Source of the DNA: an uncultured Chloroflexia bacterium
GTDB taxonomy: Bacteria > Chloroflexota > Limnocylindria > QHBO01
Direction: 5' to 3'
DNA: 64,000 nt
NCBI GenBank assembly: GCA_963814375.1
Contig: CAWFCQ010000007.1
Coordinates: 192,001-256,000 of the forward strand
Part shown: one piece after another, positions 1 through 64,000 of the stretch
Layout of the letters: each line of letters starts with the position of its first letter
Position numbering within the stretch: position 1 is the first letter of the stretch
Notes under the pieces: generated by a model
What the model was told of the DNA's origin: nothing
What the model saw: the letters and a program-made list of their open reading frames with translations, nothing else
Databases searched by the model: none
Made by a program: the position numbers and the translations under genes

Positions 1-459
1 CTCACTCCAGACGCCATACGGCACCTGGCTGAGCCACAGGACCCAGCTCATCGCGTAACCCTCTGCCGGCTCCATCCCATGAGATGGTCCTCGCCTCGCC
101 TCGGCGGAGGCAACCGCCTCGATCCAGTCTTGCGCTTCCTCGAAAGCTCTCGGATCCGGGGGAACCGCAGCGTCCACATTCGGGTCGTCCAGCACAAGCG
201 CCATCGCGTCCAGCTGAAACTGGCGTTGGCTCTTGAACAGGTTCGTGATGGCCCCGCGGCTCTTGCCGTCAGCGCTGGCGGCGACCTCCTCAGCGTTCAG
301 CCGCGCGAAGGGGCCGACCGCGACGCGGCGCGCGTCGTCCTCCCGATCCAGGCGGCGCGCATCCAGTCGGATCTGGGTCAGGAGCGCCGTTTCGGCAAGC
401 TGCAGGTAGCGCTTCTTTGCCTCATCGCGCGAAAGGGACGACCTGTGACGTCGCTTCAT
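1..459 (-). CDS. Atypical TetR/AcrR-like transcriptional regulator (3' end runs off the window; absent from the ORF track)
   Basis: Manual translation from ATG 459 is open to base 1: MKRRHRSSLSRDEAKKRYLQLAE...FARLNAEEVAASADGKSRGAITNLFKSQRQF. This resembles the TetR HTH. It is divergent from an SMR exporter with a palindrome in between. Confidence 0.65.
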   Translation of the reverse strand, partial: MKRRHRSSLSRDEAKKRYLQLAETALLTQIRLDARRLDREDDARRVAVGPFARLNAEEVAASADGKSRGAITNLFKSQRQFQLDAMALVLDDPNVDAAVPPDPRAFEEAQDWIEAVASAEARRGPSHGMEPAEGYAMSWVLWLSQVPYGVWSE

Positions 460-467
460 TGGGCACC

Positions 468-515
468 TTGACATACGGACGGTACGTATGTAACGCTACG
501 TACCAACGGTATGCA
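468..515. promoter_or_regulatory. TTGACA -35 element overlapped by a TetR-type operator palindrome
   Basis: TTGACA at 468-473. ACATACG-N7-CGTATGT perfect inverted repeat at 471-491. Second imperfect site TACGTACC-AAC-GGTATGCA at 497-515. Confidence 0.65.
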
Positions 516-573
516 CGTTAGCGCATTTCGCCGAGAAGCAGAGACCAGGACGCGCGCCAGGAGGCCGATCGAC

Positions 574-948
574 ATGTTGTATTTCGGAATGGCGGTGATG
601 GCGGCGCTCGCGTTCACCGTCGGTGGCATCTTCATGAAACTTTCGAATGGCTTCACACAGCCGCTCCCCTCGCTGATCGTCCTGGGCCTGTTCGCGATTG
701 GTGCAGCGATCACGGCGCTCGCGATCCATGTTCGTGGCGAGCTTGGACCCGCGTACCTGATCGTCCTCGGCCTCGAGGCCGTGCTTGCCTTCCTCTTCGG
801 TGCCGCGCTGTTCGGCGAGCAAGCCAACCTGGGTCGAGTCGTCGGTCTCGCACTGTTGGTTAGCGGCATGATCCTGCTCGAAGGCTGTGCTTCATCGCCG
901 CAGGACTCGCGGCTGCCGGCTGGGGCAATCGGTTCGCGTACAGCCTGA
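574..948 (+). CDS. Small multidrug resistance (SMR/DMT) family transporter
   Basis: Four hydrophobic helices, MKLSNGFTQPLPS motif typical of SMR proteins, AGGAGG RBS before ATG 574. Confidence 0.8.
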   Translation: MLYFGMAVMAALAFTVGGIFMKLSNGFTQPLPSLIVLGLFAIGAAITALAIHVRGELGPAYLIVLGLEAVLAFLFGAALFGEQANLGRVVGLALLVSGMILLEGCASSPQDSRLPAGAIGSRTA

Positions 949-962
949 CCGGTATTGGCGGC

Positions 963-1413
963 TCAGTCCGCGTCCCAGCGCTCGTAGCGCGGCGGCCAGT
1001 CGTTGGCGCTGTCGCGCCGGCCGATCACTGCGCTCTCGATCCCGAAGGCGAAGAGCCGATACGACTCGTCGGGGCTGAACGACCACCCGGCAACGGCGGT
1101 GGCGCGGAAGGACTCGTCGGTCACCTCTCGGGCTCGGCCACGGACGAGGAACTCGTTGGGCACATCCGGATCGAGATGGGCGTGAAGCGCGTACCTGCCG
1201 TCGCTGACGAGGTCATCGAGCTTCGCCGACCGAAAGATGAAGGCGCACAGCACGTCACCCACGATCCCGACGCTGATCGGGTGAATCCGCGGTGCTTGCA
1301 CCGTCTCGGACAGTGGCGAGCATCGCCTTGCCGTGGCCGTCGCGCTGCAACAGCTCCCGTCCGGCCGATGCGATCCCGGGCGCGGCAGCCTCGAGCTCAG
1401 CCCAGCTCGCCAT
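963..1413 (-). CDS. Pyridoxamine 5'-phosphate oxidase-like (split barrel) protein, frameshift near 1295
   Basis: MASWAELEAAAPGIA...MLATVRDG joins PRIHPI...SAKLDDLVSDGRYALHA after removing one base. Confidence 0.75.
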
Positions 1414-2360
1414 GCGTTGCCTCCCGCGTGGGACCCGCCTGGTCCGCCTCCGCCGGCGCCTCCCGCGCATGGCGCCGGAGCGGGATCCGCCAGTTGACGA
1501 GCGCGATGCCGGCGATCACGAGGGCGGTGCCGAGGAGGAGGCGGGTATCGATCGGCTCGGAGAGGACGAGCGCCCCGAGCATGATTCCCCAGATCGGCAG
1601 CAGGTATGCGACGAGCGAGGTCCGAGTCGCGCCCCATCGGCCGAGCAGCCGGAAGAAGATCAGGTACGCAGCACCGGAGCCCAGGAGGCCAAGCCAGACC
1701 ACCGCCCCCAGCGCCTCCAGGGTAATACCCGTCTCCCACGGACGCTCGATCAGGAGCGCCGGGATCGACATCATCACCAGCGCGAAGGCGACCTGGAAGA
1801 GTGCCGGGATCATCGGGCGCAGGCCGCGGACGTTTCGCCTCGCATAGACACCGCCGATGGCGTACGACGCCGCCGCCGCGATAAGCGCCACCTCCGCAGC
1901 CAGCTCGCTGCCCGCCAGCGAGGCCGGGTCGAAGCCAACGACGATGGCGACGCCGAACCAGCCCGACGGCGATACCGAGCAAGCCGTTCAGCGTGATGCG
2001 CTCGCTCGGCAGGAACAGCGCCGCGAACGGGATGACGAAGAGCGGGACGGCCGCGGTGAGCACCGCCGCAAGGCTGGAGTCGACGCTCGTCTCGGCCCAG
2101 GTGATCAGGCCGAATGGCAGCGCAACGCTGAAGAACCCGAGCACCACGAGGTGGCCATACGTTCGGCGATCCCTCGGGAGCGCCTCGCGTGCGACCGCCA
2201 CGACGGTCGCGAGCAACGCCAGGCCGAAGAGGAGGCGGATCGAGACCAGCGTGAACGGTTGAAGGCCCGCTTCCAGGCCGATCTTGATGAAGAGGTAGCT
2301 GCTGCCCCAGAAGAAGCCGAGCAGGACGAAGAGGAACCAGTCGAGGCGGGCGGAGCTCAT
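1397..2360 (-). CDS. EamA/DMT family transporter, frameshift near 1957
   Basis: LGFFWGSSYLFIKIG N-terminus and GSGAAYLIFFRLL...LVAYLLP C-terminus lie in different frames. Confidence 0.85.
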
Positions 2361-2611
2361 GGGGCCACCGGTGCTTTGTATTTCAAAGGATACGGCCAGC
2401 GGGCGCGCGGCGCGCCGTGTGTAAATCTGGAACGCGGTGGAAGGTCTCGCCGTGAGATCGACCGGATCGCGATGGTCCGCATCGGTGCGGTGCGGTCTCG
2501 GGCTGACGTAGGTAAGCCCGCGCATAGCCGGAACGGTCACTCGCCGAGCAAGCCCGCGGCTCGTACCGTCATCGGCGTTGGAGCCAGCCGTCTGACACGC
2601 GAAAGGGACCG

Positions 2612-2983
2612 ATGCAGGAGGTTCAACCGCACGAGTGGCGCAGGTACGGGTTCGGCGGTCCGCCGGAGCCGTGGGAGCATGGCGCCCAGCGCGACCTGGA
2701 TCGGCTGGCGACGTCGTACTACGTCGACATCCTCGAGACGCGGCGGATGATCAGCGCGATGCAGCCGGACGAGGGCGTGCGGGCGCGCGTCGAGGACCTG
2801 TTCGCCACCGCCACCCGTCACAAGCACGAGATCGACTACACCCTTCGCCACTGGGCCACGCCCGTGGAGCGTGTCCGCGTCGAGGACCGGCTCGGGTCGC
2901 TCATGCGCGCCGGCATGCGACTGCGCGAGATCCGAGAGGCGCCCATGGCTGGTCCGGCACCGGAGCCGCTCCCCGCAGCCTGA
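2612..2983 (+). CDS. Hypothetical protein (123 aa)
   Basis: GC3-biased ORF, AAAGGGA RBS, natural amino acid composition, no recognised family. Confidence 0.7.
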   Translation: MQEVQPHEWRRYGFGGPPEPWEHGAQRDLDRLATSYYVDILETRRMISAMQPDEGVRARVEDLFATATRHKHEIDYTLRHWATPVERVRVEDRLGSLMRAGMRLREIREAPMAGPAPEPLPAA

Positions 2984-3019
2984 GACTCGGGTCGCCAGGT
3001 CGCGTGCGACACTCTGGCC

Positions 3020-3994
3020 ATGCCCCGCTTCCCGACGCTCGCCGATGTCAACGCAGCGCGTCATCGGCTCGAGGGGATCGCGCAGCACACGCCGCTCGAG
3101 CCGAGCCCTGAGCTGACCGAGGCGACCGGCGCGGCCGAGGTGCGCCTCAAGCGCGAGGAGGTGCAGCCGACCGGCGCTTTCAAGACGAGGGGCGCGCACA
3201 ACAAGGTCGCGGTGGTGGCCGAGGAGCGCCCGGAGGCGGCACTGGTGACGGCGAGCAGCGGCAACCACGGGATCGCGGTGGCGACTGCGGCCATCCGCCA
3301 CGGCATGCGACTCACCGTGCTGGTCGGGCACAGCATCTCGCCGGCCAAGCTCGAGCGGCTGCGTGCGCTCGAGACGAGCCGCGTCACCGTGGAGCTGTCG
3401 GGGGACGACACCGATGCGGCCGAAGCCGAGGCTCGACGTCGCGACGACGCCGGCCAGGCGATCTACATCCCGCCCTACAACGATCCCGAGGTCGTCGCCG
3501 GCCAGGCGACGGTGGGGGTCGAGATCCTCGCGGACTGGCCGGAGGTCGACACGATCGTGGTGCCCATCGGCGGTGGTGGGCTGATCTCTGGCATCGGCCT
3601 GTGGGCGAAGGCCGTCAAGCCGGGGCTGCGCCTCATCGGCGTCCAGCCCTCCGCCAGCCCGCCGATGTACGGCTACTTCGCGACCGGCTCGACCGACCCG
3701 ATGCCGATCGCGCCGACGCTGGCCGATGGTGTCGCGGGCAACATCGAGCGCGACAGCATCACCTGGAAGATGTGCCGCCAGCTGGTGGACGAGGTCGCCG
3801 TGGTGGAGGAGGAAGCGATCGCCACGGCGATGCGCTGGGCGGTCGAGGTTCCGCACCTCCTGCTCGAGGGCAGCGCGGTGCTCGGAATCGCCGCCCTCCA
3901 GGCCGGGCAGTTAGCGGCGGCCGGACGTCGCATCGCGGTCGTCACCACGGGACGGAACGTGACGGCCGAGCTGCTTCGCGGCGTCCTGGCATGA
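3020..3994 (+). CDS. Threonine/serine dehydratase (PLP fold type II)
   Basis: KREEVQPTGAFKTRGA, ASSGNHG and PIGGGGLISG motifs; no ACT domain. Confidence 0.9.
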   Translation: MPRFPTLADVNAARHRLEGIAQHTPLEPSPELTEATGAAEVRLKREEVQPTGAFKTRGAHNKVAVVAEERPEAALVTASSGNHGIAVATAAIRHGMRLTVLVGHSISPAKLERLRALETSRVTVELSGDDTDAAEAEARRRDDAGQAIYIPPYNDPEVVAGQATVGVEILADWPEVDTIVVPIGGGGLISGIGLWAKAVKPGLRLIGVQPSASPPMYGYFATGSTDPMPIAPTLADGVAGNIERDSITWKMCRQLVDEVAVVEEEAIATAMRWAVEVPHLLLEGSAVLGIAALQAGQLAAAGRRIAVVTTGRNVTAELLRGVLA

Positions 3995-4404
3995 CGTCCG
4001 AGGAGGCTCGCCGGCGGTTCGTGGAGGCACGCGTCGCCCGCCTCGCCACCGTTGCCGCCGACGGCTCGCCGCACATCGTGCCGGTGACCTTCGCGCTCGA
4101 GGGCGATCGAATCCTCACCGCGGTCGACGCCAAGCCCAAGCGGGGCGGGCGCCTCCAGCGCATCGCGAACGTCGGCGTCAATCCGGCAGTCTCGCTGCTC
4201 GTGGACGAGTACGACGCCGACTGGACCCGCCTGTGGTGGGCTCGGGCCGACGGGACGGCCTCCGTGATCACGGCCGGTGCGTCCCTCGACCACGCGCTGC
4301 TGCTCCTCGTCGCACGCTATCCGCAGTACGCCTCGACCGACCTCACCGGGCCGGCGATCGCGATCCGCGTCGACCGATGGAGCGGATGGAGCGCCGCCGG
4401 CTGA
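3991..4404 (+). CDS. PPOX-class F420-dependent oxidoreductase (Rv0121-like)
   Basis: RVARLAT...PHIVPVTFA...TAVDAKPK...NPAVSLLVDEYDADWTRLWWARADG. Confidence 0.85.
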   Translation: MTSEEARRRFVEARVARLATVAADGSPHIVPVTFALEGDRILTAVDAKPKRGGRLQRIANVGVNPAVSLLVDEYDADWTRLWWARADGTASVITAGASLDHALLLLVARYPQYASTDLTGPAIAIRVDRWSGWSAAG

Positions 4405-4413
4405 CGCGCGGGC

Positions 4414-5341
4414 TCATTCCGAGGAGCCGATCCAGCCGAGCTCGTCATCGGCGCGCACTTCCAGCGGCTCGAGGCTGGTGAGGGCGCCCACCGCCAGGGC
4501 AAGCGCATCCCGGGCTTCCTGGATGGAGACTGATGCGAACGTCAGCGAGTCGCCGGTTCGCAGCTGGGCCACGCGACCGATGTCGGCCCGAATGACGCAC
4601 GCGGGCACGAGGTAGCCGCCCGTGACGGGGCGATCGGCGAGCATGACGATCGGGCGCCCATCGGGCGGCACCTGGATCGCCCCGAGCGGAAGCCCCATCG
4701 AGGGCACCTCGCCTCCCGCGACGGATCGGTCCGTCGAGGCGGACGCCGGCGCGATCGGCCTCGACGCCGACGGTCCACGTCGCCCTGATCAGGGCGTCGA
4801 CGCTTCCGGGATGTGGACCATCGACGATCCGGATCGGTCCGTCGGAGGCGGTCAAGCGCGCGCTGAACGCCCGCCCGTCGGCGGTTCGCGTTGGAAGGCG
4901 ATCACCGGCCCGCAGTGCCCGGCCTTCGAGGCCGCCGAACCCGGTCCGCAGATCGGTCGACGGCGAGCCGAGGACCGGATCGGCCACGAAGCCGCCGGCG
5001 ACTGCCAGGTAGCCGCGCGCCCCGTCGCCCGGGTCGAATCGGATCGTTTCGCCGGCGCGCAGACTGCGCGCCTCGCCCGGCGCGAGGGCGATCCCGTCCA
5101 CGTAGACGCTCAAGCCGCCCGCCGCGGCCACCACCATGGGCTTGTCCGTGCGGAACGCCGCACCGCCGAGCGTGACCTCGACCAACGCCGCATCGTCGGG
5201 GTTGCCGACGAGCCGGTTCGCCAGCAGCGCGCTCCAAGGGTCGGCCGCTCCGCCGACCGGCACGCCGAGGTGCCGCCAGCCCTCACGCCCGACGGCGTCC
5301 TGCAGCGACGAGAGCGGTCCCGGATCCAACACCTCGATCAC
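4414..5341 (-). CDS. pxpC: 5-oxoprolinase subunit C, frameshift near 4715
   Basis: LQDAVGR...GVPVGGAAD...ANRLVGN, then GAIQVPPDGRPIVMLADRPVTGGY in the adjacent frame; operon with pxpA and pxpB. Confidence 0.88.
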
Positions 5342-5961
5342 GACAGGATCGGCTCGAAGCGGACCACGTCACCCGGCATGAGGTGGGCGGGCGGATCGGC
5401 GAGCGGGTCGAACAGCCGGATGCTCGTCCGCCCGATGATCGGCCACCCGCCGGGAAGGTCCGCTGGGTAGACCCCGGTCATCGGCCCCGCGACCGCGACC
5501 GAGCCCGTCGGGGTGTGCGTTCGCGGCCTGGCCAGACGGGGGACATGCAGCTCGGCTGGCAGGTCGCCGAGATAGGCGAATCCCGGCGCGAAGCCACAGA
5601 ACAGAACGCGCAGCTCGGTGGCGGCGTGGCGCTCGATCACCTCGCCGGCAGAGAGTCCGCACTGCTCGGCCACCGACTCCAGGTCGGGTCCATGCGCACC
5701 GCCGTAGACGACCGGGATCGTCCGTCGCCGTCCTTCCGGGAGCTCCCCGGAGACGGCCGCCAGGCGCGACTCGATGACCGCCCCGATCGCGTCGGCGGCC
5801 GCGTCCTGCAGCTCCAGCTCGACGAGCAGCGAGGCCAGCCCGGGGACGACGGCGCCGATACCCGCGATCGGCGCGGCACGCAACGAAGCGGCAAGCGCCT
5901 GCGCCCGGCCCGGACCGTCTGTCTCGACCAGCAGCGCAGACTCGCCGAAGTCGTGGATCAC
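5338..5961 (-). CDS. pxpB: 5-oxoprolinase subunit B
   Basis: IPVVYGG..GPDL, GFAPGFAYLG, PGGWPIIGRT motifs. Confidence 0.92.
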   Translation of the reverse strand: MIHDFGESALLVETDGPGRAQALAASLRAAPIAGIGAVVPGLASLLVELELQDAAADAIGAVIESRLAAVSGELPEGRRRTIPVVYGGAHGPDLESVAEQCGLSAGEVIERHAATELRVLFCGFAPGFAYLGDLPAELHVPRLARPRTHTPTGSVAVAGPMTGVYPADLPGGWPIIGRTSIRLFDPLADPPAHLMPGDVVRFEPILS

Positions 5962-6707
5962 GGCGGGCCGATGGTGACGCCCGACGCCTCCAGCGCGGCA
6001 CGAACGGCGGCGGCGATGGCCACTGCGCCCGGCGTGTCCCCGTGGCAGCAGATGCTCTCTGCTCGGAGAGTGACCTCCGATCCGTCGACGGCGGTCACCG
6101 TGCCCTCCGATGCGATGCGCGCCGCCTGCTGCGCGGCGGCGTCCGCATCGGTGATGAGCGATCCGGGTTCCGACCGAGACTGGAGCGACCCGTCGGGCAT
6201 GTAGCGGCGATCGGCGAAGGCCTCGGGCACGAAGCGCAGGCCGGCGTCGGCGGCCGCGGAAGCCATCGGCTCCGAGGACGCCAGGCCGAAGAGCGCGAGG
6301 TCACGGCTGAAGCCGGCGGTGGCGCGAGCGATCGCGGCTGCCAGCTCCGGGTCCGCCGCTGCCTGGTTGTAGAGCGCGCCGTGCGGCTTGACGTGGCGCA
6401 GCTCGACACCGGCGGCGCGGCAGAAGGCCTCCAGCGCGCCGACCTGGTACCGGACCATCGACTCCACCTCGTCAGGCGCGAAGTGCATCGGCCGTCGACC
6501 GAAGCCGAGCAGATCGGGATAGCCCGGCTGCGCTCCCACGGCAACTCCCACGCTCGCACAGAGGCGCACGGTCGCCTCCATGACCCGGAAGTCGCCGGCA
6601 TGGAAGCCGCAGGCAACGTTCGCGCTGCTGATGTGGGCCACCAGTCCCCCATCGTCGCCGAGGGTCCAGCTGCCGAAGCTCTCGCCGAGATCAGCGTTGA
6701 GGTCCAT
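5958..6707 (-). CDS. pxpA: 5-oxoprolinase subunit A (LamB/YcsF)
   Basis: DLNADLGESFG, ANVACGFHAGD, HVKPHGALYN, EAFADRRY. Leaderless start at 6707 (TACGAT plus 7 nt). Confidence 0.93.
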   Translation of the reverse strand: MDLNADLGESFGSWTLGDDGGLVAHISSANVACGFHAGDFRVMEATVRLCASVGVAVGAQPGYPDLLGFGRRPMHFAPDEVESMVRYQVGALEAFCRAAGVELRHVKPHGALYNQAAADPELAAAIARATAGFSRDLALFGLASSEPMASAAADAGLRFVPEAFADRRYMPDGSLQSRSEPGSLITDADAAAQQAARIASEGTVTAVDGSEVTLRAESICCHGDTPGAVAIAAAVRAALEASGVTIGPP

Positions 6708-6755
6708 CGGCGCCATCGTACGGCCGGCGATTGCCGGGGGGCGTAGGATCGAGCC

Positions 6756-7328
6756 ATGTCGGAGCCCACCTCGACCGAGCAGCCGAACGAGCCGGCCGGG
6801 ACGTCAGCGCTGGGGCTTGGCGCGGCGCTCGTCGTCGTGGGGCTGCTGCTCTTCGCCGGACAGGTCGCCGGCTTCGGGGTCGACGACCTCGGTTGGCCGC
6901 TGATCGTCATCGGCGTCGGGATCGTGATCCTGGTGCTGGGATTGTTCGTGACCAACGAGCAGGGCATGGTCATCGGCGGAACGATCGCGACCACGGTTGG
7001 CCTTGTGCTCCTCTACCAGAACGAGACGGGGCGATGGGAGAGCTGGGCGTATGCATGGGCTCTCGTCGGACCTGCCGCCAGCGGGCTCGGACTGGCGCTG
7101 TGGGGGGTGCGCACCGGCAATGGCGGCGACGTCCGCAACGGCACCTGGGGCCTGCTCGGCGGCCTCGGCATCTTCATCGTCGGCTTCCTCTTCTTCGAGG
7201 GGGTGATCGGCATCAGTGGTGAGCCCTTCCCGCTGCCGGAATGGCTGCTGCCGGCGGTGGTGATCGCGATCGGCGTGGTGCTGCTGGCTCGCGGGCTGCT
7301 CGAGCGCAGGGAACCCGAAGCAGGCTGA
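6756..7328 (+). CDS. Multi-pass membrane protein (LiaF/DUF5668-like 'WPLIVI' repeats)
   Basis: About 6 TM helices with LGWPLIVIGVG and WLLPAVVIAIG repeats. Confidence 0.7.
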   Translation: MSEPTSTEQPNEPAGTSALGLGAALVVVGLLLFAGQVAGFGVDDLGWPLIVIGVGIVILVLGLFVTNEQGMVIGGTIATTVGLVLLYQNETGRWESWAYAWALVGPAASGLGLALWGVRTGNGGDVRNGTWGLLGGLGIFIVGFLFFEGVIGISGEPFPLPEWLLPAVVIAIGVVLLARGLLERREPEAG

Positions 7329-7388
7329 CGTCGCGGTAGCGACCAGATGTGGGCGAGGGTGTGGCACGCACCGTATCCTTGAGCGGAC

Positions 7389-11021
<3,633 letters not shown>

Positions 11022-11044
11022 TGGCGGCTTCCTATACTCGCGGC

Positions 11045-12079
11045 GTGACCACCCCTCTTCTCGAGCGATATGGCGTGCTGCTGGCCGGGGACGGCGAAAC
11101 CTTCCCGATCACGCTCGGGGAGGGCGACACGCCTCTCGTCCACGCGCGGAGGCTTGGCGCGGAGCTCGGGCTCGCCAATCTGCACCTCAAGTTCGAGGGC
11201 ACCAACCCGACTGGCTCGTTCAAGGACCGCGGCATGGTGCTGGCGGTGAACCGGGCGGTGGCCAGCGGAGCGCGGGCCATCGTGTGCGCCTCCACCGGCA
11301 ACACCTCAGCCTCGGCGGCGGCGTATGCGGCCGCGGCCGGCCTCCCCTGCCACGTCATCCTGCCCGCCGGCAAGGTCGCGCGCGGAAAGCTGGCGCAGGC
11401 GCTCGCCGCGGGCGCGCGACTGACGATGGTCGACGGCAACTTCGACGCGGCGCTGACCGCGGTGCGGCGGCTGGGAGAGGAGGGCGTTGCGGTCGTCGTC
11501 AACTCGATCAACCCGGATCGGCTCGAGGGGCAGCAGACCGCCGCGTGGGAGGTCGTCGACGGCCTCGGGCGCGCTCCGGACGCCCTGGCGCTCCCGGTCG
11601 GCAACGCCGGCAACATCACGGCCTACTGGCGCGGTTTCAACCGATATGACCGGGGGCGGCCCCGCATGCTCGGCTTCCAGGCGGAGGGCGCAGCCCCCAT
11701 CGTGCGCGGTGCCCCGGTCGAGTCGCCGGAGACGGTGGCAACGGCGATTCGCATCGGCAACCCGGCCTCCTGGGAGGGCGCGACCGCCGCGCGGGACGAG
11801 TCCGGCGGCCTGATCGAGGCGATCGGCGACGACGACATCCTGGAGGCGCAGCGGCTCGTGGCCCAGCTGGAGGGCATCTTCTGCGAGCCGGCGTCGGCCG
11901 CCGGAGTGGCCGGCGTGCGCCGCCTCTCCGCCGAGAAGCGAATCGGCCGGGACGAGGTCGTCGTCTGCGTGCTGACCGGCCATGGTCTGAAGGACACCGA
12001 TGCCGTCCAGGCGATGGAGGGCACGCTCACACCGATCCCGGCCGAGCTCGATGCGATTCGCGAGGCGATGGCGCTCTAG
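11045..12079 (+). CDS. thrC: Threonine synthase
   Basis: TLGEGDTPL, NPTGSFKDRGM, CASTGNTSAS, PVGNAGN. GTG 11045 is preceded by TATACT plus 6 nt; alternative ATG at 11021. Confidence 0.93.
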   Translation: MTTPLLERYGVLLAGDGETFPITLGEGDTPLVHARRLGAELGLANLHLKFEGTNPTGSFKDRGMVLAVNRAVASGARAIVCASTGNTSASAAAYAAAAGLPCHVILPAGKVARGKLAQALAAGARLTMVDGNFDAALTAVRRLGEEGVAVVVNSINPDRLEGQQTAAWEVVDGLGRAPDALALPVGNAGNITAYWRGFNRYDRGRPRMLGFQAEGAAPIVRGAPVESPETVATAIRIGNPASWEGATAARDESGGLIEAIGDDDILEAQRLVAQLEGIFCEPASAAGVAGVRRLSAEKRIGRDEVVVCVLTGHGLKDTDAVQAMEGTLTPIPAELDAIREAMAL

Positions 12080-12082
12080 CGG

Positions 12083-12481
12083 TCAGCGCTCGCAGCAGGC
12101 GTCGATGATGGCGCTTGCGAACTCTTCCGGCGCAGCGCTCTTGCTGACGTAGGTCCTCGACACGCCATCGATCAGCGAGTGACCCTCGGCGTCGCTCCAG
12201 CCGGTGAGAATGATGCGCAGCGACGGCCTCGCGCGGCTTAGCCCGGTGACGAGGGCCAGTCCCGCCTCGATGTCGGGCAAGCGTGGGTCGACGAGGACGA
12301 CGTCGGGGCTGACGCGGTCGACCTCCTCCAACGCGGCACGCACGTCGCCGGCGCGACCGACGACGTCCACCTCACCGGCCACGCCGAGGAGGTCCGCGAG
12401 GCTCTGCTGAACGCGGCGATCGGCATCGACGATCACCACCCTCGGGGGTGAGGGCACAACGTGACGCGCGGTTGCCGGCAT
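12083..12481 (-). CDS. Stand-alone response regulator receiver (NarL-type REC) protein
   Basis: RVVIVDAD...PDVVLVDPRLP...IILTG..YVSKS; no output domain. Confidence 0.8.
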   Translation of the reverse strand: MPATARHVVPSPPRVVIVDADRRVQQSLADLLGVAGEVDVVGRAGDVRAALEEVDRVSPDVVLVDPRLPDIEAGLALVTGLSRARPSLRIILTGWSDAEGHSLIDGVSRTYVSKSAAPEEFASAIIDACCER

Positions 12482-12539
12482 GCGAAGAGGATATGACGCG
12501 CGCCGGCCCGGTCGCGACGGCGCGATGGCGCAGCGGCGG

Positions 12540-12554
12540 CTACGTCATTCGGCC
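12540..12554. promoter_or_regulatory. Conserved 15-bp box, copy A (CTACGTCATTCGGCC)
   Basis: Identical to 17721-17735. Lies upstream of the REC gene and overlaps the kinase stop codon. Confidence 0.6.
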
Positions 12555-15500
12555 GAGCCGTCGGCCGGCACGGCCGCCTCGATCGTCGTCCCCTCGCCCG
12601 CCTCGCTCTCGACGCGCAGCTCCCCGCCGACGAGGTCCACCCGCTGGCGCATGCCGATCAGGCCGAGGTGGCCGCGCGGCACGTCCTCCGGCTCGAATCC
12701 CGCGCCATCGTCGATCACCGAGAGGAGCACGCGGTCGCCGTCGCGCCAGATCTTGATCGTCGCGTTCGACGCGTTGGCGTGCTTGACCACGTTGTGGAGC
12801 GCCTCCTGGCCGATGCGGTACAGGGCCTCCTCGGCCGCGAGCGGCAGCCGGTCGATCGGCTCGGCGTCGATCACGATCACCAGGCCCGTTCGGCGCTGGA
12901 CCGCGGTGGCGTGGGTGCGCAGCGCCTGGACCAGGCCGTCGGACTCGAGCGAGGACGGCCGCAGCTCGAAGATGAGCGTGCGCATCTCCGCCAGCGCGTC
13001 CTTCTGGAGCTCCCGCAGCTCGACCAGCTTCCCCCGGGCGGCCTCGTCGTCGGTGCCGAGCAGGAGCTCGAGCGTGCGCAGCGTGAGCCCCATGCTGAAC
13101 AGCGCCTGGGTGACGGAGTCGTGGAGCTCGCGTGCCAGGTGCGCGCGCTCCTGGCTGGCGGCCAGCTCGGCCGCCTGGCTGCGGAGGTCGCCCTCGAGTC
13201 GCTCGCGTTCGCTGATATCGCGGACCGAGCCGTGCGCGCCGGCGAATCGACCGTCGGCAACGGTCCCGGTCATCGCCACCTCGGTCTGGGCAACGCGACC
13301 GTCGGGAAGCGGCAGGTCGAGACGGACGCGCTGCTCGCGGTTGGGATTGGTCTGCAGGGCTTCCCACGCCTCCGCCGCCGCAGCCAGCGTCGACTCGCCG
13401 GCGAGGGCGGTAAACGGCTGTCCCAGCAGCTGCTGAGGCCGCCAGCCGGTGCGCGACTCGAGGGAATCGGAGAAGAAGGTGAAGCGGCCATCGGCGTCGA
13501 CGCTCCACACGATGTCCGGCGAGTTGTCGACGAGATGCCGGTATCGGCGCTCGGACTCCTCGACCTCGGCGTAGAGGCGGGCGTTGGTGAGCGCGATGGC
13601 CGCCTGGTCGGCGAGGAGGCTGAGCAGCTCGGCGTCATCGGCGCCGAACGCGTTCGGCTCCTGTGCCTGGATCGTGATCGTACCGATGAGCCGGTCGGGC
13701 CCGAGCAGTGGCGCCGACATCATCGAATGGATCTCCTGCGCCTCGATGCGCGCGTCGCCCTCGTCGTGCGGGAACCCCTCGTCCGACAGGTAGTCGCCGG
13801 TCCAGCGCACGCGGCGCTCGGCGGCTGCCATGCCGGCGATGCCGGACCCGATCGGGACGGTCACGTCATCGGGCGAGGGTGGGATCGGGGCCGCGGCGAT
13901 CGGACGATCGAGCCGCTGGGAGTCGTCCGCAAGCAGGTTGACCTGGGCACGGTCGGCGCGCAGGAGGCGAGCGGCGTCGGCGACGGCGCGCTGGATGACC
14001 GTCATCGGATCGTGGAGCCCGGCGATCTGGGCGGCGATCTCGGCGAGCGACCGCTGCGCGTCCACGCGCCCGCGCAGCTGCTCGACGAGGCGAGCGTTGG
14101 TGATCGCCACCGCGGCCTGGGTGGCGAACAGCTGCACCAGCTCGAAGTCCGCCTCGCTGAATGCGACCTCGGTGCCACCCGAGCGGCTGATGTTCATGGC
14201 CCCGACCACGTCGTCGCCGGAGATGAGCGGCACGACGATGATGGCCTCCTCCTCGACCGGCGTGTTCGGGATCTGGAGGAGCCGTGGATCGCCGAGGGCC
14301 TGGTCGAGCATGGCCGGCTCGCGGTGCTCGATCGTCCACCACGCCAGTCCGCTGCCGCGCGGCACCGGGAAGCCGAGCACGGCGTCGGCATTCCGATCGC
14401 GGGCGAGGATCGGCTGGAGGAACTGTTCGGAGTCGTCCATCCGGTAGATGCTGAGGTTGTCGTACCACACGACGCTCTTGAGACCGTCGGCGATGAGCTC
14501 CAGCACGCTCGCCGGCTCGAGGGTCGACAGCAGCCGGCGGTTGATCTGGAGGAGGCGGCGCTGGGAGTCGGTCTGGCGCTCCAGCGCCGCGGACTCCTCT
14601 CCCAGCTGCTCGTAGAGGCGCGCGTTGGTGACGGCGATGGCGGCCTGGCTGGCGAGCACCTCGAGCAGCTCCGCGTCCGAAGGATCGAACGCGTCGCGCG
14701 CCTGCGAGTGGACGGTCAGCGAGCCGATGGCACCCTCGTCGCCGATGATCGGCGCGCTCATCACCGAGCGTATGCCGTGCTGACGGATGTACCGGTCCGG
14801 AGCCTCGGCGTGGATGAAGCCCTCATCGGTGAGGTAGTCGCCGGTCCGCACCACGCGGCGCTCGTGCACGGCTCGGCCCGAGACGCCCTCGTCGGCGGCG
14901 AGCACCGCCTCGCCGGCGCCCCGCTCGATGGGCAGATCGATGGCCGAATGGCCGAAGGCCCAGGTCAGCCCACCCTCCTCCTCGGAGACGAGCTCGATCC
15001 GGCCGCCGTCCGCGTCAAGCAGGCGCACCGCCTCGTCGAGCGTGCGCTGAAGGACGTCTCCGGGGTCGCGGATGGCGGTGATCCTGGCGGCGATCTCGCC
15101 CAGCGAGCGCTGCGCCTCGACCCGGCGCTCGAGCTCCTCGTACAGCCGGGCGTTGCCGAGCACGATCGCCGCCTGGCTGGCGAGAGCGCCGATGAGCTGC
15201 GAGTCGTCTTCGTCGAACGCGTCGCCACGCGACGAGTAGGCGCTGATCGCCCCGAGCGGGCCCTCCTCTCCGATGAGGGGAGCGCTCATCTGCGAGCGGT
15301 AGCCGAAACGGGTGATCCACTCGTCGGCCTTGGTCGTGTGCGGGAAGGAGGTATCGGCGAGGTAGTCGCCGGTCCAGGCCACCGTCTGCTCCGAGATGGC
15401 GCGGCCTGCGATGCCCTGGCCGATGCTGACGGTCACGTCGTCGGCGGGCGGCGTGTCGGGACCGACGTTGAAGTGCTCGCGATAGTCGGCCAGCTCCAGG

Positions 15501-17680
15501 GTCCCAGGTCGCACCTGGTGGATGATCACGTGATCGGCGTGAAGCAGTCGCTTCGCCTCGTCGATGGTGCGGGACAGCACCGCCGAAGGGTCGCGCAGCG
15601 AGGTGATCGCCGCGGCGATCTCACCCAGCGAGCGCTGTGCCTCCACCTGGTGCGCCAGCTGATCGGCGGTGACCTCGGCCTCGGCGTTGAGGCGGGCGTT
15701 GGTGAGCACGATGGAGGCCTGGTCAGCGAGGAGGCGGAGAAGCTCGCCGTCGTCGGCGTCGAAGGCGCCCGGACGCTTGGCGTAGACCCCGATGGCGCCG
15801 ATCGGCTCGCCCTCGGCGAGCAGCGGCGCCGCGATGACGGCACGGATCCCGAGACGCCTCACCTCGTCGTCCGACGGCGCATCGTGCGTGAAGGTCGTGT
15901 CGGCCAGGTAGTCGTCGGTCCACGCCGCGGCGCGTTCGCGGACCGCGCGGCCGGAGACGCCGTTGTCGACCTGGCTGTGGTCCTCCTTCCTGAACGCGAC
16001 GCGGTGCCCCCCAACCAGCGAGTGTCCGTCGCCCCAGCGCACGACGCCCTCGTCGTCGGTCATGACCATGCCGATCTGACCGCCATCGCCCTTCAGGAGC
16101 CGGGCAGCGGCGCGGAGGGTGTGGGTCAGAACCTCCGAGGGGTCGCGCAACGATGTGAGCTGCGCCGCCATCTCGGCCAGAGTGCGCTGCGCCTCGACCC
16201 GATCGGCGAGCTCGGCGGCCTGGGCGCGCAGGTCCTCCTCCAGCCGGGCGATCTCGGTGATGTCACGGTTGGTGCCGTGGGCGCCGACCATGCGGCCCTC
16301 GGAGTCCACGATGCCGGTGCCGCGGATCTCGACCGGCAGCAAGCTGCCGTCCTTGCGCGGCTCCAGGATGCGGAGCCGATAGACCATCTCGGGATGCTCC
16401 TGGAGGCCGGCGAAGGCGGCCTCGACGACCGGCATCGACTCGGGCGCGGTCGCCATCGAGACATGCTCCCCGATGAGCTCGCTCGGCCGGAACCCCGTCA
16501 GCCGCTCGACGCTGTCGCTGATGTAGGTGAACCGCGCCTCCGCGTCGACGGACCACATGATGTCGACCGACTCGTCGACGAGGAAGCGATAGCGCTCGCG
16601 TGAGCGCTTCAGCTCCTCCGTCAGGCGGGCGTTGCCGATCGCGATCGCGCCCTGGTCGGCAAGCCCCTGGAGGAGCGCCAGCTCGTCCTCACCGAACCGA
16701 TGCGGCCGCTCGAAGGAGACCGCCAGGGTGCCCATCACCTCGCCCTCCGCCGCACGCAGCGGCGCCGCCGCCATGCCACGCAGCTCGAGACGCTCGGCCA
16801 CCGACTGGTCGGCCGGCTCGTGCGGAATGCGCGGATCGACGAGGTAGTCCTCGGTGGCGATCACGGTGTTGCCTCCCGCCGCGAGGCCATTGATACCCTC
16901 GTTCAGCGGGAATTCGAGCTGCGCCAGCCAGTCCTCGGTCCAGGCCTCGTTGCCGCCGACGACCACGGTCGGCCTCAGGAACCTGCGCCCCGGAACGACC
17001 AGCGTGAGGTGCGCACCGTCCGACCCGATCAGCCGCCTGGCGGCGTCGACGACCGATCGCAGCACCTCGTCCGGGTCGCGGATCACCGCTATCCGGGCGG
17101 CGATCTCGCCCAGCGTGCGCTGCGCGTCGACGCGCTTGGCCAGCTCGGCCTGGGAGCGGGCGAGGCGATCGATGAGGCGCTGGTTGGCGATCGCTCCGGC
17201 GGCATGGTCGGCGAGCGCCTGGAGGAGCGCGAGCTCCGCCTCGTTGAAGTCATCGATCGTGGACGAGTACGCCCCGAGCGCGCCGAGCACCTCGCCCTCG
17301 GCGATCAGGGGCGCCGCGGCCATCGACCGCATGTTGGCGATGAGGACGATGCGGTCTGCGACCGCTGAATGGTCGAAGCGCTTGTCGCGCCGATAGTCGC
17401 CCGAAACCACGAGCTCGCCGGTCTCTGCCGCGTGGCCGAAGAGGCCGACGCCGATCGGCAGCACGAGGTCGCGGATGAGCTGCTGCGCCTCGGGATTGCG
17501 GATACCGGCGTCCACGGCGAAGCGCATCTGGCCGTCGTCGACGAGATAGACCATGGCGCCGTCCGCCTTCAGGAGGCGGGCCGCCTCCTCCACCGCATGC
17601 TCGAGCAGCGCCCGGGTCTCCGCCAAGTCGGAGCTGGGGAGCGACGATATCGGCTCGGATCGGGTGGGTGCGCGGGTCAT
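12545..17680 (-). CDS. Soluble multi-sensor histidine kinase: 7 GAF, 2 PAS, HisKA_3, HATPase
   Basis: Repeated GAF ends (APL..GxxxG.L...F...D.ELL..LA.QAA.A..NARL), two PAS starts (RYR.LVD.S.DI.WSVDA), H-box ARELHDSVTQALF, QEALHNVVKHA, DDGAGF, GHLGLIGMRQR. Confidence 0.93.
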   Translation of the reverse strand: MTRAPTRSEPISSLPSSDLAETRALLEHAVEEAARLLKADGAMVYLVDDGQMRFAVDAGIRNPEAQQLIRDLVLPIGVGLFGHAAETGELVVSGDYRRDKRFDHSAVADRIVLIANMRSMAAAPLIAEGEVLGALGAYSSTIDDFNEAELALLQALADHAAGAIANQRLIDRLARSQAELAKRVDAQRTLGEIAARIAVIRDPDEVLRSVVDAARRLIGSDGAHLTLVVPGRRFLRPTVVVGGNEAWTEDWLAQLEFPLNEGINGLAAGGNTVIATEDYLVDPRIPHEPADQSVAERLELRGMAAAPLRAAEGEVMGTLAVSFERPHRFGEDELALLQGLADQGAIAIGNARLTEELKRSRERYRFLVDESVDIMWSVDAEARFTYISDSVERLTGFRPSELIGEHVSMATAPESMPVVEAAFAGLQEHPEMVYRLRILEPRKDGSLLPVEIRGTGIVDSEGRMVGAHGTNRDITEIARLEEDLRAQAAELADRVEAQRTLAEMAAQLTSLRDPSEVLTHTLRAAARLLKGDGGQIGMVMTDDEGVVRWGDGHSLVGGHRVAFRKEDHSQVDNGVSGRAVRERAAAWTDDYLADTTFTHDAPSDDEVRRLGIRAVIAAPLLAEGEPIGAIGVYAKRPGAFDADDGELLRLLADQASIVLTNARLNAEAEVTADQLAHQVEAQRSLGEIAAAITSLRDPSAVLSRTIDEAKRLLHADHVIIHQVRPGTLELADYREHFNVGPDTPPADDVTVSIGQGIAGRAISEQTVAWTGDYLADTSFPHTTKADEWITRFGYRSQMSAPLIGEEGPLGAISAYSSRGDAFDEDDSQLIGALASQAAIVLGNARLYEELERRVEAQRSLGEIAARITAIRDPGDVLQRTLDEAVRLLDADGGRIELVSEEEGGLTWAFGHSAIDLPIERGAGEAVLAADEGVSGRAVHERRVVRTGDYLTDEGFIHAEAPDRYIRQHGIRSVMSAPIIGDEGAIGSLTVHSQARDAFDPSDAELLEVLASQAAIAVTNARLYEQLGEESAALERQTDSQRRLLQINRRLLSTLEPASVLELIADGLKSVVWYDNLSIYRMDDSEQFLQPILARDRNADAVLGFPVPRGSGLAWWTIEHREPAMLDQALGDPRLLQIPNTPVEEEAIIVVPLISGDDVVGAMNISRSGGTEVAFSEADFELVQLFATQAAVAITNARLVEQLRGRVDAQRSLAEIAAQIAGLHDPMTVIQRAVADAARLLRADRAQVNLLADDSQRLDRPIAAAPIPPSPDDVTVPIGSGIAGMAAAERRVRWTGDYLSDEGFPHDEGDARIEAQEIHSMMSAPLLGPDRLIGTITIQAQEPNAFGADDAELLSLLADQAAIALTNARLYAEVEESERRYRHLVDNSPDIVWSVDADGRFTFFSDSLESRTGWRPQQLLGQPFTALAGESTLAAAAEAWEALQTNPNREQRVRLDLPLPDGRVAQTEVAMTGTVADGRFAGAHGSVRDISERERLEGDLRSQAAELAASQERAHLARELHDSVTQALFSMGLTLRTLELLLGTDDEAARGKLVELRELQKDALAEMRTLIFELRPSSLESDGLVQALRTHATAVQRRTGLVIVIDAEPIDRLPLAAEEALYRIGQEALHNVVKHANASNATIKIWRDGDRVLLSVIDDGAGFEPEDVPRGHLGLIGMRQRVDLVGGELRVESEAGEGTTIEAAVPADGSAE

Positions 17681-17720
17681 TGCGGTACGAGAGGATACGC
17701 CATCGGCCCCCGCGGCTGGC

Positions 17721-17735
17721 CTACGTCATTCGGCC
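17721..17735. promoter_or_regulatory. Conserved 15-bp box, copy B
   Basis: CTACGTCATTCGGCC between the divergent kinase and membrane-protein genes, followed by a second inverted repeat ATCCG-N9-CGGAT. Confidence 0.65.
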
Positions 17736-17881
17736 CATCCGGACTCGGCACGGATGCCGGGTATGGCGTCGCGCACCTGCCGGATTCGGCGCGCGTTGCG
17801 CTCCGGCGAGACTGAGGCCATCGAAATGACAGACCGATGCCGATCCACGGCGTCGCCAACGACCTGGAGGTTCACCGCACG

Positions 17882-18313
17882 ATGTCCGCGATCTTCCGCA
17901 GCCGCACCTTCGGCGCCGTCCTGACGGTCGCCATCGTCGGCCTGACCCTCGCCACCGCCTACATCCACCTCAGCCTCGGCGGCATGCTCTTCACGCTCAA
18001 CGGCCTCGGCTACCTCGGCCTCGCCGCCCTGATCGTGATCGGTGCCGCGGCGCCGATGCCGATCGTCGAGCGCTTCAGCTGGTTCCCGCGCGTCGCGCTC
18101 ATGGGCTACGCCGCGCTCACCATCGTCGGCTATCTGGTGATGGGCCCGTACTTCACCCTCGGTTTCATCGCCAAGGGCGTCGAGGTCACGCTGATCGCCC
18201 TGCTGGTGGTCGACATCTTCCGGGTCTACGGCAGCCCGATGGGCCTGGTCCGCACCGCCCTCGACTCGGTCGAGCCGATCATCCCGGATCGGTTCCGCCC
18301 GACCGCCGCCTAA
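17882..18313 (+). CDS. Hypothetical 4-TM membrane protein
   Basis: GGAGG RBS, strong GC3 bias, motif LATAYIHL...FTLNGLGYL...K.VE. Confidence 0.8.
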   Translation: MSAIFRSRTFGAVLTVAIVGLTLATAYIHLSLGGMLFTLNGLGYLGLAALIVIGAAAPMPIVERFSWFPRVALMGYAALTIVGYLVMGPYFTLGFIAKGVEVTLIALLVVDIFRVYGSPMGLVRTALDSVEPIIPDRFRPTAA

Positions 18314-18325
18314 CCTCTCTCCCTC

Positions 18326-18360
18326 ACGCCCCGTCCGGGTCCTCCGGGCGGGGCGTTTTC
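18326..18360 (+). terminator. Rho-independent terminator
   Basis: Stem ACGCCCCGTCCGG / CCGGGCGGGGCGT followed by TTT, between convergent genes. Confidence 0.8.
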
Positions 18361-18379
18361 GTGCCTGCGGGGCGCAGCC

Positions 18380-19612
18380 TCAGACGAGCTTGTGCTCGAC
18401 GGCGTAGAGGGCGGCCTGGGTGCGCGAGGCGAGGCCGAGCTTGCCAAGGATGTTCGAGACGTGGGTGCGGGCCGTGCGCTCGGTGATGCCGAGCTCGTAG
18501 GCGATCTCCTTGTTGGAGGCGCCCTTCGCGAGCTGCGAGAGCACCTCCTTCTCGCGGCCCGTCAGCGGCTCGACCGGCTCCGCCTCCTTGCGCTGCCGCA
18601 TGCGCTGGGCGAGCAGGCGCGAGACGGCCGGATCGAGGTGCACCTCGCCGTTGTAGGCCGCGCGAATGGCCTGGGCGACCTCTTCCGCCTCGGCGTCCTT
18701 GAGCAGATATCCCGACGCGCCGGCCTCGAGTGCCGACGTGACCTTCTCCTCCTCGATGAACGAGGTGACCGCGACGATCTCGATCTCGGGGTGGGCCTGC
18801 TTGATGGCGGCGATGGCCTCCAGGCCGCCCATCTCGGGCATGAGCAGGTCCATCAGGATGACGTCGGGAACGAGCCGGTCGGCCGCGGAGACACCCTCAC
18901 GACCATTCTCCGCCTCGCCCACCACGTCGAAGTCCTTCAGCAGCTCGAGAAAGCCTCGCAGGCCTCGACGGACGACGGCATGGTCGTCCACGAGCAGCAC
19001 CCGGATCGGCCCTTCTTCGTCGGTCACGCTCTGGATTCCCTGCCTCGCATCGGGTTCGTCTGGCGCATCGGCTGATCGCGCGCGGGAAGTATGCACCAGC
19101 GCAAAGACCCGTTCCGGCTCGGGCACGTCACGCAGTCGCTGGGTGCCAAGGTCGCGCAGGATCGTGCTGTCGGGCAGGAAGCCACCGAGCTCCGCAACCG
19201 TGGTGGCCGCGAGGAACGTCTCTCCCCCGTTGGCCAGGCCCTGGAGTCGGGCGGCCCGGAAGAGCGGCCTGCCGTAGTACCGATCGCCGCGAACCTCGAC
19301 GTCGCCGCTGACGATGGCAATGCGGATCCGCATCCGCCCGATGGCACCCCAATCGTGGTCGGCGATCGCGGACTGGAGCGCGTCGGCGGCGGCCACCGCC
19401 GACGGCGCATCGGTGAAGCACGAGTACGCCCCGTCGCCGATCCGCTCGAACAGGATGCCCCCGTGGCGACCTGCCGTCTCCGCCACGAGCTCGTGGTAGC
19501 GCGACAGCGCGGCGCCGGCTTCGGCACCGTGTTCCTCCATGAGGCGCGTGCTGCCCTCGACATCGGCGAACAGGAAGCTGAGGTGCTTCGTCTCGGGGGT
19601 GGGGTGATCCAC
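18380..19612 (-). CDS. Class III nucleotide cyclase-like domain fused to a NarL/LuxR response regulator (REC plus HTH)
   Basis: FLFADVEGST...IGDG...RAARL...LRDVPEPE.VF, then IRVLLVDDHAVVRRGL...DVILMDLLMP, then LTGREKEVL...SNKEIA..HVSNILGKLG. GTG 19612 is preceded by TATCCT plus 6 nt. Confidence 0.9.
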   Translation of the reverse strand: MDHPTPETKHLSFLFADVEGSTRLMEEHGAEAGAALSRYHELVAETAGRHGGILFERIGDGAYSCFTDAPSAVAAADALQSAIADHDWGAIGRMRIRIAIVSGDVEVRGDRYYGRPLFRAARLQGLANGGETFLAATTVAELGGFLPDSTILRDLGTQRLRDVPEPERVFALVHTSRARSADAPDEPDARQGIQSVTDEEGPIRVLLVDDHAVVRRGLRGFLELLKDFDVVGEAENGREGVSAADRLVPDVILMDLLMPEMGGLEAIAAIKQAHPEIEIVAVTSFIEEEKVTSALEAGASGYLLKDAEAEEVAQAIRAAYNGEVHLDPAVSRLLAQRMRQRKEAEPVEPLTGREKEVLSQLAKGASNKEIAYELGITERTARTHVSNILGKLGLASRTQAALYAVEHKLV

Positions 19613-19633
19613 GCGCGAAGGATACCGGCGGCG

Positions 19634-19648
19634 GGCCGAATGACGTAC
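19634..19648. promoter_or_regulatory. Conserved 15-bp box, copy C (GGCCGAATGACGTAC)
   Basis: 14/15 match to copies A and B in the reverse orientation; between the regulator and two small ORFs. Confidence 0.62.
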
Positions 19649-19760
19649 GCGCGCATCGGCGCAAGATCGCGGGCCGATGCGGGACCGCCCGCCGACGCGT
19701 CGAGCACGCAGTGGGTGCACCATCAGAGCATCAGACAACCAACAGAAAGGAGGCAGCACG

Positions 19761-19961
19761 ATGTTCCTGGCATACGGCGCGCTCGCGCTCTCACCCACCG
19801 ACGTCTTCGCGCAGCCTCCGCATCGGCCGAGTCGGTCGGAACGGAGGTCGCAGGGGGACGGCGGAGTGTCCCACCTGGTCCAGTCGTTCCACCGCACGGT
19901 GGCCCAGGCGACTGATGCGTCCCTTTCCTGGCTTCCCCGCATCAGCCGCTACCCGTACTGA
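19761..19961 (+). CDS. Small hypothetical protein (66 aa)
   Basis: Very strong RBS AGAAAGGAGG; MFLAYGALALSPTDVFAQPP...LPRISRYPY. Confidence 0.7.
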   Translation: MFLAYGALALSPTDVFAQPPHRPSRSERRSQGDGGVSHLVQSFHRTVAQATDASLSWLPRISRYPY

Positions 19962-19996
19962 GCCACTCTCGATCATCTGACACGGAGGTCAGACCG

Positions 19997-20176
19997 ATGC
20001 ATCCCCTCGGAGCACTGATGCTCTCGCGCTACATGGAAGACCAGCGCGACGCCGCGCTCGAGCGCCGGCGGCGCAGCCACCAGCAGAAGGAGCCGAGCAC
20101 CCGCGCGGTTCGCGCTGGAGCATGGTCGGCGATCCTCGAGTTCCCTCGATTCAGGGCTGCCGGCTCCAAGAGCTGA
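19997..20176 (+). CDS. Small hypothetical protein (59 aa; below the ORF-track cutoff)
   Basis: CGGAGG RBS; MHPLGALMLSRYMEDQRDAALERRRRSHQQKEPSTRAVRAGAWSAILEFPRFRAAGSKS. Confidence 0.6.
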   Translation: MHPLGALMLSRYMEDQRDAALERRRRSHQQKEPSTRAVRAGAWSAILEFPRFRAAGSKS

Positions 20177-20194
20177 GCGCCTCCCCAGCCGATG

Positions 20195-20218
20195 CGCCCG
20201 GGCCCTCCGGCCCGGGCG
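20195..20218 (+). terminator. GC-rich hairpin, probable terminator of the small-ORF transcript
   Basis: Perfect 10-bp stem CGCCCGGGCC-ctcc-GGCCCGGGCG with only a weak U-tract. Confidence 0.55.
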
Positions 20219-20252
20219 TCGTCGTGCCCGCCCGGCGGGCTATCCTCGCCGG

Positions 20253-21620
20253 GTGACGCGTCCCACCCTCTCCGGCACGCCCGACGCGGTCCCGACGGTC
20301 GAGCTGTCGGAGCTGCTCGACGACGGCAACCTCGAGCTCATCGACCGATGGCTGGCCCAGGCCGACGTCGTCGAGATCGCGGACGAGCTGTCGCGCGTGC
20401 CGCGCGAGCAACGCGCGGTGCCGTTCCGCCTCCTGGCACGCGATCGTGCCCTCGAGGTGTTCGAGGCGCTCGATCCCTCGCTCCAGCAGGAGCTGCTGGA
20501 GGGCCTGCGCGAGCAGAACGTTCGCCAGCTGTTCGAGGAGATGGATCCCGACGACCGGGCACGCCTCACCGAGGAGATGCCGGCGAAGGTGGCGCGCCGC
20601 CTGCTGGCCGGCCTCTCGCCGAACGAGCGGCGCCTCACCGCGACCCTTCTCGGCTACCCGGAGGACTCGGCCGGCAGGCTCATGTCGCCCGAGGTCGCCA
20701 GCCTGCGAGCAGGGATGGCCGCGGGGGAGGCGCTCGACCGGCTGCGCCGCATCGGGCGCTCGGCGGAGACGATCTACGCGCTGCCGGTCACGGACGACTA
20801 CCGGCGCCTGGTCGGCGTGCTCGGTCTGCGCGACCTCGTCCTGGCCGATCCGGCCACACAGGTCGGCGAGCTGATGGACACGGAGGTCTACTCCGCCCGC
20901 GTCGACACCGACCAGGAAGAGGCAGCCCGGCTGATGCGCGAGGCGGACCTGCTGGCCCTGCCGATCGTCGACAGCGAGGACCGCCTGGTCGGCATCGTCA
21001 CGGTCGACGACGCGATGGAGGTCCTCGAGGAGGAGGAGACGGAGGACCTTGCACGCGCCGGCGGCGCGGAGCCGTTGGGTCGTCCGTATCTCGCAACGTC
21101 GATCCTCCAGATCGCCCGCTCGCGCGTCGTCTGGCTGCTCGTGCTCATCGTCGCCGCGACCCTCACCGTCAACGTCCTGAGCGCGTTCGAGACGACGCTG
21201 AACCAGGTCGTCACGCTCGCGCTGTTCATCCCCCTCGTGATCGGCACCGGCGGCAACACCGGCTCGCAGGCGGCGACCACCGTCACCCGCGCGATCGCCG
21301 TCGGTGAGGTGCGGTTCGACGACCTCGGCGTCGTCGTGCTGCGCGAGGCACGCGTCGGGCTGCTGCTCGGCGCCATGCTCGGCGTGCTGGCCTTCGTCCC
21401 TGCCTGGCTCTTCGTGGGCAGTAGCATCGCCATCGTCGTCAGCCTGACGCTGCTCTCGGTCTGCACGCTGGCCGCGCTGGTCGGCTCTCTGCTTCCCCTC
21501 GTTGCGCGCCGTATCGGCGTGGACCCCGCGGTCATGAGCGCTCCGTTCATCACGACCCTCGTCGACGCGACCGGGTTGGTCGTGTACTTCCTCATCGCGC
21601 AGGCGGTGCTGGGGTTGTGA
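20253..21620 (+). CDS. mgtE: Magnesium transporter
   Basis: MgtE N domain, YPEDSAGRLM CBS pair, GIVTVDD, GGNTGSQ, APFITTLVDATG. Confidence 0.95.
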   Translation: MTRPTLSGTPDAVPTVELSELLDDGNLELIDRWLAQADVVEIADELSRVPREQRAVPFRLLARDRALEVFEALDPSLQQELLEGLREQNVRQLFEEMDPDDRARLTEEMPAKVARRLLAGLSPNERRLTATLLGYPEDSAGRLMSPEVASLRAGMAAGEALDRLRRIGRSAETIYALPVTDDYRRLVGVLGLRDLVLADPATQVGELMDTEVYSARVDTDQEEAARLMREADLLALPIVDSEDRLVGIVTVDDAMEVLEEEETEDLARAGGAEPLGRPYLATSILQIARSRVVWLLVLIVAATLTVNVLSAFETTLNQVVTLALFIPLVIGTGGNTGSQAATTVTRAIAVGEVRFDDLGVVVLREARVGLLLGAMLGVLAFVPAWLFVGSSIAIVVSLTLLSVCTLAALVGSLLPLVARRIGVDPAVMSAPFITTLVDATGLVVYFLIAQAVLGL

Positions 21621-22189
21621 GCGAACCCGCCCGCTGCGCGTGGGCGACGAGCGACCCGATCTACATCGCGTACCACGACGAAGAGTGGGGCGTGCCGATC
21701 CATGACCCTCGCGCCCTGTTCGAGCTCCTCTGCCTGGAGGGCGCACAGGCCGGGTTGGCGTGGATCACGATCCTGCGCAAGCGTGACGCCTACCGCTCCG
21801 CCTTCGACGGGTTTGACCCTGAGCTCATCGCCGCCTATACCGATGCCGATCGGGCGCGCCTCCTGGCCGATGCAGGGATCGTGCGCAACCGCTCGAAAGT
21901 GGATGCCTTCATCGGCAACGCGCGAGCATTCCTCGAGATCGACGACTTCGCGCACCTGGCCTGGTCGTTCGTCGACGGCGAGACGATCCGGAATCGCTGG
22001 CGCTCGGTCGAGGAGGTGCCTGCCGCGACGGGCGCCTCGCAGGCAATGTCTCGAGGCCTCAAGGCGGCTGGCTTTCGGTTCGTCGGTCCCACGATCTGCT
22101 ATGCGTTCATGCAGTCGGCCGGGCTCGTCAACGACCACGTGGTCGGATGCTTCCGCCACGCCCAGCTGAGGAAGATTTCTCCCCGCTGA
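21617..22189 (+). CDS. tag: DNA-3-methyladenine glycosylase I
   Basis: RCAWA..YHDEEWGVP, LEGAQAGLAWITILRK, FVGPTICYAFMQSAGLVNDH. Confidence 0.95.
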   Translation: MSEPARCAWATSDPIYIAYHDEEWGVPIHDPRALFELLCLEGAQAGLAWITILRKRDAYRSAFDGFDPELIAAYTDADRARLLADAGIVRNRSKVDAFIGNARAFLEIDDFAHLAWSFVDGETIRNRWRSVEEVPAATGASQAMSRGLKAAGFRFVGPTICYAFMQSAGLVNDHVVGCFRHAQLRKISPR

Positions 22190-22238
22190 AGCTGGCACGC
22201 GGCGTGCTGCGAGGTCGCCAACCGCGCACCGTGAACGG

Positions 22239-24155
22239 ATGAGCGCACTCGAGCTGATCAGCCTCGCCAACCAGGTGCTGTTCCTCGGCCTCTTCGTGGC
22301 CGTCCTGTGGCATGCGTTGAAGCGGCCATCGCGATCGGCCTGGGACACCGTCCTCCTGTTCGGCCCGATCGCGGCCGTCGTCGTGCTGGCACCGATCGCG
22401 ACAGTTATCGGGGTCGGGGATGCGCCATGGTTCGTGAGTCTCCAGCTCCTCCTGATCAACGTCGTGCCGTTCGCGATGATCAGGCTGGTCGATGACTTCA
22501 GCCGCACGCCTCGATGGCTGGTGCCTGCCGGGGCAATCGGCCTCGTCGTGGTCGGCGCGCTGGGCTTCACGGCCTTCGGGGCCGACCAGCGCCTGTTCGA
22601 CATCGTGACCATCGCCTGGTTCACGATCGTGGGCGGCTTCTCCGCCGTCGCCTTCAGCCGACGAGCAGTCGAGGCCCGAGGCATCACGCGCAGGCGAATG
22701 ACCGCGGTCGCCGTCGGCGCGATGCTCTTCGTCGTGGCGGTCGTGGTCATCTTCGCGAACGCGCTCCTGCCCGCAGTGGACCTCGGGCTGATCGTCCAGC
22801 TGTTGGCGCTGGCTGCTGCCATCGGCTTCTTCCTTGGCTTCGCCCCACCAGCCTGGATTCGCCGCGGCTGGCGCGAGCCCGAGCTGCGGCGCTTCCTCGA
22901 GCGATCCATTCACCTGGTCGGCGCGACGGATGAGCGACGTGCGGTGATGGAGCTCCAGACGGCCGCGGCGGCGGCTTTCGGCGCCAACGGCGCCGCAATC
23001 GGCCTGGCGGACGATGAGCGCCGGATCATGCGCTATCTCGATCGAACCGGCATCTGGGCGGAGTATCCGCAGGACGCCTTCGTCGGTGGAAGGGCCTACC
23101 GAGAGCAGCGGCGCATCGTGGCGGCCGATGCGGCCACCGAGGACCCGGAGAACGCGGGCGTTTACCGACGCAGCGCCGCGGACGCGGTCATCGCCGCGCC
23201 GATCACGCTCGAGGACCGGCCGATCGGCGTGCTGACCGTCTACGCCGAGCGAGCGCCGATCTTCGTCGAGGACGACCTGTGGCTGCTGGAGCTTCTCGCG
23301 GACCAGACCGCGGTCCTGCTCGAGGCGCGCCTCCGTTCGGCGGACGAGGCAGATCTGCGGGCGAGGGAGGACTCCGCTCTGCTCAAGGAGGAGTTCCTCT
23401 CCGCCGCGGCGCATGACCTGCGAACGCCGCTCACCGTCGTGCTCGGCCAGGCCGAGCTGCTCGAGCGCCGGCTGGCCCGCGACCCGGCGGCGCCGGTCGA
23501 CGCCGCGGGCGTGGCACGACTCGGCCGAGAGGCCCGCCGGCTGCGGGACATCGTGAGCGAGCTGCTCGACGCCCAGCGCCTGGAGCAGGGGGGCGCGGTC
23601 ATCGACCTGGAGCAGACCGATCTGCGTGGCATCGTCGAAGGGGTGCAGCAGCGCCTCCACGAGCGCGGCCTCGACCTCCGCGCCGACGTGCCCAACGACG
23701 AGCTGATCGGGCTGGTCGACGCGGCGCGCATCGGCCAGGTCCTCGACAACCTCGTCGAGAACGCGATGAAATACACCTCCAGTGGCGAGCTCCCGGAGCT
23801 GCGCCTGGACGCCGTCGACGGCGATGCGAGGTTCTCGGTCATCGATCGGGGGATCGGCATCCCGGAGGACCAGCGCGAACGCATCTTCGACCGCTTCTAC
23901 CGCGCCACCAACGTCCAGAGCATCACCGACACCGGGATCGGGCTCGGCCTCTACATCTGCCGCCGCATCACCGAGGCGCACGGCGGCCGGATCTGGGCGG
24001 AGCCGACGCCGGGCGGCGGAAGCACCTTCGTCGTGGCCCTGGCCCTCCAACCCGCCATCCAGCGATCAGGCTCCGGAGACCGGCAACCCTCGCAGACGTC
24101 GGACCCGATCATCAGCGTCGAGCCGGCCGGCGAGGGAGCGGTTGCGGATGCCTGA
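22239..24155 (+). CDS. Membrane sensor histidine kinase (about 7 TM, GAF, HisKA, HATPase)
   Basis: Seven hydrophobic segments, AAHDLRTPLT, NLVENAMKY, DRGIGIP, GLGLYI. Confidence 0.92.
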   Translation: MSALELISLANQVLFLGLFVAVLWHALKRPSRSAWDTVLLFGPIAAVVVLAPIATVIGVGDAPWFVSLQLLLINVVPFAMIRLVDDFSRTPRWLVPAGAIGLVVVGALGFTAFGADQRLFDIVTIAWFTIVGGFSAVAFSRRAVEARGITRRRMTAVAVGAMLFVVAVVVIFANALLPAVDLGLIVQLLALAAAIGFFLGFAPPAWIRRGWREPELRRFLERSIHLVGATDERRAVMELQTAAAAAFGANGAAIGLADDERRIMRYLDRTGIWAEYPQDAFVGGRAYREQRRIVAADAATEDPENAGVYRRSAADAVIAAPITLEDRPIGVLTVYAERAPIFVEDDLWLLELLADQTAVLLEARLRSADEADLRAREDSALLKEEFLSAAAHDLRTPLTVVLGQAELLERRLARDPAAPVDAAGVARLGREARRLRDIVSELLDAQRLEQGGAVIDLEQTDLRGIVEGVQQRLHERGLDLRADVPNDELIGLVDAARIGQVLDNLVENAMKYTSSGELPELRLDAVDGDARFSVIDRGIGIPEDQRERIFDRFYRATNVQSITDTGIGLGLYICRRITEAHGGRIWAEPTPGGGSTFVVALALQPAIQRSGSGDRQPSQTSDPIISVEPAGEGAVADA

Positions 24156-24510
24156 CGTCCGCGTGCTGATCGTCGACGACGAGCCGGACATTCGGGCGAC
24201 GGTGTCGGCAATGCTCGAGATCGAGGGCTACGCCGTGGCCGAAGCCTCCAACGGAGCCGATGCACTGCGGCTCGTCGAGGAGCGCCCGCCCGACATCATC
24301 CTGCTCGACATGCGCATGCCGATCCTCGACGGCTGGGGATTCGCGGCCGAGCTGCGAAGGCGGGGCCACCGGACGCCGATCGTCGTCATGACGGCCGCGC
24401 GTGACGCCGCGCGCTGGGCCGCCGAGATCGCGGCCACCGCCTTCGTGGCGAAGCCATTCGGGTTCGAGGACCTCATCAGGGCCGTGCAGCAGGTGCACCC
24501 GCCCGCCTGA
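24148..24510 (+). CDS. Single-domain response regulator (CheY-like)
   Basis: VLIVDDE, DIILLDMRMPILDG, VMTA, KPF. Confidence 0.92.
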   Translation: MPDVRVLIVDDEPDIRATVSAMLEIEGYAVAEASNGADALRLVEERPPDIILLDMRMPILDGWGFAAELRRRGHRTPIVVMTAARDAARWAAEIAATAFVAKPFGFEDLIRAVQQVHPPA

Positions 24511-24529
24511 GCACGCGGTGGTGCCTGGG

Positions 24530-25000
24530 TCAGGTCGCCATCGCTCCGCCGCGCTCCCAGCCCCGCCCGCCGTACCCGAGGAAGCGCGTCGGCTTCAGGA
24601 CGATCGGTTGGGAGTAGACCTCCGCGAAGCGCTGAGCGGAGAGGCCGGCGCGATGGAGCAGCTCTCGGTACTTCGCACCGAACCCACTCGGCATGAGGCT
24701 CGAAGCCGGGGTGTCCGGCAGCTCGGCGGTGGCCTCGATCAGCTCGACCTCGAACTCGGGACCGGGCGTCCCGACCGCCAGCATGACGCTCGGGCTGTTG
24801 CGGAGGTTGTCCACCTTCTTTGCGTGCGGCTTGCTGAAGGCGACGATCGTGTCACCGTCCCAGTGGAACCAGACGGGCACGAGGTGCGGTCGCCCGTCGG
24901 CCTGCACCGAGCTGAGCCAGACGACCGGGTCGTTGCGCAGGGCGGCCTCCGCCGAAGGGCGGCAGCTGGCCTGGTCGGATGGCTGGGCGGAGCGGTTCAT
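24530..25000 (-). CDS. PPOX-class F420-dependent oxidoreductase (Rv3369-like)
   Basis: VVWLSSVQADGRPHLVPVWFHWDG...KVDNLRNSPSV. ATG 25000 is preceded by GACACT plus 7 nt. Confidence 0.85.
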   Translation of the reverse strand: MNRSAQPSDQASCRPSAEAALRNDPVVWLSSVQADGRPHLVPVWFHWDGDTIVAFSKPHAKKVDNLRNSPSVMLAVGTPGPEFEVELIEATAELPDTPASSLMPSGFGAKYRELLHRAGLSAQRFAEVYSQPIVLKPTRFLGYGGRGWERGGAMAT

Positions 25001-25083
25001 GGCCGAGAGTGTCGCAGCGCCGCTGCGCCGGACCCAGCGAGAGACGTCGCATGGCCGACCGGACGTTGGCCGATGGTCGATGC

Positions 25084-25098
25084 GGCCGGATGACGTAG
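25084..25098. promoter_or_regulatory. Conserved 15-bp box, copy D (GGCCGGATGACGTAG)
   Basis: 14/15 match; adjacent related box TGGCC-GATG-GTCGA at about 25067-25080. Confidence 0.6.
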
Positions 25099-25122
25099 GG
25101 GCGACCCTATACTCCGCCACGC

Positions 25123-26037
25123 ATGCCGCCCATCGCCAGCGTCGACGTCCCCGCCTCGAGCGCCAACCTGGGCAGCGGATTCGACTGCTTCGCGGCGGCC
25201 CTCTCGCTCAAGATGCGCGCCGAGCTGTGGCCCGGCGACGAGCCCGGCATCGTGCTCAACGCGCGCGGCGAGGGCGCCCCCGCCGACGATGAACGGCCGG
25301 ACGACAACCTCCTGATCCGCGCCTTCCGGGAAGGGCTGCGCGTCTCGGCGGCACCCGGGGCGGCGGCCTGGAGGGTCGACGTCTCGAGCATGATCCCGGC
25401 CGCTCGCGGCCTGGGCAGCTCCGCGGCCGCGATCGTGGCGGGCGCGGTGCTCGGGGCGGCCGTCGGCCGCCGCAGCGTGGATGCCGACGAGCTGCTGCGG
25501 CTGGCTGCGCGGCTGGAGGGCCACCCCGACAACGTCGCGGCCGCGCTGTACGGGGGCTTCACCGTTGCGCTCGCCGAGCCCGACGGGCACATCGGCCTGC
25601 GCCGGTTCCGGGTGCCCGAGGCGTGGATCCCGGTCGTCTTCATCCCGCAGCGCGAGAGCAGGACCCAGGAGATGCGGGCCGCGCTCCCGGCGGCCGTGCC
25701 CCACGCCGCCGCGGCTCGCCAGGCGGGCCGCAGCGCACTGCTGGCGACGGCCGTGATCACGTCCGATGCCGGCCTCCTTCGCGCGGCGATGCGAGACGAG
25801 CTGCATCAGCCCTTCCGCCTGCCGCTCCTGCCCGGCGGCCGCGAGCTGATCGACCTGGCCTACGAGCGCGGGGCGGCTGGTGCCTGCCTTTCCGGCGCCG
25901 GCCCGGCCATCCTCGCCATCTGCGACTCGCCGCCGAGCGCTCACGCGGTCGAGAAGGCGTGGAACGCCGCCGGAGTCATGGGCATGGCCACGCGGCTGCG
26001 CTTCGACACCTCGGGAGCGAAGCTGGAGGCCGCCTAG
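25123..26037 (+). CDS. thrB: Homoserine kinase
   Basis: [37 protein letters not shown]. Confidence 0.95.
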
Positions 26038-26131
26038 CCGAGCTGCCATCGCCGAGCGCCGGTGTGGCCCAGCGGCGACCTGGCGCGGGCGTCCCGCCGT
26101 CACGAGCGGCCGCTACCATGCGAGGCATCCC

Positions 26132-28147
26132 ATGAGCCTCGTCACCCTTGCGGGCGTGTCCAAGAGCCACGCCGCGCAGCACCTCTTCAGCGACGTCGGG
26201 CTGATGATCAGCACCGGCCGTCGCATCGCGATCGTCGGCCCCAATGGGGCGGGCAAGACGACGCTGCTCGAGATCGTCACCGGGGACCAGCAGGCCGACG
26301 CGGGGACCGTCACCCGCGCCAGGGAGGTCGTGATCGGCTACCTGCGCCAGGAGGTCGCCGAGTCTGCGGGACGCAGCGCCATCGCCGAAGTGCTGGCCGG
26401 TGCGGGCGAGGTGAGCGGCATCGAGCGACGCATGCGCCATATCGAGGTGGAGCTCGAGGAGGCGGCTGACGACGACGAGCTGCACGAGCTAATGGACGAG
26501 TACGGCAGGCTTCAGCATCGGTTCGAGGCGATGGGCGGTTACGGGCTCGAGGCCGAAGCGCGCCGGATCCTGGCCGGACTCGGTTTCGCCGATGCCGACG
26601 TGGAGCGCGACATCGGCGAGTTCAGCGGCGGCTGGATGATGCGGGTCGCTCTCGCGCGGCTGCTGCTCCAGAACCCGGATGTGCTCCTCCTCGACGAGCC
26701 GACGAACCATCTCGACCTCGCCTCCGTCGAGTGGCTGCAGGGCTTCCTGGCGCAGTACGCCGGGGCGATCGTCCTGGTGAGCCACGACCGCGACTTCGTC
26801 AACGAGGTCGTCAACCGAGTGGTCGAGCTGCACGACGGGCGGGCGACGGAGTACGTCGGCGACTACGCCGACTTCGTCGAGCAGCGCGCCGAGCGCATGG
26901 CACAGCTCGAGGCCGCCGCCAAGAACCAGCAGCGCAAGATCGCGCACACCCAGGCATTCATCGATCGATTTCGCTACAAGGCATCGAAGGCGCGACAGGT
27001 CCAATCGCGCGTCAAGGCGCTCGAACGTCTCGACCGGGTCGCCCCGACGCCTCGGCGCCAGAGGAGCGTGAAGTTCCGCTTCCCGGATCCTCCGCGCAGC
27101 GGGCGGACGGTGATCACGCTGAGCGACGTCGAGAAGCGATATGGCGACAACGTCGTCTACGACGGCGACCTCGACATGGTGCTCGAGCGCGGCCAACGCG
27201 TTGCGCTCATCGGGCCCAACGGCGCCGGCAAGTCGACGCTGCTCAAGATTCTGGCCGGCGTTCTGCCGTTCGAGGGCGGCACCCGCGAGCTCGGCTCGAA
27301 CGTGCGAGTCGCCTACTTCGCCCAGCACCAGATCGACGCACTCAACCCGGCGAACACCGTCTTCGAGGAGCTCAACGACGCGGCGCCGATGATGGCCACC
27401 GCCGAGATGCGAAGGCTGCTCGGCGCCTTCCTGTTCGCCGGCGACGCCGTAAACAAGCGCGTCGGGGTGCTGTCGGGCGGTGAGCAGACCCGCCTCGCAC
27501 TGGCCAAGCTCCTCGCCGATCCAGCGAACCTGCTGTGCCTCGACGAGCCGACGAACCATCTCGACATTCAGTCGCGGGACGTCCTGGAGGATGCGCTCAA
27601 CGCGTTCAGCGGCACGATCGTGCTGATCACCCACGACCGCTACCTGATCCGGAGCGTGGCAAACGCGATTGTCGAGGTCAACGATGGCCGCGCGACGCTG
27701 TATGCCGGTGACTTCGAGTACTACGCCGCCAAGCGCGGTGTCGACATCGAGACGCGTGGGGCGGTGGAGGGTGCTCGAGCCACGCCGCGCGGCGTGGTCG
27801 CCAGCGCGCCGAAGGCGCGGGAATCGGCGCGGGCCGCCGCGGATCGCAAGCGGCGCGAGGCCGAGGAGCGCAACGCGCGCCACGCTCGAACCCGAGAGCT
27901 TCGCTCCGCGCTCGAAGGGACGCGCGCGCGGTTGGCCTCGGCCAGGATCGCCCTCGACGAGGCAGCCGAGCGCCTCTCGGACCCGGCCACCTACGCCGAA
28001 CCCGACCGCGTTCGCGAGCTCGTGGCGAGCCACAACGGCTCGCTCGATCTCATCTCAACGCTGGAAAGCGAGGAGCAGCGCCTCGCGCTGGCGCTCGACG
28101 CGGCCGATGCGCCGGTCGAGGACGGTGTCGCCGGCGCGCGTCCGTGA
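26132..28147 (+). CDS. ABC-F family ribosome-associated ATPase
   Basis: Two ABC cassettes ([18 protein letters not shown]), no TM segments, C-terminal coiled coil. Confidence 0.93.
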
Positions 28148-29113
28148 GGCGGGGCGACAGCCTCACCGGCGCCGGACTCATCGTCGTGGCGGCCGTGTGC
28201 TTCGCCACGCTTGGGCCGCTGAGCCGGTTCGCGGGCGATGCGGGAGTGGAGTCGCTGACGCTGGTGACCTGGCGCGCGTGGCTGGGCGCGGCGGTCGTAT
28301 CGGTCTTCATCGGCATCAGGTTCTTCGCCGCCGGCGTCCGCCCCCGGACGCTCCGTTCGGTTCCGGTGCGCGACCGGTGGTTCATGCTCGCCGCCGCCGT
28401 CGCGAACACGATCCTCAACTTCGCTGCCTTCGTGGCGTTCGAGCGCATCTCGATCGCACTGACCCTGCTCGTCTTTTACCTCTACCCCGCCGGGGTCGCG
28501 GTGGTGTCGACGGTCTGGTTCGGTGAGCGGCTGGGTCGCGCTCAATGGCTGGCGCTGGCCGTCTCGCTCATCGGCATGGCACTCGTGGTGGCGGGGGCCG
28601 GATCGCTGGGTGAGCTCGACGCGCTCGGCATCGGCCTGGCATTCGTCGCCGCGCTGGCACAGGTCTTCTACGTCCTCGCCGCCCGCCACGGCTTCGCCCA
28701 CGTGCCCGGCTCGCAGGCGGCGGTCCTCACGATGGCCGGCGCCGGATGCCTGTACCTGCTGATCGGCCTCCTCGCCGGGACGCCTCAACGATCTGGCGCA
28801 GCCGCTCGCGTCGAGCGCCGCGCTGTGGCCGGTCGCTTTGGCCGGCGTCATCGGCGCGGGAATCCCGACGCTGTGCTTCATCGCCGGGATACGAAGGCTC
28901 GGCCCGTCGCAGGCCGCGATCCTGGCCACGCTCGAACCAGTCGTCGGCGTCGCGCTGGCTGCCTGGCTGCTGGGCGAGCAGCCGGCCCCGGTCCAGCTCG
29001 TCGGCGGTGCGCTGATCCTGGGCGCCGCAGTCGTGCTCCAGCTGCGGCAGCTCGGGACGCTCGCCGACCATGAGGGAGTCGTGACGGTGGAGAAGAGGGA
29101 TCCCGCGCCCTAG
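28144..29113 (+). CDS. EamA/DMT family transporter, frameshift near 28783
   Basis: Ten TM segments split over two frames; [16 protein letters not shown]. Confidence 0.85.
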
Positions 29114-30153
29114 CCGGCCTCCTCCGAACCGGCGCGTCCGCGCATGAAGCTGGCGTGCACCGCCTGAGCGGCCGATGCGGCCGATGCCAGCGGCACCTCT
29201 GCCCACACGACGCGCATCCCGCCCTCGTCAAAGGAGCCCTCACCGTGCGCCGGGAGAGGAAGCACCTCGGGCATCAGGCCCGCCGGGCCGACGAGGCTGA
29301 TGCGGGCCATCCGCTCCTTCCGATCGACCGCGAGCATCAGGACGCCCTCATCCTCACGGGATGCGGGTCGGACCATCGTCTGCGGAGCGTCGTCGGCGAG
29401 CGCGCGGACCACGAGGGCCAGGCGGCCACGCCGCGCCCGGCGCACCGCCACCGGGTGGACGATCTCGGCGCCCATCTCCGCCAGCAGCTCGAGCTGGAGC
29501 GCATCGACCGCCGCGAGGTGACGGGCGGTGGGCACGAGCTGGGGATCCGCCTCCAGCACGCCGCCGACGTCCTTGAAGAGCTCGCAGCGCTCCGCCCGCA
29601 GGGCCACCGCCAGCGCAACGGCGGAGAGATCGGTGCCACCGCGCCCGAGGGTCGTGAGCTCGCCGTGGGTGCCGATGCCCTGGAAGCCGGCGACGACCGG
29701 CACGAGCCCATCGGCCAGCGCCGCGCGAAGCGGACGTGACAGGACCCGGCGAACCTCGGCCCCGAGATGCGCCGCCGCGGTGCGGATGCCCGCCTCCGCG
29801 CCGGAGAAGGATCGGGCGGGGATGCCGCGGCCCTGGAGGCCGAGGGCGAAGAGCGCGGCCGAGAGTGCCTCGCCGGTCGCCAGCGCGCGATCTGTCTCGC
29901 GGGCGAGGCGCGAGTCCGGATCGTGGGCGGACTGGCTAAGGGACTCCCCGCGGTCGGGCAGCAGCACCCGCGCCGCTCCGAGGATCGTATCGGTGACGCC
30001 CTCGAAGGCGCTCACGACCACGACCGGGTGGAGACCTGAAGCCCGCTGGCGCGCAACCACCTCGACGGCGGCTGCGACGTCGTCGGGCTGGCGCAGGACC
30101 GACCCGCCGAACTTGTCGACGACGACGCCGTCGGATCGGAGCGCGCGCCTCAT
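29110..30153 (-). CDS. lysC: Aspartate kinase (short C-terminus)
   Basis: KFGGS, VVVVSA, GEALSA, VPVVAGFQG, TTLGRGGTD, ADP. Confidence 0.8.
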   Translation of the reverse strand: MRRALRSDGVVVDKFGGSVLRQPDDVAAAVEVVARQRASGLHPVVVVSAFEGVTDTILGAARVLLPDRGESLSQSAHDPDSRLARETDRALATGEALSAALFALGLQGRGIPARSFSGAEAGIRTAAAHLGAEVRRVLSRPLRAALADGLVPVVAGFQGIGTHGELTTLGRGGTDLSAVALAVALRAERCELFKDVGGVLEADPQLVPTARHLAAVDALQLELLAEMGAEIVHPVAVRRARRGRLALVVRALADDAPQTMVRPASREDEGVLMLAVDRKERMARISLVGPAGLMPEVLPLPAHGEGSFDEGGMRVVWAEVPLASAASAAQAVHASFMRGRAGSEEAG

Positions 30154-30168
30154 GGGCGATCCCGCGCC

Positions 30169-31317
30169 TCAGCTGCTCGAGGGGATGACCCGGATGATCC
30201 TGTCGTTCGATCCGTTGGAGGTCGTGAGGTAGAGGAGGTTGTCCGGGCCTAACACCGCGCCGCGAAGGCGGCCCCACAGGTTGTTGAAGAACGTGTTCCT
30301 GTAGCCCGCCACGCCGGGCGAGGCCGGGACGAGGTCGAATCGGCGCAGGTCGGACTCCTTGAGCTGAGAGACGAAGAAGTCACCGGCGTAGCTCTGCCAG
30401 TTCGTGCCCGCCACGATGGCAGCGCCCGACACGGCGATGGTGCCGTTGCCCGAGGCCCACACCGGGTTGGTGAAGGTTCCCGAGCACGACTGGTACGGCC
30501 GGTTGAAGCCCGTGCGGCACGGCCATCCATAGTTGCGACCCGGGAGGATCCAGTTGATCTCGTCGTCACGCTCCGGCCCGTGCTCGGGGACGTACACGCG
30601 GAACTGGGCCGTCGGCGTGAACGCGATTCCCTGCGGGTTGCGATGGCCCATCGAGTACACGAATGTGCGCGACGAGTTGCCCGGCATGATCGGGTTGTCG
30701 CTCGGAATGGTCCCGTCCCGATTGATGCGCAGGATCTTCCCGTTGAGGCTGTTGCGATTCTGCGCTCGCGAGGGCACGGCGCCGTCGCCAGTCGACACCC
30801 AGATCTTTTGGTCCGGGCCTTCCTCCACCGCGCACCCGTTGTGGATCGTGCTGGCGAAGATGCCGGTCGCCACGAGGTTCCGATCGTGCGCCAGCGTCCA
30901 GCTGGAGGTGACTCTGAAGCGCATGACCTGGTTCACCCACTGGCCGCCGAACATCCGCGAGGCGCAGATGTACACGAGCCGGTTCGAATGGAAGAGGTGG
31001 TCGACCGTGATGCCCATCACGCCCGCTTCGCCCTCGGCCCGAACCCCGAAGAGGTTGGTCGTCCCGAGCAGCGCCGCGCCGGGCTGGCTGCTGGCGTAGA
31101 TCCTCACGCGCCCGGGTCGCTCGGTGACGATCATCAGCCCACCGGGCAGGAAGTCGAGATCCCACGGGTGGACGAGGCCCGACCGTACCACCACCCCGCG
31201 CACCACGGGATTGGCTCCGAGAACCGTGGAGGGGAGGGCAGCCGTGGCGAGCATGAGGAGCGAGAGCAGGATCATGAGAGCGCGGCTCTTGCGAGCGCTG
31301 CGGGGAAGTGAGGTCAC
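30169..31317 (-). CDS. Secreted PQQ-dependent glucose/sorbosone dehydrogenase (GSDH beta-propeller)
   Basis: Signal peptide, GLVHPWDL.F, HNG, GKILRIN, GHRNPQG, DEIN..PG.NYGWP. Confidence 0.9.
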   Translation of the reverse strand: MTSLPRSARKSRALMILLSLLMLATAALPSTVLGANPVVRGVVVRSGLVHPWDLDFLPGGLMIVTERPGRVRIYASSQPGAALLGTTNLFGVRAEGEAGVMGITVDHLFHSNRLVYICASRMFGGQWVNQVMRFRVTSSWTLAHDRNLVATGIFASTIHNGCAVEEGPDQKIWVSTGDGAVPSRAQNRNSLNGKILRINRDGTIPSDNPIMPGNSSRTFVYSMGHRNPQGIAFTPTAQFRVYVPEHGPERDDEINWILPGRNYGWPCRTGFNRPYQSCSGTFTNPVWASGNGTIAVSGAAIVAGTNWQSYAGDFFVSQLKESDLRRFDLVPASPGVAGYRNTFFNNLWGRLRGAVLGPDNLLYLTTSNGSNDRIIRVIPSSS

Positions 31318-31359
31318 GATATCGGGGTCCTCTGCGGGGATGATGCAACGGGCGACACT

Positions 31360-32175
31360 CTACCTTGACGGGTCGCCGGCTGACGGCGCGACCCGGCGCG
31401 ACGACGGCCGATCCCCTTCGGGAGCGGCCACGCCCCGCGGGAGCGGCCCGCCCGCGCGGATGATCGCCGGGATCTCGTCGAGCGTCGTGATGCGACGGAC
31501 GTCGGCGGGAATCGGCTCATCTTCTGGCGTGATGCTGATGCCCTCGCGGCGATCGAGCCAGGCGGCGTCAATCCCGGCCGACCATGCACCGAGTACGTCG
31601 GCGCGGTAGGAGTCACCCACCATGAGCGCCTCGCTCGGGCCGACGTCGGCGGTTTCCAGGGCAACCCGAAAGAACGCCGGGTCGGGCTTGGACAGTCCGA
31701 CGGCACCGGACGGAAGGACGAAATCGAGATACGCGTCGAGGCCGAGATCGGCCAGGATCCCGCGCAGGTTCGATCCCCAGTCGCTGACGATGCCGATGCC
31801 GATCCCCATCTCGCGCACGTCGCGCAGCATCGGTTCGACGTCGGGGTATGGCTCCCATGAGTCCGATGCGAACTGGCTCGCCAGGATGCGGTCCAGCACT
31901 TCGCGCCGCGCATCGACGCCGATTCGATCGAGCATCACGGTGTGGTACCGGCGCCAGTACTCCTCGATCCTCCCGTCGTCCGACCACGTGTCGTTGCCGG
32001 GCCGGTGGTATTCGTCCCAGAAGAAGCGGTCCGCCTCCTCCCACGCGGCGTGCATCTCCTCCTCCGTGAGCTCCCGGCCGTCCGCCGCGAGGACTGCGGA
32101 GAGCGCATCGGCCAGGGTGCGGCGCGGCGTCAGGAGCGTGAAGCCCGCATCGAGCAGGAGGAGTCGGTAGGCCAT
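31360..32175 (-). CDS. HAD-IA family hydrolase
   Basis: LLDAGFTL, IVSDW, KPDP, MVGDSYRADVLGA. Confidence 0.88.
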   Translation of the reverse strand: MAYRLLLLDAGFTLLTPRRTLADALSAVLAADGRELTEEEMHAAWEEADRFFWDEYHRPGNDTWSDDGRIEEYWRRYHTVMLDRIGVDARREVLDRILASQFASDSWEPYPDVEPMLRDVREMGIGIGIVSDWGSNLRGILADLGLDAYLDFVLPSGAVGLSKPDPAFFRVALETADVGPSEALMVGDSYRADVLGAWSAGIDAAWLDRREGISITPEDEPIPADVRRITTLDEIPAIIRAGGPLPRGVAAPEGDRPSSRRVAPSAGDPSR

Positions 32176-32238
32176 CGCCCGGAACGGTACTGCACTTGCG
32201 ACGGCCGGGGCGCGCGGCCGGCTGGTACGCTCGCGACG

Positions 32239-33132
32239 ATGACCTTGATCGCCGGCGATGTCCGCGCCGCGGTCCTTGACTGGTATGCGGGCGAGGCCAG
32301 GGACTTCCCCTGGCGACGCACGCGCGACCCGTACGCGGTGCTCGTCAGCGAGGTGATGCTGCAGCAGACCCAGGCGGCTCGCGTGGTGGATCGGTTTCCG
32401 CGATTCATGGCTCGCTTTCCGACCACCGGCACGCTGGCTGCCGCGAGCGAGGCCGCAGTGGTCGCGGCGTGGAGCGGGCTCGGGTACAACCGCCGCGCGC
32501 TGGCACTTCGCTCCGCGGCCGCGATCGTCGAACGGGATGGCTGGCCAACCGATGTGGCGGCGCTCGAGCGGCTCCCCGGCGTCGGCCCGTACACGGCCCG
32601 AGCCGTGGCCTCGCTCGCCTTCGACGTCCCGGCCGGCGTGGTCGACACCAACGTGCGACGCTGGCTCCTGCGACGATTCGGCGGCCCGGACAATCCGCGG
32701 CAGCTCCAGGACCTGGCCGATGCACTGGCTGCGACGGATCGCGCCGCGGACGTGGCCACCTGGACGCACGCCAGCATGGAGTTCGGCGCCGCGGTGTGCC
32801 GAGGACGCGCCCCACGGTGCAGCTCCTGCCCCATCGCCGAGGGCTGCCCGTCCCGCGATGCCCCGGTGGCGATCCGCGTGCCTTCGCAGCCACCGCTGCG
32901 CGGGTCGGACCGGGCCTACCGCGGGGCAATCGTCGCGCGCCTGTCGCGGACCCGCCGCCACGAGCTGAGCGCAAGCGCGACGCGACGCGCGTTGGCCGCC
33001 GACGCCGAGCGGCTCGGTCCGGCGCTCGATGACGAGGGCTGGGAGCGCGTTGTCGCCGGCCTCGAGCGCGACGGCCTCGCCCATCGGCGCGCCGGTCGGC
33101 TGCGACTGGGCGCGGCTACAATCCGGCCGTGA
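32239..33132 (+). CDS. mutY: A/G-specific adenine glycosylase (short actinobacterial type)
   Basis: WY...RDFPWR, VSEVMLQQT, LPGVGPYTA, VDTNVRR, C-x6-C-x2-C-x5-C FeS motif. Confidence 0.92.
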   Translation: MTLIAGDVRAAVLDWYAGEARDFPWRRTRDPYAVLVSEVMLQQTQAARVVDRFPRFMARFPTTGTLAAASEAAVVAAWSGLGYNRRALALRSAAAIVERDGWPTDVAALERLPGVGPYTARAVASLAFDVPAGVVDTNVRRWLLRRFGGPDNPRQLQDLADALAATDRAADVATWTHASMEFGAAVCRGRAPRCSSCPIAEGCPSRDAPVAIRVPSQPPLRGSDRAYRGAIVARLSRTRRHELSASATRRALAADAERLGPALDDEGWERVVAGLERDGLAHRRAGRLRLGAATIRP

Positions 33133-33647
33133 CCATCTCGCTCAGCGTCGGCGACCAGCTGCCATCGGTCGGACTGCGCGCAACCGACGGGTACCTGCTG
33201 AACCTGCGCAGCTTCGTCACGAAGCAGCCCGCCCTCCTGCTCTTCTTCGGGGCGCCGACGCTGACCGGCACGGCCCGCCAGCGGGGACTCGATGCCGTCG
33301 GCGCGCTCGTCGACGGGCACGAACGGCTGCGCGAGGCAGGCATCGCGGTGGCCGGCATCAGCACCGACTCGGAGGAGCAGCAGGCGCAGTTCCTGGAGTC
33401 CGAGGAGCTGCCGTTCCTCCTGCTCAGCGACGAGCGACGATCCGCGGTCGAGGTCCTCGGCGTCGACACCGTCGCGAAGGGCGCCAACGTGAACGTGGCA
33501 CGCCCGATCGCCATCGCTGTGGATCGCGAGGGAACGGTGCGCGAGATCATCGATCCGGTCGAGCCACGGGCGCTCGTCGACCAGGCGGTCCGCGCGCTAT
33601 CGGAGCCGATCCCGGCCGTGACCGAGGACGCCTCGACCGGGTCCTGA
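33129..33647 (+). CDS. AhpC/TSA (BCP-like) redoxin-fold protein lacking cysteine
   Basis: LSVGD.LP, GISTDS, LPFLLLSD, VDREGTV; no Cys anywhere in the protein. Confidence 0.75.
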   Translation: MTISLSVGDQLPSVGLRATDGYLLNLRSFVTKQPALLLFFGAPTLTGTARQRGLDAVGALVDGHERLREAGIAVAGISTDSEEQQAQFLESEELPFLLLSDERRSAVEVLGVDTVAKGANVNVARPIAIAVDREGTVREIIDPVEPRALVDQAVRALSEPIPAVTEDASTGS

Positions 33648-33650
33648 TCC

Positions 33651-34689
33651 ATGCGCGCGGTGCGGCTGATCGCGCCGCGTGAGGCGCTCCAGGTCGTCGA
33701 CATCCCGTCGCCCGAGCCGCTCGGCACCGAGGTCCTCGTTCGCGTGGCCGCCTGCGGCGTGTGCCACACCGATCTCCACATCGTCGATGGCAGCCAGGCC
33801 CGCGTCGACCTTCCGCTCACCCTCGGCCACGAGGTCGGCCGGCTGGGTGGATGCCGTCGGCCCGGACGCGGACGCGCCGCTGCGCGAGGCTGGCATGGCC
33901 ATCGGCGACCCGGTGCTCGTGTACGGCGGCTGGGGCTGCGGCACCTGCGATGAATGTGCCGACGGCGACGAGCAGAGGTGCGCGGACGGCCGTTCGCCCG
34001 GGTTCCAGGCCGATGGCGGGTACGCCGAGCTCATGCTCGTCCCTCATCCTCGTCACCTGGTCGCGCTCGGGACGCTGGATCCCATCGAGGCCGCACCGCT
34101 CGCAGATGCCGGCCTCACCCCGTACCGGGCCGTTCGACGCGCTCGCCCGTGGCTGGTGGCGGGCGCGCGCGTGCTGGTCATCGGGGGCGGCGGCCTCGGC
34201 CAGTTCGCCGTCCAGTACCTGCGCATCGTGCCCGACGCCGGTCGGACGCTGGTGATTACCGTCAGCGAGCCCTCGCCCGTCAGGCAGGAGCGAGTGACCG
34301 AGCTCGCCGCTGACCACGTAATGCCGCGGCTAAACGGTCTCGAAGACCGCAGCCGGCTGGGCGGCGCCGCCGACGTGGTGCTCGACTTCGTCGGCAGCGA
34401 CGAGACACTGGCTCAGGCCGCCGCGGTCGTCGCGCCGGGCGGACTGATCATGCTGGTAGGGGAGGCCGGCGGTCGGCTCGCATTCGGCTTCGACCAGCCG
34501 GCGGTGGAGGCCTGGCTGACCACGACGGCGTGGGGATCGGTCGAAGAGCTCCGCGAGGTTGTCGACCTGGCGAGCCAGGGAGCCCTCCGCTGGAGCGTCG
34601 ACCGAACGGACCTGGCCGATGCCGCGGCGGCGCACGATCGGCTCCGAGCAGGCGACGTTGTCGGCCGGCTGGTGGTGATTCCCGGCTGA
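33651..34689 (+). CDS. Zinc-dependent alcohol dehydrogenase, frameshift near 33838
   Basis: CGVCHTDLH, LGHE, CGTCDEC..C, LADAGLTPY, IGGGGLG. Confidence 0.9.
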
Positions 34690-34690
34690 C

Positions 34691-35431
34691 TCAGCCCCCG
34701 AAGATGCGACCGAGCAGGCTCTTCGACTCGTGGCGGCGGACGAAGAAGGGCGCCGCCGTCGCGTTGTAGATCTCCAGCAGCGCCGGCGCGCGCAGGTCGG
34801 TGACAACGAGCAGGCGGCGGGAGCCGAGGTGCTCGGTGGCAACGGCATGCAGCCGGTTGCGGACCGCGTCGAAGTCGCCCAGCAACGCATCGGGCGTGAG
34901 CTGGATGCCCGCCGACCAGCCGCTGCCGGCACGCAGCAGCCAGGCACGATCCACCTGCTTGAGCTCCTCCAGCGCCGTCAGCAGCTCGCGGCCGAACGGG
35001 TCGGGGACCTGCTCCGGGGCCTCGAGCGGCGGGAGCTCGCCGAGCGGCCGTCGGGCACGCAGCGCGTCCGGACGATTCGGATCGATGCCGGCCGCCAGGA
35101 ACGGCAGGACTCCGACCGAAATCTCCACCTGGCCGGGGGCGCCCGGGTCCACGACGATCCTCTCCTTGGCCGCGTCGGCACGCTCGAACAGCTCGCGAGC
35201 CGGGACGCGGACGTGGTCGCTTCCAGGCGGTCCGAAGTCCCGCAGGACGTCCGGGGAGGTGAAGGCGGCGATGAAGCGCTCGCCGGCGTCGTCGGTCCCG
35301 TGCCGGTAGGCATCGATCGAGAGCCGGGTGGCGTCCGGCATCTCGCCCGACGACGACCGGATCGGAACGAGCAGATCGACATCGAGCAGGTCGTCGAGCC
35401 TTGGCGCGTCCCGCCCCGGCGACTCGGTCAT
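34691..35431 (-). CDS. SseB-family protein
   Basis: DLLVP, FIAAFTS, IVVDPG; C-terminal SseB_C-like region (V.RAWL...APFF.R..KSLLGRIFG). Confidence 0.65.
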   Translation of the reverse strand: MTESPGRDAPRLDDLLDVDLLVPIRSSSGEMPDATRLSIDAYRHGTDDAGERFIAAFTSPDVLRDFGPPGSDHVRVPARELFERADAAKERIVVDPGAPGQVEISVGVLPFLAAGIDPNRPDALRARRPLGELPPLEAPEQVPDPFGRELLTALEELKQVDRAWLLRAGSGWSAGIQLTPDALLGDFDAVRNRLHAVATEHLGSRRLLVVTDLRAPALLEIYNATAAPFFVRRHESKSLLGRIFGG

Positions 35432-36909
35432 GCCGCTTCCTCCGTCAGCTTGCCGATGGCGGCGTCGATGCGGGGAAGCGATCGCTCGCGACCTAGCAGC
35501 TCCAGCGAGGCGAAGAGGGGAGGTGACACCGTGCGACCCGTGACCGCCACCCGCAGAGGCGTGAAGAAGTCGCCGGCCTTCATGCCGGCCTCGTCGGCCG
35601 CGGCGCGGCAGATCTGCTCGAGGTGCTCGGCGTTGAAGTCGGGCTCTGCGACCCCGGCCAGGACCCGGCGGGCAGCGCTCAAGGCGGTTCGTGCCTCATC
35701 CGGACCTCCCTTCCGAGGATGGAGGAGCTCCGGCCCGTACCAGCTCGCGACCACCTCGTCCGGCTCCCACGCGAAGCCCACCAGCTCGGTGACGTCGCCG
35801 AGCCGGGTCAGGCGCTCCTTGACGATCGGGACCATGCGCAGCAGGTCGGCATCGGCGATCGCCTCGGGCACCCACGGCCGGAGGCGGAGGGCGAGCTGCT
35901 CATCGGTGAGAGAGCGGATGTAGACACCGTTGAGGTGGTCGAGCCGATCCCTGTCGAAGATGGCGCCGCCCTTGTGCACGCGCTCGACCTCGAATCGCTG
36001 CGCGAGCTCGTCGAGCGTGAAGATCTCCTCCTCCGTCCCCGGCGACCAGCCGAGGAAGGCCAGGAAGTTGACGAGCGCCTCCGGCAGGTAGCCCTGCTCG
36101 CGGTAGCTGGTGATCGCCATCTGGCTCTTGCGCTTGCTCATCTTCGATCGGTCGGCGTTGAGGATGAGCGGGATGTGCCCGAATCGCGGCTCGCGATAGC
36201 CAAGCGCCCGGATCAGGGCGATGTGCTTGGGCGTGTTCGACAGGTGGTCCTCGCCGCGGATCACCTCGGTGATCTCCATCGCCTCGTCGTCGACGACGAC
36301 CACGAAGTGATACAGCGGCACGCCGTCATTGCGGACGATCACGAAGTCGCCGAGCAGCGCGTTGTCGAACTCCACCTCGCCGCGGACGAGATCGTCGAAT
36401 CGGATCACATCGGGCTCGACCTTGAAGCGGATCACCGATCTTCGGCCCTCGGCCTCGAAGGCGGCACGCTCCGCATCGGTCAGGTTCAGGCAGCGCCGGT
36501 TGTAGCGCGGCGGCTCCTTGGCCGCCACCTGCTCCCGTCGTACCGCCTCCAGCTCCTCCGGGCTGCACCAGCACCGATACGCCGCACCCGCAGCGACCAG
36601 CCGATCCGCTTCCCGCGCGTAGAGCTCCATCCGTGCGCTCTGGCGATAGGGCCCAAACGGGCCGATCTCGTCCCCGCCGGCGACCTGCGGTCCCTCGTCC
36701 CAGCTGATGCCGAGCCAGTGGAGGTTGTCGATGATGTCGCGCTCGAACTCCTCGGTGGAGCGCGCCGAATCGGTGTCCTCGATGCGCAGGATGTAGGTCC
36801 CGCCACCATGACGAGCGGCGAGGTAGTTGTAGAGGCTCGTGCGCGCGGTCCCGATGTGAAGCGGGCCGGTGGGGCTGGGAGCCATGCGCACGCGCATCGG
36901 GCGATCCAT
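35428..36909 (-). CDS. gltX: Glutamate--tRNA ligase
   Basis: RMAPSPTGPLHIG, RIEDTD, RGEDH, KMSKR, anticodon-binding domain. Confidence 0.96.
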   Translation of the reverse strand: MDRPMRVRMAPSPTGPLHIGTARTSLYNYLAARHGGGTYILRIEDTDSARSTEEFERDIIDNLHWLGISWDEGPQVAGGDEIGPFGPYRQSARMELYAREADRLVAAGAAYRCWCSPEELEAVRREQVAAKEPPRYNRRCLNLTDAERAAFEAEGRRSVIRFKVEPDVIRFDDLVRGEVEFDNALLGDFVIVRNDGVPLYHFVVVVDDEAMEITEVIRGEDHLSNTPKHIALIRALGYREPRFGHIPLILNADRSKMSKRKSQMAITSYREQGYLPEALVNFLAFLGWSPGTEEEIFTLDELAQRFEVERVHKGGAIFDRDRLDHLNGVYIRSLTDEQLALRLRPWVPEAIADADLLRMVPIVKERLTRLGDVTELVGFAWEPDEVVASWYGPELLHPRKGGPDEARTALSAARRVLAGVAEPDFNAEHLEQICRAAADEAGMKAGDFFTPLRVAVTGRTVSPPLFASLELLGRERSLPRIDAAIGKLTEEAA

Positions 36910-37009
36910 GATCCGATGCTAGCAGCCGTCCCCGGCGGGCTGGCGGTCGGCCGCTATGCAGCCCGCCGGCGCACCGATACGATCGCGACTCCACAGTATG
37001 GAGGCGATC

Positions 37010-37406
37010 ATGAGCACGGATTGAGCGCGCAGGATCAGACCGACGAGGCAACTGGCGTTCTGTCGACAATGGAGGAAGATTGAGAAAGGTCCGTCCGCAC
37101 AAGCGACAGATGGACAGCGCCGGCACGGGTCCGAAGGCCATCCACGATGCTCTACGAGCCGATTGCTTGAGATGTACAACGACGGCGATCTCCACGCGAC
37201 GCGCCGGGACGAAGGTCACGAGCCACCATCATCAATCACGAGCTCGGGCTCCGGAAGAAGATCATCCGAATTACGGATCGACCTGCGACGGCGATGGGAA
37301 CATCGAACTCGACGTTCGACCAAGCAGCCCCGCCGACGATGGTCCGGAAGCGATCGGCTACAGGCTGAAGGGCGTGACGACTGAGAACCTCCGATCGTGG
37401 GTCTAG
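37010..37406 (+). pseudogene. Small unknown-family gene, copy 1, with several frame breaks
   Basis: TACGAT and GGAGG precede ATG 37010. Fragments GNWRSVD, IHDA, KVT/ATIINHELGLRKKIIRIT are homologous to the next gene. Confidence 0.55.
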
Positions 37407-37461
37407 GCACCGGCAGTCGCGCAGGCATATGATCCGAGGCCCTGCACCCTGCGGAGGCGAC

Positions 37462-37876
37462 ATGTACGACGACCAGGATGAGGAGGGGACATACGACGGA
37501 GGCAGGCCCTACGACCCGCCTTCGGTCTTCAAGCCGTATCCGGATGAGCCGGGCGGGTTCAACCAGTGGAGGCCGGTCGAGAGCCTCTTCCCGGAGGGAG
37601 ACGACGAGAGCCCTCCCGCGTGTGTATGCGGCGAAGTTCAAGAGCAGCTCGCGCCAGGCGGAGATCTTCATCCACGATCCGATCTCGGCCCTCGTGGGCG
37701 ACGACGAGAGCATCACGGGGATTCCCGGCATGGGCCGCGACGATCTCCCGGCCCACGTGACCACCTTCGTGATCAATCACGACGCGACGCTGGCGAAGAA
37801 GATCATCCGCGTGGCCGCGACCGTTGGCCCTGACTCGGTGGGCATCACGGTTCACAAGGAGGGTGAGGGCTCATAG
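37462..37876 (+). CDS. Small unknown-family gene, copy 2, one frameshift near 37612
   Basis: TATGAT and GGAGG precede ATG 37462. MYDDQDEE...NQWRPVE...IHDP...HVTTFVINHDATLAKKIIRV. Confidence 0.65.
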
Positions 37877-37893
37877 GGGCCGCCTCCCGGTCC

Positions 37894-40800
37894 ATGCCCT
37901 GCGAGTCGTGCGGCTTCGTTAACGATGAGGCCGCGCGCTTCTGCGGGAGCTGCGGCTCTCCGCTGAGCGCCACCTGCGCGAACTGCCAGGCCCCGCTCAC
38001 GGCAGGGCTCCGCTTCTGCACCTCCTGCGGCGAGCCGGCCTCACCCGCCGCAGAGACCGATGCGGTGGCGGAGCCGAGTCCGGCCGAGCGACGCCGAATC
38101 TCGGTCCTGTTCGTGGACCTCGAGAATTTCACGTCGCTGGCCGAGACCCTCGATCCCGAGGAGGTGCGCGGCGTCCAGTCGCGCTACTTCGAGGTGGCCC
38201 GATCCATCGTGGCGAGCCACGGCGGGACGATCGAGAAGTTCATCGGTGATGCCGTCATGGCGGTGTGGGGAGCCCCGCTCGCCCACGAGGACGACCCGGA
38301 GCGGGCGGTGCGCGCCGCGATGGCCATCGTGGACGGGGTTGGACGCCTCGGAGGCGCAGCCTCCGGAGCGAACCTCGCGGCTCGAGCAGCCGTCACGACC
38401 GGCGAGGCGGCGGTCACGCTCGGCGCCGACGGGCAGGGCATGGTTGCCGGCGACCTGGTCAACGTCGCCGCACGGCTTCAGGGTGAGGCGGAGCCCGGCG
38501 GGGTGCTGGTCGATTCGGCGACTCGCGAGCTCGCCCCGCAGGCGGCCGATTACGAGGCTGCCGGCACGATCACCCTCAAGGGCCGCTCAGCGTCGCTGGT
38601 CGCGCATCGTGCGTCCCCGCGAGCGGCCGGGATCGGGCGGGAGGGCGGTGCGCACGCCGGCGCCTTCGTCGGTCGTGAGCGAGAGCTGCGCGAGCTCGTC
38701 GGTCTCTTCGACAGCGTCGCCGCGGATCGCCTCAGCAGGCTGGTGTCGATCACCGGAATCGCGGGGATCGGGAAGAGCCGGTTGGCGTGGGAGTTCGGCG
38801 AGCACATCGACGCCATGAGCGAGGTCGTGGCCTGGCACGCCGGCCGGGCGCCGGCCTACGGCGAGGGGATCACCTTCGCGGCGGTGGCCGAGATGGTGAG
38901 GCGACGCATCCGCGTCTCCGACGACGCGAGCCCGACGATCGCCCGGCGACAGCTCTCCGCCGCGCTGGACGAGATCGTCCGCGACGAGGGCGAGCGGCGC
39001 TGGATGGAACCTCGGATCGCCACCCTCCTCGGTGGAGACACAGGGCCTCCCTTCGAGCGGGACGAGCTCTTCGCCGCTTGGCGCCGCTTCTTCGAACGCG
39101 TGGCCGATCGGTCACCGGTCGTGCTCGTATTCGAGGATCTCCAATGGGCCGAGCCGGCACTGCTCGACTTCGTTGAGCACCTCGCAACGTGGACTCGCGA
39201 GCATCCCGTCCTGGTGATCGCCCTGGCTCGTCCGGAGCTCATGGACCAACGCCCGGCGTGGGGCGCCAGTGCCGCCCGATTTACGGCGATCCACCTCGAG
39301 CGGCTGCCCGAGGCGGCGATGCGCGAGCTGCTCCTTGAGCGGGCATCAGACCTCCCGCCCTCCCTGACCCGGACCATCCTCGAGCGTGCCGGTGGGGTCC
39401 CGCTGTACGCGGTGGAAGTCGCGCGCATCCTCGCCGATCGAGCGACGCCTGCCGGCGACGACGCTCATGTCGCGGGCGCCGCGGATGCGGTCGAGGTTCC
39501 CGACTCTCTCCACGGTGTGATCGCGGCGCGGATCGACGCCCTATCGGCCGCCCGAGCGGCGCCTGCTGCTCTCCGCCGCGGTCCTCGGTCGGCGCTTCCG
39601 CCCCGAGGCCCTCGTCGCCGTCGCCGGCGGCGACCCCGCAGCGGTGCGCGAGATCACCGATGCCCTGATTCGACGCGAGCTGTTCACCATCGACGAGGAC
39701 CTGATCTCGCCGGGGGTCGGCCAGCTCACCTTCGTGCAGGATCTCGTCCGCGAGGTCGCCTACAGCACCCTGGCCCGCGGGGCGCGACGGAGCCTCCACC
39801 TCGCCGCCGCTCGGTATCTCGAGTCGCGAACCGAGGACGATGTCGCCGAGGCCCTGGCGGCGCATCTGACCGAGGCGCACCGCCTCGCGCCGGAGCATCC
39901 CGACGCCGTCCGCATCGCCCGCCGGGCCGTGGCTGCGCTACGGCGCGCTGCGCGCGAGAGCCTCCGCCTCCATCTTTCTGAACGGGCTTCCGCACACCTG
40001 AGGGAGGCCCTCCGCCTCGTCGACACGGACGAGCAGAGATCGGCACTGCTCGAGGAGGCGGCCGCTGCGGCGCGAGCCGCTGCCCACCTGGACGTCGCCG
40101 AGGACGACCTGCGCGCACTGGTCGATTTGCGCGCCGGCTCGGGTGACCGCGCGGGGGCGGTTCGTGCAAGAGCGCAGCTCGCGAGCGTGCTGTTGATGGC
40201 TCAGCGCAACGAGCCAGCGCTCGTCGAGCTCGAGTCCGCTGCGGCGGCCCTTGGCCGCCTCGGGGACGACCCCGCCGGCGTCGAGGTCACGGCTCAGCTC
40301 GCCCGCGCCAGGACGCTCGTCGGCGACGATCGCGCGGGGCTGGAGTGGGCTGAGCGCGGCCTTCGTGCTGCCGAGAAGCTCGGTCTCGAGGCAGTCGGCA
40401 CTGATCTCCTCGTCACTCGCGGGACGGCACGCATCCGGTTGGGCGACGTCGAGGAAGGGCTTGCCGATCTGCGCCGGGCGATCACAGACGCCGAGGCTGG
40501 CGGATTCCTCGGCATCGAGCTTCGAGCGCGGAACAATCTCGCCTGGCTGGTCGTGGCCGACGACCCACGCACGACGCTCGAGACCGCCCGAGAGGGGTTC
40601 AGCCTGGCAACGACGATGGGCATTGGGGACCTCGCGGCGCAGCTCGCCGAAGTGGCCTGCACCGGCGCGCTCGACACCGGCGAATGGGGATGGGCGCTCG
40701 AGACGATCGACGAGCTGGTCCAGGGTCCGATGCCGGAGGCGAACCGCATCAACCTGCTCGTGATCGGCGCCGTGATCGGCGCACTGACCGGCCGTGCGGA

Positions 40801-41455
40801 GCCGATCCGCGCCTTCGAGGCTATTCAGCCGCTCCCCGAGGACACGGACAGCCAGATCGTGTCAGGGGTGATTCACGCACGTGCCTGGCGCGCATTCGTC
40901 GACGGCGACTTCGAGGCCGCGCAACGGCTCGCGCTGGAGGCCGCGGCCGCGAGCCTCGGCGCCGAGCAGGGTCAGCAGCTGACGCTCGCGGCGCGCGCCG
41001 GGCTCTGGCTCGGCGATCGCGCCGGAGCCGCCGAGGCGGTCGAGCGACTGGATTCGCTCCGCCTCGCCGGCCGCGCATTCGACGCGACAGAGCAGACGCT
41101 GCTGGCGGGCATCGCGGCGACGGACGGTGACCCCGGGGCGCCCAAAGCGTTCCGACAGGCGGCGGAGGGTTGGCGCACCCTCGACCTGCCGATCCACCTC
41201 GCGCTCTGCCTGCTCGACGCCTCCCGACTTCTTGGACCGGAGGTGGCGCCGCCCGATGAAGCGATCGCGCTCCTCGACGATCTGGGCGCCGACGGCCTCC
41301 GTCGCATGGCGGAAGGGGCGGCGGGCGGGATCAGCCGCGGAGAAGCTCCTCCACGACCGGCGCGATCGCGTCGACCCAGCGCCGATACTGCTCGCCCGAA
41401 GGGTGCAGGCCGTCATCGGCGACCAGCGTCGGATCGTCCTGCGCCTCCCGGCTGA
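37894..41455 (+). CDS. STAND-type adenylate cyclase: double zinc ribbon, class III cyclase, AAA ATPase, TPR-like region; frameshift near 39548
   Basis: Four CxxC pairs, LFVDLENFT, EKFIGDAV, VNVAARL, GIAGIGKS, VFEDLQWA, GGVPLY, helical C-terminus. Confidence 0.9.
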
Positions 41456-42024
41456 TCGCGAACGTCTCGGGCACGAACGGGATTCCCCGTGCCTCGCACG
41501 CCTCTCGGAAGATCGCATTGAACTCCGCGATCCGCGCGCTCTGCCGGTCCGGGTCGCCGTACGCCGCTCCCTGCGGCGTGACGGTGTAGTCCGGCGTGGC
41601 GATGCAGATGATCCGGTCGGGTGGCAGCCGCCCGAGGAGCTCCTCGAGGATGATCACGACGTTGCCCGCGTACCGCGCGTCCTCGACGCCCTGGACGACG
41701 TCGTTGACGCCGATAAGGACCGTCACGAGCTCGGCGGCGAGGCCGTCGAGGGCCGGGAGCTCCTCCTCGATGAGGTTCGTCGGATGTGTAGCCGTTGACC
41801 GCCGGATTGCCGACGAGCTCGAGGCCGGGAATGCGCGCCGCGAGCTGATTCGGCCAACGCTCATCCTCGGAGACCGATGTGCCGATGGTGTACGAGTCAC
41901 CCAGCGCGACGAAGCGCACCGTCACCTCCTGATCAAGCGCCGATGACGTCGTTGCCGCGGGGCTCGCGCAGGCGGCAAGTCCGATCGCGGTGATGGCCCA
42001 GAGGGCGGCGCGGCGCCGTCGCAT
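41331..42024 (-). CDS. SGNH/GDSL hydrolase lipoprotein, frameshift near 41782
   Basis: Lipobox LAAC, ALGDSYT, LIGVND, DGLHPS. Confidence 0.88.
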
Positions 42025-42045
42025 CGCGATGGGTACCCTACACGC

Positions 42046-43080
42046 ATGGGACGTGCCCGCCGCGCCGCCATGGCTCTCGCGACCACGCTCGTCGCCACCG
42101 CGTGCGCGGCACCATCCCCGACCGAGACATCGGGCGGCTCAGCCTCGCCGGAAGCAAGCGTGACGGAGCCCCGATCGCAGGGAGCGAGCCCGGCCGGCAG
42201 CGTCGGCGGCGAGACCGCTGCCTGGGAGCGGATCGCCGATGCCCCGTTCGCCCGCCTCGAGATGGCGACGGCCGCACATGGCGGCAGGATCTGGCTGGCC
42301 GGGGGCCTCTCCCCACTCGGCGAGGCGCTGACCGACGTCGAGGTCCTCGATCCGGCGACCGGCGAGTGGAGTGACGGTCCGTCACTGCCATCGGGCGTTC
42401 ACCACGCCGCACTCGTGTCAGATGGGTCTCGGCTCCTCCTCATCGGCGGCTACCTCGGCTCGTCCTTCAGCCTCCCGACCGAGATCGTGCTCGTCCTGGC
42501 CGACGGTGACGACACGTGGCGTGAAGGTCCACCGCTGCCCGACCAACGCGCCGCGGGCGCGGCCGCGTTTGACGGCGATCGCGTCGTGTACGGCGGCGGC
42601 GTCGGGGTGGGCGGCGTGGCTGGCGACATCTACGCCCTCGATGGGGACGCCTGGGATCGCATCGGCGGCATGCGGGTGGCTCGCGAGCACCTGGCCGCCA
42701 CCAGCGACGAAGCTGGCCGTACCTGGCTGCTGGGCGGCCGGGTCGGCGGCCTGGAGGGCAACCTCGCCACGGTCGAGCTGGTGGAGGGCGACTCCATCAC
42801 CGAGCTCGAGAGCCTGCCGACCCCTCGCGGTGGCGTGGCGGCCTTCTACGACGCCGATCTCGGCGCATGCCTGACCGGCGGCGAGGCACCGGATCGCGCC
42901 TACACCACGGTCGAGTGCATCGGCGCGGGTGGCGCTCCGACGACGCTTGCGGAGCTCAACGAGCCGCACCACGGCCACGGTGCCGCCGTGGTCGACGGCG
43001 TGGCCTACGTCCTCCTCGGCGGTCCGCAGCCGACCCTCAGCGCCGGTCCTGTCATCGAGACGCTGGACCTCGGCTCCTGA
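42046..43080 (+). CDS. Kelch-repeat lipoprotein
   Basis: Lipobox ATAC, repeated GG dipeptides with downstream W and LP.PR/H motifs. Confidence 0.85.
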   Translation: MGRARRAAMALATTLVATACAAPSPTETSGGSASPEASVTEPRSQGASPAGSVGGETAAWERIADAPFARLEMATAAHGGRIWLAGGLSPLGEALTDVEVLDPATGEWSDGPSLPSGVHHAALVSDGSRLLLIGGYLGSSFSLPTEIVLVLADGDDTWREGPPLPDQRAAGAAAFDGDRVVYGGGVGVGGVAGDIYALDGDAWDRIGGMRVAREHLAATSDEAGRTWLLGGRVGGLEGNLATVELVEGDSITELESLPTPRGGVAAFYDADLGACLTGGEAPDRAYTTVECIGAGGAPTTLAELNEPHHGHGAAVVDGVAYVLLGGPQPTLSAGPVIETLDLGS

Positions 43081-43090
43081 GAGCGACCAG

Positions 43091-44191
43091 CTAGGACGCC
43101 CGCGCCAGCCTGAGCGTCGATCGCACCGTGCCGGAGCTGGCCCCACGTGGATCGACGATGGGCGGGGAGGCGTACTCGGCCAGCGCCACGGGCAGCGGAT
43201 CCCCCGCCAGCCCCAGCTGCCGGATGATGGCGATGGCGGTCACGTCGCCCGCCCGGCGCGCCAGGTTGCCGTCCTCGATCTTGGCCGCGATTCCCATCGG
43301 CCCGGCGCCGAACGGGCCGGGAGGCTTGACCGCTCCAGGCGGCAGCGCCAGCGCCAGGACGCCCTCGGCCCCTCCCTTGCTCACGATGCGCTTCGGAAAC
43401 GCTCTCATCAGGGCCGTGTCGATGCGACGACGCTCGCCGGCCACCAGCTCCGGATGCTCCATCATCGCGTCACGGATCCGAGTCAGCGCCGAGCGGAGGG
43501 GAGGGTCGGCCACCGCCGACGGATCGGCCAGCCGCGCGAAGGCGGTGGCCAGGCCGCGAAGCGGCATGCCGAAGGTCACGACCCCGCAACCATCCACGGC
43601 GGTGGCGACCTCCTCGATCGGGACGTCGGACAGCGCCGAGACGGTCTCGAGCGCGAGTCGCTGCACCGGGTGGTCGGGGTCCCAGTACGTATCGATCGGC
43701 CAGCCGGAGGCCTTCGCGAACAGCACCATCCCGGCGTGCTTGCCCGAGCAGTTGCCCCGAAGGGCGTTCGGCTTCTCGCCGTCGCGCAGCAGCCGCTGGG
43801 CCGTCTCCGCGTCGTAGGGCGCGTGGACCTGGTTCTGGAGGACCGCGCTCGTCAGGCCGGCGCCGCGCAGGATCTCCTGGACGAGGCGCACATGCCGATC
43901 CTCCCCGTTGTGGCTGGCCGACATGATCGCCAGCGCATCGGTGCCGAGCCGATACTCGTCGAAGCGTCCGGAGGCCACGAACGGTGCGAGCTGAAAGGGC
44001 TTCGCGCTGGATCGGATGAAGATGAACTGGTCGGGGTCACCGACCGACGCCATCAGTTCGCCATCGGCCGCGACCACGGCCACCGATCCACGATGGACGG
44101 ACTCGACGCGTTCGCCCCGCGTGACCTCGACGAGGATCGGTGGCGCGGACGCTGGGCGACGCGAGGAACGGGCCGGTCGGGCGTCGGCCAC
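43091..44191 (-). CDS. Class 3 (Rhizobium etli AnsA-type) L-asparaginase
   Basis: RG.RVES.H.G, RSSAKPFQ, ASH.GE, NCSGKH, DGCG, SKGGAEG, KIEDG. Confidence 0.88.
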   Translation of the reverse strand: MADARPARSSRRPASAPPILVEVTRGERVESVHRGSVAVVAADGELMASVGDPDQFIFIRSSAKPFQLAPFVASGRFDEYRLGTDALAIMSASHNGEDRHVRLVQEILRGAGLTSAVLQNQVHAPYDAETAQRLLRDGEKPNALRGNCSGKHAGMVLFAKASGWPIDTYWDPDHPVQRLALETVSALSDVPIEEVATAVDGCGVVTFGMPLRGLATAFARLADPSAVADPPLRSALTRIRDAMMEHPELVAGERRRIDTALMRAFPKRIVSKGGAEGVLALALPPGAVKPPGPFGAGPMGIAAKIEDGNLARRAGDVTAIAIIRQLGLAGDPLPVALAEYASPPIVDPRGASSGTVRSTLRLARAS

Positions 44192-44218
44192 CGAATGAGG
44201 TCTGAGGTCGGACCTGGC

Positions 44219-44869
44219 TCAGCCGCCCTGGCCGGCCGGCTGGCCCTCGCGCTGCTCAGCTCCGGCCGCGGCGCCTTCTGCGTCGCCGCCCTCGCCCTTG
44301 CCGAAGATGCTGCCAGCCGCGTTGCCGGCGGATCCACCGCTGGCGTTGCCGCCCTGGCGCTGCGCCGGCTGACCGGGCTGCGGGGCTGCGGGGGCCGTCG
44401 GTCGTGCGCCGGGCTCGCGGGTCATGGTCACGCCGCCCTCCCAGTGGGCGCCTTCCTTCACGACCAGGACCTGGGTCTTGATGCTGCCCTTGACGCGACC
44501 GGTCGAGCCGATCTCGAAGCGGCCACCGCAGTCGACATCACCCTCGTAGTCGCCGTTGACGATGACGTTATGCGCGGTGATGGCGCTGCGGACGCGCGCC
44601 TGCGGGCTGATGATCAGGGTGCCCTGGCACTCGATCTCGCCCTGCGCCTCGCCCTCGATCCGCAGGTCGCGGTCGCTGACGTACTTCCCGTTGAATCGGG
44701 CGTGGGGATCGATGACCGACTCGTTGCCGCGGTCCGAACCGCGCGGGAATTCGCTGGCTGGCTGTGCCACGTCCACCTCACTCGTCAGGCTATCCGGATA
44801 CAGGTTCCCGACGACGTCCTCGCGCGAAAGGCTGTCCGGCTTGGTTTCTCGTTTCGATCCGAAGACCAT
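44219..44869 (-). CDS. Bactofilin (polymer-forming cytoskeletal protein)
   Basis: SVID...F.G....DLRIEG...GEI...LII...V...I.A..V.V.G...GDV....I..TGRVKG.I....L.V.EGA..EG; AGGAG RBS. Confidence 0.88.
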   Translation of the reverse strand: MVFGSKRETKPDSLSREDVVGNLYPDSLTSEVDVAQPASEFPRGSDRGNESVIDPHARFNGKYVSDRDLRIEGEAQGEIECQGTLIISPQARVRSAITAHNVIVNGDYEGDVDCGGRFEIGSTGRVKGSIKTQVLVVKEGAHWEGGVTMTREPGARPTAPAAPQPGQPAQRQGGNASGGSAGNAAGSIFGKGEGGDAEGAAAGAEQREGQPAGQGG

Positions 44870-45210
44870 GCTCTCCTAACCTCCTGGAATACGGTCCGGC
44901 GACGGGCTGGGCACGGTCCGTGGCGCGCTGGTGCGTACAGGGACCGATAGCCTAGCAGCATGTCGGCGATGGAGGTAGATCCACCCCAGACCACCGCACG
45001 CCGCATACCACCGTCGTCCGCCGCCGCGCGATCTCGTGGTCACGACACTTCGCGATCGATTCACCGGACGGCGTTCTCAGGCAGCGTTGCCGCGATTTAT
45101 CGAGGGCGGCCACGCCAGAGCAGCACCCCGAGGTGCGGTTCGTGCGGGCTGGGTCGCGATGAATCCCGAGAACCGCACCTGCAGTGGCCTTCAGGCGCTT
45201 TCGCCGCGAT

Positions 45211-45969
45211 CTATCCCGACGCGGCCTGAATTGCGCGGGCTACTGCCGTGGCAAGCGCCTCGACCCGGTCCAGGGGAAGCGGATCGTCCCGATCACCCCG
45301 CCGCAGCGCGAGCGCGTGCGTGACGAGCGCCGCATCGGCTCCTTTCTCGATGGCCCAGGCGGCTGCCTCGGCCTTTGACGACCAGCGGCCGGTCGCGGCC
45401 CAGCGCCAAGCCCGACAGTCGTTGAGGACACGGTTCGGGGCGAGCGGCTCGTTCGCGGCATACCACGCCTGGGCAGCCGTGAGCGCGGCGAGGACGTCGG
45501 CACGGGCAACATGGCCGAAGAGCTCCGCTCCACGCGGTCCCGTCAGCGTCACCGATGCGTGCGCCGCGGCGGCCAGATCGAGCACGAACCAGAACGCAGG
45601 CTCGTTCGCCGGATCGGTGGTCAGGTGGTCATCCATTGCCGGCCCGGTGTTCAGGTTCAGCTCGAATGCCGGCCGCGGGCCAGGATCGGCGACCGCGGCC
45701 CTGCGGTAAACGACCAGCTCGAGCTTCGAAGCCGGGCACGGCAGGCTGCCGTGACGGACGGCGCCGGCAAGAGCCGCCTTCCGCTCGGCTGACATAGGGC
45801 TCGCGACCACCAGCACCACATCGATGTCGCTCCGGCCGGCCAGGTAGTCGTCTCGCGCGCCGGAGTTGACGACGTAGGCGCCGACGAGCTCATCGCCGAG
45901 GACCCCGCGCGCCCGCGCCACAAGGCGCTCGAGGTAGCTCGCGGTGGGAGAGTCATCCAGCGCCTGCAT
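45211..45969 (-). CDS. Nucleotidyltransferase with aminoglycoside adenylyltransferase C-terminal (DUF4111-like) domain
   Basis: [36 protein letters not shown]. Confidence 0.78.
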
Positions 45970-46010
45970 GCCGCCCATTGTCGGCCTGCCCGACGACTAT
46001 GATTCCGCCG

Positions 46011-46718
46011 ATGTCCGCCCACGTCAGCACGCATCCGCTCGTCGCACACAAGCTGGCAATCCTCCGCGATCGGACGACCGAGCCGAAGCGGTTCAGAGAG
46101 CTGGTCCGTGAGCTGACCTGGCTGCTCGGGTACGAGGCGATGGCCGACCTCGCCACGCGCGATCGCGAGGTCGAGACCCCTCTCGAGACGGTCACCGGCG
46201 CCGAGGTCGAGCCGCGCGTCGGGCTGGTGCCGGTCCTGCGCGCCGGCCTCGGCATGGTCGAGGCGATGCTCGAGCTGATCCCGACGGCCGAGGTCTGGCA
46301 CATCGGTCTCTACCGCGACGAGCGGACCCTGAAGCCGGTCGAGTATTACAACAAGCTGCCGGATGCCGCGACCGTCCAGCTCTGCCTCATCCTCGATCCG
46401 ATGCTCGCCACCGGGGGCTCGGCGGCCGCCACGGTCGACATCCTCAAGGCGTGGGGCGCGGCGCGGGTCAAGCAGGTCTCGCTCATCGCCGCACCCGAGG
46501 GCGTCTCGACGCTCTCGAACGCCCACCCCGACGTCGACATCCACGTCGCAGCGCTCGACTCGCACCTCAACGAGCGCGGGTACATCGTTCCCGGACTCGG
46601 CGATGCCGGCGATCGCCAGTTCGGCACTTTCGCCGGTCCCGGCTCGGAGCCCGGCCATGGACCCGACGACGAGACCGCCGAGGTGGTCCGCCGCCTTCAG
46701 CGCGACCTCGAGGGCTGA
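46011..46718 (+). CDS. upp: Uracil phosphoribosyltransferase
   Basis: [39 protein letters not shown]. Confidence 0.96.
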
Positions 46719-46842
46719 CGCGGGGCACAGAAATGTCCCGAAGGAACCGCCGCCGGACCATTGATGCAATCTCTGGTGCCGTTGGCTGCCCCTTCGGGAC
46801 GACCGAAGGATATCGGCGCCGACGAGGTCCCCGCAATCCCGG

Positions 46843-46904
46843 TTCTCCACGAGCTTCCGAGGGCGGCGGTGGCTTATCCACAGGTTATCCACAGACGTGG
46901 ACAT
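46843..46904. promoter_or_regulatory. DnaA-box cluster
   Basis: Perfect TTATCCACA at 46874-46882 and 46885-46893. Degenerate TTCTCCACG at 46843-46851 and an inverted CGTGGACAT at 46896-46904. Confidence 0.7.
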
Positions 46905-46955
46905 TGATCAGGCATTGACAGTGGGAGCCGAGCCGGCCGCTGATACGCTGCCTGC

Positions 46956-47459
46956 ATGAGCCTGACCGTCCCAGTTTGTCCCCGCTGCGCGACCACTGGG
47001 GAGCAGCCCCTGGTCTGCGATCGTTGCTCGTGGCGCTGGTACGCCAACCCCAAGCCGGCCGCCGCGGTGCTGCTCGAGCGCACCGAGGATGACGAGGCTG
47101 AGCCATCGATCCTGCTGCTGCGGCGGGCGGTCGAGCCCGGCCTCGGGGATTGGGACCTGCCCGCCGGCTACCTCGACCCGGGAGAGTCGTTCGAGATGGC
47201 GGCCCGGCGCGAGACACGCGAGGAGGCGGGGGTCGACGTCGAGCTCGTCGGACTGGCTGGCCTGTATCACTCGCCGATGGCCAACGCGGTCACCGCGGTC
47301 TTCCGCGCCCGCGCCGTGGACGCCGACGCGCAGATCGCGGTGGACTTCGAGTCGAGCGACCACGCGTGGGTCGCTCGCTCCGACGTGGCGGCGTGGCTGC
47401 CCAGGCTCGCCTTCCCGTCGATGGCCGCCGCAGTCGCGGACTGGGCCGACGCGGGCTGA
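46956..47459 (+). CDS. NUDIX hydrolase with N-terminal zinc ribbon
   Basis: CPRC..CDRC, YANPKPAA, Nudix box PAGYLDPGESFEMAARRETREEAG. Confidence 0.9.
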   Translation: MSLTVPVCPRCATTGEQPLVCDRCSWRWYANPKPAAAVLLERTEDDEAEPSILLLRRAVEPGLGDWDLPAGYLDPGESFEMAARRETREEAGVDVELVGLAGLYHSPMANAVTAVFRARAVDADAQIAVDFESSDHAWVARSDVAAWLPRLAFPSMAAAVADWADAG

Positions 47460-47525
47460 TCGCGCGCGCCTGACGGCCCGGCACGCTGCGCTACACTCGC
47501 TCGCGATTCACTTCGCAGGAGACCG

Positions 47526-48522
47526 ATGCCCGACTCCACCGTCCGGGTCGCGGTGACCGGCGCCGCCGGTCAGATCGGCTACGCGCTGCTCTTCCGGATC
47601 GCGTCGGGCCAGGCTTTCGGCCCTGATACCCCGGTCGCCCTCCAGCTCCTGGAGCTCGAGGCGGCGCTGCCCGCGCTCGATGGCGTCCGGATGGAGCTGG
47701 ACGACTGCGCCTTTCCCCTCCTCACCGATGTGGTCGCGACCTCCGACACCGATGAGGCGTTCAGCGGTGCGAACTGGGCGCTCCTGGTCGGGGCCGTCCC
47801 GCGTCGCGAGGGGATGGAGCGCAAGGACCTGCTGACGATCAATGGCGGCATCTTCACCGGTCAGGGGGAGGCGATCGCTCGAAACGCCGCCGATGACTGC
47901 CGCGTGCTCGTCGTGGGCAACCCCTGCAATACCAACGCGCTGATCGGATCCACGGCCGCCGCCCGCCACGGCATGCCGTCCGACCGATGGTTCGCGATGA
48001 CGATGCTCGACGAGAGCCGGGCCCGCACCCAGCTGGCGGCGAAGGCCCGGGTGCCAGTCGCCGAGGTCACCGACCTCGCCATCTGGGGCAACCACTCGTC
48101 GACCCAGTTTCCCGACGCATGGCACGCGTCGATCGGCGGTCGGCCCGCTCCGGAGGTGATCGACGACGAGGAGTGGCTGCGCGGCGAGTTCATCGCCACC
48201 GTCCAGCAGCGCGGCGCTGCCATCATCAAGGCGCGCGGCCAGTCGAGTGCCGCCAGCGCGGCCAATGCGGTCATCGACACCGTGCGCAACGTGGCGCGCC
48301 CGACGGGCCAGACCTTCTCATCGGCGATTCCCGGCGCCGGCCAGCGGCGGCTACGACGTGCCAGAGGGGCTGGTGTTCGGCTATCCCCTTCGGGCCACCG
48401 CCCCGGGGAGCGTCGAGATCGTGCAGGGCGTCGAGCACGGCGAGTTCGCCCGCGGCAAGCTCGATGCGACCACGACCGAGCTCCTCGAGGAGCGGGCCGC
48501 GGTCGAGGAGCTCGTGGCATGA
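47526..48522 (+). CDS. mdh: Malate dehydrogenase, frameshift near 48332
   Basis: [38 protein letters not shown]. The C-terminus [12 protein letters not shown]...ELLEER is in the adjacent frame. Confidence 0.93.
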
Positions 48523-49826
48523 CGGCGAACTCACCCACCCGCACCGAGGCCGCCACGCTCCGCATCGGCAACCGGGAGGTCGACCTTCCCCTGGTGCGCG
48601 GCAGCGAGGGCGACGACGCTATCGACATCGGCAGGCTGCGCGCCGAGACGGGGCTCATCACGCTGGACCCCGGCTACGGAAACACCGGGGCGGCGACCAG
48701 CGCCATCACCTTCCTCGATGGTGAGGAGGGCATCCTCCGTTATCGCGGCTATCCCATCGAGCAGCTGGCCGAGCACTCGACCTTCCTCGAGGTCGCCTAC
48801 CTGCTCATCTGGGGCGAGCTGCCGACCCGCCAGCAGCTCGATCGGTTCAGTACCGAGGTGACGCACCACACACTCATCCGCGAGGAGATGCGCCACTTCT
48901 TCGACTCCTTCCCGGCCGATGCGCACCCGATGGCGGTGCTCGCCTCGGGCGTGGTCGGGATGAGCACGTTCTATCCGGACAGCCAGAACATCTTCGATCC
49001 GGACTCGGTCGAGGTGACCATCAATCGGCTCATCGCCAAGCTCCCGACGCTGGCGGCCTGGTCGTTCAAGAAGGCGATCGGCCAGCCGTACGTGTACCCG
49101 CGCAACGATCTGGGCTATTCGGCGAACCTGCTGCACATGATGTTCGCGGTCCCGTCGGAGTCTTACGAGGTCGACCCACAGGTTGCGAAGGCGCTTGACC
49201 TGCTCCTGATCCTCCACGCCGATCACGAGCAGAACGCATCGGCCTCGACGGTGCGGCTCGTGGGCAGCACGCACGTCAACCTGTACGCCTCGATCAGCGC
49301 CGGGATCAGCGCGCTGTGGGGGCCGCTGCACGGCGGGGCGAACGAGGCGGTCATCAACACCCTCGAGCGGATCGTGGCCGACGGGGGCAACGTCCAGAAG
49401 TGGGTCGACCGCGCCAAGGACCCGAACGACAGCTTCCGCCTCGCGGGGTTCGGCCATCGCGTGTACAAGAGCTTCGACCCGCGCGCCACGATCATCAAGG
49501 CGGCTGCGGACCGCGTGCTCGCGGCCACAGGCGCCGATGAGGCCCTGTTCGAGGTGGCCCAGCGGCTCGAGGAGGTCGCCCTGCACGACGAGTACTTTGT
49601 CAGCCGCAAGCTCTATCCCAACGTGGACTTCTACTCCGGGCTCATCTACCGCGCCATCGGCTTCCCCAAGAACATGTTCACGAACTGCTTCGCGATCGGC
49701 CGACTGCCGGGCTGGATCGCTCAATGGCAGGAGATGATGTCGGCGGCCGAGACCAAGATCGGGCGGCCGCGCCAGGTGTACGTCGGCCCGGGAATCCGGG
49801 ACTACGTTGCGATCGAGCAGCGCTGA
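48519..49826 (+). CDS. gltA: Citrate synthase (type II)
   Basis: [51 protein letters not shown]. Confidence 0.96.
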
Positions 49827-50591
49827 ATGCGCCTGACGATCATGGGCCGATCCCCGGCTTCGCCCAACCCGGGCGAGGCCTGCGCCGGCTACCTCGTGGA
49901 GGGCGGCGGGGCGCGCGTCCTGGTCGACATCGGCCCCGGGGTGGTTGCCCAGCTCGTGAAGCGCCACCATCCCGACGAGCTCGACGCGGTGGTCATCAGC
50001 CACATGCACGCCGACCACATGCTCGACCTCGTCACGTTGCGCTACGTGTATCCCTGGCGCGCGAGGCCCAAGGACCAGCGCCTGCGCGTGATCATGCCGC
50101 CGGGGTCTGCGGACCAGATTCTCGACCTGGCCAAGGGCGTCGGCAGCGCCGACCACTTCGAAGCCTGCTTCCGGCTCTCCGAGCACGACGGCACCTCGGA
50201 GATGAGCTTCGGCAGCATGTCCCTGACGCCGGTCCAGACCCAGCACTACATCCCGTGCTGGGGCTTCCGCATCGAGGCCGATGGCCGCCGTCTCGCCTAC
50301 ACAGCCGACACCGCTCCCTGCGGCGGCCTCACCGATCTCGCCGATGGTCCGGACCTGCTCCTGGCGGAGGCGACGCTGCGCTCGCTCGACGAGGATGCGG
50401 CACCGCCGGAGCCCCGTGGCCACATCACGCCCGAGGAAGCCGGCATCGCCGGTCGTGAAGGCGCCGCACGCCGGCTGATGCTCACCCACCTTCCGGTCAA
50501 CGGCGACGGCGCCTGGGCCCGGACCAGCGCATCGGAGGCGTTCGGCTCCGACGTAGAGATCGCCGAGCCGTCCCGCACCTACGAGGTCTGA
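49827..50591 (+). CDS. MBL-fold hydrolase (RNase Z/AtaC-like)
   Basis: ISHMHADH, YTADT, EAT, GHIT, LTH. Confidence 0.85.
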   Translation: MRLTIMGRSPASPNPGEACAGYLVEGGGARVLVDIGPGVVAQLVKRHHPDELDAVVISHMHADHMLDLVTLRYVYPWRARPKDQRLRVIMPPGSADQILDLAKGVGSADHFEACFRLSEHDGTSEMSFGSMSLTPVQTQHYIPCWGFRIEADGRRLAYTADTAPCGGLTDLADGPDLLLAEATLRSLDEDAAPPEPRGHITPEEAGIAGREGAARRLMLTHLPVNGDGAWARTSASEAFGSDVEIAEPSRTYEV

Positions 50592-50650
50592 TCGCTCTCC
50601 AGCAGGGTGACCAGCTCTTCGAGCTCCTCGGTCCAGCCTGATCGTCGCGA

Positions 50651-50692
50651 TTGACAGCCGCGATACCCTACCAATCAAACGTTCGTTTGGTA
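50651..50692. promoter_or_regulatory. TTGACA plus TetR operator palindrome for the fad operon
   Basis: TTGACA at 50651-50656; TACCAATCAAACG-TT-CGTTTGGTA at 50669-50692. Confidence 0.7.
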
Positions 50693-50711
50693 ACTGAGCC
50701 CAGCCCGTCGC

Positions 50712-51292
50712 ATGACCACCTCGCTCCCAGCCCGCCCTCGCGAAGCGGAGCTCCACGCCACCGCAACCCGCCTCTTCCGGGAGCGCGGCTATCACGCGAC
50801 CTCGATGCAGGACCTCGGCGAGGCGCTCGGCATGAACCGGGGCAGCATCTACCACTACATCACCGGCAAGGACGAGCTGCTCTGGGCCATCCTCAACCGC
50901 GCGCTCGACCTGCTGGAGGCCCGCGTGCACCCGGTGCTCGAGGCCGACGCTTCACCGGTCGACCGCCTGACCGGAGCGATCCGCGAGCACCTGCAGGTCG
51001 CCGCCGACCACGCGGATGAGCTCTCGCTGATCCAGATCGAGCTCCGGGCCCTCAGCCGCGAGCGACAGCACGAGATCATCGCGCGCCGCAACGCCTACGA
51101 GAACCGATGGCGGGCCACCCTTGAGGCCGGAATCGCCGATGGCAGCCTGCGGAGCTTCGACGTGCGCCTCGCGGGCATCGGCATCCTCTCGGCCTGCAAC
51201 TGGTTCACGCAGTGGTACCGCCCGTCGGGACCGATGGACGTCGATGAGATCGCCGACGCGTTCTCGGAGCTCTTCCTCGGCGGCCTGCGCTC

Positions 51293-51296
<4 letters not shown>
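50712..51296 (+). CDS. TetR-family regulator (KstR2/FadR-like)
   Basis: ATRLFRERGYHATSMQDLG..LGMNRGSIYHY..GK, C-terminal NW..QWYRP.G. Confidence 0.92.
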
Positions 51297-53575
<2,279 letters not shown>

Positions 53576-53593
53576 GATGCCATGAATGGACCG

Positions 53594-54833
53594 ATGAAAC
53601 CAACTGCGCGACGCCGTCATCGTCTCGGCCGCCCGCACCGCCGTCGGCAAGGCGCCTCGTGGCAGCCTGCGCGAGACGCCGCCCTCCGAGCTGGCCATGG
53701 TCGCCGTGCGCGAGGCGCTGGCGCGCGCGCCGGGCCTCGACCCGGAAGAGATCGAGGATCTCGTCCTCGGCTGCGCCATGCCCGAGGGCGCCCAGGGCCT
53801 GAACATGGCGCGCCAGGTCGCGCTCGGCGCCGGCATCAGCGAGCGCGCATCGGCGATGACCATCAACCGGTTCTGCGCCTCGGGCCTCCAGGCGCTGGCG
53901 CTGGCGACGCAGGCGGTCCAGACCGGCGTGCACGATGTCGTCGTCGCCGGCGGGATGGAGTCGATGAGCTACGTGCCGATGATCGGACACCGCTTCAGCC
54001 CCGATCCGACCATGGCCGACGACCGGCCGCAGGTCTATCTCAGCATGGGCCTGACCGCCGAGAACGTGGCCGAGCGCTTCGACGTCGGCCGCGACGCCCA
54101 GGACGCGTGGGGCCTGCGCTCGCACCAGCGCGCATCGGCCGCGCAGCGCGAGGGACGCTTCTTCGACGAGGTGGTGCCGGTGCCCGCGTCGTTGACGGAC
54201 GTCGATGCCGACGGCCGCCCGACCACCCGCGAGGTCGCGTTCGACGCCGACGAGGGCATCCGCCACGACGCCGATGCCGCCCAGATGGCCGGGCTCAAGC
54301 CAGTGTTCGCCGCCGGCGGCAGCGTCACCGCCGGCAACTCATCCCAGATGAGCGACGGCGCCGCGGCCCTGGTCGTGATGGCCGGTGAACGCGCCGCCGC
54401 CCTGGGGCTCAGCCCGCTGGGGCGGCTCGTCAGCTTCGCGACCGCCGGAGTCGATCCGGCGATCATGGGCATCGGGCCGGTCGACGCGGTCCCCAAGGCC
54501 CTCGCCAAGGCGGGGATCTCGCTCGACGACATCGCCGTGACCGAGCTCAACGAGGCGTTCGCCGCGCAGGTCGTCGCCGTCGTGCGCGCAATCGGCCTGG
54601 ACCCCGAGACGACGAACGTCAACGGCGGCGCCATCGCCCTCGGCCACCCGCTCGGCGCCACCGGGGCGAAGCTCTCGGTCCAGATGCTCTCCGAGCTCGC
54701 GCGGCGCGACGCGCGGTACGGGCTGGTCACGATGTGCGTTGGCGGCGGCCAGGGTGCCGCCGGCGTCATCGAATGGCTCGGCGGACGACAGCCGGCGCGC
54801 GCGGCATCGGTGGAGAAGGAGCGAGCCGCATGA
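53594..54833 (+). CDS. fadA: Acetyl-CoA C-acyltransferase (thiolase), extra base just after the start
   Basis: LRDAVIVSAARTAVGKA lies in frame upstream of the track ORF; NRFCASG, NEAFA, GHPLGATG, MCVGGGQG. Confidence 0.92.
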
Positions 54834-56599
54834 CCGCCACCGCGCCCCGCACCGCGGTACTGCCGGGTGGCAGCTTCATGATCGGTCCGGTCGAGCCCGG
54901 ATCCGTCTACACGCCCGAGCAGCTGAGCGACGAGCACCGCGCCATCCGCGCCGCGGTCACCGCCTTCGTGGAGAAGGAGGTCACACCGCGGCACGAAGCG
55001 GTCGAGGGCCGCGACCACGCGACGCACCGCGCGCTGCTGGAGCGACTGGGGCGCGACGGCTATCTCGGGATCGACGTGCCGGAGGCGTATGGCGGCGCGG
55101 GGCTCGACCGTATCAGCAGCCTCGTGGTCAGCGAGGCGATCGCCGCTTCGGGATCCTTCGCCGTCACCCACGCCGCGCACACCGGCATCGGCACGCTGCC
55201 CGTCGCCTTCTTCGGCACGGATGCGCAGAAGCGCCGATACCTGCCCGGTCTCGCCGACGGGACGCGGGTCGGGGCGTACTGCCTCACCGAGCCTGCCGCG
55301 GGCTCCGACGCGATGGGAATCCGCACCCGGGCAACCCGAGAGCCGGACGGCCGATGGCGGCTCGACGGAACGAAGCAGTTCATCACCAACGCCGGCTTCG
55401 CCGACCTCTTCACCGTCTACGCCAAGATCGATGGCGAGGCCTTCTCCGCCTTTTTGGTCGAGCGCGACACGCCCGGCCTGGTGATCGGCGCCGAGGAGGA
55501 GAAGATGGGCATGCACGGCGCCTCGACCTGCTCAGTCACGCTGGATCGGGCAGTCATCGCCGAGGACGCGCTGCTCGGGGAGGCGGGCAAGGGCCATCGC
55601 ATCGCCTTCAACGTCCTGAATGTGGGCCGCTTCAAGCTCGGCGCCGCCTGCATGGGCGGGATGCGACCGGCCCTCGGTATCGCGACGCGTTACGCGTCCG
55701 AGCGCACCGCCTTCGGGCGGCGGCTGGCAGACTTCCCACTCATCGGCGCCAAGCTGGCGGCCATCGCCGCGCGGACGTACGCGGTCGAGTCGAGCGTGTA
55801 CCGCATCGGCGGCCTGCTGGAGGGCAGCCTGGCGGTGGCGGAGGATACGACCAGTCCGGAGGCGATCCGCGTGGCGCTCGAGGAGTACGCGATCGAGTGC
55901 TCGATTGCCAAGGTCCTCGCCAGCGAGGAGCTCGACTTCATCGTTGACGAGCTGGTCCAGATTCATGGTGGGTATGGCTACATCGAGGAGTACCCGGCCG
56001 CCGGCTTCTACCGCGACGCTCGCATCCACCGCATATGGGAGGGGACCAACGAGATCAACCGGCTGCTCGTGCCCGGCACGCTGCTCAAGCGTGCCATGAA
56101 GGGACGCCTCGATCTGCTCGGCCCGGCGCAGCGCGCGACCGATGCCCTGCTCGGTGGCGACCTGCCCGAGTTCGACGGACCGTTCGCGACCGAGGACGCC
56201 GCCGTCGCGAATGCGCGCACCGCCACCCTTCTGTTGGCCGGCGCCGCCGTCCAGCGCCACGGCACCGCCATCGAGGAGGAGCAGGAGCTCCTGGCCGGGT
56301 TGGCCGACCTGGCGATCGACCTGTTCGCGATGGAGTCATCTCTCGAGCGCGCACGGGCGGCGGGCGCTGGCGCGGACGCATCGGTGCATGCCGACCTCGC
56401 GCGCCTGGTGGTGGCCGACCGCGCTTCGGCGGTCGAAGCCCGCGCCAAGGCACTGGGCGCTTCGCTGGCGACCGGTGACGAGGCACGCACGCTCGTGGCC
56501 GGCCTTCGCCGTATCCTGCGTGGCGAGCCGGTGGATCGGATCGCCCTGGGCCGCCGGGTGGCGGCGTCCGTCATGGCCCACGGTGGGTATCCCGTATGA
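54830..56599 (+). CDS. fadE: Acyl-CoA dehydrogenase (long FadE type)
   Basis: HTGIGTLP, YCLTEP..GSDA, QIHGGYG, RIWEGTNEIN. Confidence 0.9.
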   Translation: MTATAPRTAVLPGGSFMIGPVEPGSVYTPEQLSDEHRAIRAAVTAFVEKEVTPRHEAVEGRDHATHRALLERLGRDGYLGIDVPEAYGGAGLDRISSLVVSEAIAASGSFAVTHAAHTGIGTLPVAFFGTDAQKRRYLPGLADGTRVGAYCLTEPAAGSDAMGIRTRATREPDGRWRLDGTKQFITNAGFADLFTVYAKIDGEAFSAFLVERDTPGLVIGAEEEKMGMHGASTCSVTLDRAVIAEDALLGEAGKGHRIAFNVLNVGRFKLGAACMGGMRPALGIATRYASERTAFGRRLADFPLIGAKLAAIAARTYAVESSVYRIGGLLEGSLAVAEDTTSPEAIRVALEEYAIECSIAKVLASEELDFIVDELVQIHGGYGYIEEYPAAGFYRDARIHRIWEGTNEINRLLVPGTLLKRAMKGRLDLLGPAQRATDALLGGDLPEFDGPFATEDAAVANARTATLLLAGAAVQRHGTAIEEEQELLAGLADLAIDLFAMESSLERARAAGAGADASVHADLARLVVADRASAVEARAKALGASLATGDEARTLVAGLRRILRGEPVDRIALGRRVAASVMAHGGYPV

Positions 56600-56621
56600 G
56601 GAGATGGGAGGAGCCAGACCG

Positions 56622-58328
56622 ATGACCACGCTCGATCGACCCCCGGCCGCGATCGGTTCCGACCGTCCCTGGATCGCCCACTACGAGGCCGGTGTGCCGG
56701 CCGAGGTCGAGCTGCCCGACGTGCCGGTCGACCAGCTCCTGCGCCGCACGGCCCAGCGACAGCCGGACCGGACGGCATTGATCTTCTTCGGGCGCAGGAC
56801 CTCGTTCGCCGAGCTCGACCGGGCCGCCGATCGGTTCGCCAACGTGCTCGCCGGGGAGGGCGTCGGCAAGGGCGACCGCGTCAGCCTGCATCTTCCGACC
56901 AGCCCCGCCTTCGTTATCGCCTTCATGGGCGCGATGCGGGCCGGCGCCATCGCCGTGCCGATGAACCCGCTCTACGTCGAGCGCGAGCTGGGCGTGCTGT
57001 TCGAGCAGGTGAAGCCCAAGGTGTCGGTCACCATCGACCTCCTCCTCCCGCGCCTCGACAAGGTCCGAGCAGCCGACGGCGGACAGCCGGGCCGCTACAT
57101 CACGACCGGCATCCAGGACTCGCTGCCGGTGCCCATCAAGTGGCTCTATCCGATCAAGGCACGGCGCGAGGGCCGCTGGAATCCGGCCAAGCACACCGAC
57201 GCCACGCCGAACCTCTTCCGCCTCCTTGCCGATGCGCCCGGCGCGCGCTTCGAGTCGCTGGCTGCACCCGACGACATCGCGGTGCTCCAGCCGACCGGAG
57301 GCACGACCGGCATCCCGAAATGCGCGATGCTCACCCATCGCAATCTCGTCGCCAACGCGCACCAGGTTGCCGCCTGGTTCCCGAGCATGGCCGATACGGA
57401 CGAGCCGGCGTCGATCCTCTGCCCGCTGCCCCTCTTCCACATCTACGGGCTGACCGTCGACATGAACTACGCCATGCTCGTCGGAGGCACGCTGATCCTC
57501 ATTCCCCGCTTCGATCCCGAGATGGTCCTCAAGGCCACGAAGCACCGGCCGCGGCTCTTCCCCGGCGCGCCGATCATGTACCAGACGCTGGCCCACCACC
57601 CCGAGGTCGGCAAGTTCGACCTCTCCAGCATCGAGGCCTGCATCAGCGGCGCGGCACCCCTGCCGCCGGAGGTGCAGCGCGACTTCGAGGAGGTCACCGG
57701 CGGCCGCGTGGTCGAGGGCTACGGCCTGACCGAGGCCTCGCCGGTCACGCACTGCAACCCGGTGCACGGCGAGCGGCGCAACGGCACGATCGGGCTGCCC
57801 TTCCCCTCGACCGATGCGCGAGTCGTCGACCCGGATACTGGCGCGGCCCTCCCCGTCGGCGAGGTCGGCGAGCTTGCCATCAAGGGGCCGCAGGTGATGG
57901 CCGGGTACTGGGAGCGCCCCGAGGAGACCGCCGTGGCGCTGCGCGACGGATGGCTCCACACCGGCGACATGGCCCAGATGAGCGATGACGGCTTCTTCAC
58001 GATCGTCGACCGCGCCAAGGACCTCGTCATCGTCGGCGGCATCAACGTTTACCCGCGCGAGGTCGAGGAGGTGCTGCTCACCCATCCGGCCGTCGCCGAT
58101 GCCGCGGTCATCGGCGTCCCCGATGAGCGGCGCGGCGAGGTCCCGTACGCGTTCGTCGTGCTGGAGGCGGACGCATCGGCCAGCGAGGAGGAGCTGCTGG
58201 ACCACTGTCGCGAGAACCTGGCCCGGTTCAAGGTGCCGTGCAACGTCGAGTTCCGTGACGAGCTGCCGAAGACGATGATCGGCAAGGTCCTGCGCAAGGA
58301 CCTGCGCGCCGAGCTGGAGTCGCGCTAG
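56622..58328 (+). CDS. fadD: Long-chain fatty acid--CoA ligase
   Basis: TGGTTGIPK, EGYGLTE, GWLHTGD, NVYPREVEE, LPKTMIGK. Confidence 0.9.
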   Translation: MTTLDRPPAAIGSDRPWIAHYEAGVPAEVELPDVPVDQLLRRTAQRQPDRTALIFFGRRTSFAELDRAADRFANVLAGEGVGKGDRVSLHLPTSPAFVIAFMGAMRAGAIAVPMNPLYVERELGVLFEQVKPKVSVTIDLLLPRLDKVRAADGGQPGRYITTGIQDSLPVPIKWLYPIKARREGRWNPAKHTDATPNLFRLLADAPGARFESLAAPDDIAVLQPTGGTTGIPKCAMLTHRNLVANAHQVAAWFPSMADTDEPASILCPLPLFHIYGLTVDMNYAMLVGGTLILIPRFDPEMVLKATKHRPRLFPGAPIMYQTLAHHPEVGKFDLSSIEACISGAAPLPPEVQRDFEEVTGGRVVEGYGLTEASPVTHCNPVHGERRNGTIGLPFPSTDARVVDPDTGAALPVGEVGELAIKGPQVMAGYWERPEETAVALRDGWLHTGDMAQMSDDGFFTIVDRAKDLVIVGGINVYPREVEEVLLTHPAVADAAVIGVPDERRGEVPYAFVVLEADASASEEELLDHCRENLARFKVPCNVEFRDELPKTMIGKVLRKDLRAELESR

Positions 58329-58846
58329 CCGTCCTCGGCGACGCGAGCCCGAGCGATCCAGCGATCGGCGGCCCACGTGGCGAGCGCCCATACCTGGCTC
58401 ACCACGAGGGCCGAGGCTGCCATGAACGCGACCGCCGGCAGCGCGCGGAAGCCGATCATCGCGCCGGCCATGACGAGCGTCGAGGCGAAGATCAGGAACA
58501 GGATCGCGCCGAGCATGACGAGCGCGATCTTCGCGGCCGTCAGCATGAACCATGCGAGCGAGTGGTTCTGGGCACGTCCCGCGAGCCACAGGACGCACGG
58601 CCCGGAGGCCCCCGCCAGCGACGTGTAGATCCCGAAGCCCCCGAACAGAGCGCCGGCCCCGAGGCGCTCGCCGGTGGCGAACCAGATGAAGAGCCACGCC
58701 GCCAACAGCGTCGAGAGCGCACCGACCCCGATCAGCCAGATGAGCAGCAGCGTGGCCGTGCCGCCGGAGAGGCGCTCGACGAGCTCGCCGTCCTCGGTCT
58801 CGACCAGCTCGGTCGGGCCGTCCTCGCGAGGATGCTCGTCAGTCAC
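58325..58846 (-). CDS. Hypothetical 4-TM membrane protein
   Basis: GTG overlapping the end of metB, acidic N-terminus, four hydrophobic segments. Confidence 0.7.
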   Translation of the reverse strand: MTDEHPREDGPTELVETEDGELVERLSGGTATLLLIWLIGVGALSTLLAAWLFIWFATGERLGAGALFGGFGIYTSLAGASGPCVLWLAGRAQNHSLAWFMLTAAKIALVMLGAILFLIFASTLVMAGAMIGFRALPAVAFMAASALVVSQVWALATWAADRWIARARVAEDG

Positions 58847-59996
58847 CGCTGATTGACGCGAAGGCCGATGCGAGATCCGCCTGGAGATCGTCGACCGACT
58901 CGATCCCGACCGAGAGTCGCACCAGCGACGGCGATACCGCCAGGGGCGAGTCTGCGACCGAGGCATGCGTCATCGGCGCCGGCAACTCGATCAGCGACTC
59001 GACCGCGCCGAGCGATTCGGCCAGCGTGAAGAGGCGCGTGGCACCCACGAAACGGCGCGCTGCCGCTTCGTCGCCGCGCAGCTCGACGCTCAGCATGGCG
59101 CCGGGAAGCCGCATCTGGCGCGCGACGAGATCCGCGGCCGGATGGTCGGGCAGCCCGGGATAGTTGACGGTCGCCACCTCGGGACGCTCGCACAGCCACA
59201 GGGCCAGGATCAGCGCATTCGCCGATGCGCGCTCCATGCGCAGCGCCAGCGTGCGCAGGCCGCGCAGCACCAGGAAGCAGTCGAACGGGCTCGGCACGGC
59301 ACCGGCCGCGTTCTGGTGGAAGCGCAGGCGCTCGGCGAGTGCGTCGGAGCGCGTGGCGATCAGCCCACCGATGACGTCGGAATGGCCGCCGAGATACTTC
59401 GTCGCCGAGTGCAGGACGAGATCGGCGCCAAGCTCCAGCGGCCGCTGGAGGTAGGGCGTCGCGAACGTGTTGTCGACAACCGTCGTCGCGCCGGCCGTGG
59501 CCGCCAGGCGGGCCACCGCGCTGATGTCGATGACCTTCATCAATGGGTTGGACGGCGTCTCGATCCAGACCACCTTCGGCGGGCGATCGCCGCCGAAGGC
59601 GGTTGCCACTGCGTCGAGGTCGCGCAGGTCGATCGCATCGGTCTCGATCCCGTAGCGGCGCCAGACCTTGTCCGCCAGGCGCCACGTGCCGCCGTAGACG
59701 TCGTCGCTCATGAGGAGGCGGTCACCCGGCTCGAGCAGGAAGCCGATGCCCTGGGTGGCCGCCAGGCCGGACGCGAAGGCGACGCCGTGGGTCGCATTCT
59801 CGAGCGTCGCGATCGCCTCCTCGAGGGCGGCGCGTGTCGGATTGCCGCTGCGCCCGTACTCGAAGCCGCCGCGCAGGCCACCCACGCCATCCTGCTTGAA
59901 GGTGGTGCTCATCTGGATGGCCGGGACCACGGCGCCGGTGTGCGGGTCCGGCTCGCCCCCGGCGTGGACGGCGAGCGTCTCGAATCGGTCGGTCAT
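58839..59996 (-). CDS. metB: Cystathionine gamma-synthase/gamma-lyase
   Basis: TGAVVPAI.MSTTFKQ, YGRSGNPTR, ETPSNP, VDNTFATP, HSATKYLGGHSD, AESLG. Confidence 0.9.
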   Translation of the reverse strand: MTDRFETLAVHAGGEPDPHTGAVVPAIQMSTTFKQDGVGGLRGGFEYGRSGNPTRAALEEAIATLENATHGVAFASGLAATQGIGFLLEPGDRLLMSDDVYGGTWRLADKVWRRYGIETDAIDLRDLDAVATAFGGDRPPKVVWIETPSNPLMKVIDISAVARLAATAGATTVVDNTFATPYLQRPLELGADLVLHSATKYLGGHSDVIGGLIATRSDALAERLRFHQNAAGAVPSPFDCFLVLRGLRTLALRMERASANALILALWLCERPEVATVNYPGLPDHPAADLVARQMRLPGAMLSVELRGDEAAARRFVGATRLFTLAESLGAVESLIELPAPMTHASVADSPLAVSPSLVRLSVGIESVDDLQADLASAFASISGD

Positions 59997-60056
59997 GGGC
60001 GCCCATTCTTGCACGGTCGCGCCGGACGGCTTGCTGGCCGTGGCATGATCGCGGCC

Positions 60057-60707
60057 ATGACCGCACGCGCCGAGCCTCGCTTCGCCAGCGGCCTGCTGAT
60101 GCTGGCCGATATCAGCGGCTACACGTCCTTTCTGCAGGGCGTGACGGAGGCACACCCCGAGCTGACGAGCGGCGTGGAGCCGGTGCCACCGGCGTACGAC
60201 TTCATGGTCACCCTGCTCGACCTCGTCGCGGACGAGATGCAGCCAATGTTCACGCCGGTGCAGACCGAGGGTGACGCCCTCTTCGCGGTGGCCGATGCCG
60301 ACGCAGTGACGAACCGCGGCAGCGAGGTGCTCGGCACGATCGGAGCGACCTACACCTCATATCACGCCCGCATCGAGGAGCAGCAGCGAATGCAGGGCCA
60401 CGATTGCACCGCCTGCGTGCTTCTCACGTCGCTGGAGCTGAAGTTCATCGTCCACGCCGGCACCTATGTCGTTCAGCCACTGGCGACGCGGACGCACCTG
60501 GCCGGCCCAGCCGTCATCCTCGCGCACCGGCTGCTCAAGAACCGGGTGACCGATGAGACGGGGTTGCGGGGCTACGTCCTGATCACCGACGCCGCCCGGG
60601 AGCTGCTCGGCATGGATGCCGCGGCGGGCGCCAGTCACATCGAGGCGTATGACGACTCCGGCTCCGTGAGCGGCATCGTGCTCGGCCTCCCGACGCCGGT
60701 GAGCTGA
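60057..60707 (+). CDS. DUF2652-like nucleotide-cyclase-fold protein
   Basis: ADISGYTSF, EGDALF, CxxC, LKFIVH.G, VILAHRLLKN. Confidence 0.8.
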   Translation: MTARAEPRFASGLLMLADISGYTSFLQGVTEAHPELTSGVEPVPPAYDFMVTLLDLVADEMQPMFTPVQTEGDALFAVADADAVTNRGSEVLGTIGATYTSYHARIEEQQRMQGHDCTACVLLTSLELKFIVHAGTYVVQPLATRTHLAGPAVILAHRLLKNRVTDETGLRGYVLITDAARELLGMDAAAGASHIEAYDDSGSVSGIVLGLPTPVS

Positions 60708-60711
60708 GAGC

Positions 60712-61143
60712 TCAGCCGGCCGGCGCCTCGGGCACGACCGGTTCCTGCTCGGATGCCTGGGGCTGGTCGTCTGTCTGGAAGCGGCGCCACGCATCAATGG
60801 CCAGCCAGATCGCGATGAGCAGCACGATGAACCCGTTCACCGGGTGCAGCGCGGCGATCGCCGGAACCGAGTCGCGCTGGAAGACCAGCACCGACTGCAG
60901 GATGAACTGGCCGAACATGACCGCCGCCGCGATCACCTCCCAGCGGCCGAAGCCGCCGACGATGCCGGTGACGATCAGCACGAACGGCAGCAAGGTCAGC
61001 AGGTAACCGAAGTCGCGGTGCGTGGTGAAGCTGGACGGGGTGTCGAAGACGCCCATGCCCGCCAGGAAGACCTGGACGAACAGGCCGAAGACGAGGAGCC
61101 AGGCGACGACGAGGTGGATCGGGCGCGCGATGCGTCTGGCCAT
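60712..61143 (-). CDS. Small 4-TM membrane protein (DUF6220-like)
   Basis: VQVFLAG, H..FG, LQS, AALHPVNG; GGAGG RBS. Confidence 0.75.
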   Translation of the reverse strand: MARRIARPIHLVVAWLLVFGLFVQVFLAGMGVFDTPSSFTTHRDFGYLLTLLPFVLIVTGIVGGFGRWEVIAAAVMFGQFILQSVLVFQRDSVPAIAALHPVNGFIVLLIAIWLAIDAWRRFQTDDQPQASEQEPVVPEAPAG

Positions 61144-61171
61144 CGGGGTCCCTCCGTGATTGTGCGGCGGA

Positions 61172-61187
61172 GTATATACGTATATAC
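61172..61187. promoter_or_regulatory. Perfect 16-bp palindrome over the -10 of the DUF6220-like gene
   Basis: GTATATACGTATATAC, AT-rich in a very GC-rich background; minus-strand TATACT overlaps it. Confidence 0.65.
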
Positions 61188-61203
61188 GTTCGCGCCGTGA
61201 CTG

Positions 61204-62748
61204 CTATCGGGTCCGCGGGAACCCCAGGTCCACTGACGAGGTCCCGGGGTCGGGCCAGCGCGCGGTAACGACCTTGCCACGGGTATAGAACTGGATGCCT
61301 TCCGGCCCGTACATGTGCAGATCGCCGAAGAGCGACGCCTTCCAGCCGCCGAAGCTGTAGTAGGCCACCGGCACCGGGATCGGCACGTTGATGCCGACCA
61401 TGCCGACGTTGACGTCGAACTGGTATTGGCGCGCCGCACCACCATCGCGGGTGAAGATCGCGGTGCCGTTGCCGTACTGGTTGTCGTTGACGATCTTCAG
61501 CGCCTCGGGATAGTCGTGTGTGCGGACGACCTCGAGCACCGGGCCGAAGATCTCGTTCTGGTAGCACTCCATGTCGGGCGTGACGTGGTCGAGGAGGCTG
61601 ACGCCAAGGAAGAAGCCGTCGCTCTCGCCGTACAGGACGTGCTGGCGCCCATCGGCGCGGACGGTGGCGCCGTGGCTGGCGGCATGCTCGACGTAGGAGG
61701 CGACCTTGTCGCGGTGCTCCTTCGTGATGAGCGGACCCATCTCGGAGCCCTCTTCGTTGCCCGGGCCGATCTTGATCTTCGGCAGCCGCTCCTCGATGGC
61801 GCTGACCAGCGGATCGGCCACGTCGCCCACCGCGACGACCACCGAGATCGCCATGCAGCGCTCGCCGGCGGAGCCGTACGCGGCGGAGACGGCGGCATCG
61901 GCGGCCATGTCGATGTCGGCGTCCGGCAGCACGATCATGTGGTTCTTCGCGCCGCCCAGCGCCTGGACGCGCTTGCCGTGCGCGGTTCCCGTCTCGTAGA
62001 TGTACTTCGCGATCGGGGTCGAGCCGACGAAGCTGACGGCGGCGATGTCGGGGTGCTCGAGGATGCGGTCGACCGCGACCTTGTCGCCGTGGACGACGTT
62101 GAAGACGCCGTCCGGCAGCCCCGCCTCCTTGAGCAGCTCGGCGAGATAGACCGATGCGGACGGGTCCTTCTCGGAGGGCTTCAGGATGAACGTGTTCCCG
62201 CAGGCGATGGCGTTGGCGAACATCCACATCGGCACCATGGCCGGGAAGTTGAATGGCGTGATGCCTGCCGCCACGCCGAGCGGCTGGCGGATCTGGTACA
62301 CGTCGATGCCGCTCGAGACCTGCTCGCTGAAGCCACCCTTGAGCAGGTGCGGGATGCCGGTCGCGAACTCGAGGTTCTCGAGGCCGCGGGCGACCTCGCC
62401 CAGCGCATCGGTTCTGACCTTTCCGTGCTCCCGGGTCAGGTGCGCCGCGATCTCCTCGCGATGCTGCTCGACCAGGTTCCGGATGCGGAAGAGGATCTCG
62501 GTGCGCTTGCTGATGCTGGTGGCGCGCCATCCCGTGAACGCCTCATGGGCGACCTTGACGGCAGCGTCGACCTCCTCGGCCGATGCGAAGTCGACCTGTC
62601 GCGCGACCTGGCCGGTGGCCGGGTTGTAGACCGGTCCGCTGCGGCCACTCGAGCCCGCGACCCGCTGCCCGTTGATCCAGTGGTTGACCCGCTCCAGCCC
62701 GGCCTCGTCGCCCCGCTCGGCGGCCGGCGGCTCCGCGACGTGCGTCAT
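61204..62748 (-). CDS. mmsA: CoA-acylating methylmalonate-semialdehyde dehydrogenase
   Basis: ITPFNFPAMVP, KPSEKDP, FVGST, GGAKNH, AGERCMA, GINVPIPVP; GAGGAG RBS before ATG 62748. Confidence 0.93.
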   Translation of the reverse strand: MTHVAEPPAAERGDEAGLERVNHWINGQRVAGSSGRSGPVYNPATGQVARQVDFASAEEVDAAVKVAHEAFTGWRATSISKRTEILFRIRNLVEQHREEIAAHLTREHGKVRTDALGEVARGLENLEFATGIPHLLKGGFSEQVSSGIDVYQIRQPLGVAAGITPFNFPAMVPMWMFANAIACGNTFILKPSEKDPSASVYLAELLKEAGLPDGVFNVVHGDKVAVDRILEHPDIAAVSFVGSTPIAKYIYETGTAHGKRVQALGGAKNHMIVLPDADIDMAADAAVSAAYGSAGERCMAISVVVAVGDVADPLVSAIEERLPKIKIGPGNEEGSEMGPLITKEHRDKVASYVEHAASHGATVRADGRQHVLYGESDGFFLGVSLLDHVTPDMECYQNEIFGPVLEVVRTHDYPEALKIVNDNQYGNGTAIFTRDGGAARQYQFDVNVGMVGINVPIPVPVAYYSFGGWKASLFGDLHMYGPEGIQFYTRGKVVTARWPDPGTSSVDLGFPRTR

Positions 62749-63038
62749 GTGCTCCTCGATTGCGTGCGTCGGTGTCAGCTCTTCAGCGCCCAACGATACT
62801 CCCCATGCCCACGAGCGCGTCAGCGTACCGCGGTTGGGTGGACACGCCAGCACGGCCGCGCGAGCTCTTCGCGACGATCCGATCGGAGACGCTGACGCGG
62901 CGCTATGGATGGAGGCGGCCGACGGGTCAGCCGGCGGTCGCGCACGCCGGCGGACGCGACTCAGACGGGACCGAGGCGCTACGCACCGCGATCGCTGGGT
63001 GTCCGGCGGACGCAGCGACGCCGGCAGCGATCGGAGGC

Positions 63039-64000
63039 TCAGCCGGCCGACGTCCGCGGGATCCGGTCACCGCGCAGCACGACGTCGGCGCGGGTCGACC
63101 GCCAGTCGTAGTCGGCGGCGCCCTCGTCGGCGCCGAGAAGGCCCTGGGATCGCAGCCATTCGTCGCTGTACAGCTTGCCGACGTAGTTCCGGCCCGAGTC
63201 CGGCATGAGGACCACCATGAGCGACTCGGGATCGTCGAGGTCCCGCGCGAGCTGGAGCGCCGCCCACAGCGCCGTCCCGCACGACTCCCCCATCAGGATG
63301 CCCTCGCGCGCGGTGGCGACCCGCGCGGTGAGCATCGAGTCGCGATCGGAGACGCGGATGACGACGTCGCAGATGCCGGCGTCGTAGGTGACCGGCCAGA
63401 AGTCCTCGCCGATGCCCTCGGTCAGGTACGGCTTCGGCGAGTCACCGGAGTAGACCGATCCGGCCGGATCGGCGCCGACGACCTGGACCGCCGGGTTGCG
63501 CTCCTTGAGGTATCGGCCGGTGCCGGAGACGGTCCCACCCGTTCCGAGCGCCACGACGAAGTGCGTGACGCGACCGCCGGTCGCCTCCCAGATCTCCGGC
63601 CCGGTGGTGAGGTAATGGGCCTCGGGATTGGCCGGGTTCGAATACTGATCGGGCTTCCACGCGCCGGGCGTCTCCCGCGCGATGCGGTCCGAGACGCGGT
63701 AGTAGGAGCGCTCGTCGTCGGGCGCGACGTCGGTGGGGCAGACCACCACCTCGGCGCCGTAGGCGCGCAGCAGGGCGCGCTTCTCCTCCGACTGCTTGTC
63801 GGCCATGACGAAGATGCACCGATAGCCCTTCACGGCGGCCGCCTGAGCCAGCCCGACGCCGGTGTTGCCCGAGGTCGGCTCGACGATGACGCCGCCCGGC
63901 TTCAAGAGGCCCGCCCGCTCCGCCGCCTCGATCATCGGCAGCGCGATCCGGTCCTTCACCGATCCGCCGGGGTTGAGGTGCTCCAGCTTGGCGACGATGC
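63039..64000 (-). CDS. Cystathionine beta-synthase / cysteine synthase family (5' end outside the window)
   Basis: AKLEHLNPGGSVKDR, EPTSGNTG, DQYSNPANP, GTGGT, EGIGEDF, PDSGRNY; no C-terminal CBS domains. Confidence 0.88.
   Translation of the reverse strand, partial: IVAKLEHLNPGGSVKDRIALPMIEAAERAGLLKPGGVIVEPTSGNTGVGLAQAAAVKGYRCIFVMADKQSEEKRALLRAYGAEVVVCPTDVAPDDERSYYRVSDRIARETPGAWKPDQYSNPANPEAHYLTTGPEIWEATGGRVTHFVVALGTGGTVSGTGRYLKERNPAVQVVGADPAGSVYSGDSPKPYLTEGIGEDFWPVTYDAGICDVVIRVSDRDSMLTARVATAREGILMGESCGTALWAALQLARDLDDPESLMVVLMPDSGRNYVGKLYSDEWLRSQGLLGADEGAADYDWRSTRADVVLRGDRIPRTSAG

Follow-up and report, generated by a model that had tools for sequence, protein, structure and literature searches.

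The 64,000-nucleotide stretch of DNA analysed here (the window), from an uncultured bacterium of the Limnocylindria (Chloroflexota), contains a conserved 15-bp box, and a single two-component regulator probably activates the roughly ten promoters in the genome that carry it. The geometry of the box resembles a DosR-like activation ladder, with a phased NarL-type operator to which binding is predicted. The regulator gene, in which a cyclase-fold domain precedes a receiver (REC) and a LuxR helix-turn-helix (HTH), probably yields both a short and a long regulator, and this predicted two-form gene is the new point of the analysis. We consider it likely that these parts belong together, with the box as the primary operator of this regulator, laddered activation and a two-form gene. 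The features of the locus are listed in Table 1.

Table 1. Features of the locus, with positions in the window
Feature	Position	Strand	Details
Weak copy E	2497..2511	+	matrix score 3
Single-domain receiver (REC) gene	12083..12481	-	leaderless; Pfam Response_reg
-10 TATCCT of REC gene	12488..12493	-	55 bp from box A centre
Box A, GGCCGAATGACGTAG	12540..12554	-	centre near -67; overlaps kinase stop codon
Soluble sensor kinase	12545..17680	-	Pfam: 7 GAF, 2 PAS, HisKA_3, HATPase_c
-10 TATCCT of kinase gene	17692..17697	-	32 bp from box B centre
Box B	17721..17735	+	common to divergent kinase and 4-TM promoters
Non-consensus -10 GAGACT of 4-TM gene	17808..17813	+	78 bp from box B centre
4-TM membrane protein gene	17837..18313	+	no Pfam family; predicted target
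Regulator, long form	18380..19612	-	410 aa: cyclase-fold 7-174, disordered linker 177-200, REC, LuxR HTH
Regulator, predicted short form REC-LuxR	18380..19027	-	215 aa; internal GTG at 19027
Internal ribosome-binding site GCAGGGA	19037..19043	-	purine-rich
Synonymously frozen GCGCTGGTGCATACTT with -10-like CATACT (19093-19088)	19087..19102	-	predicted internal promoter
-10 TATCCT of long regulator form	19619..19624	-	15 bp from box C centre
Box C	19634..19648	+	between regulator and microprotein operon
Non-consensus -10 CACCAT of microprotein operon	19718..19723	+	78 bp from box C centre
Microprotein 1	19761..19961	+	66 aa; conserved PR..YPY-like C-terminal tail
Microprotein 2	19997..20176	+	59 aa; MHP...RRR type; no Pfam family
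PNPOx/F420-type split-barrel oxidoreductase gene	24530..25000	-	leaderless; Pfam PNPOx_N; predicted target
Non-consensus -10 GACACT of F420-type gene	25008..25013	-	76 bp from box D centre
Box D	25084..25098	+	also 18 bp from thrB -10 (25108-25113)

The initial annotation had described two exact copies of the box (A and B), two copies with one mismatch in the opposite orientation (C and D) and a weaker one matching at 10/15 positions (E), and all of them were found at their positions. In the whole genome (2,517,584 bases), there are four matches with at most one mismatch, all at this locus. A matrix trained on 120 sites from other genomes gave 13 matches at a cut-off of at least 18 bits, compared to a mean of 0.67 (maximum 6) with 30 column-permuted matrices. 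Promoter-proximal DNA, 6.5% of the genome by the gene calls made in this analysis, contains nine of the 13, and the other four are intragenic. The box has an asymmetric 7-2-7 layout, an inverted repeat made of a strong half, TACGTCA, and a weak, TCGGCCG-like half. Both halves conserve T, G and C, one of the two is invariant, and the box is also kept at orthologous promoters within the Limnocylindria. It is a genuine conserved element, and both checks that had been proposed for it and were run here, the scan of the genome and conservation upstream of orthologues, agree with this. The copies had all been placed in promoter regions, but box A is not wholly intergenic, since it overlaps the kinase stop codon (12545-12547).

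We then examined the distance between the box centre and the -10 hexamers, whose prediction determines the ladder positions. In close relatives, this distance is 31, 54 or 77 bp (about -43, -66 and -89). The box lies 53-56 bp from the -10 of the REC gene in all 23 close box-bearing orthologues, and 76-79 bp from that of the 4-TM gene (24/30) and of the microprotein operon (22/23), with 75-78 bp for the F420-type gene (18/19), where a box was present in 20 of the 20 loci examined. It is also on the ladder for the kinase promoter (box B at 53-56 bp in 20/30 orthologues), and most relatives have it on the ladder upstream of the regulator gene itself. Among distant REC promoters, 15 of 37 have no strict box, and 18 of the 22 box-bearing ones fit the 31/54/77 ladder, with both orientations represented. 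The three -10 hexamers said to lack the first T (GAGACT, CACCAT and GACACT) are present, and such hexamers are frequent at the promoters of the REC, 4-TM, microprotein and F420-type genes. Secondary sites, with weak matrix scores, lie about 24 bp downstream of box A and about 23 and 47 bp from box D on the oxidoreductase side; a peak at +23 occurs on the thrB side of box D too (6/19). The asymmetry of the motif and its invariant half would also suit a promoter element recognised by an alternative sigma factor. However, the box is used in either orientation and its distance to the -10 takes three values; a -35 element cannot act in this way, which makes a sigma-factor element hardly credible.

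The arrangement is comparable to that of the DevR (DosR) regulon of Mycobacterium tuberculosis, which has the same type of regulator (NarL) and soluble GAF kinases (DevS/DosT), and likewise one strong primary box accompanied by weaker boxes in phase, divergent promoters that are shared and a proximal box near -43. DevR promoters contain two to four phased boxes including a strong primary site, as at tgs1, with boxes at -42.5 and -63.5, and divergent promoters share them (PMC3177182); RNA polymerase is recruited by DevR via sigmaA R4 and alpha (PMC13486717). The two systems differ in the half-site, which is TACGTCA/TCGGCCG here and GGGACT in the Dev box (PMC3177182), and in the period, which is 23 bp here and 21 bp at tgs1. 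In addition, a single-box promoter (GH38) appears to exist here, the kinase has seven GAF and two PAS domains, the predicted targets are mostly microproteins and the regulator has a putative nested cyclase-fused form. The clean 23-bp ladder would offer a natural test of box number versus thresholds in NarL-type activation.

The regulator might instead mainly repress the nearer divergent promoters, those of the long form, thrB and the kinase. Box D is found 18-19 bp from the thrB -10 in 18/19 orthologues, and box C is close to the long-form -10 here, both of which would suit a repressor. However, it is the distances to the 4-TM, microprotein and F420-type genes that are fixed, whereas those to the kinase and the long form vary, and the distal promoters carry non-consensus -10 hexamers. 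Moreover, 12 of 35 thrB promoters are without the box, and six of these, among the loci listed, have no F420-type neighbour. Repression as the main role is thus distinctly improbable, and activation of the distal promoters is preferred. For the long form, box C lies 29-31 bp from the -10 in 17/23 orthologues; its activation would not be uniform, since the distance is 15 bp here and 7 or 16-17 bp in the other 6/23.

The occurrence of the box follows that of the regulator gene. Of 62 genomes that encode the regulator, 41 have at least two strict boxes, compared to 2 of 138 that lack it; the genome under study was excluded, and related genomes are not independent. Three genera of the same family that lack the regulator (g14, g16 and g22) contain one box in 21 genomes, and in family f3 strict boxes are absent from 13 of the 23 genomes with the regulator. 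The box could be bound by a different regulator from this lineage, either a NarL paralogue or an unrelated factor, which would govern the locus from above, as the genome encodes at least five further NarL-type regulators, co-occurrence among kin can mirror shared ancestry, and one genome (G009) has boxes while the regulator is missing. However, G009 was rejected as a counter-example, because the whole 20-kb region is absent, including housekeeping genes, which indicates an assembly gap, and the genomes without this regulator are still rich in NarL-type candidates, those of the three genera being nearly free of boxes. Control by such a factor is therefore improbable, and the product of the 18380-19612 gene is the favoured ligand of the box. 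A further apparent counter-example (G022) was also rejected, as its regulator gene is in three pieces.

The regulator has Pfam matches to Response_reg and GerE, in agreement with PDB matches to the NarL/FixJ family, and its REC-LuxR part is nearest to LiaR (53% identity), VraR (48%), NarL and DevR. A HisKA_3 kinase shares the locus with it here and in most relatives among the loci listed. The H-box of this kinase is ARELHDSVTQ, and its N-terminus has a GAF domain from residue 23, followed by GAF and PAS domains up to the kinase core, for which DesK is the nearest solved structure; its length differs among relatives. In nine structure matches, DosT appeared by its ATPase domain only, and no GAF domain of DosS or DosT was among them. 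LiaFSR and VraSR, which include the nearest solved relatives of the REC-LuxR part, also use a HisKA_3 kinase and have small membrane proteins among their targets. Their kinase is membrane-anchored, whereas the kinase here begins with GAF domains and looks soluble. The systems also include a LiaF inhibitor and a PspA-like target; Pfam scans of 34 and 13 proteins here gave no match of either type. In RNA runs (contigs), 9-10% of the words were present, and coverage was low for both the cyclase part and the kinase, which is uninformative.

Within the regulator gene, a purine-rich ribosome site with an in-frame GTG, TTG or ATG is found in 32/32 loci, and the -10-like CATACT is kept in 31/32, compared to genome-wide codon frequencies of 0.23 (CAT among His codons) and 0.026 (ACT among Thr codons); the start of the short form was chosen from this conservation. 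The cyclase is in frame with the regulator in 31/32 loci, and the linker between cyclase and REC has eight lengths, each a multiple of three. A gene kept in frame that contains a frozen -10, ribosome site and start probably produces both forms. The internal element has no constrained -35, and an ECF-type -35 was rejected, as the codons at that place vary. Control of the internal promoter by the box was not supported either, since there was no dyad signal at 31, 54 or 77; a weak signal at 33 falls on a protein motif that is itself conserved. In a quick tree search, the fusion clusters and about five changes are required.

It had been proposed that the cyclase-REC-LuxR protein is the activator. 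The NarL-type regulator encoded here does co-occur with the box, but the cyclase part is unnecessary for the regulon, since 48 of 80 related loci are without a cyclase ahead of the regulator and many of these still bear boxes. As the fusion gene has a predicted internal promoter and start, it is probably the short REC-LuxR form that activates the regulon day to day. The regulon could also be correct with a single form of regulator, either only the fusion or only the short form, beside which a cyclase remnant would act on its own: the expression data do not separate the forms, and the cyclase is dispensable, being missing or reduced in four of the loci listed (L004, L005, L012 and L027), while a fifth (L024) has it out of frame. 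However, the frame survives indels in the linker, 120 of the 120 database homologues listed are fused, and fusions as well as three cyclase-less loci retain the internal -10 and ribosome site. We regard a single form as doubtful, and favour two.

The cyclase domain has a class III fold (TM about 0.9 to target versus Rv1900c and Ma1120) and retains the catalytic arginine and the metal-binding aspartate motifs, D17 and D60, which are present in all of the 120 homologues listed. It differs from these two enzymes in that the adenine-specifying Lys/Asp is replaced by Glu56/Arg111 and the transition-state Asn by Phe118, and in its direct fusion to a receiver and HTH; mycobacterial cyclase-LuxR fusions have an ATPase domain instead. 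In the 120 homologues listed, the Glu is invariant, and 117 of them have Arg, Phe or Tyr, and Arg at the other three positions. Ma1120 is active without the transition-state Asn, and its K101E substitution moves specificity towards GTP (PMC4215837). The domain here is predicted to be of a guanine-nucleotide type. Beside an ordinary response regulator, the gene might encode a long form that combines transcriptional control with an enzyme reading GTP or making cGMP, under its own feedback control. The product or nucleotide state of this enzyme would act on the multi-GAF kinase and so grade the microprotein regulon, with one, two or three boxes per promoter; we find this reading rather unlikely. 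If true, a nested two-form regulator with a guanine-type cyclase would connect two-component signalling to cyclic nucleotides in an unusual way. For long and short forms from one two-component gene, there is a precedent in CheA of Escherichia coli, which uses an internal start (PMC13515050); there, translation from an internal start codon shortens a kinase, whereas here a transcription factor would gain or lack an enzyme-fold domain, apparently by a second promoter.

We propose that the receiver of the regulator takes its phosphate from the soluble 7-GAF HisKA_3 kinase, and that the phosphorylated dimer would then bind the 7-2-7 repeat. By analogy with DosR, further dimers would fill the weaker sites every 23 bp to about -43 and recruit RNA polymerase, and promoters with one, two or three dimers may switch on in turn as the signal rises. 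The internal promoter would supply a box-independent short form that probably primes the circuit, and the box-adjacent upstream promoter the long form, whose cyclase domain probably tunes the feedback. The REC gene is a predicted activated target, and the single REC protein may be a phosphate sink that damps the response.

The targets proposed earlier stand for the REC, 4-TM, microprotein and F420-type genes, on the basis of ladder spacing, and fall for the ORF at 2612. Copy E was rejected as its operator, because the position is not conserved: among 21 orthologous loci fetched, 20 were scorable, two had a strong box, at distances to the -10 (105 and 111 bp) that do not fit the ladder, and most have CCGTTGGTAA at the site. 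As placed, copy E is outside the predicted regulon and is best read as a chance variant of another conserved promoter element. The kinase gene is a further predicted target, and outside the window the predicted regulon extends to a GH38 mannosidase, whose promoter appears to have a single box, and to further small proteins, as five further genomic sites fit the ladder and four of them recur in relatives. For an uncultured Chloroflexota lineage, this would provide a regulon defined from sequence together with its predicted start sites. It also suggests that several unannotated microproteins are real co-regulated genes. Comparable small ORFs follow ribosome sites in relatives for microprotein 1, for which neither Pfam nor the atlas search gave a family. 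The 4-TM gene, divergent from the kinase in most of the related loci listed, matches unnamed Chloroflexota clusters in the atlas search, and its paralogue on contig C2 has no box. At a further site (C3:221771), the ATP synthase operon was rejected as the target, since the box tracks a divergent SRPBCC gene, being found in 5 of 11 loci with that gene and in 0 of 7 without it.

The four strong copies of the 15-bp box (A-D) lie where the initial annotation placed them, and the whole source genome (2,517,584 bases) has no other match with one mismatch or none. A scoring matrix was made from 120 sites at loci of relatives, among which the core TGACGTA is invariant, partly as a product of site selection; folding the motif onto itself reveals a 7-2-7 inverted repeat whose halves share T, G and C. 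In the source genome, 13 hits score 18 bits or more with this matrix, against 0.67 on average with permuted matrices. Nine of the 13 are promoter-proximal (6.5% expected) and four lie in coding DNA, as assigned by our own simple gene caller. The claim that all copies lie in promoter regions needs qualifying for copy A, which overlaps the kinase stop codon (minus strand).

Coordinates of the boxes and of the features discussed with them (window positions unless a contig is named)
Feature	Coordinates	Remark
Box copy A	12540-12554	strong
Box copy B	17721-17735	strong
Box copy C	19634-19648	strong
Box copy D	25084-25098	strong
Box copy E	2497-2511	weak
123-aa ORF promoter	2440-2612	loci L130-L151
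EamA transporter and PNPOx-like genes	963-2360	
Kinase frame	12545-17680	loci L001-L080
Regulator, long form	18380-19612	
Soil RNA contig	19741-20185	both microproteins
Second two-component pair	22239-24510	
4-TM paralogue	G000:C2:68683-69072	source genome

Conservation was counted in 80 fetched loci with the regulator, allowing up to three mismatches per box. The F420-type oxidoreductase gene has a box in front of it at all 20 loci examined; the cyclase start has one at 22 of 29 loci, and the 4-TM gene at 42 of 60. Most relatives of the regulator carry the label Limnocylindria or Chloroflexota. The predicted regulon reaches past the window. In 40 stretches fetched around box matches of relatives and picked from outside the main cluster, the box is followed by a GH38 alpha-mannosidase (12), a 40-aa membrane microprotein (about 10), a 128-aa membrane protein (three) or a 63-aa protein (two); two are the REC site itself, and the remainder are scattered or inside genes. 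In the source genome, boxes outside the main locus accompany the GH38 mannosidase, 40-aa, 63-aa, another 63-aa ORF and SRPBCC genes, and the 128-aa gene has no box. Further boxes, single or paired, lie upstream of unidentified small ORFs at five loci of relatives (L094, L109, L096, L102, L111), which are possible lineage-specific regulon members. Copy E, proposed as a regulon site before the ORF at 2612, was not conserved upstream of orthologues and was dropped. The promoter of this genus-restricted 123-aa ORF has the conserved elements GGTCCGCATCGGT, CCGTTGGTAAGG and TAGCCGGAACGGTCACTCG, then a TACCGT -10; these elements probably serve a different regulator as its sites.

The spacing from box centre to -10 hexamer falls on a ladder of about 31, 54 and 77 bp, a step of 23 bp, which would put the box centres at about -43, -66 and -89 provided that the hexamer begins at -12. 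At close loci with a box, it is 30-31 bp for GH38 (12/12), 53-56 bp for the REC gene (23/23), 53-54 bp for the 40-aa gene (6/8), 76-79 bp for the 4-TM gene (24/30) and the microproteins (22/23), and 75-78 bp for the F420-type gene (18/19), values that are partly guided because the search window and hexamer pattern were preset per class. The kinase (53-56 bp, 20/30) and long-form promoters (29-31 bp, 17/23) are often on the ladder; thrB is off it (18-19 bp, 18/19). In an unguided test on distant REC promoters, 18 of the 22 with a box had it at 53-55 or 76-78 bp, in both orientations, and 15 of the 37 examined had none. Weaker dyads scored highest at +23/24 for REC (15/23) and at +47/48 for the 4-TM (20/30) and F420-type genes (12/19), a modest signal in each case. 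The absence of the first T from the -10, as described initially, holds for most promoters of the far class (about 77 bp). Many genes of the window seem leaderless, with TATCCT, TATACT or TAGGCT 5-8 nt ahead of the start codon.

Position and co-occurrence point to the REC-LuxR protein as the putative binder of the box. Among 200 genomes of the class, which are related and not independent, at least two strict boxes occur in 41 of the 62 with the regulator versus two of the 138 without; with genome G144 (regulator, four boxes), which is marked as unpublished, left out, the former count is 40 of 61. In the home family, the box is present in 39/39 genomes with the regulator and 8/30 without, and in family f3 a strict box occurs in just 10 of 23 with it. 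We infer rather than demonstrate this assignment, because the source genome encodes five or more NarL-type paralogues.

Of the 32 loci with a cyclase-like region, 31 keep it in the reading frame of REC-LuxR, and the fusion is present in 120/120 homologues among the matches listed. The linker has eight lengths from 69 to 120 bases, every one a multiple of three, the exception (94 bases) being in one assembly rich in frameshifts; in the predicted structure, the cyclase domain is folded and a disordered linker leads to REC and HTH, and the model matches Rv1900c, Ma1120 and LiaR. Five codons at the cyclase 3' end are frozen across 25 sequences, including CAT and ACT (25/25 each; genome use 0.23 and 0.026), and the codons upstream vary freely. 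A ribosome site and in-frame start follow in 32/32, window included, and the frozen element is kept in L005, L027 and L039, all without the cyclase. Read most simply, the gene maintains a 410-aa fusion and has inside it a predicted promoter and start for a shorter form of 215 aa. At L004, L005, L012 and L027, cyclase and microproteins seem deleted and the regulator kept, with the internal -10 kept in three.

We judge the regulon to be real, of a familiar type and hitherto undescribed; the nested organisation of its regulator is unusual. A literature search, which covered few subscription papers and did not use the motif as a query, found no description of such a system. The predicted mode of action resembles that of the DevR regulon, in which activation is driven by 2-4 phased boxes with one strong primary site (PMC3177182, PMC13486717); going by the features tested, the system is neither DosR nor LiaR. 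A two-form two-component gene is already known in CheA (PMC13515050). Given its targets and its DosR-like design, the regulon may serve in a stress or dormancy response. In soil RNA (two runs, one sample), contigs with few differences cover the REC, 4-TM and F420-type genes, and one spans both microproteins, also with few differences; as the runs share only about one tenth of words, the contigs lack strand or start and DNA carry-over is possible, this is a weak hint of expression.

The cyclase keeps its metal aspartates, but its specificity positions are occupied by Glu and Arg, and Phe or Tyr replaces Asn. In Ma1120, Lys to Glu moves activity towards GTP and the enzyme is active without the Asn (PMC4215837). 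Synthesis of cGMP by the domain would be possible, if rather unlikely; nucleotide binding or dimerisation with little catalysis has close to an even chance. The source genome encodes 13 other proteins that match this domain, which makes for a large set of class III cyclases in 2.5 Mb.

Pfam confirmed a single REC domain in the REC gene, REC-LuxR in the regulator, a PNPOx-type oxidoreductase and, in the kinase, seven GAF, two PAS, HisKA_3 and HATPase_c; it gave no family for the 4-TM protein or microproteins 1 and 2. The kinase frame ranges from <900 to >2400 codons among relatives, some short values stemming from frameshifted assemblies, with the H-box kept, and entire GAF/PAS modules seem to be gained or lost. 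Many distant relatives (L042-L080) have the order 4-TM, kinase, REC, regulator and no cyclase; in close relatives, the fused regulator is located across the 4-TM gene. A second two-component pair within the locus (membrane GAF-HisKA kinase and single REC) has no box and is absent from several relatives. A boxless 4-TM paralogue (60% identity) lies near a cytochrome oxidase cluster, and the EamA transporter and PNPOx-like genes seem split into several frames.
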